DNA from: Octopus vulgaris
Taxonomy: Eukaryota
Direction: 5' to 3'
Length of the DNA stretch: 64,000 bases
NCBI GenBank assembly: GCA_951406725.2
Contig: OX597814.1
Location: 21,576,001-21,640,000, forward strand
Below, piece after piece: positions 1-64,000 of the stretch; position 1 is the stretch's first letter; every line of letters starts with the position of its first letter. The notes beneath the pieces are model-generated. The model was given only the letters and a program-made list of their open reading frames with translations, had not been told where the DNA came from and ran no database searches. A program made the translations under genes and the position numbers.

Positions 1-227
1 TAAAAAATATTCGAATACAGTAGATTCTCGCACAAGCAATATGGAGAGTTTTAATACGCCGATCAACTAAGGTGATCTAAAAAATTAGCAAACAAAACTA
101 TCTCGAGTGTGTTATAGCATTTGAACAGTGGAGATGAGAAAAAATCTGCTCTTTAAAGTCAAGTGGTAAAAGCGACAAACATGTTCTGGTCGTATTGGAT
201 TTCCAAGACTATGAGTAAGCAATTTAT

Positions 228-308
<81 letters not shown>

Positions 309-861
309 CATACATACACTAAAGTTATGGCCGGTCATAAAATGACCATCTGTTTGGTACCTATAAACGCTTAGCAGCACATGTGCTATGCGCTTTATAG
401 GTGCGAAACCAAAAGTTAGTCTATGACTATATACATACATACATACAGACACAGACACATACATGCATACGTATATATATGCGTGCGCATGTGTGGTGGG
501 AAAGAAAGAGCGAGAGAGAAATAAAGGGGATTTTTAGTTTAGTAACTGTTATTACGAATGTCAACAATATGGCTTAGAGAAAATACTTCAGATGAATGTT
601 TTGCCACTCTAAATACCTCATTGTCACTCATGTGTAATAGAATTCCCTCTAAGAATCTAGTAGACAAATGAGCGGAGCACGCTTCGCTGAAGAGGTTTAA
701 TGAAACCTAAATATGTCTGTGGGTTCACTAAAAAACAAGATGTTCTCTAATCTGCCTTGTTTTCATGCTGTTCAATGTCCAACAACTGATCTTCCTTTGC
801 TTACATTATTATTATTTTTTTTTTCAGATTTTAAATCCACCTGAAGAATTTTTTGAAAGAA

Positions 862-1031
862 AGCGCAGGAGTGGGTGTGTGGTAAGTAGCTTGCTTACCA
901 ACCACATAGTTCTGGGTTCAGTCCCACTGCGTGGCACCTTGCACAAGTATCTTCTACTATAGCCTCGGCCGACCAAAGCCTTGTGTGTGGATTTGGTAGA
1001 CGGAAACTGAAAGAAGCCTGTCGTATATATG

Positions 1032-1108
<77 letters not shown>

Positions 1109-1316
1109 GTTTGTCCCCCCCAACATCGCTTGACAACCAATGCTGGTATGTTTACGTCCTCGTAACTTAGCGGTTCGACAAAAAGAGACCGATAGAATAA
1201 GTACTAGGCTTACAAAGAATAAGTCCTGGGGGTCGATTTCCTCGACTAAAGGCGGTGCTCCAGCATGGCCGCAGTGAAATGACTGAAACGAGTAAAAGAG
1301 TAAGAGAGTAAAGAGT
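862..1316 (+). mobile_element. tRNA-derived SINE, family A (internal TA/TG microsatellite, (GAGTAAAA)n-like tail)
   Basis: Pol III A/B-box-like head (GTGTGGTAAG...GGGTTCAGTCCC), conserved body and short-repeat tail. Homologous copies at 8679, 19598, 21005 and 36397. Confidence 0.85.
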
Positions 1317-2279
1317 TGCTCAGTTAATCTCAGTTAACTGCGAAGTTTTTTTCAACTTATTATATTACATATACAAGACCTTACCCTATTTGTGTTTAGC
1401 ATGTCGAACGCTCCCTTAGGTTATTTTACATCAACACTATTAAAAAAAAATACTCGAAATCTGGCATCATAATTACAACGTGTTGAAACCAAACGTCTGT
1501 ATTAGTATAACGATGATAGATAAACCATTAAGTGTTAATATCTCGGGGAAAATATTACAAAACCTAGCAGTTACAGTCGTTCTAATGATATTTGATGCTT
1601 TACTGGAATTGATATTTACATACTAGCCATTCCAAAGAGCTGGCGTTATGTCTCTGTAATGATAATAATGATAATAACAGATCACCATATGCTAATACTT
1701 CTCTACTTTACCAGATTCACTTCACCTGAATGCATTGATAAGTGTCATTAGTCAATAGCTGGAATCATTAGTACAAGAAGGTATTTGTAGTTTGTGTAAC
1801 ACATTTTTTTTCTTTTTTCATGGAAAAGCATTCCAGTTTATGTCTCTTCTCTAATTGTCTTCAAAATATTCAATTGGACTCAGAGATTTCACGCGTGGAA
1901 GCAATTTCTTTGATTGAAGCCCGCATTCCATCATATTTGGTTTTAACAAATGGTCGTGTTATCTGTACATACCAACATTTGCAGTAATATAATATTATAA
2001 TAGAGCTTTAAATGTACAAGCAACTGAATGGAATCGCCCTATGTTTTCTCGCGAGAGTATTTAAATTAGATTACAAAGGATGATAGAATACTAATGCAGT
2101 TTCAAGATTTCCGCCATCGCCTGGTAATCATAGCCTAGATGAGGCAAAGATCGCTAAACATCGCGGCTAGATTCCCTCAAATCGCCTTAACAAAGAAATA
2201 AAGTCCTTCTTATTTTCCGTCACCTTTTTCATCTCTTTCTTTTTTCTCTCTTCTCCTCCTCCTTCTCTTCCTCCACCTT

Positions 2280-2342
2280 CTTTTTCTTCTTCTTCTTCTT
2301 CTTCTTCTTCTTCTTCTTCTTCTTCTTCTTCTTCTTCTTCTC
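2280..2342. repeat. (TTC)n microsatellite
   Basis: Directly visible. Confidence 0.95.
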
Positions 2343-3496
2343 CATTTCCTCTGCCCTTTTCCATGCGAACTGACGTGCCACATGTAAATTATAGGATTTG
2401 TGTGATATTTTCCCGTTATTATGTCTTTCAAAACTAATATTACCCGTGCTCGCTAGCCCTAGCTATTATAAAATTAATGGATCGGTATGGCTGGAACACC
2501 TTCGGTCAAAAATGTGGAAAATCAGGGCCCTCTTGAAACTAAGCAGCAATAGTAATTGCAAGTCTATGACAATTAATTCTTTGGATGCACTCCTACCCAA
2601 ACTTCTGTGTTTTAAGTAAATTAGAAGAGCTTGTCCATATAATAATGGAGGAAGCTGCTTATAATTAGGCATGTTACAGTTACTAAAAGAAAGCAATTAT
2701 TAAAGGCCTGATCGTCTGGGAATTTTTTATAAATTCATGTTCCAAGAAATTTCCTGTAATTTCGATTTCTGAAGTTTATTGAATATTTGAACAGCAAGTT
2801 TTCACAAATTTAAATATTCGTTCCATTCACTGTGGAGTAGATTTTAATGTTTAATATTAATTCGTTGCAGGCGAAATTTTCCGTTTTCATTTGCAACAGT
2901 CTCTCACTCTGTCTTGCCTCTATTTTCATTAATTATAATTTAATATATATTCATTTTATTGCTTTCATTTCAAGTTTTAATTCGCTATTTGCAAAACCCA
3001 CAGTATATTCTATATACGTAATGTAAAAACATTATTTATTGAATGAATGAATGAATGCTATTAGACAAAATAGCTCTATAAATTTGATACGAGGTACAAT
3101 TTTAAGAATAATATCAGTTTCTGAAGATTGTTAAATGAATGATTTTGATAAAATAATCTTTTTTTACTATACCGGTATATATATATATTTTAATTACTAA
3201 GTAATTTTGTTGATATGACTGCTTGGAAGTTATAAGCCTTGTAATAATAGTTATGTGATCGCTGCTATTTCTATCTGCTTCTTCAACTAATGTAGAAACA
3301 TTATGAAAGACAAAGGGGAAAATAACTATATTTGAGGCCCCATAAACCTTAAAATGTTGTTGGATCATAATAGAAATCAAATGATTTAATCACCTTGTGT
3401 TAAAAGCCGATAAGCAAATGGGATCCGCATTTTTCTCCAGATTATTGATAACTAACAATCAAAAGTACCAAGAGTGAGTGAAGCTAAATAAATCAT

Positions 3497-3765
3497 TTGG
3501 TTGATTGGTTGATTGGTTGGCTGGTGCTGGCTGGTTGGTCGGTTAGCCGGTTCGTTGCTCAGTTCCTTGTTTGGTTGGCTGGTTGTTTGGTCGATTGACA
3601 TTTTGGTTGGTTGGCTGGTTGTTTGGTTGGTTTGTCTGTTGGTTGGTTGGTTGGTTGGTTTGTCTGTTGGTTGGTTGGTTGGATGATTAGCTGCCTGGGT
3701 AGTTGGTCGGTTGTTCTGTTGGTTAGTTGGTTGGCTGGTTGGTTGGTCGGTCGGTTGGTTGGTTA
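3497..3765. repeat. degenerate (GGTT)n microsatellite
   Basis: Directly visible tetranucleotide array. Confidence 0.9.
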
Positions 3766-3774
3766 AACTCTACA

Positions 3775-4450
3775 GTAGAGGTCAGCAAACCATTGCAGAT
3801 GTGAATCGGTTTGGGAATGGTTTTATCTTGCACGTCAAAGCGAAGACTTTGAAATTATAGGCGCATAAAGCTATAAACAGTTTTTGCTTTTTTAACTTTA
3901 CCTGTTGTGCTGACTGAATTGCTACTCAATGATTAACAAAAATAAATTTATATGTGCCATGTATGTCACGCATATGGTGAAAAATAAAAAACATTTTTAA
4001 TTAGGTTGAATGGGGAAAGAATGTAGCTTTAGAGTAAATGTGGCAAGAGCTACTTTTCCTGATTTGCAGTTCTTTTCTTAGAATCGATTATTCAGATAAG
4101 CTATATTGTGACAGTATATAAGACGTTGCTGTTCTTTGCTGTCCCATTCTTTTAAGAAAGCCGAAACATTTTTGCCTAACATCTCACTCATTCTTGACCA
4201 AGTGGAGTAATCTCCCTTCTCTTTGTTATATTAAACATTGACTAATTGTAAACAAAAGCAAAAATAAGTCTTTTGCTCTAGATGTCGACGCTAAATAATT
4301 ATTATTGTTTTCGAACCAACTGCAGATAAGGAATACCAAGACGTTTTGTATGCAACGTGATATATTCAATGAAATCGGCAGGCAATATGAAGAGACTGCA
4401 GGCTTGTTTTAACTCGCACACCGTAGTTTACTGGCTTGTGCTCAACGGTG
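3775..4450 (+). mobile_element. possible highly degraded hAT DNA transposon relic
   Basis: hAT-like terminal CAGTAGAGGTCAGCAAAC. Remnant peptide EIGRQYE...HTVVYWL resembles the hAT HTxVRWLS motif. Many stops. Confidence 0.3.
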
Positions 4451-4595
4451 TAATACAAAGAAATGAAAAAAAATCATACTCAATTATATGGTCGTTGCTT
4501 GCTTTCGTCATATGAGCCCATGTAATTGTGTTTGTTTAAGCAAGTATCAAGTGACTAAGAAAACAAATCTTTACTAGATAACAATGTATATACTT

Positions 4596-4644
<49 letters not shown>

Positions 4645-4732
4645 AGAGAGAGAGAGAGAGAGAGAGAGATACATACATACATACAAACATACATACATAC
4701 ATACATACATACATACATACATACATACATAC

Positions 4733-5045
4733 AGGAGCACTCCGTCGGTTACGACGACGGGGGTCACAGCTGATACGATCAACGGAACAGCTTGCTCGTG
4801 AAATTAACGTGCAAGTGGCTAACCACTCCACAAACACGTGTACCCTTAACGTAGTTCTCGGAGAGATTCAGCGTGACACAGAGTGTGACAAGGCTAGCCC
4901 TTTGAAATACAGGTACAACTCATTTTTGCCAGCTGAGTGAACTGGAGCAACGTGAAATAAAGTGTCTTGCTCAAGGACACAACGCACCGCTGGGAATTGA
5001 ACTCACAACCTTAAAGTCATGAGCCGAATGCCCCTAACCACTAAA
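4733..5045 (-). mobile_element. tRNA-derived SINE with family-C-like 5' half and family-B (Nin-domain-like) 3' half
   Basis: The 3' part matches the 6403 element. The 5' part (GTTGTGTCCTTGAGCAAGACACTT...CACTCAGCTGGCAAAAATGAGT) matches the 45976 and 60963 elements. Confidence 0.8.
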
Positions 5046-5829
5046 CACGTTCGTATACTCACAAACGTGAAGGACCTCTGCTGCGGTGATTTCGTAGAAA
5101 AATAAAGTGTCCTACTAGATACTGTATTTGAAATGTGTTTGAAAATACGCCGAACTGGCCCGTGAATGAAGTTATCAGACTGTAGGATACGTTATTTTAT
5201 GTTGTTTCGCAGTTATACGATTCTGAATCTGTCGTTCATAAATCATTAAAAACTCCCGTTTTTATATGTAAACAACAAATAATAAATTTGCTGGCATATG
5301 CAAAGCTTTGACATGTTGTATTTAAATAATTAAGGAAGCATTAAGCAGTGATGGTTAAAATAAAGTTAGGTATATTTAACACGTTCGTATACACTAAAAC
5401 GTGAAAATTGTCTGAGAAGAAAAATATTCTTTATGGACAACGTGTGTGAAAACACATCGACAATTAACAATACAATTTTCAGAAAGATCAACTTCAACGA
5501 AATTGATTATGAAAAACAAATTATTAATAGAATGAGTCAGGGAGACTTCGGCAATTATTTGCATAAGTATTAAGTGAAACAGCGTGTTAGGTTTTAGACT
5601 ATTTCCTGTTAATAAGCTAAGTGATAACGGTAATTTGAACATACATTTGTCATATAGCTGTCACCAGGGACAATTACTCAAATGTTTGAATATCAACAGC
5701 GGGTTGGGGGCAAAGAGGGAGAAAAATAGACTGCAGTTTTACATTTAGAATTAAGTTAGGAAAAGAAAATATTTATATACATCAGTCACTAGACAGACGT
5801 CAGCAAATGCAAGCGCGCCAACGCACAAA

Positions 5830-5837
5830 CGCAGACA

Positions 5838-5897
<60 letters not shown>

Positions 5898-5920
5898 GGC
5901 ACACATACACACAGTCACAC

Positions 5921-6004
<84 letters not shown>
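5830..6004. repeat. compound (CA)n/(GATA)n microsatellite
   Basis: Directly visible. Confidence 0.95.
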
Positions 6005-6402
6005 TTGTAGGTACATACAAACAAACATACATGCATACGTACATACATACGTATAAATATAGTTATATTCACTGTACGCATCTGATACTTCATTAAATAG
6101 CAAATGCCAGCTATATATTATACTTAACTTACATTCACTAGTGATATTCTGCCGTGATTTTTATCTATTAGAAAATATTTGCAAAGTTGTGTTATGTTAA
6201 AAATACAAAATAAATCGGAGCCAGACCCATTTCGCCCATCTTGGTGCTTGTCAGTGATGTATATCTGTAGTTACACGCCTAGACAAGATCATTATTCGTC
6301 ATTATATATTTCCTGTGGTCACTTCCCAACTTACTCTCCATATGGCCATTGAGGTTTATATACTCATGAGCTTTTAATACTGAAGCAGCTTTTAGATGTA
6401 GT

Positions 6403-6777
6403 GGCACTCCGTCGGATACGACGACAATGGTTCCAGTTGATCCGATCAACAGAACAGCCTGCTCGTGAAATTAACCTGCAAGTGGCTGAGCATTCCACAG
6501 ACACGTGTACCCTTAAAGTAGTTCTCGGGGGAGATTCAGCGTGACACAGTGTGACAAGGATGGCCCTTTGAAATACAGGTACAACAGAAACAGGAAGATA
6601 GAGTGAGAGAAAGTTATGGTGAAAGAGTACAGCAGGGTTCGCCACCACCCCTACCGGAGGCTCGTGGAGCTTTAAGTGTTTTCGATCAATAAACACTCAC
6701 AACGCTCGGTCTGGGAATCGAAACCGCGACCCTACGACCGCGAGTCCGCGGCCCTAACCACTAGGCCATTGCGCCTC
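6403..6777 (-). mobile_element. full-length tRNA-derived SINE, family B (Nin-domain-like), with target-site duplication
   Basis: Head TGGCCTAGTGG...GGTTTCGATTCCC. Flanked by a 17-bp direct repeat CAGCTTTTAGAT(G/A)TAGT at 6386-6402 and 6778-6794. Confidence 0.85.
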
Positions 6778-7387
6778 CAGCTTTTAGATATAGTTGCTTG
6801 AAAAAGCCAGAATGACAGTAGTATCATTCCATTCAATCTACTCAAGTGCTTGACTAACATGTTTTATTCCTTTCTCAGAGATATAAAGAGAAGTTATCTC
6901 AACATGATTTGAACTCAAAACATAGATGATAAGAAGTAAAACAACACAACCTATTTTTGAACGATCTAAACGAATCTGTTAATCCACTTTTTTCTGTGTG
7001 TTTTACAACCTCCTCTTTTATTCCCCAACAATTTTCAGTTCTTCTATCATATGTTTTTTTTTTTTTCTTCTCTCCTATTACTCCCAATCTATCCGCTATT
7101 ACCCAAAAGAATATCAATCTCCGAGTCAGATTTTCCGCTTCACACAATGACAAACAAATTTATTTTGCTTCTGAAATATTTCTGCAAAAACTGTTTACCA
7201 ATGAAGACCGTCACTATATTCCTACGATCCTTCTGTTTACTTAATTTCTGTTGAGGAAATCCACTTCCTGTTTCTAACCTAGAAACAAAGGCCCGTCATT
7301 GCATATACGTTTCTAGAGTGGATGTAACATCAAGTGTATTGTACATGGAAGTATATACAACTATATTGTATGTGTTTGAGTGAGTGA

Positions 7388-7448
<61 letters not shown>

Positions 7449-8678
7449 CGAGTATATATGCAAGTAATATTTCTTCATCAATTCTTGGAATTCTTAGTAC
7501 AAAGAAGGGGTTGGTTTCTAAGAAAGAATCAAAATTCTGTCGCTAGAATTTAGATAAAAGCAACAACAAGCAGTTTCATGTTGATTTTTATTTTCTTTCA
7601 GAAAAATTCGTGCATATTTTTAGTGTTCTATTTGCAGATTCAATTTGCAACGCGTGTGTTACGTAGTGACATTTTTATGTAGTGGCATTTTTTACCAGAA
7701 ATCCTAGCTTTTCGAGATTACTGCTTATTACTAGTAACACAATAATTGCACCAACAATTACGTGTAAAAATGTAAGTTTATAATGTAGATAGAGAAGGCA
7801 CGTCTTTCAAAGCAGATGATCATAAATATTCTTTCTCACTAAGTTTGAAAACTGACTATTATTTTTGTTGTTGTTGTTTTGTTTTGTTGTCTGAAATAAC
7901 TGTGTCACGCGTGTTATGTTTGCCTTTGGGGTAAATGTTCCTGAGATTATTCCATCAATATTCCTAGTGTCAAGACTAATCAAAAATATTTTCTCCGTCT
8001 GTCCCATGCAGTGTTTCCTTCAGATAGTATCAGCAGACGCTGAATGACATTTTGAGAAGTTTCTGATCATATGTGTAATATTTTTCACTGATATGTGAAC
8101 TACTAATTTCGGTCACTTCTTGCTTTATAACTATTTCCTGCTCTTGGATTGCGGAAGCATAACCTTCAAATGAGATGCAATGGCCACGAGTCCAAGAAAA
8201 GTTACACTACCTGTAAATGTCAACATTATCTTGTTATAGAAACATACTCAGACATAACTTCATTATACAGAATATTCTTGACGCTGTACTAGACCAGCAG
8301 TTCTGGAGTTGGGGTCGCATGAAGCGTCATTCGAAACTGAGTGCTTTTGGGGCAATTCCTTCCATACACGTAAAATATTGTTTGTTTTCTTCACGTTTGA
8401 GCCCTTGGTTAATGTAATTTTCGTTAATGCTGTTTGGTAAATGCTGCCTTATACAACTCGTCACAAAAAAAATCGTCTGGACTGATCTTAATTTGTTTCC
8501 TTTATATTTCGAATATATTATTATCTGTGTATCTATAAAAGGTAGGATGTGTGTGTGTGTGCGCGCGCGTTCATCAAAAATAAAAATGTAATTTTTTTTC
8601 TTAGTCTTCAAATTTAGGATGTTTTTGAAAAGAGACTATATTTTATAATCAGATTGTATATTTTTTCTCACACAACAA

Positions 8679-9080
8679 TTACTCTTTTACTTGTTTCAGT
8701 CATTTGACTGTGGCCATGCACCGCCTCTAGTTGAGCAAATCGACCCCAAGACTTATTCTTCGTGAGCCTAGTACGTATTCTATCGGTTTCTTTTGCCAAA
8801 CCGCTAAGTTACGGGGACGTAAACACACCAGCATCGGTTGTCAAGCGATGTTGGTGGGGACAAACACAGACACACAAACTTATACATACACATACATATA
8901 TATATATGCATATATACGACAGGCTTCTTTCAGTTTCCGTCTACCAAATCCACTCACGAGGCTTTGGTCGACCTGAGGCTATAGTAGAAGACACTTTCAC
9001 AAAGTGCCACGCAGTGGAACTTAACCCGGAACCATTTGGTTGGTAAGCAAGCTACTTACCACACAGTCACTCCTACGCCT
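8679..9080 (-). mobile_element. SINE family A copy
   Basis: Reverse complement of 862-1316. Confidence 0.85.
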
Positions 9081-9111
9081 ATTAATATATTTATTTTAAA
9101 TCACTTATTTA

Positions 9112-9134
9112 TCTATTTATCTATAAAAGGCAGA

Positions 9135-9171
<37 letters not shown>

Positions 9172-10871
9172 TGTGTGTGTGTGCATGTGTGTGTGTGTGT
9201 GTATGTGTGTGTGTACGTGAATGTAATTTATGCACGTCCACGAATGAGTACGCATGTCGCTCCAATTTTAAGACATTGGTCACGATCATGGCTGTGTTTT
9301 TATCAACTTGTTTTCCCCGAGGCACCCACGAATAGTGGTAAAATTCGATTTTCAACCACAACTTTTACCAATGTCCACGTCGGTGAAATCCGTAAGTTTG
9401 CTAATATGAGTTAAGTCACCTGTCTAGCAATGGCGAGAAAGAAAAACAAAGGGTAAATTCTTAGATTAACACCCGTACGATTTTCACTAAGAAAAAAGAA
9501 AAAAACTCGACCTCCTAATATGCTGCAAATCCCTTATTTTGGTTCGGAAAAAAGGGGGGTAGGGCGAGGGGGACACCCCTCCAGTCCGGAATCATGGGAA
9601 TTTTTTTCGTAGATTGAATTCCTGTGACCTCCTAATGTGCTACAAACCGTTTTGGGGGGCCGAGAAACGGGGTGGGGTGAGGTTGAAGCTTCGGAAATGT
9701 CACCCCCACCCCCATTGATCTTTTCACCTATACGATTTACACTAAAAAAAAAAATTAAAATCGAATTTTTTTGTGTGAAATCAAGTACCCTGACCTCCCA
9801 ATATGCTGCAAATCCCTTGTTTTCGTTCGGGAAAAAAAGGTTGGGGCGAGGCCTCACCCCCAATCCCGGAAGCATTGGGATTTTTTTTTCGTTGAACGAA
9901 TTCCTGTGACCTTCTATGCTACAAAACCCTTTTTGGTTCCGAAAAACGGGGTGAGGTGAGGTTGAAGCCTCGGATATTTTACCCACTCTCAACATTTTAC
10001 AGAAATAAATTTTCCAGAGTGTGAATTATATATATATATAATAGCGTTCTAACCTTCGATGCAGATCTCCGAGGCAACCTTCCCCAATGTATATCTTCGA
10101 TGCAGCCTTGACCGATAGTACCCGTAGGCGGGGTTATGTCTAGATTGGGATTAGTCGCTGCCTTTCAGAGGCTTCTGAGCTCTTTTGGGCATTCTATTTT
10201 TCTTGCTGGAAGGGCTCCCAACCCATGGGCCAAGTGAGGGGGTTATATAATAGGGGTGGTGGTTTCGAAAGAACGAGCATGTGCAACCTGATCACCTCTG
10301 TCGGTCAAACTCCCAACCCATGCATTCCCGATGCGACATTGATTATGCAGAACTGGGTCGGGTGTGAAAACCAACTTTAAAGTATAAATATAGATTTTTT
10401 TGAATCAGCAATGTTGTATTCAGTTAAGTCCTATTTGGGGTGAAAAATCAATAAACTGATTCCTTATGGGGTTTTCCATTCAATCAGGGTGAAAAATCGA
10501 TAAACCGATTCCTTATAGGATTTCTCACTAAAATTGGCTACACCCCACTTTTAACCATAACGTTTACCAATTTTGATGTATTTTGTTCAAACTTGATGCC
10601 AGTGTTACTTAGGACTCATGGGATCTTTGAATGCTTTAAGTTCTCCAACAAAAAATAACAATCGATGAGTGGAAAAATCGATAAACCGTTTCCTTATGGG
10701 ATTTCCCAATCTAATTGTCTACAACCCATTGTCTGCAGCCAAACTTTTACCAATTTCAACAGATTTCGCTCAAATTTGACGTCAGTGTTACTTAGTTTGG
10801 TTTGAAACAAAGCGCTTGATTAGCTTAATTTTCCTAACTTAATCCCGAACAACGCCGGGCTATACTGTTAG
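9112..10871 (+). mobile_element. non-autonomous Helitron-like element with internal tandem subrepeats
   Basis: 5' A|TC start followed by a microsatellite. 3' GC hairpin CCCGaacaacgcCGGG (10844-10859), then TTAG|T (CTAG-like). Internal ~280-bp duplication (9480-9750 and 9730-9995) and repeated GAAAAATCGATAAACCGATTCCTTATGGG motifs. Confidence 0.65.
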
Positions 10872-11714
10872 TATTTAATATAACTATCCCGCTGGAATCT
10901 TTCTATTGATATCAGGATCATAGACGCTTCTGTTTATTTCCTCTGTTGACCGATCAAGTATTCAAGCTATAGTACAGTGTGTTTGTGTATGAGATAAAGA
11001 GAGAGAGTGTGTGTGTGTCTGTGTGTGTCCATGTGCACATATACGTAATACACATGCACAAAGGTATCAGCAGTTGCCTGAAAATATCATTAAGGTACTA
11101 CTTCCTGATGCGACATGCACTTGTCTCTAAAACAATATTGAATGCCATCGGAGAAAAATACTATCCTGGGATAAATATAGGTAATTTTCCTGTTATTAAA
11201 TACATACATAGACAACTACACAAAGGATATTGGTAGAACATTCATTTCAAAACGTCTACCAAGTGCAACCATAACAGACCGGATATAGTTGTTTGAAGTA
11301 GACAAGAAAGGTATGTCCCGTCATAGAAGCCAGCAGCACTGCTGTTGTGAGGAAAACTGAAGAGAAAGAGAATGATTAAAGACAACTGTTTCGAAGCCTT
11401 CAGCTTCAATACCCTAATTATAATATATACGCTTGATTTTATTAGTAAATGCCTATTTGGATAAGCTAGGATTTTCAGAAAAAGAACTCAACCAGCTAAT
11501 ACGCACATTACATACAGAATATATAAGTGTTACAGTAAAAATGTACAAGACTTTTCACAAGTTCAAGATATTTCATTGTCTTATAAGCTACATTCCAACA
11601 GTGGAGATTTGAGTCTTTGTTGATATCCAGCTCCTTCCTTACAAGAAGACTTCAACTAATCAAAAATAGAAAGAATATACATACATACAAACACACATAG
11701 CTACATAGATAGGT

Positions 11715-11806
<92 letters not shown>

Positions 11807-11815
11807 ATAGATATG

Positions 11816-11885
<70 letters not shown>

Positions 11886-11978
11886 AAATATTATTAGAGA
11901 CAAAACCACTATTTTGCAAAACAAACAAGGAAAGACTTAATCAATACATAAAATTTTAATAAATAGTCAAAAAAACCG

Positions 11979-12021
11979 CCACTACAATTGTTTCTTGTCT
12001 TGATCGACAATCTTCAGGTGG
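11979..12021 (-). ncRNA. minimal type I hammerhead ribozyme
   Basis: Minus strand reads CCAC-CUGAAGA-UUGUC(gaucaa)GACAA-GAAA-CAAUUG-UA-GUGG: canonical core, stems I and II, palindromic stem III. Confidence 0.8.
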
Positions 12022-12034
12022 ACTTCCAGGAAAG

Positions 12035-12092
12035 GTGTTCTGTTAATCGTATCAGCTGTGACCCTCGTCGTCGTAACCGACGGAGTGCTCCT
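12035..12092 (+). mobile_element. 3' tail fragment of the SINE family B/chimeric type
   Basis: CGTATCAGCTGTGACCCTCGTCGTCGTAACCGACGGAGTGCTCCT is the reverse complement of 4733-4780. Confidence 0.75.
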
Positions 12093-12095
12093 CTA

Positions 12096-12131
<36 letters not shown>

Positions 12132-12168
12132 CTATTGAATCTTGCAAACCAAATACAAATACGAACTA

Positions 12169-12241
<73 letters not shown>

Positions 12242-12417
12242 ATAAATATTAGGGAATAAATCCAAATTTACAGGGAAAAAAAATCAGATTTAGGATTAAA
12301 TCCAATTTTATAGTAAAATATTATAAAATATTATTAGAGACAAAACCACTATTTTGCAAAACAAACAAGGAAAGACTTAATCAATACATAAAATTTTAAT
12401 AAATAGTCAAAAAACCG

Positions 12418-12460
12418 CCACTACAATTGTTTCTTGTCTTGATCGACAATCTTCAGGTGG
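12418..12460 (-). ncRNA. minimal type I hammerhead ribozyme (second copy)
   Basis: Identical to 11979-12021. Confidence 0.8.
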
Positions 12461-12479
12461 ACTTCCAATAAGTCGAAGT

Positions 12480-12522
12480 CCACCTGAAGATTGTCGATCA
12501 AGACAAGAAACAATTGTAGGGC
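12480..12522 (+). ncRNA. minimal type I hammerhead ribozyme (inverted third copy)
   Basis: CCAC-CTGAAGA-TTGTC..GACAA-GAAA-CAATTG-TA-GGGC, with a 1-nt deletion in the 3' strand of stem I. Confidence 0.7.
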
Positions 12523-12693
12523 GGTTTTTTTGACTATTTATTAAAATTTTATGTATTGATTAAGTCTTTCCTTGTTTGTTTTGCAAAATATGGTTTTGTC
12601 TCTAATAATATTTTATAATATTTTACTATAAAATTGGATTTAATCTAAATCTGATTTTTTCCTTACAAATTTGGATTTATTCCCGAATATTTA

Positions 12694-12730
<37 letters not shown>

Positions 12731-12937
12731 TAGTTCGTATTTGTATTTGGTTTGCAAGATTCAATAGTATATATATATATATAAAATAAATATAAGAGAG
12801 TGGTCACTATATGGCTCACTCTAGCACCAGTTAATCCAAAAGGTTTCAACCACAAAAATACATGTTTCCCATGAAAGTCAGTACGATTGTTAGCTCACAC
12901 GGACAGGGCAAATAAAAAATAACAAAAATACAGATTA

Positions 12938-13019
12938 TTTTGGGACAATTGTTTCGCTATTAATGAATTAAATGTAATTTTACTTACAAAAAAATCCACT
13001 TGTAGCTCGTCAGCCAAAA
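12938..13019 (-). ncRNA. type I hammerhead ribozyme with extended stem/loop II
   Basis: UUUUGG-CUGACGA-GCUA(43 nt)UAGC-GAAA-CAAUUG-UC-CCAAAA: canonical core, GUC site, 6-bp stem I. Confidence 0.8.
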
Positions 13020-13276
13020 CTATCTGGTTGAAATCCACTCAATCACACGCCAGATTTTACCATAACGATAAATACGCGTGTGGTTCAATTGATTACATCC
13101 GACGTTATAATTCAAATGCCCCAACTAACAGCGCGCCAAACTTTCACGGAAAACAAATACTGCATTTAGAAATAAATGCAGCATAATTATAATTAATTAA
13201 TAAGGGTGAGAGAATTAGATACTAATTTAATAGTATATCTATTCAACACCAAGTGGCCTAGTGCTCCGAGAAACCT

Positions 13277-13358
13277 GGATTATTATAATATTTTATAATA
13301 TATAATATTTTAGTTTTGGATTATTATAATATTTTATAATATATAATATTTTAGTTTT
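13277..13358. repeat. 2-copy ~41-bp AT-rich tandem duplication
   Basis: GGATTATTATAATATTTTATAATATATAATATTTTAGTTTT twice. Confidence 0.9.
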
Positions 13359-13962
13359 GTTGGTTTCTTGCTCAACTGCGCCCGATACATAATAATCTGG
13401 GGAGATAGGTGGCCAGATGTTAGGTGTGATGTGGTCGCAGAAATTGTCTGACAGCTATGACTGGATTCTCCAGCTTCTGTGGATTTGTGCAGAGTCTTGT
13501 TACCAAACATAGGGTCTTCCAGCAGCCACTCACTTGACCCAGGGCAGCACTACCTCCTCCAGGCACTTGATGTAGGGTTCCGTTTTGAGTCTGAGGCCAT
13601 GTGAGAAGATGAATGGAGACATAGCGTCACCATCACAAGTGATCACTCCAAACACCATGATGTTGAATAAATGTTTGACTCTTATCACTCTCGGTACATG
13701 TTTTAGGAACACGACAAACCAACGGTTGTTCTGTGTGTTAACCATCTGTTCGTATTGGAGTTCCCGGCGCGAATGCCAAGCAGTACAGCCTGTCATTTCC
13801 AAATTCCTAGCACAGTGAATTGTGTCATGGTGTTGTTTTTCTCACAGACGGTGTCCAACTGACCCTACTATGCTATGTAGTCGACAAAAACAAAAATAAA
13901 CAATGCGCAAGTGCGAAATTGAAAATACAAAATGATGACAATTTACCCATCGCACCCTGTAT
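13355..13962 (-). mobile_element. Tc1/mariner (maT/DD37D-like) transposase relic with one TIR
   Basis: Peptide MVFGVITCDG...YIKCLEEVVLPWVK...W*QDSA...WPPISPD. TIR-like TACAGGGTGCGATGGGTAAATTGTC at ~13937-13961. Confidence 0.75.
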
Positions 13963-13969
13963 ACATATG

Positions 13970-14000
<31 letters not shown>

Positions 14001-15097
14001 ATGTGTGTGTATTCAAGTGTTTATGTGCATGCGTGTGTGTGTGTGTGTGTGTGCGGTGCAGAAAGGGGAATCAATAGGCATTGCTACTGTGTTATTACAC
14101 GGCTAACAGTTGAGAAAGAGCTAGAGATAGATGGCAAGTTCAAAATAGACTGGGAAACTAAGAGGCGTTCGTTAATTCTTGCGAGTGATGAAGTGTTTTG
14201 AGTAACTACAAATTCTTTTTCCCTATGTCAACCCACGACGTTGAATCTACCCAGAAGGCGGAGGGTTAAGAATTGAACCGTCATGCTATTGATTTAAAGA
14301 GTAATTAATTATTATTACAGACGTCAAAGAGTTAATCGCTGATATACTGTCCAATATTTTGTGGTCCCTGTTTCTGTTCACAATACCTTTATACGATATT
14401 TCCAACAGCTTATCCAACAAATAGTTTATACAAGAAACTAAATGTCCTAGTGTGTTCAGCAGGCAATTTTCATTTAATTTTGTTATCCATCTGAGCTTCC
14501 TATGTTATTTCCTTATTACGTGCACACCAGGAATCTCCTGGTGTAGCAGCTGTAAACAAGCAGGTATTGATTGTCGAAAACCTATTATCAAATCTTTTCC
14601 TTTTGTATCTAGCGATTTCATCAATAACTTTCCGAGTGGGAGTGGTAGTTATTTTTCTTCCTCCTATCGTCAAAAATGGGCATTATCTAATGATAGGTTA
14701 CAGAAATTGAAAAAGTGTTTCAAACAGCGTTTTTAAATTGTTTCAAACAGATACATACATGCATATAAGTATGTATGTATGTATGTATGTATGTATGTAT
14801 GTATGTATGTATGTATGTATGTATGTATGTATGTATGTATGTATGTATGTGTGTGCATGTGTATGTGTGTGCATGTGTGTGTGTGTGCGTGCGTGCGGAC
14901 ACAGGTGATATATAAAAACAATTTAACACTAAACTGAAGGATTATTCAATTCTTTAGAGTAGAATGCATGTTTATTAAAGCTTTACAAAGCAACTGTTGA
15001 CTGTGATTTCGAAGTAGCGGCTTGTCCTCCGTTAAGGTCAGTGTTAAACTTTTATATACATGCATGTATGTATATATTATAGATATATATATATATG

Positions 15098-15213
<116 letters not shown>

Positions 15214-15225
15214 TTTTTATATATA

Positions 15226-16079
15226 TGGTTAATCCAAACGGGAAAACAGAAAAAACAACAACACGTGGAACAATTAAAGTATTATTATTATTAGGCGCTC
15301 AGGAAAAATGGAAGAAGGAGGGTATGACGTTTCGAGCGGAGCTCTTCGTCGGAAACATAAGAGAAGGAAGAAAGAAGAAAGATCCCGATGTGGGCGAACA
15401 GAGGGAAAAAAACGCGACTGGTTTTTACGAAATAAACATGCTGAAAGGCCGGAAGTTTTGGATAACAAGGGCTGGTTTTTAAAGACAAAAGAGCGGAGAC
15501 AGGAGGGTTGGTAACAAGAATGATGTGTATGTATGTGTGAGTGTGTACGTGTGCGTGTGTGTATGTGTGTGTACGTGTGCGTGTGTGTATGTGTGTGTGA
15601 GGTGAGATAAAAAATATATGCATATGTTAGTGCGTGCGTCTGTATGTAAGTGTGTGTACGTAGGGCGAAAAGTAGTTGACATAGCAGTCTCAAGTGAGTG
15701 GTCAGTAGTAAAAGGAGGAAGGAGGGAATGGGTGGGGGCGTATGTAACGTGCCAGTGTGTGTGTTGAGTGGTAGTGTGTGTGTGTCCAGTGTGCGTAGTT
15801 GTATGTATGGCAAGTAAATTTGAAGTGTGTGTAAGTGTAATGTATATATATATGCAAATGTGTGTGTGTGAGTGCGTGGGAGTGGATGTATGTATGTGTG
15901 TGCGTGTGTGTACAAAAGGGGGGGTATTAAGGAAGCAAACTGCAACTGAGGGAAAGATGGAAGAGTGCTCCCGCGGTGACAGGCGTAGGAGAAACCCAAA
16001 GACACGCGCCGGGCCCCAGATACGAACAGGAGATCTAGTCGGTACCCACGGGCGTGGTGCATGCATGCGTGTATGCGTG

Positions 16080-16080
<1 letters not shown>
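15226..16080 (-). mobile_element. non-coding repeat between (TA)n arrays carrying an HHR-like motif (probable PLE pLTR derivative)
   Basis: Bounded by TA microsatellites; HHR-like motif at 15322-15356. Confidence 0.5.
15322..15356 (-). ncRNA. degenerate minimal hammerhead-like motif
   Basis: GUUU-CCGACGA-a-GAGC(ucc)GCUC-GAAAC-GUC-AUAC: U4C change, extra A, one stem I mismatch. Confidence 0.5.
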
Positions 16081-16123
<43 letters not shown>

Positions 16124-16283
16124 AAGAAGTCATCTTATCATGGCTAACCACATTGGGGAGGGGTGTTACTGTAGCTTTATAGCCCCAAGAGATCGTCGTC
16201 TCTAGCTGGCTTTAGACACAATATCAGTGCCCTTGGAGTATTTGCAAAGGGAGGCCATCCCTTCCTCGCAAGCCTGAGTGATA

Positions 16284-16326
16284 CGCTCGAACTAGTTTCG
16301 CGATTTTTGTCCCTCGTCAACGGGCG
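16284..16326 (-). ncRNA. hammerhead-like motif, left arm (stem II mismatch)
   Basis: Reverse complement of 16394-16436 with UCGC in place of UCCC. Confidence 0.5.
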
Positions 16327-16393
16327 GTAACCACCAGGTCGCGATGAAAGTGAAGGCTGCTTTGCAAATATATATAAGTTACCTGGTGGTTAC

Positions 16394-16436
16394 CGCCCGT
16401 TGACGAGGGACAAAAATCCCGAAACTAGTTCGAGCG
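16394..16436 (+). ncRNA. minimal hammerhead-like motif, U3 core variant
   Basis: CGCCCG-UUGACGA-GGGA(caaaaa)UCCC-GAAA-CUAG-UU-CGAGCG. Confidence 0.65.
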
Positions 16437-16652
16437 TATCACTCAGGCTTGCGAGGAAGGGATGGCCTCCCTTTGCAAATACTCCAAGGGCACTGATATT
16501 GTGTCTAAAGCCAGCTAGAGACGACGATCTCTTGGGGCTATAAAGCTACAGTAACACCCCTCCCCAATGTGGTTAGCCATGATAAGATGGCTTCTTTACT
16601 TTACATTATCGAGCGATTACTGTTTCAATCTCATTCTGAGATTTAATTATGC

Positions 16653-16708
<56 letters not shown>

Positions 16709-17391
16709 GAAAAGCCCGCCCTTACCAGGCAATTTTTACAATAGAATGTCTTATATAAGTTCTTATTTATTCCATGCCTTCCCCGACAGAGAGGCCTCTT
16801 AACCGGGACAGATTTAAGCAACTTTTCGCCCAAAAACTTCGTTGTGGATTTTTTTTTCCTTTTTAAACTATTTACATTTGTTCGACCGTTTCACATGACT
16901 TTATTCATTAAAACTTCAGTTCTTACAGCTTTGGTCGTCGTAATGCTTTGCCTTCGTTTGTTTAATAAAAAATTCCTCCTACTAATGATTTTGCTTTCAT
17001 TTCGTGATACACAGCTATCATGCAGAAAATTCCAGCTTCCAAATCCTGTTTTCTGATTAGGTAAAATTGACTAAACTTTAAATCTCAGTAACATTTTCCT
17101 GCAACTTTTCAGCGACAAACAAATGAACATGCACAAACGTACATGCTTAGCTATGACATGCCCAATGTTTGTTTCCTGTAACACTTTAAACTGCTGTAAA
17201 TAGCAGACAGATTTTCACGAGATTTGTTCATAGCATCCGAATAAATCTTGGTTTAAACATATGAAAGTATGAATGTAAGTATACATACATGAATTCAAAT
17301 ATACATTTTTTATATATGTACGTGTGCGTATGTATGTGTGTGTGTGTGTGTGGTGTGTATGTGTATGTGTGTGTGGTGTGTGTTTGTGTGT

Positions 17392-17432
<41 letters not shown>

Positions 17433-17437
17433 TGTGA

Positions 17438-17485
<48 letters not shown>

Positions 17486-18089
17486 ATCTATACTCTATAA
17501 GCTCTTACACGCTAATTCAAAGACCATGTAGTTCATAATACACGTCGTCGAAAACCATGGAAATTCACGTACGTGAGCGTGGCAAATAGCGTGTTATAAG
17601 AGCACTGGGGGTAAGGTACTTGTTCGCTAGGTAAGGCTTGTCTCAAAGACAAGGTTATTCTGATATAATTAACCCAATGAGTAGGGAATAATCTTGGTCG
17701 TTCAAGCGATTCACAATTGGTGCTGAAAGTCAAGATGCCACAGCACGCCCGAGCTAACGACCTTTATTGACACAAAATACGCTATCTCGGCTTCCGTCTG
17801 GAGTATGGCAGTAGGAGTGGCCAGGATATGTAAGGTGTTGCGCAATCTAGCCGGCCCTAAATTTCTGTACTGATACTGCGTTGCTGACATTCCTTTAATC
17901 ACTTAATGGTCTTACTCAAACATGACTGGACAGTCAAAATGTATGTATGTATGTATGTATGTATGTATGTCGTTGTTCAATTTTATTTCAAGATATCTTG
18001 CCAATAGAGAAAGAGTCGGTATTTAATCATTTAAATTCTTTCTCTAAAAAAAGAGCTGGTCTCTAACAAAGATACAAAGGTCCATCTTT

Positions 18090-20120
18090 GGAAAGTAGAT
18101 AACAATAACAATGTCACATCTTAAACTTGAGAAAAGTCTCTTGCAGATAGTATTTGTAATGTGCGAATCAGTGCGCTGATTTGTTTTTCTGAAAATCCAA
18201 GTTTATCCAGACTGACAGTTAGGCATTTACTTACAAAACCAAGTGCGCCAATTATTATTGGTATAAATTTGTAATCCTGTTATAAAAGCTACAAGTTTCG
18301 CAGCTGCTGCCCATAGTTATCTTCTTTCTCTTTGATTTTCAAAGTGATATTCACACCAGCGGGACAGCTAACGTCTATAACGGTACATAGTCTGTCCCAA
18401 ACAATACCCGATCTGTTATGTTTAATCTTGACATGTTTTGATGTGAATGTTTCACTAGTATTCCTTCAGCCATTATTTGTGTACGTATTCAATAACAAGA
18501 GGATTTTCTATATTTATTCCAGGACAGTCATTTTTCAAAATGGTATTGTATCATTGTTTTTGCAACATCGTTATGTCACATTCGGAGATAGTACTTTGAT
18601 GACATTTTTCGGCAGCTGCTAATCACATGCGGGATGTCTTTCACAGAAGTATGACATAATCTACATCTTGGAACTACAAGGACTTCACTGTCTCTTTTGT
18701 TGATTAGATAAATAGTAGCAATATCCTGTTTTTGGATTGCAAATGCACAGCCTTCGAAATGTGATGCTGTGTAATGGGTCGAGTATCCAAGAAAGGCTTC
18801 GCTTCATGTCAATGTTACTATCTTCTTCAAGTCTACGAGAAATATACCCATGCATAGTCTTTTTTTACTATGATGAGCGTTTCATTTCCAGCTCTTCTTT
18901 CAGGTTGTCCGGCTGATTAGGGGCTTGTATGGGAGGTCATCAGGAAGAGTGTACTTCATGAGGGACTCAATTCCATCACGTAGAATATTGTTTTCTTCAC
19001 TTTTCAGCACTAAATTAGTGTATTTATTTTTGCTGCTGCTGTTGTTTACAAATGCTGTCTGAGACAGACTATGTAACATTCGAAGGTTGTCTGAACTGAT
19101 CTCAAACCCCGACCTCCTTTATCTCTTCTTATGTAGAGCCTGTCTATATCACTATCTTTGTGGATGCTTCCAGCTGATTTTAGAATCTTGCGGGTTTTAA
19201 TATCTACGGAGTGGGTTTTTCTATAGGCCAGTCAAGTATCCCAAATGTTGGAATCAGATCTGATACTTCAAAGGAATTGCAAGGTATTGTTTTAAGAGGA
19301 GAGTTCGGTCTACCATATTTTTCTTAGTCTGGTTTAATATTTATGGGTCACTATCTTTATTCGCAGTAACTTGGTATGATATATTTTCATCAATACCAAG
19401 GTACTTGTAGCATTCTTTGTGCGGGACAGGAGAAATAGTGAGGCCACTGATGCACAGGTTTTGTGTCTCGGAGACTGATATTCCCCGTTCAACAATTAAA
19501 TAAGATTATTTCTTCTGACAAAATTCCATTCCTATGTCAGCTGAAAATGTTGTTATTATTTCTAGTTGGGTTTTTTTTCTGTCTTTTTTTTTTGGCATTA
19601 CTCTTTTACTCTTTTACTTGTTTCAGTCATTTGACTGCGGCCATGCTGGAGCACCGCCTTTAATCGAGCAACTCGACCCCGGGACATATTCTTTTGTAAG
19701 CTCAGTACTTATTCTATCGGTCTCTTTTGCCGAACCGCTAAGTAACGGGGACATAAACACACCAGCATTGGTTGTCAAGCAATGCTAGGAGGACAAACAC
19801 AGACACACAAACACACACACGCATATATATATATACACATATACGACGGGCTTCTTTCAGTTTCCGTCTACCAAATCCACTCACAAGGCTTTGGTCAGCC
19901 CGAGGCTATAGTAGATAACACTTGCCCAAGGTGCCACGCAGTGGGACTGAACCCGGAACCATGTGGTTGGTAGACAAGCTACTTACCACACAGCCACTCC
20001 TGCGCATTGTTAACATTTTTAACATAAGCCTTAAGGTCATCCACACAGAAATTATGGGTTACATTAATATCTCTTGCAGTTACAGACCCTAGCATGTAGC
20101 CTTTTGATTTTGTAGCAGGA
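18090..20120 (-). mobile_element. degraded R4/Dong-like non-LTR retrotransposon, interrupted by a SINE
   Basis: Remnant motifs THNFCVDDLK (RT, 20030-20060), YKYLGIDE, HKDSDIDRLYIRRDKGGRGL and KFIPIIIGALG. Frameshifts and stops. Confidence 0.8.
19598..20005 (-). mobile_element. SINE family A copy nested in a LINE
   Basis: Homologous to 862-1316. Confidence 0.85.
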
Positions 20121-20234
20121 ATGATATGTATGTGTGTGTATGTGTGTGTAGATGGATGGATGGATTGATGGATTTTGTATGTATGTATGTATGTATGTAT
20201 GTATGTATGTATGTATGTATGTATGCACGTATGT

Positions 20235-20365
20235 ATGCGTTGGTCTTCCACGGAGTTTCCATCAATGAAGTCCACTCTCAAAGCATTGGTCGGCCTACAG
20301 CGCCATGCAGTAGAACTGAACCTGAAACCATGTGGTTATGGAGCGAAATACTTAACCACACTGTC
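20235..20365 (-). mobile_element. partial SINE family A head
   Basis: Diverged match to the 5' part of family A. Confidence 0.6.
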
Positions 20366-20752
20366 ATTTAATTAATTAATATATTTTACTAATTAATTTA
20401 TATCTTTTACTTGAGTAACTAAGACGAGAATATGCAAGAGTCAAGACACTTTTCACACATTTCGAGATTAGTGAGAGGTGAAGATGAACGAATTCTCAAA
20501 CCTGGAGCGAATGTATGCAACGAAGTGAAGTCTGCTAAGGGTACTAAGGAATAAGTGCTTGTTTTAGTCAGGATGACTGGTGAATATATACTGATAGTGT
20601 TCTTAATAAAAGCATGAACATTACCTCATCTCTTTTCAATATGCTAAGTCAAAATTAACCAATATTCTAATGATGCTAAATTTTCCAAATTATTATCTCT
20701 GTCTGCACTTATTTTTTCACTCTCTTTGTTACATCTTCCTATCTTTATATAT

Positions 20753-20808
<56 letters not shown>

Positions 20809-21004
20809 GTATCTCTCTCTCTCTCTCTCAAACACACACACACAGACAGTATCTCTTTCCCTCCTATTCTCTCTCTACCATTATAGCTCTATATCACAGT
20901 TTATCTCCCTCTCATTCTCTTGCTCTCTTTTTGTGTTCTCCTGATTCTTTTTCACTTTCGTTCTTCACTTAGAGCGGTAATACTGCTTTTGCCCCCAGAG
21001 ATAC

Positions 21005-21370
21005 TGGCATGGCTGCATGGTTAGGAAGCTCGCTTTACAACAACGTGGTTTCGGGTTCAGTTCTACTGTATGACACTTTGGGCAAGTGTCCTCTACTATA
21101 GTCCCAGCTCGGCTTTCGCCTTTAAGGTGAATTTGTTTGACAGAAATTGTATAGAAGCCCGTCGTATACTACATGTATATGTGTGTACGTGTTTGTATTT
21201 ATCTCCACACCATCGCTTGACAACCGGTGTTGGTTTGTTTACGTTCCTGTTAGTGTGTCTGCCCAGCAAAAGACATTGATAGAATAAGTACCAAACTTTA
21301 AAAACAAGTACCGAAGTCGATTTCCGCGTGTTGCTCCAACATGGCCACAATTCAATGATAAGTAAATGAT
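21005..21370 (+). mobile_element. diverged SINE family A copy
   Basis: GGGTTCAGTTCTACTG...CATCGCTTGACAACCGGTGTTGG...GATAGAATAAGTACC. Confidence 0.75.
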
Positions 21371-21874
21371 AAACGATACCATAAGTTTTCTTTCCAGCTA
21401 ATATTATATTCAAAACTTCCTACTTTCGGAACACACATCCTTCCATCAATTCCTTCTGTCTTCTATGGCCTTCCATACCTTTCTTTCTTTCTTGTCATTT
21501 TTCCTTCTTCCATTCTTTCTTGCTTGTTTGCTTTCTTCTGTTTCTTTTTCTTTCTTTATTTCCTCTGCCTTTTCCCTTAATTTTTGCATAACTTAATACT
21601 TCTTTTTCCATTATTTTAAAATCTTTTCTCCTAATTCATTCATTCTCTTTCCTTTTCTCTTTAATGTCTGTTTATCCATCTATTTATCAATATTTCTATA
21701 TATCTAGATATGTTTCTTATTCATTTTCCCGCTCTTCCACGCATCCAGTTCCATCACTGTTTTTGTCTCCACGACCCTCGTCCTTGTTGAACTCACTCTT
21801 TCTCTCTTCAGTTTCATAGGTGGAAAGAATGAATAAATCTCACTCTCCTTCTCATCAAGTATTTTCTGTCATTT

Positions 21875-21943
<69 letters not shown>

Positions 21944-22796
21944 TTATCTTTCTCACTCGGTTTCTGGCTATCTTTTTTTTTTTCTCTATTTTCCCTCAAA
22001 ACCATACAACTTTTTTTCTGTTCTTCGCAGATGTATCTCTTTTCATCACTTTACCAATTCTTTGTTGACTCCTTCGCCTCCCCAATTTTGCCATATTTAT
22101 ATCATCTCTAATTGCCTGGCTATTCAACACGATTGCTCAATATATTGATATATTGGAATATCTCTGTATATTACACCATATGAATCCCTCTCTCCCTCTC
22201 TCTCTCTTTCTCTCCCCCCCTCTCTCTCTTTCTCTCTTCCCCCACCTATCTCTCGCTTTTTCTTGCAATCACTAATCGAAATGCGCGCAAACGAAGAAGC
22301 ATTCATATCAGCACAAACATAGCCTCAGATACATTCGCACACATAAACACACATTTATATATTCAGGGTGGTAGAATTCATAAAGGAATTGATCATAGAT
22401 ATAAGAGTAAAGTCTTTAATACTATTGATTTCTTCTGAGAACGTACAAGGTCAAAATTTGTTGAAGAATATGGTCGACAGATCGGTATCCGTTTTGCTAC
22501 TGGTATATAGATATTTTTTTCACAGATACCAAGAAGGATGAAAACCAAATCCGCTTTCATGAGACTCAAAACCCAGAATTGAAAAGGATGATGCCAAATC
22601 GTTTAAAGAATTTAGTCTTGCGCTCTATAGTAATATTATTATTTCTATTTTTATTGACTCGTAAGAGTGTCGTAGAAAGTTACATAAGGATTGCAAATCT
22701 TGCCAAGGTCAATTCTATATTTCGTCCTGGGATCTATATAATAAAATATTAGTCAATACTGAGAATAAATATAATCGTCTACACCCACCCCAGCCA

Positions 22797-22856
<60 letters not shown>

Positions 22857-22859
<3 letters not shown>

Positions 22860-24118
22860 TAGTTTTATTTTTATAGCGTGCTTTCACTTCACTACCGAGC
22901 GCAGCTCTGTGTGCCTTGGGTATGTGCTGTGATTTGTTGTGATGCTCTGATGGTTATTGTATGGAAAGTGTTCTGCGTAGGATGTGTGCAGGGTCTAGTA
23001 GTGCAATTTTCTGTATGTTATATGTGTTTGTAAGTCCTGGTGTTTTTGCTATGTATTTGTCTGAATATTTTTTTATCATGCCTAATGCACCTACTATGAT
23101 AGGAATTGTTTCTGTTTTCAGATTCCACATTCTAGTTACCTCTATTTCCAGGTCTTTGTATTTTGAGAGTTTCTCCATTTCTTTTAGAGACACGTTGTCA
23201 TCAGCCGGTATTGATACATCAATTAGAAAGCATTTTTTTCTTCATGGTCTCTGACAACTATATCTGGTCTGTTGGCCTTAATTTCTCTGTCTGTGTGTAT
23301 CGGCATATCCCAGAGTATGGTTGCTTTCTCGTTTTCTGTGACCTTTTCTGGTGTGTGCCTATACCATCTTTTTTCTTGGCATAGCTTCCAATGTATGTAG
23401 GTTCCAACTCTGTCATGTCTGTGAATATATTCCTTCTTAGCCAGGACTGGGCAGCTAGAGATAATATGATTTATTGTTTCTTGTCCATCTCCACATATTC
23501 TGCAGTTACTTGTAATATTTCTTTTCATTACATGTTTTTGGTAATTTCTGGTGGGGAGGCTTTGGTCTTGTGCTGCAATTAAAAATCCCTCTGTTTCTGC
23601 TTTGAGTCCTGAGCTTCTCAACCATTGCTGGGATTTTTCTTTGTCTATTTCTTTTGCGTTTAGTTTAGTCCAGTATTTACCATGAAGTGGCTTTTCTTGC
23701 CATCGTTTTATCATGGTTCGTTGTTGTTCTATTTTTAGTTTGGATTTCATTTGTTTTATAGCTTTTGTTGTTTCTTTATCTTCTTCTTCTTCTTCTTCAT
23801 GTTTATTAGGTGGTATGATTTCTTGTTTGTATTTGTCAGCTTCCTTAAATACTGAGAACAGTTTTTTGTTTTGCTCGTGTTTTGCCGCTATCTGGATCAG
23901 TTTTCCTTCCTTCTGAAGTAGATATTTTTGCAGTCCTATGGTGGTTATTTTATAGTAGTTTTCCAGCTGTATAAGGCCTCTACCACCTTTTATACGTTGT
24001 ATATATAGTCTTTCTATGTCAGATTTTGGGTGATGCATCCTAGATCCTGTCATTATTTTTCTTGTTTTCCTATCTATTTTGGTCAGTTCATTTCGTGTCC
24101 AGTTAAGGATATTGTAGC

Positions 24119-24120
<2 letters not shown>
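22857..24120 (-). mobile_element. 5'-truncated R4/Dong-clade LINE (post-RT region, CCHC knuckle, restriction-like endonuclease)
   Basis: GGRGL, CRICGDGQETINHIISSC, RHD, RPDIVV...IDVSIP...EKLSKY and PIIVGALG. One frameshift at the T-run 23233-23239. Flanked on both sides by (ATT)n. Confidence 0.92.
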
Positions 24121-24155
<35 letters not shown>

Positions 24156-24166
24156 CATCATCATCC

Positions 24167-24225
<59 letters not shown>

Positions 24226-24254
24226 TTTTATTTATTTATTTTTTTTTATATTAG

Positions 24255-24538
24255 TGTCTCTGCACAGCTTCTAACGCTGGAGATATACTACATTGTCAGC
24301 TGTTCACTACCAATAAATTAAGGTAACACCTCTTATTTTTCGGGCACCTTCCGGAGTAAATGAGCGGTTCCAAGCAGTGCGGTTTTCTGCAAGTGCTCCA
24401 CCTTATTGCAGCCCCTATTTGTTTCGTCTACTCCTCAAGACTTTTACTCACTGTTCCCAGGGCTCCGACAATTATTGGTACCACCGCCACTTTTTTTAGC
24501 GATGAAAACTGCTTAACTTCCGAAGCTAACCTGTCACT
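24255..24538 (-). mobile_element. 3' fragment of a second R4/Dong-like family
   Basis: KVAVVPIIVGALGTVSKSL...LQKTALLGTAHLLRKV plus 3' UTR abutting (ATT)n. Confidence 0.8.
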
Positions 24539-26059
24539 TTTACAGTTCTATATTTAAGAGATGAGTAATTATGTACATTATTTACATTATTTCCAATCAA
24601 TTTAGATCACTTAAAACATACGGCAGTGGGAAACCGTATATATTGAAACGCTGTACTGAAGTTACAATGCTGTATTTAAAACATTTTACACCTCAATCTA
24701 GTAGTTTGTATACTATACTTATTTGATAAAACTCTAAAAACAGAACAATCTAAGGAAGACGTTTCGCAATAAACAGTCCCACTGTAACTTTTCTTTTCGA
24801 AAATTTCTCTTCATTTCTGTTTTTAACACGTTTGTAAAAAAAAAAGAAGGGTAGATAAAAATATATAAATAGCTATTTCTGAAATTCGTAGATAAAAAAT
24901 AAGCTTTAAATAAAATCTAAGCAACGAAAATATATTACAGTATAATTATTTTTCCTCAAACATTGTACTTCTTTCAAAGAAGTCTTCTGGGGGACTGCAA
25001 TTTTCCCAGCTCAGGAATAGATCATCGATGCAAAGTAGCCCGTCTGTAATGGTTCGCCAGTTTTCTAGCATTAAACAAACTCCATCTCCTTTTACAATAT
25101 TGCAAGTGACCAGGTAGCTGACCGTTTGCTGGACACATTCACCATTACATGCTCTGTTCAACGAAGATGTCAAGTTTTGTTGCATCACAGTTCAAATGCT
25201 GCAAGAGTCAGCTTTACTTTTCCCAATTCTTAGGTGAATAAAATACTACTTGGCAAGTACTAGAGTCTATTTAATTTACTGTACTACCTTATCAAATATA
25301 TGACTTTTTATCAATGTTAGGAACCCTTATTGATAGTAGTATGTAGTAATGCTAGGAGTAGTAGCGTTTACAGTGCAGGAATAAATGACTTTGCAGTAGT
25401 AGGCTATGTTTCTTTACTTTCTAAATTCAAATCGTACCTGAAGCGACTTTTCCTTTCATCTTTTCGGTGTTGAGTGTTGAATTCCTATTAAATACCAGAC
25501 TGAGTGAGACGTGTTTGTATGTGATATTGGCTTTCTTGGGGTGAAAAAATCCCTCAGAATGTAAGTCAATAAGTTGTCGTCTGCTATTTGGCAGGTTCAG
25601 GCTAAGGATAAGGAAAGATTGATTCCCCTATATAATGAAACTCGGGTCAAGGACAGCCTCATTGTGTTTGGTTTTATTGATAATTCATTTTGTCGAGAAA
25701 TTTCACTCTGTAAAAGATGACATGAAAGCTCGAAAATTCATTGTTAATTAAGTCGAACAGATTGCTGTCTGTTTTTGTATGTTACAGTTGAATATGATTG
25801 ATAATACATTTTCCTATAACTGAACTTCACGATAAAAAGAAACAGGCCTTGAGGCACCGAAATAATTGTTAGAGATATTTTGGTTGAAGTAATATTTCTG
25901 CAAGCAATACGACTTCTATCTTATGAAAATCTGTAGCTCAATACTTGAATTCTGATGTGCTGATAATAAATACCTTAGCGACCTTTATCAGTGACTAATC
26001 AAAACTGAATATATGTGATCACGCTTGATCTCACATAAGAATGGTTGAATAAAATGGCC

Positions 26060-26540
26060 ACGTATTCGAGCAGGACAATGCTCTCTCCCACAAGGCCAGG
26101 GTCATCATGGACTTCCTGCGTCAGCACATCAGAACTATACCGTGGCCGGCTCTCAGCCCGGATTTAAAACCAATTGACCACCTGTGGAATGAAATCCAGA
26201 GACGGCTGAATCATGTGGTCGTAAGGTCAATAACTCGTGTGGAACTGGAGGCAGCTTTCCTCAGGATGTGGGCACAGGTGCCAATGGCTTTTGTGAACCG
26301 CCTCATGCACTCCATGTACCGATGGTGTACGGCCGTTTTGAAGACCCAGGGAGGGCATACACGGTATTAACAATGCCACGCCCTACAATCTCAATGTGAT
26401 ACTAGAACACATGACAACAACCCAAAGTGCATTCAAGAAACAGACTTTATCAGATTTATCAAAATTTATCTCTGATATAATGAAATTAAAACATGTTTCA
26501 CAGTCACACACGTCTCGCGTTTCTTTTGCGGTTCAGTGTA
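26060..26540 (+). mobile_element. Tc1-like transposon 3' fragment
   Basis: FEQDNA.SH...WPALSPDLKPIDHLW...GGHTRY, ending in TIR-like TTTTGCGGTTCAGTG|TA. Confidence 0.85.
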
Positions 26541-27984
26541 CGTATCTTGTTGATACTGAATTTTTCCGATCTCTATTATTAAGAGAAGTGAGTTGCATTT
26601 GAGCACAACTGTATGCATATGATTTATATGAGTGCTTCCTTTCACCGTATTTTTGCATTAGATATTTTAAACGAAGTTTCAGCATTCAATAATTTTATTT
26701 TTCTTGGTGATCCGAATATAGATGTATATATGCGTGTGTAATGTAGATGTTTGCATGTTAATATATTTTCCATGTGTATGCACACACATACTTAGAGGTA
26801 TATTTTTATGAATGCATGTATGCGTATGCATTTATGTAGATAGGTACATACGCATACCTATGTTTATGTGTTTGTGTATTTGTGTGTGAGTGTGCATGAG
26901 AGTGTGTTTGTGTGGGGTGTACTAAGTAGATAAATATGTATTGGTTCATACTCATGCATGTACTATATGTGTATGCATTGTGTAGATATCTGTATATGCA
27001 TGTGTATATCTTTCTATTAGCTATCTGAATCCCTCACGTCAAAATGGGGCTAATTTCTACTCGGGAAACAAAGCTCCGTTGCTAGAATTTACATAATAGC
27101 TTTAAAAATGCCTTGCATATTCTGTTGTTCCATGCACAAATGATATTGGCAAAGCGCGTGTTAAATTACTATTTTCTTTGACGGAAAGACCCAGCTTTTA
27201 GAGCTCGTCACATAGACATTTTACAGGCATAGCAAATGCGCCAATAATTATAGTTACAAATGTGAATATATAATCCGAGTAAAGAATTTGTAGATTCCGA
27301 AGCAGTCATCTGTAAATATTTTCTTTCTCACTGATTTTGAAGAAACTGTTCATATGTGCCAGGCAGCTAACCTATATGACTGTACATGATGTTTTCCTCT
27401 TTCTGCCCCGAACAAAAGACATATACATACATACATATCAGGTGATGTAGGCACGTACGTAGGTATGTATGTATGTCTGCTTTTATGTATGTAATCATGT
27501 ATAGATTGTATATGATGAAGAATATATTGACTATTTCACGTGAAATGAATGTGTTGTTTAAATAACCCCCATAATAAGATTTCAAAATTATACATTCAGC
27601 AAGGAATTCCCAATACAATGGTAACTTTTATGTCAATTGTATCGTAAGCTTTTGCTGGCAGATTCTAATCTGACTTTTTACCAATTCTTACTTTCGGATA
27701 TATTCACAACTCTCTCTTTCACCTTGACTTCTATCTGACTATAATGAAAATCAATAACACTCGCTGTGATCAAGCACCATGTTTTTATTTCCATTTATTC
27801 TGGAAAGTGGTACGTGGTTGTTAAGGAAATACTGTTTGCTTGCACGAGAGAAGCAGAATCACAGAAATAAGCTGATATATTACATTTTTAAAATATAGTA
27901 TTACAACTAGTATTAGTACTGCAGCTACTACTATTACTACTTATGCTACACCAATTATTACTACAACTGCTGTTGCAGCTATTT

Positions 27985-29640
<1,656 letters not shown>

Positions 29641-29833
29641 AGATAATAATAATAACGACAACAACAAGTCGATGCATGCAACATTAAATCAAAATAGTCA
29701 TGCAAGTATCATACTTAATGCATGCAACACTTTTTATAGGCAAACTGCTAACAAATATATAAAAAATTTACAAACTAAAACGAATATTTATTGAAATGCA
29801 GCGTTACAAAATGATGATGCACAAAAATATTAT

Positions 29834-29911
<78 letters not shown>

Positions 29912-30642
29912 GGCTATAGTAGTAGTAGTAGTAGTAGTTTCTTTATTAACCACTGTTTCACAAAAAGGTCGTGGCCGGTAAAGGACGATACAATGTGGGG
30001 TTGCATAAAGTCGTGTAAGCAGTAAGAAAAATAAACAAGTAAAATATATTCAAACATAAAATAATTCCCCAAAAGGGAATAATTTCTGAGAGCTACCCGG
30101 GAAAACCCCACAAAACCGCGATTATCCTGTCCACTAGAGCAACTGCCCTCTCCCTATATCCCTACTTCAATCTATAGACGCATAGTCAGAGCAGCTACTC
30201 ATTTATTCTGGTCATTTTTGCTACCCTTCAACAAATTTGGTATGAGACAGCACTTCTCTCTTTACCCCTACTTTCATTTCCGAGAGAAATTTGAAATAGT
30301 TGAAGGGACCTTGGCTGGAGTAAGATGTCTGTCTTCACTGCTTTCAGTCAGTCCACTACACAGCCTCTTTCACAAAAGCTATCAAACAAATAAAAACTGT
30401 GTGTCCTTCCCAGAATGTGGCGGGACGATTTTCATAGTGAACTCAGCGGAGAGCCGGATCGGTACCACATACGACAGCAGGTATTCGGCATAACCTCCCA
30501 AATCAGCAATGCACGAGCGCTGACAAAGCGCATGCAGAACAGTGTCACTGTTCTGTGCACATCTCAAACTGGCCTGGCTGACGACACTTCTGAACTTGTG
30601 GAGTTGATCCTAAACCACTCAGCAAATGTACTGGATGGCTGC

Positions 30643-30678
<36 letters not shown>

Positions 30679-30782
30679 ATTCTGCCTTCTCTATAACTGG
30701 AACACGAAAAAGTCGATGAAGCCTTGGCCGAAGGGAAAAGCATCTGTCCTCGTTCATTTGAGACGAATCTCACAAACACATG

Positions 30783-30816
<34 letters not shown>

Positions 30817-32117
30817 AACGCACACACACACACACACACACACAAATACACACACACACACACACACATTCACACTCACAAACGTTTTCATCAAAGCTAT
30901 CACAAGAAAGAGGAAGACTGTATTAACTCCCTACACGAAAGAAAGTGGCATGCGATCTTCATGATGAACTCGTCCGATAACTTAATCGATCATACACGTG
31001 ACAACAGCTTTTCAACAGAACTCCGCAAGTCAGCAATAGCTGGACATTAAACAAGAACATGGTGAGCGGTTTCGTCGCTGTACAGGTATTTCCATTGAAA
31101 TCACTTCCAGTTAAACTTCACGGGTTCTGGTTTGATCCAGTTATTCTGATGGAATGAAACTAGGATGACGTTACGAATCTTACCGAGAAATGTTCCGCTA
31201 GAATACTATCGATAAAATAAAGTGCCGGTCAAGCACTGGAATTGATGAGTTGTAGAGTCGAAGAAGCCCTTTCCAGAAAACTTCTGGCTTTGTGCCTAAA
31301 TCGGAAACAATTATTATATTTAAAGGGTGAATTGCCCGAAGAGTTTGTACCGTCGGACAAAATACCCTGCAGTATTTGTTCTAACTCTTTACGTTTTGAG
31401 TTCAAGTCAGATCGAAGTCAGACTTACCTTTCATCCTTTCAGGAAAAAGAAAATATAGTACCAATCAAGAATCGGAGTCGATGAAACCGACTAACCCCTC
31501 TCCTGAAAATTGCTGGTCTTGTATCTAAATTAAAATTAATATACGTGCAAAATACCCATGATCACACTGTCCACCGTGTTCTTTTCTAAAACGGTTGAGG
31601 ATGTTTGAAGATTCGGTTGTTGTTTTTAGCAAGTCAGAGCCGATGATGTAGGAGCCTCTTCATTGGCTCGTTGTTATGGTTGAAGCAGGTGAAAAAGGTG
31701 GGGAGGTGGGGTGATGATGGGATAGTGATGGTGGGGTGATGAAGTGGTGATGGTAGTAGTGGTGGTAATGTGGTGGTTGTGGTGTATGTTTAAATGCTGC
31801 TGTTGTTTAGCTCAAGGGTAGCCTCGATTGAAAATAACAAAATTCATAAAATTCTAACCGTGACCATCGTGTCTTGTTCAATACACCTTTCCATATTTTC
31901 TTTTTTTTTTGAAAACATTTGAATGATGCATGAAGGAGATTTGGCTGCTATTTATACTAAGTCGAACCACCACATAAAGATGCTAGTGTGTTAGTTGTGG
32001 TAGCTCCCTCGATAGATAGCTAGTTAAACTCTCTCTCTCTCTGTAGATAAAGTCTGTGGCCAGCCATTCCATTTGTCCTTGAGTTGAAAATAGGTATTTG
32101 ATGCCCTTGAGCGTAAA

Positions 32118-32302
<185 letters not shown>

Positions 32303-34229
32303 CGACTGAATTTATTGATTTTATTTCATTCTAGTGATGAATAAACTGGAACTGAATGATACATTTGTATTCGCTATTTACTTAACGTAAAGCCAACGCG
32401 AAATAAAAATAATAGCAAGCTTCATTAGAATCCTCATTTACGTTAACAACAAAAATTTTAAATATATAAAATCATTTCTAGCTGAAGGATTTATTTTATA
32501 CTTTAATCTTTTCTTGGTTTTATTTATTTATTCATTTTGTTTTATTCCATTTCATCTTGTTTAAAAAATTCTGAATGTTTCCTTGTCTATTTATAAATTA
32601 TTTCAAACTTTTTTTTTTATAATAATACAAGAGTAATTTAAAAGAAATCGATCTGTGTTTTGCTTCCCTAGTGACATATTTTTTTCTTCCAATATTTAAT
32701 ATATAAATGTAATGTTTTTATAGTTCGATTTTAATGTTACTTTCTCACATTATTACTCTAACTCATTTTTTCCCCTGTCTTTGACTCTTTCTTTCTGTTT
32801 TTGATATAGCAGCAGTTCAAGAATTCCTCAGAGAATAACTGTACAACACGTACAGAGAAACTGGGATAGACAGACAATTAAAATTCCAGGAAGGACGTGA
32901 GAGAGAGAGAGAGAGGACGCCACACTATCGGCATTTCATCGCAAACGAAAAGCACAAACTTGACAATAACGACTAAAACATAACCAGCAGACCGGAGAGT
33001 TTCTTCATAGTCGCTAAACCTGCTAGAAATAGGAGTCAAATCTCCTACAAATCACGTACCTTACCGTTTTTTGTTAAGAAAAAAAGCACACAAGTTGTCT
33101 AAATTAACAATAAAACAATCACTATGGATTTGCCCCTGATCATAGAAACAGGACTGGCCTTGGGCTAAGCAGCAACAACAAATAATATAACAAGTCGACA
33201 ACAAAGAATCTACGTAGTCTCTTGAAGCACTAGAAATAACAGCCAAAATACAACAAAATTACACAGTCTGCTCTCATAAAAAGTGAAGAAGCATTCGGTA
33301 ATGCTTTCTTTGTGATATACAAAAGGACGGAATGGTCACGGGTGGGGCACTTTTTATCATAGGTTTAGTTGAATTGAGGCAGACCCAGGGTTACTCGACA
33401 ACAACAGCAACAACATGAATAATTATACATCGAGAACAACAACATTATGCTGTGACTGTCTAAATATAGAAAAGTGAGAAGAATTCAGTTAAATGTGACA
33501 CAGTTGTTAGATACGTCATATCTTATAGCACCAATCGATATTTTAGCAGGAACAATAGAAGCTAAAAGTACACGAATCTACGCACACATACATACATTAC
33601 ATAAATGCATGCATACACGCAAACATATATGCATGCATACATGCATTCATACACAGATGCATACGCACAACCAAAAAGTATTTTGTTTAAATGAGCAAAA
33701 AAGATGTGTCCTTTTGCTTATCTATGCATATGTATGCACATGCGCGTGTGCGCGCAAGTAGTCTCTGCACCGTATGAGCGAACCCAGAATCACGTAGATG
33801 GGAACCGAACTTCCTTGCTATAGAACCATGTATGTATGTACGTGTGCATGTATGTATGTATCTATGTATGCATGTATGTGGGTTTGTGTGTGTATTTATG
33901 TGCATGTGTGTATGTATGCATATATGAATGCATATATGTATGCATGTATGTATGACTATATGCATTTGTGTATGTATGTATGTATGCATGTATGTATGTA
34001 TGTATGCACGTTTGTGTGCATGCATGTATTCATGTATGTATGCATGTATGTATGCATGTATGTATGTATGACTATATGCATATATGTGTGTATGACTATA
34101 TGCATTTGTGTCTGTCTGTCTGTCTGTCTGTCTGTCCGTATGTATGTATGTATGTATGTATGTATGTATGTATACTGACAGTTGCGTGTATGTGTGTCAC
34201 TCGGAGTATGATATTCAAAAAATAACTGT

Positions 34230-35270
34230 CTCCTCTTCTACAAAGTTTCTGACGAATCTTGACTTAGAGTAAGCTGAAGAAAATTTAGGTAATTTGACAG
34301 GAAAGACCTACGTGGAAAGAAATATACTCTTTTCAAGGGACCATGCACTAGATTCTGTTGCGTACCTTCACAACTGTGTCTCCGAAAGTTTCTTGAGGAT
34401 TGAAAAGTCTGAGAATTGAGTTTGAGACGCTGGTAATTTAGTCAACCTGGGACACAAAACAGTCCACTATACTTGCCTCATCACATCCTTGGTATATTCA
34501 TCTGGAGCATGGACTGATCTCGAACACATACCCGAGAGATTTCACCAGATATTTTTAAGGCATTAGAAACTTCTTAAACTTGACATGGAAACGCTAGGGA
34601 AAACGGGCAGTCTCAGAATGAAAAGTCACCTCATGAAGTACCATATGCGATGGGTGGGTCAGGTCATCCGCCTAAATGAGCATAGGCTTCATAACTGATT
34701 AATTTAAAAGCAATTAGTTCTCGGTAAGCGTTCCAATCACAAACCAAACACGAGATTTTGTGGCATCACATAAACAGCCTTAACTCTTTGAACATCAACA
34801 CTCTTCATTAGGAACATTTTGCACTAAACTGATCTGAAAAGCGGTCTATAATTAAAGATAATTAAGGATAATAATCTTCAAATTGATACAGTTGATTTAC
34901 TCATCACATAGTGAAGCGTAATGCCCAAAAACTGCAAGATTTTGAAATTCTGCGTGGTAGAGAGTTCATACGTAATCTCACCTACGCAGTCTCGGTGATC
35001 GCATCACCTTTTCAAATAACAGACTTGTCATCTATGAGAGATTATCTGTCAGAAGGTCAACACAGCGTGCTTGCATATGCATAGCATACAGCTCCAACTG
35101 TACCAACGTTGCTCATGTAATAGCAGGGATTGGAAGTCCACTTTCGACAGATGCACAGGCGCGGAGCTGTTGTAGGTGTGTTTCATGACAATATTATAAG
35201 CTTTATTTGTCAGAAAAGAAAGCTTAAAGCAAAATCAGGACTAGACAGTCACCTGAAGGTTGATAGTAGT
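34230..35270 (+). mobile_element. degraded RTE-like LINE C-terminal region
   Basis: Remnants MRWVGQVIRLNEHRL...LVLGKRSNHKP.TRF and a terminal C2H2-like FICQKRKLKAKSGLDSHLK. Confidence 0.6.
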
Positions 35271-35385
35271 AGAAATGCTATCCAACCTGTTATAAGCATA
35301 TGTCAGAATATGTCAGTAACGAGAGAGTGGCCATGCACGACAGTGTGTTCACGATATGCACATACGATCACATATATACATATAC

Positions 35386-35471
<86 letters not shown>

Positions 35472-35517
35472 ACACACACACAAACAGACCCCACTTTTAC
35501 GCATACAGACGTGTGTG

Positions 35518-35572
<55 letters not shown>

Positions 35573-35914
35573 TCACAGATAACTCACAAAACATATGCGC
35601 AAACACATGGGTGTGTAACTAAATTTCTGCGTGAATGGGCGTCTACGGATATCAGCGTGTGCATGTGTGAATCTGTGTGTGTGTGTGTGTGTGTGTGTTT
35701 GCGCGCTTTTGTGTATGTGTGTGTGTGCATGTGTGTGGTGCGATATTTTCCTTTTAAGTGTGTTGTATACAGCAGAATGTGCATCCACCAGAAAAAAACA
35801 GCGTGAAACATGCGTTGAGATTTAAAAGTAGAATTACTAAATATAAATATAATCACTAAACACACATGCGTAAATATCCATGCTTGCTTGTGAATATGTA
35901 TACACTTGCGAGCT

Positions 35915-35959
<45 letters not shown>

Positions 35960-35993
35960 ATTTGTGTATGTACGTAGATAAGTACGTAGGTAT

Positions 35994-36061
<68 letters not shown>

Positions 36062-36066
<5 letters not shown>

Positions 36067-36386
36067 CACCGTGGAAGGTGTTTATAAACCATTTAAAAAA
36101 AAGACACAAAAGCCGCTAGATTTACTTCAACATTTAAATTTAATTTGTCGAATTGTTTTCGTCTCTTTGAAACCGCGACCTGTTCACGGAATTTTGTCAG
36201 TGAACAGGTCGGGGTTTCAAAGCGACGAAAATATTTTGACAAATGAAATTTAAATGTTGAAGTGAATCTAACGGTTTTTGTGTGTGTTTTTAAATGGCTT
36301 ATAAACACCTTCCACGCTGAAATTGTTTTTGTTTCAACACACGATCTCAGATCAGGTCACTTGCTATGCAAGTACATCGCTGTAAT
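36062..36386. mobile_element. hairpin element (arms 36062-36187 and 36200-36324) plus a ~60-nt unpaired 3' tail, in (TA)n
   Basis: Imperfect inverted repeat directly visible; contains the HHR-like motif below. Confidence 0.85.
36193..36243 (+). ncRNA. hammerhead-like ribozyme with G3:C8 swapped core
   Basis: UUUGUCA-GUGAACA-g-GUCG(11 nt)CGAC-GAAA-AUAU-UU-UGACAAA: perfect 7-bp stem I, 4-bp stem II, palindromic stem III. Confidence 0.65.
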
Positions 36387-36396
36387 ATATATCTTT

Positions 36397-36764
36397 AGGC
36401 GCAGGAGTGGCTGTGTGGTAAGAAGCTTGCCCTCAACCACATGGTTCCAGGTTCTGTCCCACTGTATGGCACCTAGGGCAAATGTCTTCTACGTTAGCTT
36501 CCGACCGACCAAAGCCTTGTAAGTGGATTCGGAAGACAGAAACTAAAAGAAGCCCGTCGTATATGTGGGTGTGTGTGTATTTGTGTGTCTGTTGGAGTGT
36601 TTGCGTTCCCATAACTTAGCGGTTCGGCAATGGGGTTCCGATACAATAAATACTAGGCTTACAAAAAATAAGTCCTGGGGTCGATTTGTTCGACAAAAGG
36701 CGGCGCTCCAGCACGGCCACAATCACATGACTGAAACAAATAAAAGAATGAAAGAATAAAAGAA
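36397..36764 (+). mobile_element. SINE family A copy
   Basis: Homologous to 862-1316. Confidence 0.85.
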
Positions 36765-36884
36765 AATACAGAGAGAGACATACAGACAGACTGACAGGCA
36801 GACAGGCAAACAAACATCTCATTCTAAACTCTTCGAACGCAAGATGTATTGAGAACTTTACGTTTCTGCACCACAGAATAAACA

Positions 36885-36943
<59 letters not shown>

Positions 36944-37068
36944 TATATATATAATATATATATATAGATATATATAAATATATATGTATATATATATATA
37001 TATATATATACATATATATGTATACATATCTGTATGCATATATGTAAATATATGTGTATATATATATG

Positions 37069-37111
<43 letters not shown>

Positions 37112-37560
37112 CACATATATATATATGCACATATATATATATGCACATATATATATATATATAGGCGAGCACTCAAGTATTTTTACATGGTCTGTGTTAG
37201 ATGGAAGTCTGTTTAGATATAAATAAATATAACATCAACATCGTTCTTGTTGCGACTATCTGATCGGTTAAGTAAGTTCCTGCTACACTGGCTGCTTTTA
37301 CGTAGCATTGTGTAACAACAGTCAACAACACTTAGAGGTATGTAACACCTGAAAGATGATAGCAGCATGAATAAATATATTATTACACTGCATGATAAGA
37401 TAAGATGCGTCTGTTGACTTTCTGTCTTCCTTCTTCTCTGTTTTCCTCTTCCGGAAGGAAATTTCTGGAAGGAATATATTTCAGTATTACATTTTTGTTA
37501 GGCGGCTTCTTTTACTGTTCTTTTTTCTTATGCTGTTTCTGAATTATTGTTCGTAATGTA

Positions 37561-37631
<71 letters not shown>

Positions 37632-37699
37632 GGGAGGGGGGAAGGAGTGGGGCTTGGTATTGTTTTTACTTGCGTTAATTTGTTTGCCTCTTCCCTTCC

Positions 37700-37764
<65 letters not shown>

Positions 37765-37963
37765 CATATATAAAGAGAGTTATATATATGCTCATATGTT
37801 TGTACATATATATAATTATACACTTACATACAAATATACATATACATGTATATAATTATATATACGCACACACACACTCAGGCACGCACGCAACACACAT
37901 CCAACACGTGTTTTGTGTACTCGTTTGAACTATGGCCTTACCAACTCTATACTTCATACTCTC

Positions 37964-37995
<32 letters not shown>

Positions 37996-38368
37996 TGTAT
38001 GTATGTATGTATGTATGTATGTATGTATGTATGTATGTATGAATGCCTGCAAATATACACGTAATTATGTATTTATTTTACATACACACATCTCAATGAA
38101 GCATAATTGAATCTACTGTTATTGTGATTCTGTAAAACCTAATACATATTTATATTCTGATATATATATACTACAATACATTGAATACATTTATACACTA
38201 CAATACATTGAAGCATAGGGTACCATTGTATCTCGCATATGATGTGTTCATATTTAAGATAGCGTGCATCCACTCATAGAATACACATGCACGCACAGGC
38301 ACACACACACGTAAACATTCATACATATACATAATATATTTATCTACATGTGTGTATATATTTTACGT

Positions 38369-38407
<39 letters not shown>

Positions 38408-38527
38408 CATATATATAATAGGAATACTAGTAGTAGTAGTAGTAGTGGTAATGGTGATAATAATAATAGGAAGGCTGATGTTGGAAACAGTAACGATAAT
38501 GAAGATAATCCTAGAGAGACCATTGAC

Positions 38528-40930
38528 ATGTATACCCATCCCTTTGACACTCAATTCTTCAACGTATGCGACAAAACTTACTGCATGAACCGAATTTATC
38601 CAACAACATTACCCTTCAACAAAAGGGTATACATCCCAAGACGTACTAATGACCACATGGAAGCACAGTTCACTATAGCTAGGACCAAACTTAGACAGAT
38701 TTTAGGTTTATACATTAAGAGACAGAGACAGAATAAGACAGATGCCCAACAACTAGGGATTAAACCTGCATGTGGCCTACAGAAGCTCATTCAGCGCACG
38801 AGGAACGGAGAGGTGATATGCCTTCCCACGGATAAGTCAGGCAGGATGTCAATAGACAGCTTACCGAACTACATCCAGGCAATGCAACCTCATATCGCCA
38901 ATACAAAAGTAACAACTGTACAGGCGCATGAGGAGAGAGAAAAGGTCCTCAATGCCCACATGATGATGTGGACAATTGTTCTGGGACCTCAGAAACGTAC
39001 TGCAAAGAATTTCCAAGCCTGGAACAATGATATCCCGGCACTGTATGGACTTCGCAAGGACCATAAAGGTTTTACTGACCCTATAGCAGGACCACCAACA
39101 AGACCAGTCTGTGGAGCGAATATCGCTAGCAATTACAGAATCTCCTACTTCCTCTCAATGATCATACGCCCTATAATCAGGATGTCACCTGATGTATGTG
39201 ACAGCACAGAAGATCTCCTAAGCAGGATCAGTGACTGTAACAAAACTTGTGACTTGACAGGATGTATAGTAGGTAGCATGGATGTGGTATCCCTATACCC
39301 ATCGATTGACGTAGATTTTGCAGTGGAGAAGTGCGTGGAGATGATCAACGAGAGCCAGGTGGAGTTCTGTAATGTCGACACAGAAGAACTGGGCCTCCTA
39401 CTTAGACTGACATATAATAGTGAATACTTAGATAAACATAATCTTAGTAGTTTCTGCCCCAGTAGATGTTTAAGAGGTAGACCGCCTACAATTACTTCTA
39501 TGACTAGGAAGACACATATAGAAAGATGGCGCGGATGGACCAGAGCCATACGGAGCCCCGCAAATGTCCATCAGGTAAAGAAAATGATCGCACATGCACT
39601 ACGAGCTAGTATAAGAGTTACCCTAAAAGGCCACACATTTAAATTTAATAATAAAATATATGCCCAGGACGAGGGGGCAGCCATCGGTGTTAGTATCGCT
39701 GGTGATGTGGCCAACCTCTTCATGGTATGGTGGGACAGAAGGCTTAAAGAATGCCTACTGCAGAAATCCATACTCGTAAACATGTACTCTCGCTATGTTG
39801 ATGATATCAATATAGTAGTAAAGGCACCCCCACAAGAGAGTACGGTTGATATAGTAATAGAAACTAATACTATGGAGAGCATCCAGCAAATAGCTAACTC
39901 CATCCACCAGAGTATTAAGGTCACAATAGACTACCCCACTAAACACCCCAACCATAGACTACCAGTACTAGACACTGAACTCTGGCTAGAAATTGTGAAA
40001 AATAAAACCCAAATCCTTCATTCATACTATGCAAAACCTATGGCCTCAAAATACCTGATCCACCGGAACTCAGCCATTGCGGGCAATGCCAAATTCAATA
40101 TTTTGATGGCAGACCTCGTCAGAATAATGAGAAATGTGTCACGCATGTGCGAGCCTACAGAATTAAAGAGACACATACAGTATTTCATTCACCGCATGCA
40201 GTTCTCAGGTTACAGCCATAAAGAAAGGATCAGAGTATACAAAGGAGCCATGAAGAAATTTGATAATATATTATGTAATGATAGGAATGGGATTTGCCCA
40301 CTCTATAGGAACAAGTCATGGAACACTATAGAAAGGACAAAAAAGAAAATAAGGAAGGCCAACTCTTGGTATGATAGCCATAAATACCAGAGTGTCATGT
40401 TCGTTGACACCACCCCTGGAGGTGAACTAGCGTACCGCTTTAGAAGGACCCTAGATAAACTTAAACTAAGAATTAAGGTTGTTGAAAAGCCAGGCAACCC
40501 TATCAGATCTATAATTGGTAGAACCTATCCTTTTAGTAGAACTCTCTGTACGGATAACTATTGCACTGTATGTAGATTTAGCCCACAAACGAACTGTAAA
40601 GCCAGAAATGTGGTCTATAGTATAAGATGTATAGAGGGACGATGCAGTAACAAGACAGTAACATACGTAGGGGAAACTGCAAGAAGCATTGGTGAGCGGG
40701 TGAATGAACATTGGAGACAACTCAAGGAAGGTAAAAGCTCATCGATTCTGTACCAACACGCCGAACAAGAACACGGGGGATCAATCAATAACATAGAGAT
40801 TAAGATATTGTCCACACATAGAACAGATGCAACAATTAGACAAATTACAGAAGCTACACATATAATAGAAAATAAACCTAGCCTGAATAGAAAACTAGAA
40901 TGGAGCAATAGCGCACACCACAACATATGA
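38528..40930 (+). CDS. PLE polyprotein: reverse transcriptase + Cys-rich linker + GIY-YIG endonuclease (800 aa from the first ATG inside the element; frame open from 38348)
   Basis: [63 protein letters not shown]...C...[22 protein letters not shown] and terminal LN. Confidence 0.95.
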
Positions 40931-41449
40931 CAATAGTGGATCCTGCAAACATAATAAATACACAGGTAATTAAAGAAATAGAAATGAATATCTATGTGTA
41001 TGTATATGTGTATATATATGTATATGTATATGTGTATATATGTGTGTATATATGTATATATATATATGTATATGTATGTGTATGTATATATATATATATA
41101 TGTATATGTATATTCTTTTTTTTTTTTTTTTTTTTTTCTCGATTAGATTTATTATTATTATTACTAATATTGTTGTTATACATACATACAAGCATATGTA
41201 ATGATAATAATGGGTGGATGTAAACACATGAACAAAATTAGAACAAAAGCAACAACAACAAAAACAAAATACAAATTACAAGAATGTATATAACCAGAAG
41301 ATACAAATATTACAGACATCCCCCCCACACACTAAATAAACATAGACGCACATAGAGATATAAGCATGCGCAAATGAAGACATACAATAGAAATACAAAA
41401 TGGCTGACGGTTAGTAAGGAGAGACACAAGTAAGTGAGAAGAAAACAAA

Positions 41450-41495
41450 GGACCACTGATGCGGTCACAGGAGTGTGACGAAAGAACTTTGGCCG
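41450..41495 (+). ncRNA. degenerate hammerhead-like motif in the PLE 3' pLTR
   Basis: GGACCA-CUGAUGC-g-GUCACA(ggag)UGUGAC-GAAA-GAAC-UU-UGGCC: A9C change and an extra G. Confidence 0.6.
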
Positions 41496-41711
41496 AAATA
41501 AGATTAAGATTAATGTAAAAAATAAATATCACTGAAGCAAAATAACACCAAATATATAGTGCGTGTGTTTTTATTGGCTAAACTGGCAATATGACCATTC
41601 CGAAATATAACAATATCTGTTTCAACACACGACTTCACATAAAAAATCTTGCACAACAAATATTTAAACGTATATATATATATATATATATATTTAAGTA
41701 TGTATAGATAT

Positions 41712-41781
<70 letters not shown>

Positions 41782-41782
41782 T

Positions 41783-41854
<72 letters not shown>

Positions 41855-42035
41855 TAGATATATGTATGGATGTATATATGTATCTATTTATATGCACAAA
41901 GATACACACATGTACATTTGCAAGATTTCACAAATTTTCGTTAATGCTTTTAACATAGAATGTTAAAAACATTTGCTGTAAGCATATAAGAACGCAAGTA
42001 TATAAATACTTGTTTCCTGATTTCTGTTGATACAA

Positions 42036-42468
42036 AGAGAGTTTCCCGTCTACTTCGAAATATCGGACGCAGTATCTATCATTGAGTCCGAAACACCAAT
42101 GTCTGACAATCTGCTGATATCATTTAGTGTATGAGTAGTATTTGCACACAAAGTCTATCAGAAGATACCATTATGTCATTCTCTGAAGCAATTAAACAGC
42201 GAAAACCATTCCCACGTTCGTGTCAACAGGATCAATTTACGATTGTCACTGTTTTGCGTCTGCATATTTACTTAGCCTTAGCTTCGCAAGACTTCGCACT
42301 CATCAGAAAATACATTGTTTGCTGATTAAGTAGTAATAGGACAGAATTTCCTGTCTAGCTCCAAATGGCAGATGCAATATCTATGACTGATAGCAGCAAA
42401 TCATGCCGAAACGCCGGTGTCTGATAGTCCATTGACACCCTTAGGGTAAGTATGGTATTTACATACAT
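42036..42468 (+). repeat. two diverged direct repeats ~305 bp apart with decayed HHR motifs
   Basis: TTTCCyGTCTA...GCARTATCTATsA...CCGAAACrCCrrTGTCTGAyArTC at ~42043-42111 and ~42347-42429. Confidence 0.6.
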
Positions 42469-43563
42469 ATTCCATAGGGAGAAGTCTTTCGTCGAATCAC
42501 ATTCTAACAACGAAGGCCAATTTTACGTTCCTGTATACAAGAACGAGTTATGAAGGGATATGCACATCATTGATTTCATTCGTGCTGTTTTGCGTGGGGA
42601 TAATAATATATATTGTACGCGTAGGTGTGTGTACCAATGTATGTACATTTGTATGTATGCGCTTGAGTCTGTATTATGTACACAAGAGAATCTACCTCTG
42701 CTCAGGCATGTGTGTGTGTAGATAAACATGCACTCTTGTTGTGTGTGTGCAGGCCACTTTACATGCAAATATATGTACTTCATTCCAGTTGCGATTGTGT
42801 GTATGTGTTCCGTCCAATTGGAGAACCAAATGGAGAACCAAACGGATGAATTTCTGGATTGTTTTTTATTTGGAGAATTACGAATCAGTTTGCTATGTTT
42901 TATTTTGAAGAACACTAGCATATCACAACTCGGGGAATCTATGATAATGTGTACAAACGACAATCTATAGTTTCTGTATAAAAACTCCAAGGTTCCTGTT
43001 AGTTTTCCTTAGATGTTTTTCTTTCCCTTTTCTATTTCTCAAACGTTTGACGTAATATTTACGTACACAGCGTAGCTGATCTCAACAACTTTGAATGACT
43101 GTTGTTCCTTGTCCCATTGTTTAATATCTGGTCAATTTTAATTTCATTAGCTTTTGTTTTTATGAGTAATGCTTCACCAATATTCTTTACTTATAAAGGT
43201 GTTGTTAATTCCTATTTTTGCTATGCTAGTATATATGGTTTTAGCAACAATACTGTCTCTGATGGTGGCACAGTATTTTGCGGATAATTTCTGAAAGCTG
43301 ATGATGTGGTTGATATCTTTCAAGCTGTCATGGCACAATTGACATTTTCTACCGCAACATAGAAATTCAAGGCATCCTTATCTCAATTGCCGATTAGATA
43401 TTTTATCGCTATTTTCTGATCTTGGATGGCAAAGTCATGGCCTTCAAGATGAATTGTGATGTACCGAATCACAGGTCCTGGAGAAACTACTATTCCTCTC
43501 AATGTATTTATACATATGTACATATATAAATACCTTTTACATGTATATTTGTGGGGGTGCGTA

Positions 43564-43598
<35 letters not shown>

Positions 43599-43602
43599 GT
43601 AA

Positions 43603-43931
<329 letters not shown>

Positions 43932-44597
43932 GTTTGTATACGCACATTATGAATATGCGTATTTACGAATTTGCTTTTTTAAGAGTGCTAGCCACCCACA
44001 GTATTACATTAAAGACCACAAATCTCATTTTTTTTTTCAATCCTAATGCAAGTTGTTTATTCTTTCTAGAAGTGAGACGTGGGTAGTAAGTGCATCCTCG
44101 TCACTGTCACTTCTGAAATATCAAGGATCACAGAGTTAATCCACTCGAACTACAACGCCACTATCAACAGTTGGTTTTGCGGTAAGCAAACTTCAGTTCA
44201 CCTAGGTTTTTATATCGTGGGTCTTTAACTATGCATATCAAGATATTTACTCCTGAAATCTCTGAATTTTCTGACGTAATTCACTAGGAATATCCTAGAG
44301 GACTGAAGAAATGATGTTCTGTATTCGGCACCTCCGTTACGAGTTATGACATCACAGATGTTGTAAGATTATTTATCTTAAATCCCAACAAGAAGCGCAT
44401 ATCTCGCTACAGCTCAGACTTGTACAAGTACAGCAGCTTGAAAATTTATATAAATGAATCGAAGGGTATGGTTAGAATTAGAAAAAAAATTTAGAATCTT
44501 CACCATCAATATAGGAGCACTCAACTTTTTGAACATTTCATTAAACGTCAAGCCAGACAAATACTACCTGTATAGAAACTTGATGAGGAGGTCATAT

Positions 44598-44662
<65 letters not shown>

Positions 44663-44665
<3 letters not shown>

Positions 44666-45738
44666 TTTGATACTTTGATACTTTGATAGGTTTCGGCCAT
44701 TATTGGCCCAGGCCATGTCTAACTTAATAACACCACCTGGTGAAGTCTTTCAAGTCAGAATTTGGGCACTATGGCCCACTCAAGTAGAGAGTTATTGTTT
44801 ACAGAGACATATCCGGGTGTAGGGGGTTTATCCGGGATTTCTTGAAGGAATCTGTCCAAAGACTTCTTGAACCCTATAGGGTCAGTTTCTGTTTTAATGT
44901 GTTTTGGTGTAATGTTAAAGAGAGCGGGGCCAATTGAGGTGAAATAATTGTGCCGTATTGTTGTTATGAGATGAGAGTGCGATTTTTGTTTTGGGCGGAT
45001 GGCACGGGGCCCAAGCCTTGGATGTACCTTAAAGGTGATGCCAACATCATTTGGGCAATGCTGATGGAATATTTTCCACATCATGCAGATGATGTAGCGC
45101 TCACGACGACGTTGGAGAGAATAGAGTTTTAGCTTTTCTAGTCGACCCCAATAGTCGAGGCCTGTCATGCCATCTATCTTTTTTGTGATTGCCCTTTGAG
45201 GTGCTTCAACTTTTATGATACCTTGTATTGTGTGGGGAGACCACAGTGGACAACAGTATTCAAGGTGGGGTCGGGCAAAAGTGGAGAAGAGAAGGATAAT
45301 GGTGTGGATATCTCTCGACTGGAAAGTTCTGAGAATCCAGGAACAAATTCTGCGGGCCATGTCAACTTTGGTGTTTATATGAGTGGCCCAGCTTATGTTG
45401 TTGTCCATAATTACTCCCAGGTCTCTGATGTTGTTGGACGCCGCGAGAGTTTCACCTGAAGGAAGGGAGTATGGGAGTTTCAGGGCATCCTCTTTTCCAA
45501 AGTGGATTAGCTCAAATTTATCCTCGTTCAGCAGCATATTGTTTTTTTCTGCCCATTGGATAACAGCCAGTAGATCTGACTGAAGGCATGTCCGGTCACT
45601 CGCCTCATTTATGACCTTCTGTAGCTTGGAGTCATCTGCAAAGATTTTTATGTTGCTGTGCTTGATGATGTCATTAATGTCATTAATGTAAATGATGAAA
45701 AGAAGTGGGCCCAGCACAGTGCCTTGCGGAACGCCACT
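44663..45738 (-). mobile_element. 5'-truncated CR1-like LINE (RT C-terminal half, frame intact) with (TATCAAAG)3 tail
   Basis: [38 protein letters not shown] and SLQRRR. Octamer tail. Both ends in (TA)n. Confidence 0.92.
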
Positions 45739-45757
45739 ATATATATACATATATATA

Positions 45758-45886
<129 letters not shown>

Positions 45887-45889
45887 GTG

Positions 45890-45975
<86 letters not shown>

Positions 45976-45978
<3 letters not shown>

Positions 45979-46235
45979 GAGGCGCGTAGCTTAGTTGTTA
46001 GGGTGTCAGCACCATGATCGTAAGATTGTGGTTTCGGTTCCTGTACCGGGCGACGCGTTGTGTTCTTGAGCAAAACACTTCATTTGAAGTTACTCCAGTG
46101 CACTCAGCTGGCAAAAAATGAGTAACGTTGCGATGGACTGGCGTCCCGTCCAGCTGGGGAATACATGCGCCATAGAAACCGGGAAACCGGGCCCCTGAGC
46201 CTGGCTAGGCTTTAAAAGGGCGGATTTATTTATTT

Positions 46236-46238
<3 letters not shown>
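45976..46238 (+). mobile_element. SINE family C
   Basis: tRNA-like head, GCGATGGACTGGCGTCCCGTCCAG body and (TTTA)n tail. Confidence 0.85.
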
Positions 46239-46289
<51 letters not shown>

Positions 46290-47447
46290 GAATTCTAATC
46301 AGACACTCGCGCGCACATGCACATCAGTCATAATTAGATACTAAGTAGCCTATATCAGTAGATGACTATCCCAATATCCATTCTACCGTCACAAAGAGAT
46401 ATCTTCGACAGCGTAATATAGCAAGGCGTTAGCGTAGAGTTGCGTTAATGAGAAGTTAGTGCACCTGAAGGACCTACCTCTAGTTCCCGAAGAATGTTAA
46501 GAAGTGTAAAATAACCGGTTCAGACCGCTGTTCGACCTAGATATCGTCACGAGCATATCCAGGTATGTTCTATCTCTAAGTAGGAAACATTCTCTAAGCA
46601 TATAAATATTGTAAGTTCTTTAACACTCGTAATGTTAAGATAAATTACTCTTTACTGAACAACATCTCTTCCAGCATCGCATATCCTAACAGAAAAAAGT
46701 ATATACCTGACAGGTTTCAACCTAAGCATTCATCTGCAGCTTCCGTAATCGATTAATCTGTCCACTGAGAGAGCTCTTCCTTTCTGATAGAATCCCGAAG
46801 AACTACACGGGCCTTACAACCAATGATTTCAGGGAAAGATTATCTCAGCATAAGCAGAGACAGCGAAAATCAACTCCTTATCTCATTTCATTTGAAGGCT
46901 TAGCTATCAAGGAAACACTCTACCCTGTATCTCTTAAAAGAAACCTTAACCTGTTATTTTGCTGCAACCAATAGAGCATTTTGTGTTGGTTAATGGTGAT
47001 GGTGATGGTCATCGTTATTGTCATGGTCTTTGCGACAGTTATTAGACAAGAACCAAAGGGTCACAAAACCGTATGCTACTAGATTGGTCCTATAGTTCTT
47101 AAATGTAGAACTATAAACCATCATCACAGGAATTGGATGGGAATAACAAAATCTATTACATAAAAGAACACTTTATGTAATCGAACCTCGTCCTATGCTG
47201 GTAATGAGTATGTGACCTCGGACTATGTTATAAATCAGTACTCCAATAGTCTTGTGCTAGCCCAGGTACACTGGTTATACTTCAATTGAATTCTAGGCAT
47301 GCTAGCTTTTTTTTCTTCTTTAATATGAGTTATCTCTACGGTTTTGTACAATAGTAGCTTCTCTGAAACTCAAAGTTCACGATGCTGAGTTGCTTCAAAT
47401 GTTTTCTCCCTCCCTTTTTTTATTGGGTTGGTGCTATCCTTAAAATA

Positions 47448-48012
47448 TTGGGTTTCCGGAAAGTTCGTGCCGATTTATAGTAGCTTACCTTTCGACTTAT
47501 TTTAGAATATGGTTGAGTCCATAAAATAGGATTTGACTACACCTCCATTTAGAGCACAGTTTAAGCTATCTTTTCGCGGAAGAAGGTTTATGTTCCTATA
47601 ACCTGTGTTAATTCTGTAACCCTTTAACATGGAAGATAAGAAAGTTCATTTTCGGCACTTGATGCTTTGGAAACTAGACGAAAATTGCTGCAGCTCGGCT
47701 GGGATGTGTTACTCCATCCTCCATATTCACCAGATATTGCTCCTTCGGATTTCCACTTATTTAGGTCTCTGCAGAATAGTCTTAATGGTAAAAATTTCAA
47801 TTCCTTGGATGACGTAAAAATATACCTTGATGAAATCTTTGCCATGAAACCACTTCAATTCTGGGAAGAGGGTATTTTCAAGTTAAAGGAAAGAAGGAGA
47901 CGCATTGTGCAACAAAATGGCTCATACTTGGTTGATTAAAAATGTAATGTCAAGTACTTATTGACCCTTTTCTTTCCTTTAAAAATTGGCACGAACTTTC
48001 CGGACAACCCAA
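47448..48012 (+). mobile_element. internally deleted mariner element with both TIRs and TA target duplication
   Basis: TIRs TTGGGTTTCCGGAAAGTTCGTGCCGATTT and AAATTGGCACGAACTTTCCGGACAACCCAA, TA on both sides. Peptides MEDKKVHFRHLML and HPPYSPDIAPSDFHLF. Confidence 0.93.
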
Positions 48013-49674
48013 TATTACAGTTGCAAACCGTACAGTTTTCCGTATCTTTTCAGTTCTTTATTTTGTTTTAAATAAAATGCCACCACTACTACTTTTTTGT
48101 GATCCCTGTTCTTCCCATTCTTAAAAGGTTAATTTATTTCGTTTTAGTCATATATTTAGTTAAACGTTTATATTTATCTACGGAGTGCATGTTGTCTGAC
48201 AGGATTGAAATGTCATTCAAAACGGTTGTTATGGTGTTTGATAAAAATAGATATTGTTGCTTTTATTTTCTGTCAATATCAACATAATGATCCGAACTTT
48301 GGTAATTTTTTCCCCAGAAAATGTATTGCTATCTTGCATTGTCCTAATTGTTTTGCATATTCAGTGTTAGCAGTGACCAATTTAATCGATTATATCTTTA
48401 TAGTCATTTCATATTCCGTTTCATTGCAATTGCTGCAGGGAGGGTTTTGATTATGCTCAGATCAACAGCTCCTTGTTGTCATTTTTATGCTCTCATGTTT
48501 ATAAATGTTGAATCTTTTTACTTGATCCGCCACTTTTCTCTATGTAGGGGTTTGTCATTTCAATGTGCAAACGATCCATTTTGAGCATTTTCAGCTTTTT
48601 ATCCTTTGTATTATTTCTTTTTATCATTTGTAACTGTTCTTCCCCTCCAATATAGAATGCTGCTTTAACTTTTCTTTTATGTATTCTTGTCGCTTTCAAG
48701 ATAACAAATAGTTTGATTGTTTTTTAGCTTTATTTGATTTTCGGTTTTCTTTTTTCTTTTTGTTTTACGTCTTCAAATCATTTACATTATATTTTCTTTA
48801 TTGTATATTTGGTATTGGTTGGAGTTTTCTTTTTTACTAGTTATCTTCAGTTACAAATTAGAAAAGTCTATTATCCTTTGTGTTCAAGGTAAATAGTATT
48901 TGCTGCAGGTTGTACATTCTAAATGCTGTTATTATTTTACTAGGTTCTTTAATTAAAACAGCAAAAGCATAACTATTATTTTACTTTCGGCATTTTTTCT
49001 TTTACTTTGATTTCTAAAGAAACAAGTCTATGGTAATTCTTCCCAAGCTATTGTCCTCGTTTGTTTTATTCCATTCAGCTCTACTCCAACGTATCATTTT
49101 ACTTTCACTATCTACCTAATTGATTCCTCGATCATTATAGTACTTTCTTTCGTCTAAACCTCTTATCATTTTATCTTCAGCTGTTATAATATTGATTTTA
49201 TTTAGTTCTCAGTTCTCCTCTCCCGAAGATGGCCTTGAAACGTTACTCCATAATAATATACCAACTTAATCTTTGCAGAGTCTAGTAATGTTTATTAACT
49301 ACTTTTTTTCTTTTTTAGTAATCTCTCATGTACAACTGGAAGTTATGCATAAGTAGAAAATTTCTTTTTATATCATTGCAGGACACCTATATTTGCACTC
49401 TACGTAGTTCATCATTTTGATGACAATGATATTTTTATAATAAAATTTATTTATAAATCACAAGAATTAACAACTAAAGTCGAGAGACAGACATACAAAG
49501 ACAGAGATATGTAGATAATGGTGTGTGATTTATCTAGAATCGTCTATTGGAAAGGTATCTAATCAGCTCGAAGTATAAAACAATAAGTCTAATAGAGACG
49601 AATAAGCATAAATAATTATATGTTAACATCAAATGCAAATAGAATTATTTTCGTATTAGGCAAATAGTTATAGA

Positions 49675-49760
49675 CATACTCAGAAATATGAATGTGTGCG
49701 TGTATAATATAGATGAACATATACTCAGAAATATGAATGTGTGCGTGTATAATATAGATA
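49675..49760. repeat. 2-copy ~45-bp tandem duplication
   Basis: ATACTCAGAAATATGAATGTGTGCGTGTATAATATAGAT twice. Confidence 0.9.
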
Positions 49761-49859
49761 CACACAAACATATACACAAATACACACACCTAACACATTC
49801 TCGCACACACATGCATTGTGTTTTTACTATAACAATAAAAGCATAACTATTATTTTACC

Positions 49860-50065
49860 TTCTACTATAGGCACAAGGCATGAAATCTTGGGAAAAGGGC
49901 CTGGTCGATTGGAGTGACTCCAGTGCTCAACTGGTACTTATTTTATCGGCCCTCGAAAGTGGATAAAAGACAAAGTCGACTTCAGCGGAATTTAAACCAA
50001 GAACGTAAAGCCAGAAAAGCGTTTTTCGCGAACGCGCTAACGATTCTGCGTGCTAAGCTCGCCAC
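49860..50065 (-). mobile_element. CORE-like SINE relic
   Basis: Similar to 29030-29245. Confidence 0.65.
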
Positions 50066-50752
50066 ATTCGTGCATATTGATTTTGAGGTAATAATTTATT
50101 TTCTTTTGAAAAATTAGCATTAATTGCATCATTTCGTATAAGTAAGCATCATGAAAGTAGAAGGAAGTTAAGTCATAATTATTGTATGTTTGCCATTTTT
50201 TTAGTACTACTTTTAGTGGCAAAATTACACTTCCAAAGTGGTCCATTATGTGACGGATAGCACTCTAGTATATCGGCGTATATCCCTGCATATCGGAAAT
50301 AGAGCACTCTAAAATGCAGAATGCTATGTAGCACCCTCTAGTTAATATCACTCTGCAGTGTCAGCGTAATCGGTGTATATTTGCGGAAGATAAATATCAG
50401 CGAAAAAAACGAAAAACCAAAGGTGTACGAACGAAATCCCTTTGGATATGTTTTCTGCACAGGGTTACAAACACTCGCTCGCAAGTCCCATTGTGAGAGA
50501 TACAGAAAGGCAGTAATTGACTCGTGACAAACATGTAACCAACAGTGATGTTATTCACCAGTTACGGTATAAAAGAAACAAAATGGTGAAATATGCATTC
50601 AGATTATCTTTTGGTACGAAACGTTGCAGAGGTTTCTGTGATTGTTGTGTGTGTGAGAGAGAGAGGGGGAGTGTGTGTGAGAGAGAGATTGTGTGTGTGA
50701 GACAGAGAGAGAGAAAGAGAGAGGGTGGAAGAGAGAGTATGTGTGAGAGAGC

Positions 50753-50793
<41 letters not shown>

Positions 50794-50824
50794 TGTGTGT
50801 GTGTGTGTGTATGTGAGGGTGTGC

Positions 50825-50860
<36 letters not shown>

Positions 50861-51769
50861 GTGTGTGTATGTGTGTGTTTCGAACTACAAAAAATATTCT
50901 GCATTGCTGTATTTTACGAATTAATATTATTTATTATTATTTCTCGCTGTTTTTCTATATATTTCATCCTTAATTTCATTAGCATTCTTTTTATTTATTT
51001 ATTCTTTAGTCAGGAGAGACAGCAGTGCCTATGAACCTTCACAGAGCCTCCGGGATCAGTGAAAGGAAGAGGAGAAGATATCCTCAAAGAAGAGACCTGA
51101 CCCGAATGCTTACAACAAACTGAAATCGCTGAAGACACCCAAGGTTAGACCGGGTGACGGCTTAAATTTACCATCCTAATAAGCCACGACAGGGTCAGAA
51201 TTCGAACCGAAAAGAACTGGTACAAATCTTGCAAGTCTTCCTTTACGGTTCCCGTCAATTCATCGCCTCCTATTTAATTCATATTATATCGACCCCGAAG
51301 GGATGAAAGGTAACGTAGACCTCGGGTGGGACTTGAACTCAGAGTATCGAGTGCTAAAACATACCGAAAGGCATTGCATCCAACACTCTAATGATTCTAT
51401 CAGCTCGAGACGACTTCTACAGATTTATTTTTATGATCACTGTATATTGAAATACTTAATTTCAATAATGTTAATTTATCTTGTTTGATTAGCCATGAAT
51501 TACTTTGATGTAATGTTTTTAAAGAGCTATATGATAGATGTTCTAAATAGCTAATTAATAGTAGTGATATCCATAACTTCCTACGATTCTCTTGCGTTCG
51601 TTATTGTACAATTTCAGTAGTGATATACTCATGACATGTTTTTTAAGGGGTGAGCCTTCTGTTTTTCCGTTTAGAATATCTGTTTTATTTTATTTTCCCT
51701 TATACTCCTTAATATTTTAAGAGTATTCTCTCATTACTTTGTATTCATATATTTATCAAAGCTAATACT

Positions 51770-53765
51770 TGTCGTTGTTAGCGGATGTGTTCGGCTTTTC
51801 GGTGGCACTTCGCTCAAATGTTTGGAGCGGATTAAGGGGCAGTGGAGGGACTGGACTTTGCTGCTTACCTCAACAACCTGCTGCAGCTCTCCTCTGGGGA
51901 TGTGGAGTTTTGCAAAAGGCCAAAGCAGCTAACGAAACACGGGAAGCGATCGCTGACTGCACGTGGAAGAACTCGCCGGTGCTCCGTTTCTCGCCTACAA
52001 AATTTATTTTCATATGCCAGGTTTGTTCAGGAGTCTCTTGGAAGATGTCTACTGCAACAGGTAGCAGAATTGGAGAATTCTCTGTCATGTGAAATGAGGT
52101 GTTGTGATGCAACTGAGAAAGAACCCGAACAATATGGATGATATTAACAATTTTAGGGCCCTAACTTTGTTAAATGCAGGGCTCAAGTTTTTGGTTACGT
52201 TGTTAACCAAGAGCATGACGCTTGCTGTCGTTACTCTAGTCGGTGAGGAACAGATATGCGCCATCCCAAGCAGATCTATCCAAAGGAAACTCCACTTCAC
52301 GCAATACCTCATAGAAAGGGTGGAGAAAGAACCTGTCATAGAAGTCCTGATCAATTTAGATCGATCGTAAACTTTCGGTATGGTTGACTTTCGATATTTG
52401 GTGGTCGTTCGTACGATGTACAGTAATAATTGCACGATGATAAGAGTCAATGATCATCTACCCGAATCATTCAGTATCATGCGTTTAGTCCGTTTTACCC
52501 TTTCTGTATGCGCTGGCTTTAGAGCCAGTGCTGCGGAGGTTAGAGACTTCGAAAGGTATAACGCGTGGACTTAAATACAAAAGAACTGTACCAACACATG
52601 CGGGCCACATCACCGTAATAGAACCGGACACCAAGCATATCAAGGTGATTGGGCACTGCTCTGAATGAATAAGAAGCGCTGACAAGAGTAAAAATCGACC
52701 AGAAAACGTCTGTAACTGCAGCCTGGTACCCGGAGAAGTATATTCATCCCGCCCAAAAGCGTGCAGTCATGTGCAAAGGTTACATCTCCAGTGTTTCTAT
52801 GATGATGAGCAAGCGTCGTCACCGTTAGTCTGATTCGCTGCAGTCCTGTATAAAGCGTAGACAGGGAGGTTGTCTCCAAGAGTTTCGTCAGGCACCCACA
52901 GCCCTCAACCAATACGGTAAGTTCCAACATAAGTTTTATAAGGGATAGGTGGTGAGCATGAGCGACGATGTCTTCGGTAAACTCTGGACCTCGAGAGAGT
53001 TCAGCAAGCTGGTCTTTTCTGAAGAACCTTTAGTGCAGAGCCCAAAGATAATTCATAGAGACTTAGTGATGGGCAAGAGCATAACTATTCTCCGTGAGTC
53101 CCTGAACGTCGTCAAAAATCAAATAGCTAGTCTGTTCCGGAGGATGTTCGTGCCAAAGTCCATAGATAAGTTCTAGCAATCCCTGACCCGGTACTAATAC
53201 CGCGATAGGGTGACATTGCCAGTATGATACAAACTCTACAGGAGTGGTAACGCAGTCAGCTGCACCTACCCACAATGACAAAACCGTTTTCTCTGTCTGG
53301 TGGTTATGGCGAAAGAGGTTGGGTGTGAAACGTGACTGAAAGGACTGAAGGTAGGCATTTTTCATCGTCGAGAAAGCGTTCATCGACTGTTTTAAATTCC
53401 ATTTGGAACGGAAGGTATGAGTTGATAGAGATGTGCTGCTCCAAGTAAATTTGTCGAAAGGTGGGTTAACGTGATGAGGGCGACCCGAGTGAAAGGGCCA
53501 ACTCAAAACTGCCGCTTGTAGGCTGAGGAGTACGGAGGAAAGTGGGGCACATGCAATCGTACTTCAGGTGACTAGAGTGTTTAAGGATCTATGTGGTACC
53601 TTGGTTGTCCTTCGATGGTACTGCTAATTAGAAAATGTGTTTGTTAGAATTTTTTACTAAATGTTATGGTTTAAAATTGCTTACGTGGTTCTATGTAAAT
53701 CCTTACTATCCTTTGTCTTTGTATTGTCTTAAATGTTTTACACGGCCCTTGTAACCAGTAAAGAC
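51770..53765 (+). mobile_element. degraded Tx1/L1-like LINE
   Basis: NNFRALTLLNAGLKFL...EEQICAIPSRSIQ...LINLD (RT N-terminal motifs). Multiple frameshifts. Confidence 0.7.
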
Positions 53766-53775
53766 AGAATTGTTG

Positions 53776-53807
<32 letters not shown>

Positions 53808-53857
53808 TTTATTTTTATTATTGTTACAATTATTATTATTATTATATTTATTTTTAT

Positions 53858-53950
53858 TATTACCTCCGCCTTAGCGAAGGCGGAGGTATTGTTTTCACTC
53901 ACGTTTGTTGGTTTGTTTGTTCAGTCACGTTTGTTGGTTTATTTGGACAT
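53858..53950 (+). mobile_element. Helentron-type non-autonomous element end
   Basis: Hairpin TACCTCCGCCTT-agcg-AAGGCGGAGGTA followed by TTGTTTTC and a (GTTT)n-like tract. Confidence 0.5.
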
Positions 53951-54113
53951 GCTCAACTGGTTAAAGTCAAACAACTGACAAGCACATCTGTGGTATTGAG
54001 CAGAATAGTTGCTGTAGCCCATCTTTTATACCAAAACAAAACAATGTATATGATAGCAGCCATGAGAGCCACTACCTGGTACTGCATCAGAGCATTTTTT
54101 ATTATTATTATCA

Positions 54114-54169
<56 letters not shown>

Positions 54170-56079
54170 GTGAGCTGGCAGAGTCGTCGACAAGACAAAG
54201 TACCAATCAAATACTAGGGTCGGCAGAATCCATTTACACCTTCGCCTCAAAGTCGCTGGCATTGTTCCAAACGTGAAACTGTTGATCGCGAGACGCGTCC
54301 GGAAAAATGACATTTATTTCGGGCCTTTGCATTCTAGAATCAAATTCTGCTGAAGTCAGCTTCGCCTGTCATCCTTACAGAGCCGATAAAATAAAGTACC
54401 AATCAAGTACTAAGGGTGAAGGTTTGGATTAAGCTTCCTTTAAAAATTATTGGCCTTTTGCCTAAATCTGCCTGGAGAAAGAAATGTTGAAAGGTAAATT
54501 GTTGAAAGTCGTGAGCTTGGCCCGAATGAATGACCTTGCTCTTTGCAGGCGCTTTTAGAATTTAGATTAGAACGATTGGGAAAGGATGCTTCTCTCAATA
54601 GTTATGGTAACCGTACTTTTGTGGTGTTTTTACATGAAGCCCTGGGAAATCATTCCCCCACAACATCACATTACTGAGGATTGTTGCCATGTTGCTTTTC
54701 TTTTATATTTCATTTACGCGTAAAACACATCTATTTTCTGAAACCTCGACTTTGTAATGTCCTTGCTTTTGTGTGCACCCTGGCGGCTAATAAGGAAATC
54801 ATTTTTATTGTTGTTATTCAATAGTTTCAAATGAATATTTAAAAAAAAATATCACTTTAGCATGTCTTCCTCTGTGTAAATCGACTGTGAGTAGAGTTAG
54901 TTTTGTTTCTGTTTGGTTTCAGTTGCGTTGCTGCTGATCTGCTGATAATGGTATTGTTGCTTTACGTTTTAGAATTTTGTTCAGTGTTATTACTTGTGCA
55001 ATTAATTTCCTTGTTGTTACGTAAGTTGATATTTTATTATAGGATCTAGTGTAGAATGTGTCAGAACTATGTAGTTTTATCGGTTACCACATATGCAGTG
55101 CGCGCCTTGATGTAGTTTAGTTGATCGTGTTCGTACATTGAAAATGTATAAAACAGGATTGTATTTATTATTGTTATTGGGGAGAAAGCTGTGCGTTCAC
55201 AATATGATTAATTACAAAACGTCGGATTGCAGGCATGATGTTGTTTAGCTTCCGCCTCCTACGTACTCTGATTACAAACTTTGTTAGCATGAAGTTTGAT
55301 AAAATAAATAACCAAGTAGACATTTGTCGAACTTCGAGTTAATAAAGAACATCTAGATACTCGCTGAATTTGCTCGAAATAGCCGTCAAACTTTCATCAA
55401 ATCACACCTTACAATTTGGAAAACAAAGTAAGATAAATTGAATAACAGGATCCAAAAAGAAAACATTTGAACTACGAAAATATGGAAGCAATACGGCTGG
55501 TGCGCCTTTAATGATACGTCAGTTATTTAATAAGGATATACTTTGAGTATATCCTGATACGACGACGACAACAACAACAAATCTGTAGAGTTTTAGAAAT
55601 CTAAGAAATCAATGATTCTTTTTTTCTATTAGCAATATTTTGCAAATACAACACTAACTCTCTGGACACTAATGGTCCGGAACCTTTTATTGTCCGCATT
55701 AATTTAAGAGCAGGAATTCCCGGTTTCGTCAGACTAGTCTGCTGGTACTTTGTACTGCATTGCGCTTTGTACAGTACAGTATCCATAAAGTTGTATCATT
55801 TACACTAATGTACAGTACTGGTACTTCATTTAATTATATAAGTGAATTTAATTAAGTCAGAGCATGACCAGCCTTATTCCAGATAAAAAAAATCACTTAT
55901 CCGTAATGTCTTTGGGCCCAAAGATTCCGAAGAATCGATTTTGTGTCTGTAATGGCATATCTATTGGGTTATTAAACCATTTTTCTTTACCTTTATAGTA
56001 ATGTCAAAACACTTTTATCCTTATTTCTATTGTAACCTGTACAGGTATCTCCCATTTCTTTGTGGAAATGCTATAATAT

Positions 56080-56270
56080 TGGTATCAAATTTTGGTACAA
56101 GGTTAGCAATTTCGGGGACATCAACACCCACTGCTCAACTCGTTATTTTGTCGACCCCAGAAGGGTGAAAGCAAGGCCGACCGGAATTTGAACTCAGAAC
56201 GTAAAGGCGGACAAAATTCCCTTAAACATGTTGCCCGGCGTAGTAACTATTCTGCCGGCTCACCACACTT
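56080..56270 (-). mobile_element. CORE-like SINE relic
   Basis: Similar to 29030-29245. Confidence 0.6.
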
Positions 56271-56319
56271 GACAGCATTCGTAAAGCTCCGTTAGTAGTT
56301 AAAGATCGAACGCAAGGCA

Positions 56320-57320
56320 AGGTATCCCATATTTTATATATCTAAAAATTACACTAACCGACGTCTCATTCCGTTTGAAAATAGCACTATTTGTTAATAT
56401 GGTAGGCTGTCTAGTATGTTTAAGAAGCATTGAGAGACTCCTTCTTTGACACATGGGAAATGTTCAGGAGAATTTTTATAGCCATTCTTCAAGAAAAACC
56501 TACTTTAGCTCTTTCAGCGACGATAGTGGAAAGAAGCGGCTCCTCAAATGTTGATCCCAAATGCTCTATAGATGTTCGCTTATAGTGAGATCCGGTGATA
56601 GTGAATGGATCCAAACGATCTTCTTTACTTTTGTGCTCTTCACATAACTTTAACCGTGTGAATTGGCACATTATCTACCAGGAGGATTACGCTGCAATCA
56701 GGGGAAATGTTTGTAAGGTAGGATGGACATGATTAGATAAAATACTCAGATAATCTTTGGCGTTAACTCCACCATGTAGAATAATCAAAGTGCGGAGAAA
56801 ATTCCGAGAAATGGCAGCCCAAATCATCACAGAGCCACCTCCAAGCTTCATAGTTTGATCCAAACAATCAGGGTTGATGACTTCTTTGAGTTGTCTCAAG
56901 ACTAAAATCATCCCGAAGCGGTGGGGTGGATGAGGATACATCAGAGAATATCATATTAACCCATTGAGTCATTGACACTTCTGATAGTCCAGAAACCAAT
57001 TTTTCGTTTATGAATGCTGATGACGGAGAGAAAACTTTCAGCAGTTGCAGACATCCCATGATATCTAGTTTTGAGTAGTTCACAAAGAAGTTTCAGTTAC
57101 CATAAGGTTGGAAAGGTGGTGGTTTGGCTCTATTGTTACTTTTACTGCTGAAATTCAGTGATTTCTAGACACAATCCGTTTCACTATTCTGCGGTAACCT
57201 TCTGCGTTTGGTTTCACCTTGATTTTGGAATGCCAACATGATTTTGGAGATGATACCACCACCAACTTTTCCTCTTTGGAAATCAGATAGGTCACGCATT
57301 TTCGATTATTTAAAAATAAA
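56320..57320 (-). mobile_element. degraded Tc1-like transposon
   Basis: MRDLSDFQRGKV N-terminus; KLGGGSVMIWAAIS...GGVNAKDYLSILSNHVHP. Confidence 0.8.
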
Positions 57321-57357
57321 TATCTGCAAGATATATATATATATATATAACAGAGGG

Positions 57358-57389
<32 letters not shown>

Positions 57390-57390
<1 letters not shown>

Positions 57391-57603
57391 AAGGTTAAAG
57401 TTCCTTCAGAATCATATAGACTCATAGGGCCGTTTCCCAGTTTCAAGCGGCACATATATTCCTTGCCTCCTGGACGAGTGAATTGGAGCAACGTGAAATA
57501 AAGTGTTTTGCTCAAGAACACAATGCATCGCTGGGTCCAGGAATCGAAACCACAATCTTACAATTAAGAGTCAACTGCCCTACCCACTAAGCCACGCTCC
57601 TCG
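57390..57603 (-). mobile_element. SINE family C variant (internally deleted)
   Basis: Head and tail match family C. Confidence 0.7.
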
Positions 57604-57684
57604 ACATACATATATACATATATACATACATAGACGGACAGACAGATAAATAGATAAATAAATCTATCTATCTGTACCACACCC

Positions 57685-57716
<32 letters not shown>

Positions 57717-57778
57717 ACACACACAGTATAAGTACGTACCTACTTACGCTGTGTGGGTGTGTGTATATGAGTATGTGT

Positions 57779-57809
<31 letters not shown>

Positions 57810-57915
57810 CAGCAGCAGCATAAAAGTAGTGGGAACAAAGCTATAAAATTTTATACTTATTGGAAGCTGAAAACTTCTATAGCTCTTACATACACTGACT
57901 CACACACACGCACAC

Positions 57916-57965
<50 letters not shown>

Positions 57966-58029
57966 GTATATCTATAGTTGAAGCCTTTTGCAATATTCTG
58001 TTTACCCTTCTTAAAGAATATAGTTTGTT

Positions 58030-59277
<1,248 letters not shown>

Positions 59278-59899
59278 TAATCTCTTGGAGTAATACTGAT
59301 TGTTGAGATTACTTCCATTAACACTCTTCATAGGATGTTTTAGATGTTTAAACGGAGCGAGATTGCCAAGTATAACAGCTGCAGCAACAGGAATAGATAT
59401 AAATACAAACAAACGCTGTGGCTTATACCTGGTAGTTTAATCTGCCAGCTAGAAATAACAGCCTTGCATCCCTTATATTACACTCTACCGTCTTGTATAA
59501 GTGAAGGACATATTATATATTGTAGTCATACGTATTCCTAAAACGATGAGAAGAATCAGGGCTAGGACACTTTTGGCTATGCATCTATTCGATCTGATTT
59601 GACCCAGATTTAAACGAAAACAATAACAAATATTATGACTACAACAGTTATGAAAAAAATATGAACAACAGAACGTCATATTAAAAACATCAAAAGCAGG
59701 GAATCAGCTACAAAAAAAATCAACTTCAATGGTTTAATTATAATAGCTGTATCAACAATGATGAAAATATCAATGGCGCCAATTATCCGACTGGTGTTGT
59801 CACAGCCTTACCAATCGCAACTAATTAATCGTCAAGGACACATCGCTTACAAGATACTAGAAGGTTGAACCACCTAGAGATCTTTTACATAGTCTCACA

Positions 59900-60140
59900 T
59901 GAGGTCTAGTGGTTAGGCTACTGAATACCTAATCGTAAGTTTGTGGTTTCGATTCCTCGACCGGTCGACGCGTTGTGTTCTTGAGCAAAACACTTCATTT
60001 GACGTTGCTCCAGATCACTCAGCCGGCAAAAATGAGTAATCCTGCGACGGACCAGCGGTCCATCCAGGAGGAGAATAAATGCGCCACGGAAATCGGCAAA
60101 CCGGTCCTATGAGTTTATAAGACTCGGAACGGATTTTTAT
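59900..60140 (+). mobile_element. diverged SINE family C
   Basis: GGTTTCGATTCC...GTTGTGTTCTTGAGCAAAACACTTC. Confidence 0.75.
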
Positions 60141-60962
60141 TCTTTATCCTCGATCTACTAGAAATAAGAACCAGATTTCTTTGTTTCATACCCTACCGTC
60201 TTAGAAAGGGAAATATAGCTTGGTTGACGCAATCTTCGATAAAAAAAGGCATAGCAGAATCATAGTTCTTTTTAATCGGGGCTAACTTGAGATCTAAACA
60301 ACAACAACTGTACTGATTATGTACAACATAATCAGACCTTTATCTAGATTATATAATCCTAGTTACAATGCCTAAACATAACACGGGATGATCACATCTG
60401 ATAAAAAATCTTTGTCCATATCTTCTTGATCAGAGCTGATCTGTGGCTAAGACACAAGAACAACTTAGAGATAATACAAACCAAAAGGAAGCCTCAAGAA
60501 CTAGCAGCCAAATTTCCCTCAAATAATATCCAATCATCTTTTTAAAATGGCTACATTCCATAAAATCGTCTTAGATATAGAACTTGAATTACTCAGAAAT
60601 GACTGTGGTCGCAATTTTACCCAATGGGAGCACAAGTGAGGCTAAACAACATCCGCACCAGTCATTTTTGTGAATAACTTTTTGTCTAAAGAAGAGAAAG
60701 AGTAGTTTTAATGAAATAGTTATAAAAGGCCACTGTTTCATCGTTCGAATCCGAACTGAACCAATTAAAACCCGGGTTGCATGTTATGAATATAAAGAGA
60801 TTGCCATAACAACCACGCCATGTATAAACGTGTCATTTGGCATCATAGCCATCATCATCATTATCATCATCATCATCATAATTACCGTCATCAATATCAC
60901 CACCGCCACCACATCCATCTGCAGCAGCAGCGTCATATTCTACGCCAGTAGTTTTATACTAT

Positions 60963-61227
60963 GTGGAGGCGCGTGGCTTAGTGGTTAGGGTGTCAGCATC
61001 ATGATCGTAAGATTGTGGTTTCGATTCCTGGACCGGGCGACGCGTTGTGTTCTTGACCAAAACATTTCATTTCTCGTTACTCCAGTCCACTCAGCTGGCG
61101 AAAATGAGTAACGCTGCGATGGACTGGCGTCGGTCCAGCTAGGGAACACATACGCCATTGAAACTGGGAAACCGGGCCCATGAGCCTGGCTAGGCTAGGC
61201 TTTAAAAGGGCGCATTTATTTATTATT
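60963..61227 (+). mobile_element. SINE family C
   Basis: TGGCTTAGTGG A box, GGTTTCGATTCC B box and (TTTA)n tail. Confidence 0.87.
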
Positions 61228-61630
61228 TTAGTTTTATAGTATAGGTTGCAGAATTCACATTGAGGGTACAAAAATTTGTTTCTTTTGTTAATTAGATCAT
61301 TTTATTTAAGTATAAAGCAATATAATAAAGTATTCACGTAAGAAAATTTTACTATATAATGTAAAATGTGAGTGCTCAAAAACAAAAGACAAACATAACA
61401 TGTAAATTACCTACACATATCATTATTCAGTTTTTGTTCAATGTTGGTATTTTATACGGAGTGAGACCACATTAAATGGCTACCACAGAGAGTTAAACAC
61501 CTTTGTTGATGATACAACACAGTATTTACTAAGAAAGTAATTCTAAAATTTCTTATCAATATTCAGTTCTGAAAGTTTAGTATAATGAAAAAAGACTTTG
61601 TAGCCAATTTGGAAATGTGTCTCGCAATAC

Positions 61631-62100
61631 TTGGCATCTTGTATCTTGAGTTCAGACAAGTATCAACGGCTTAGAGAAGAAAAATATTTTGAGAAAGGTG
61701 TTAATACGATATTTGTTTACAGCTATAATTTTAAATTCTCGATCTGCAAATATACATTATACGTATATACATACATAAAAAAATCATACATGTATGTATG
61801 TATGTATGTATGTATGTATGTATGTATGTATGTATGTATGTATGTATGTATGTAGCGTATTTATGTTTCGTGATATTTGGCATCTTGTATCTTGCGTTGA
61901 GACCTGTATCAATGGTTTAGAGAAGAAAAATATTTTGAGAAAGGTGTTAATACAATGTTTACAGCTGTAATTTTGAATTCTCGATCTGTGTATTTGTATG
62001 TGTGTGTGTGCGCGCGCGCGCGCGTGTGTGTAAATATATATTATACATATATACATACATAAAAATCATACATGTACGTACGTATGTTGTATGTATGCAT
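61631..62100. repeat. local ~245-bp tandem duplication around (TATG)n
   Basis: TTGGCATCTTGTATCTTG...AGAGAAGAAAAATATTTTGAGAAAGGTGTTAATAC at 61631 and 61877. Confidence 0.88.
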
Positions 62101-62929
62101 GTATGTAAGCAGTGAGCTGTCGAGATAATAGCAAACACTTCTGAGATAATTAACAAGTACTTGTTGAGATAATTAAATTGACAAGTTCGTCATTTACTCT
62201 TAAAAATCAACAAATAATGACTCGATTTTTTCCCACTTTCCAGATATATATTATATTATATTAAACTAATTCAATAACTATTAAAAGCAAAGTTTTCAGT
62301 TTTAATTTTGAATGTACTATGCAATTGAAATACTTATATAAATATGAATTCGTCTTGACTGTCGTCAGTTATTGCTTTAATTTAACATGTGATAACTTAA
62401 TTCGTCACCCGTTTTAACATCGCTGCTTAACACCTTGTATGCATTTAGTGGGGTTCACACCGTTCTAAGCATTCGGATCTGGTTTCCCATTTGAGAATGC
62501 CTTTCCATCAGTCTCAGAGGCTTTATGGAGTTGGTGGACAAAGATTTATTAAAAAAAATTACAACGCCCCTTACTTAATACGTCACTTATTTCTTAAAGT
62601 TATTTTCAAAGTATTGGTTACTTTTTATTCTTATTATATCGAATTGAAACTACCTGTCAAAAATAAGTGGTTAAATTTGTGAAACAAGGACATGCTGTTA
62701 TAGTTCTTGCAGGGCTTGGATACCACATAACAAATCGAAAAGCAACTGAAACGGTAGAAGCTGACCAATCCTACATACACTGAGTAAGTTCAACAAAATA
62801 TTTGGCAATAAAAAATTACTTAGAAAAGGATAGCATCGTCTAGTCTGCTTATTTTGTAATAAATATTTAGCAAATGAAAACACGAAGCCTGCAAAATTAA
62901 AACAGCAACTTGATACCATACGTGCTTCC

Positions 62930-63900
62930 TATCTATGCAAGTAAATTTATACTGCATTTTTTAAATCATGACAGTTAACTGAAATCTTCAAATATACAAA
63001 AACAATATTATTGTTAAAAAATTACTTATTCAAGAAAACCACTTTATTGGTATCATACAAAGCCTCACACGTAACTGCGAAAAGGTAGGAAGTCATACAC
63101 TGTTAGCAAATTATTTGTGCTACTAGTGGTAGGTAAATATCACAGAAGTACCTACGCGAACGAAATAAGAAAAGTTTTACTGTCAAATGATATGATATAT
63201 AAAAGTAACAATAATTAATTTTTGAAAATTACTAAAAGAATCAAAGAAAGTGCTAAACCTGCGATCTTAGTTGGACAAACACGGAAAAATAGATGTGGTT
63301 CATCTGTTGGTAATTGTTAGATATTCGTATAGAATCAGTGTGCATTAGCATGATGCTTCTTCAATTGAATACAGTTCTTTTTAAAGAATTGGTCTAAAAT
63401 AACTACCATCTTTCTTCAACGCGTGCATGCACAGATGGTGCAGCAGCAATGGGGAGAAAAGCTTGGATTTAAAGGTAAAGATTAAATCTGCAAGCAATGC
63501 ACCTTACTACTCTTGTTCATTGCACAAGAACTTATTGTTTTGTCGATCTTAATGATCTAATTTCTACAGAGCTTAAAGTTTAATGGTTTGTGACCTTAAA
63601 GGCTTAAAGGTCATAAACCAATTCGTTTGTAAATAAGACGAGAAGACGTTCTGATCAAGGAAACCATAATAAATAGCAAAGTGGGGAGATGGAAGACTAT
63701 TGTGTGACAGATTGCACTTGATTGTTTGCCAATATCATGATAAAAGTACTCCATACGTTAACAATCTAAACAACCTTGAAGGGGTTGGAATCACTGAAGT
63801 TGTTATAATCAATACAGATTAAAAAAATAATTGGTAACATTAAAATTAACTCAACTGATGTCGCTTCTGTGTATAAAATGCTTCATAAACCTTTTAATTT
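62930..63900 (+). mobile_element. degraded hAT (Charlie/Buster-like) transposase
   Basis: Remnants KVLLSND, RIKESAK.AI*LD and CTDGAAAMG. Confidence 0.6.
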
Positions 63901-64000
63901 TCGTTATGAAAAGATATTATCTCCAATTCATATTTTTCTTGTCTTTTATTTGAAATAAATTCCATCTGATTTCCAGAGGTATTTGGCAGTTAGTTGGCAA

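What the first reader, a model, noticed from the sequence alone, without database searches (positions are those of the whole stretch)
11885..12775. Triple canonical HHR pLTR cluster (two direct copies, one inverted)
Seen: identical minimal HHRs at 11979 and 12418 (minus strand, 439 bp apart) and an inverted copy at 12480 across a 9-nt spacer. Known: tandem minimal HHRs can form a dimeric stem III, here through the CAAUUG palindrome. Inference: a minus-strand transcript could self-excise a ~440-nt monomer, retrozyme-like, that includes a SINE tail fragment and microsatellites.
Basis: partly seen in the sequence, partly recalled or inferred. Interest (0 to 1): 0.7.

Follow-up and report, generated by a model that had tools for sequence, protein, structure and literature searches.

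The report
Spliced Penelope fragments, not a retrozyme
The three hammerhead-ribozyme motifs are real, but they are likely short dead-end copies of the start of a young jumping gene's spliced RNA, pasted in around a bit of host DNA, and the family's hundreds of such copies likely show why these elements keep their intron.

Summary
Observation mostly confirmed: two identical type I hammerheads (HHR) on the minus strand, 439 bp apart, plus an inverted third whose stem I is broken by a 1-nt deletion. They are canonical (helix III present), not 'minimal'. The repeat is the pLTR of a young Hydra-clade Penelope-like element: 1,327 HHR cores genome-wide, and a full 6.3-kb unit with an 838-aa RT/GIY-YIG ORF. 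The 439-nt 'monomer' occurs once, lacks the element's start site, and the inverted arm would sequester one HHR: not a retrozyme. The '9-nt spacer' is a splice junction: the element has a ~1.85-kb GT-AG intron ending 9 nt before the HHR. 369 genomic junctions are spliced, 296 unspliced. 84 of 86 sampled spliced arms stop at or inside an Inr-like start; 22 of 23 unspliced donors run past it. Likely, sense RNA is the template, its 5' intron copy is spliced and its 3' copy kept. Copies end at +149 or +239; all 32 two-arm loci have one of each. Unusual here: a mirror copy of 41 nt of flank. The scan noted a spliced-PLE fold-back before in another genome (e1-9506236). No RNA data obtained.

The parts
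11882..12028 (-). Copy 1: pLTR fragment, exon-2 positions +3 to +149 ('short' 3' end), 3' end in (TA)9
   Evidence: left edge blurred by (TA)n
11979..12021 (-). HHR 1, canonical type I (stem I 4 bp, CUGAAGA, stem II 5 bp, GAAA, palindromic stem III); predicted cut after 11983
12029..12099 (+).
   Evidence: related copies at window 4793-4734 and 6460-6404; 1 genomic match for this variant
12132..12172 (.). 41-nt non-element DNA between (TA)14 and (TA)33, likely target-site DNA
   Evidence: no match over 10 nt to the element; 3 genomic matches, 2 of them here
12232..12474 (-). Copy 2: pLTR fragment from spliced RNA, last 5 nt of exon 1 plus exon 2 to +239 ('long' 3' end), 3' end in (TA)33
12418..12460 (-). 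HHR 2, identical to HHR 1; predicted cut after 12422
12466..12474 (-). The '9-nt spacer': exon 1/exon 2 splice junction (between 12470 and 12469)
   Evidence: same junction, longer form, 335 times in the genome; donor and acceptor in the full element
12475..12712 (+). Copy 3: inverted pLTR fragment, +5 to +239, with small deletions; HHR at 12480-12522 with broken stem I
12727..12767 (.). Mirror copy of the 41-nt piece, followed by (TA)7 and the right flank
   Evidence: no such mirrored flank in 88 other loci

Best explanation
The locus holds three short fragments of a young Hydra-clade Penelope-like element and is likely a dead-end, complex insertion made from the 5' end of the element's spliced sense RNA, not a self-excising RNA unit. 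Shown: the full element is pLTR(HHR)-ORF-3.5 kb-pLTR(HHR); it has an Inr-like start, a 23-nt exon 1 and a GT-AG intron of about 1.85 kb that ends 9 nt before HHR stem I; genomic copies end at +149 or +239 of exon 2 in (TA)n; two-arm insertions carry one end of each kind; spliced copies stop at the start site while unspliced ones run past it. Inferred mechanism: the RT/GIY-YIG protein nicks (TA)n tracts and starts cDNA inside the uncut RNA at two AT-rich sites (+149, +239). If it starts in the 5' pLTR of the transcript it makes 150-270-nt spliced copies; if it starts in the 3' pLTR it makes long copies that keep the intron, because that copy of the intron is rarely spliced. Here the +149 cDNA (copy 1) and the +239 cDNA (copy 2) were likely primed at two (TA)n tracts about 300 bp apart on the same strand, trapping host DNA between them, and copy 3 likely arose by DNA-templated fold-back of copy 2 that ran on through 41 nt of flank before rejoining the chromosome at (TA)n. 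The HHR is predicted to work as a dimer in the 6.3-kb element RNA and is a passenger here.
For: Family and autonomous element. Hydra motifs. Junction counts 335 + 34 spliced (two donors 4 nt apart, one acceptor) and 296 unspliced; in 87 HHR copies from contig C1: 40 + 4 spliced, 36 unspliced, 7 other. 84 of 86 spliced arms stop within the 23-nt exon 1, 11 of them exactly at the Inr A; only 5 genomic matches (4 loci) of the spliced junction reach 6 nt or more upstream against 102 for the unspliced donor; 22 of 23 unspliced donors in 15 long loci have upstream element sequence. 3' ends: 85 of 87 fall at +142 to +154 or +232 to +239; 24 of 24 and 8 of 8 two-arm loci have one of each. Parallels for extra pieces between arms: L057 and L118 (triples; L118 has the same order as the window), L085 (about 130 bp of local DNA copied between the arms). 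110 of 117 arms begin upstream of HHR stem I or at its first base, so they read through the cut site. Two adjacent internal RT start sites and uncut RNA as main template were shown in vitro for another PLE (PMC11167929).
Against: The empty site was not found, so the order of events and the native orientation of the 41-nt piece are open; copies 1 and 3 could equally be the normal 149/239 pair with copy 2 plus flank as filler. Copy 1 could be an independent insertion (roughly 0.3 such neighbours expected genome-wide by my rough estimate from about 900 loci in 2.8 Gb). A mirrored flank was seen in 0 of 88 other loci, so that step has no direct parallel. No RNA read shows the splice or the start site; the intron is inferred from DNA copies. 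Arms are not independent events (two per locus). 2 of 117 arms begin exactly at the cut site (L100, L110), so some templates may be cut. Pfam and PDB searches did not name the ORF; RT and EN are assigned by motifs.
Confidence: 0.8

Rival explanations
1. Nascent retrozyme: the two direct HHRs dimerise and release a 439-nt RNA that may circularise and be copied by the PLE protein.
For: Two intact, identical HHRs in direct orientation; dimer fold only 6.8 kcal/mol above the ensemble for a transcript starting at 12474; size and low GC (25%) near the range given for animal retrozymes (PMC7229834); the monomer keeps the +149 and +239 sites.
Against: Single copy; only about 1.3 units; no start site; the inverted arm blocks HHR 2 in read-through RNA; junctions lie about 45 nt upstream of the cut site, at the RNA's 5' end, not at the cut.
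Confidence: 0.05
2. Trans-mobilised cassette: host DNA framed by two direct pLTRs and one inverted pLTR was moved here from a donor locus, as described for Adineta vaga.
For: [quoted passage not shown]
Against: No donor: the captured repeat variant is unique in this assembly and the one other 41-nt match has neither the element nor that repeat beside it; it does not explain the mirrored 41 nt.
Confidence: 0.06
3. Two independent ordinary insertions (a solo +149 copy and a fold-back pair), or a partly mis-assembled hairpin.
For: Solo copies are common (10 spliced solos without an inverted arm among 36 single-HHR loci); (TA)n tracts cluster; copy 3 has deletion-type differences.
Against: Copies 1 and 2 are the same subfamily and supply exactly the 149/239 complement; L118 shows the same order of parts; the mirror ends after about 310 bp in unrelated flank, unlike a read-level fold-back artefact.
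Confidence: 0.09

Closest known systems
Hydra clade of C-terminal EN+ Penelope-like elements (Craig et al. 2021, PMC8557442; abstract, passages, section 11 and part 2 of supplementary file 1 read)
   Same: WK, DKT, CxCX5C linker, CxxC and CxH around E and N, C-terminal GIY-YIG-like EN, (TA)n targets, canonical HHR with CUGAAGAU core and palindromic stem III, tandem and inverted pLTRs.
   Different: Unit is 6.3 kb against 'generally <3 kb'; about 1.85-kb intron and 3.5-kb region after the ORF; Asn-rich linker; HHR differs from that listed for Hydra-1_Obim, so it is another family; the tail is 90 nt, not 30-40.
Penelope of Drosophila virilis (PMC2377424 passages; PMC4209133 parts 1-2 of 4)
   Same: Start site in the pLTR, 5'-UTR intron whose 3' end abuts HHR helix I, spliced and unspliced RNA forms, partial tandems with inverted ends.
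   Different: Intron is 75 bp there; the passages read describe intron retention in genomic copies and do not mention spliced genomic copies, which here are more than half of the informative junctions.
[quoted passage not shown]
   Same: Same three-pLTR layout with non-element DNA between the direct copies; Inr-like TCACT; Asn-rich stretch between RT and EN.
   Different: No donor locus or TSD found here; flank mirrored in the inverted arm; that paper proposes an antisense template to explain intron retention, which spliced copies argue against for this family.
PAc (Poseidon) of Anolis in vitro (PMC11167929, parts 1-2 of 4)
   Same: Two internal RT start sites that define the tail; AT-rich target; uncut RNA as main template.
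   Different: Start sites there lie in an AC-rich stem-loop inside the ORF; here the two ends are AT-rich, 90 nt apart, and upstream of the ATG at +287.
Animal non-LTR retrozymes (PMC7229834 passages; bioRxiv 10.64898/2026.07.22.740005 part 1 of 5)
   Same: Type I HHRs a few hundred nt apart in direct orientation; PLE origin of the HHR region.
   Different: No repeated monomer, no family, under two units, no expression evidence.

Membership tests
EN+ Penelope-like element | Single ORF with RT and C-terminal GIY-YIG endonuclease | tested here: met
   838-aa ORF at L031; RT motifs (DIDNYY, YRDD) and YIGST conserved in 12 homologues aligned; Pfam and PDB gave no named hit
EN+ Penelope-like element | pLTRs with HHR in tandem or inverted arrangement, with a tail | tested here: met
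   HHRs 6,340 bp apart around the ORF plus long inverted arm; 149/239 ends
Hydra clade | RWK present, GxKF/Y absent, DKT | tested here: met
   KWK (RWK or RWR in most homologues), no GxK[FY], DKT at 128
Hydra clade | CxCX5C linker; CxxC and CxH around conserved E and N | tested here: met
   CTCRDKSNC at 689, CYLC at 795, CRH at 824
Hydra clade | (TA)n target | tested here: met
   nearly all of 87 copies end in (TA)n
Hydra clade | Placement in an RT phylogeny with named Hydra proteins | not tested
Canonical type I HHR | CUGANGA, GAAA, NUH, stems I-III | tested here: met
   copies 1 and 2 pass; copy 3 fails at stem I
Canonical type I HHR | Self-cleavage | not testable with these tools
   indirect hint only: 2 of 117 arms begin at the predicted cut
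min-HHR (Cervera and de la Pena 2014) | No helix III / loop 3 | tested here: not met
   6 nt palindrome lies between GAAA and UA
Non-LTR retrozyme | Tandem repeat of a unit with an HHR in at least two consecutive units, dispersed as a family | tested here: not met
   unit occurs once; about 1.3 units
Non-LTR retrozyme | Expressed as monomeric linear or circular RNA | not testable with these tools
   no raw RNA reads were available; no RNA run could be laid

The most novel reading that the evidence does not exclude
This family is a genomic record that settles how Penelope-like elements keep their intron: the template is sense RNA (not antisense); the intron copy at the 5' end is spliced and yields hundreds of 150-270-nt dead-end inserts, while the copy in the 3' pLTR escapes splicing and regenerates intron and promoter; one RNP lays two cDNAs with fixed, different start sites (+149, +239) on the two target ends.
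Probability: 0.65. Interest if true: 0.62.

Novelty: new member of a known kind. Interest (0 to 1): 0.42.

Why it matters
The locus itself is a dead insertion of a known type. Its value is the family it leads to. Intron retention and the origin of tandem and inverted pLTRs are stated as open in PMC3846280 and PMC8557442. Here two splice donors, a start-site boundary and two fixed 3' ends mark every copy, so template polarity, the pairing of arms and the rare use of cut RNA can be counted over more than 1,300 near-identical copies, and a young intact ORF is at hand for an in vitro test. It also warns that a pair of direct HHRs a few hundred bases apart need not be a retrozyme.

Tried and rejected
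Rfam scan: no hit on the three motifs; top hits were microsatellite matches to miRNA models. Single-strand folding of the isolated motifs does not give the HHR fold and is no better than shuffles (z -0.03 to -0.65); usual for short-stem HHRs, so used neither for nor against. Pfam on the ORF and 4 homologues and a PDB profile search: nothing above cut-off. Donor locus for the 41-nt piece: L040 has no element beside it. Empty allele from public contigs: contigs break at the repeats, none spans the locus. Expression: no RNA holder listed; no RNA run was laid, so transcription, splicing and cleavage in vivo stay open. One search had an off-by-one error in the junction classes (corrected; its 3'-end table is shifted by 1). 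The pattern could not match the main spliced junction, so it counts unspliced donors only; supplies the spliced count. Whether arms in tight hairpins carry more deletions: 0.36 per arm in close pairs, 0.06 in far pairs, 0.92 in singles: inconclusive. Paper searches for spliced genomic PLE copies and for octopus PLE hammerheads listed none that describes this, but subscription papers (Arkhipova 2003, Evgen'ev and Arkhipova 2005, recalled) are not in the library and supplements other than one of PMC8557442 were not read.

Full report
1. What is in the window. A strict two-strand scan of the 64 kb passed two type I hammerheads, both on the minus strand, CUGAAGA at 12456 and 12017. Each has a 4-bp stem I, a 5-bp stem II, GAAA, the palindrome CAAUUG and a GUA cut triplet; H17 is at 12422 and 11983, 439 nt apart. 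A third motif on the plus strand at 12480 lacks one base in the 3' strand of stem I and failed the scan; copy 3 also has other small deletions and substitutions. By the definitions in PMC4209133 (parts 1-2 of 4 read) these are canonical motifs with a palindromic helix III, not min-HHRs. The inverted repeat is about 310 bp and takes in (TA)n tracts and 41 nt that are not part of the element.

2. The family. A 223-nt query gave 904 candidates in the own genome, 40 scored, all at 99-100%; the HHR core has 1,327 matches at up to one mismatch. One locus holds a full unit: pLTR(HHR), an 838-aa ORF starting 286 nt after the start of exon 2, 3.5 kb, and a second pLTR(HHR) 6,340 bp on, with a long inverted arm upstream. 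The protein has RT motifs, DKT, a CxCX5C linker, YIGST, and CxxC and CxH flanking E and N, conserved in 12 aligned homologues of the 40 found. These are the marks given for the Hydra clade (PMC8557442 section 11), and the HHR follows the pattern of the Hydra HHR table in that paper's supplement while differing from Hydra-1_Obim. No tree with named references was made.

3. The 'spacer' is a splice junction. In the full element a 23-nt stretch beginning at an Inr-like TCACTTC (motif name recalled; an Inr-like TCACT is noted in PMC3846280) is followed by GTAAGT, and 1,853 nt later a T-rich tract ends in AG, 9 nt before HHR stem I (1,817-2,360 nt in 8 other arms). Many short copies join that 23-nt stretch directly to the base after AG. 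Exact genomic counts: 335 for the main donor, 34 for a second donor 4 nt downstream, 296 for the unspliced acceptor (a subfamily with one G less is not counted there). In all 87 HHR copies sampled from contig C1: 40, 4, 36 and 7 other. Two donors joined to one acceptor at GT-AG ends are hard to explain by DNA deletion. Copy 2 in the window carries the main junction with 5 nt of exon 1. D. virilis Penelope has the same layout, an intron ending at helix I (PMC4209133), but 75 bp long (PMC2377424, passages).

4. Spliced copies stop at the start site. Of 86 spliced arms in 108 loci, 84 keep 23 nt or less of exon 1 and 11 keep exactly 23; 2 (one locus) go further. Genome-wide only 5 matches at 4 loci reach 6 nt or more upstream, by about 25-280 nt. 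Unspliced donors behave the other way: 102 matches with upstream sequence and 22 of 23 in 15 long loci chosen because they hold the intron. Inference: the template is sense RNA; its 5' intron copy is spliced, its 3' copy mostly is not. This bears on the antisense-template idea offered for intron retention in PMC3846280 (passages). Arms come in pairs, so counts overstate the number of events; no RNA read confirms the splice.

5. Two fixed 3' ends. 85 of 87 copies end near +149 or +239 of exon 2, in (TA)n. All 24 two-arm loci of that sample and 8 of 8 in a second set have one end of each kind. This matches two internal RT start sites as shown in vitro for the Anolis element (PMC11167929, parts 1-2 of 4). 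110 of 117 arms start at or upstream of stem I and so read through the cut site; 7 start inside the motif, 2 of them exactly at the predicted cut (L110, and L100 where the copy continues into the ORF). That is a hint, no more, that some RNA is cut.

6. This locus. Copy 1 ends at +149, copies 2 and 3 at +239. The junction between copy 1 and the repeat fragment, and that fragment's variant, are unique; the 41-nt piece has one other match, without the element. So the 439-nt unit is not a family, and the DNA between copies 1 and 2 is likely native. No mirrored flank was seen in 88 other loci, but extra pieces between arms recur: L057 and L118 are triples, L118 in the same order as here, and L085 has about 130 bp of nearby DNA copied between its arms. 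I favour one complex event: +149 and +239 cDNAs primed at two neighbouring (TA)n tracts, then fold-back copying of copy 2 through 41 nt of flank. Copy 2 is closer to the reference and keeps more 5' sequence, which makes it the likelier primary strand. The alternative, copies 1 and 3 as the normal pair with copy 2 as filler, cannot be excluded without the empty allele, which public contigs did not show.

7. Could it still release a 439-nt RNA? The palindrome gives an 8-bp intermolecular stem III, kept by G-U pairs in the CGAUUG variant that makes up about half of the copies. For RNA starting at 12474 the dimer fold is 6.8 kcal/mol above the ensemble, two monomers 11.7 (secondary structure only). 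But copy 2 lacks the start site, and RNA entering from the right first makes the inverted arm, which pairs with copy 2 over 305 bp and puts the dimer fold 247 kcal/mol out of reach. No RNA run was on record among 21 holders.

8. Comparison and novelty. Two direct plus one inverted pLTR around host DNA is described (PMC3846280), as are HHR pairs on opposite strands 100-700 bp apart (PMC4209133). The element is a new member of the Hydra clade. The retrozyme criteria (PMC7229834 passages; bioRxiv 10.64898/2026.07.22.740005 part 1 of 5) are not met. Mass insertion of spliced 5' ends was not found in my paper searches, which do not cover subscription journals; the scan's own notes hold the same idea for another genome (e1-9506236), which I saw after reaching it (note). 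Verdict: ordinary as a locus, useful as an entry to a family that makes an open mechanistic question countable. Interest 0.42.

Noticed in passing
window 16135-16600: A second, unrelated inverted pair of HHR-bearing repeats in (TA)n (Rfam HH9 hits at 16268-16338 minus and 16382-16452 plus, below gathering score). The core reads UUGACGA (U3 with G8); all 31 genomic matches to a pattern allowing C or U have U, so this is a family-wide core variant.
   Followed up: partly
window 38315-40930 (+): 871-codon open frame with RT-like and C-terminal GIY-YIG-like motifs by eye: likely another, near-intact PLE family; no library search done.
   Followed up: no
L116 (G000:C2:52884600-52886100): Both arms begin with the same roughly 50 nt of non-element sequence joined exactly to exon 2 start, ends 149 and 239: possibly a host exon spliced to the element's acceptor and then retrocopied.
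   Followed up: partly
L017:1070-1750: Three head-to-tail 107-109-bp units, each exon 1 (second donor) plus the whole HHR, separated by short inverted exon-1 pieces: a better test case for dimeric cleavage than the window locus.
   Followed up: no
L100:1047 onward; L110: Copies whose 5' end is exactly the predicted HHR cut; in L100 the copy continues into the ORF and the locus ends in a 3' pLTR.
   Followed up: partly
L037, L079, L082: Variants with two copies of the Inr/exon 1/donor block about 1.2 kb apart and a longer intron.
   Followed up: no
L040:1501-1540 and window 12132-12172: The same 35-41-nt piece sits between (TA)n tracts at two unlinked places with 1 mismatch; origin unexplained.
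   Followed up: partly
L031 ORF residues about 500-600: Asn-rich stretch (25 and 20 Asn per 50 residues) between RT and EN, like the N-rich inserts described for Adineta PLEs.
   Followed up: no
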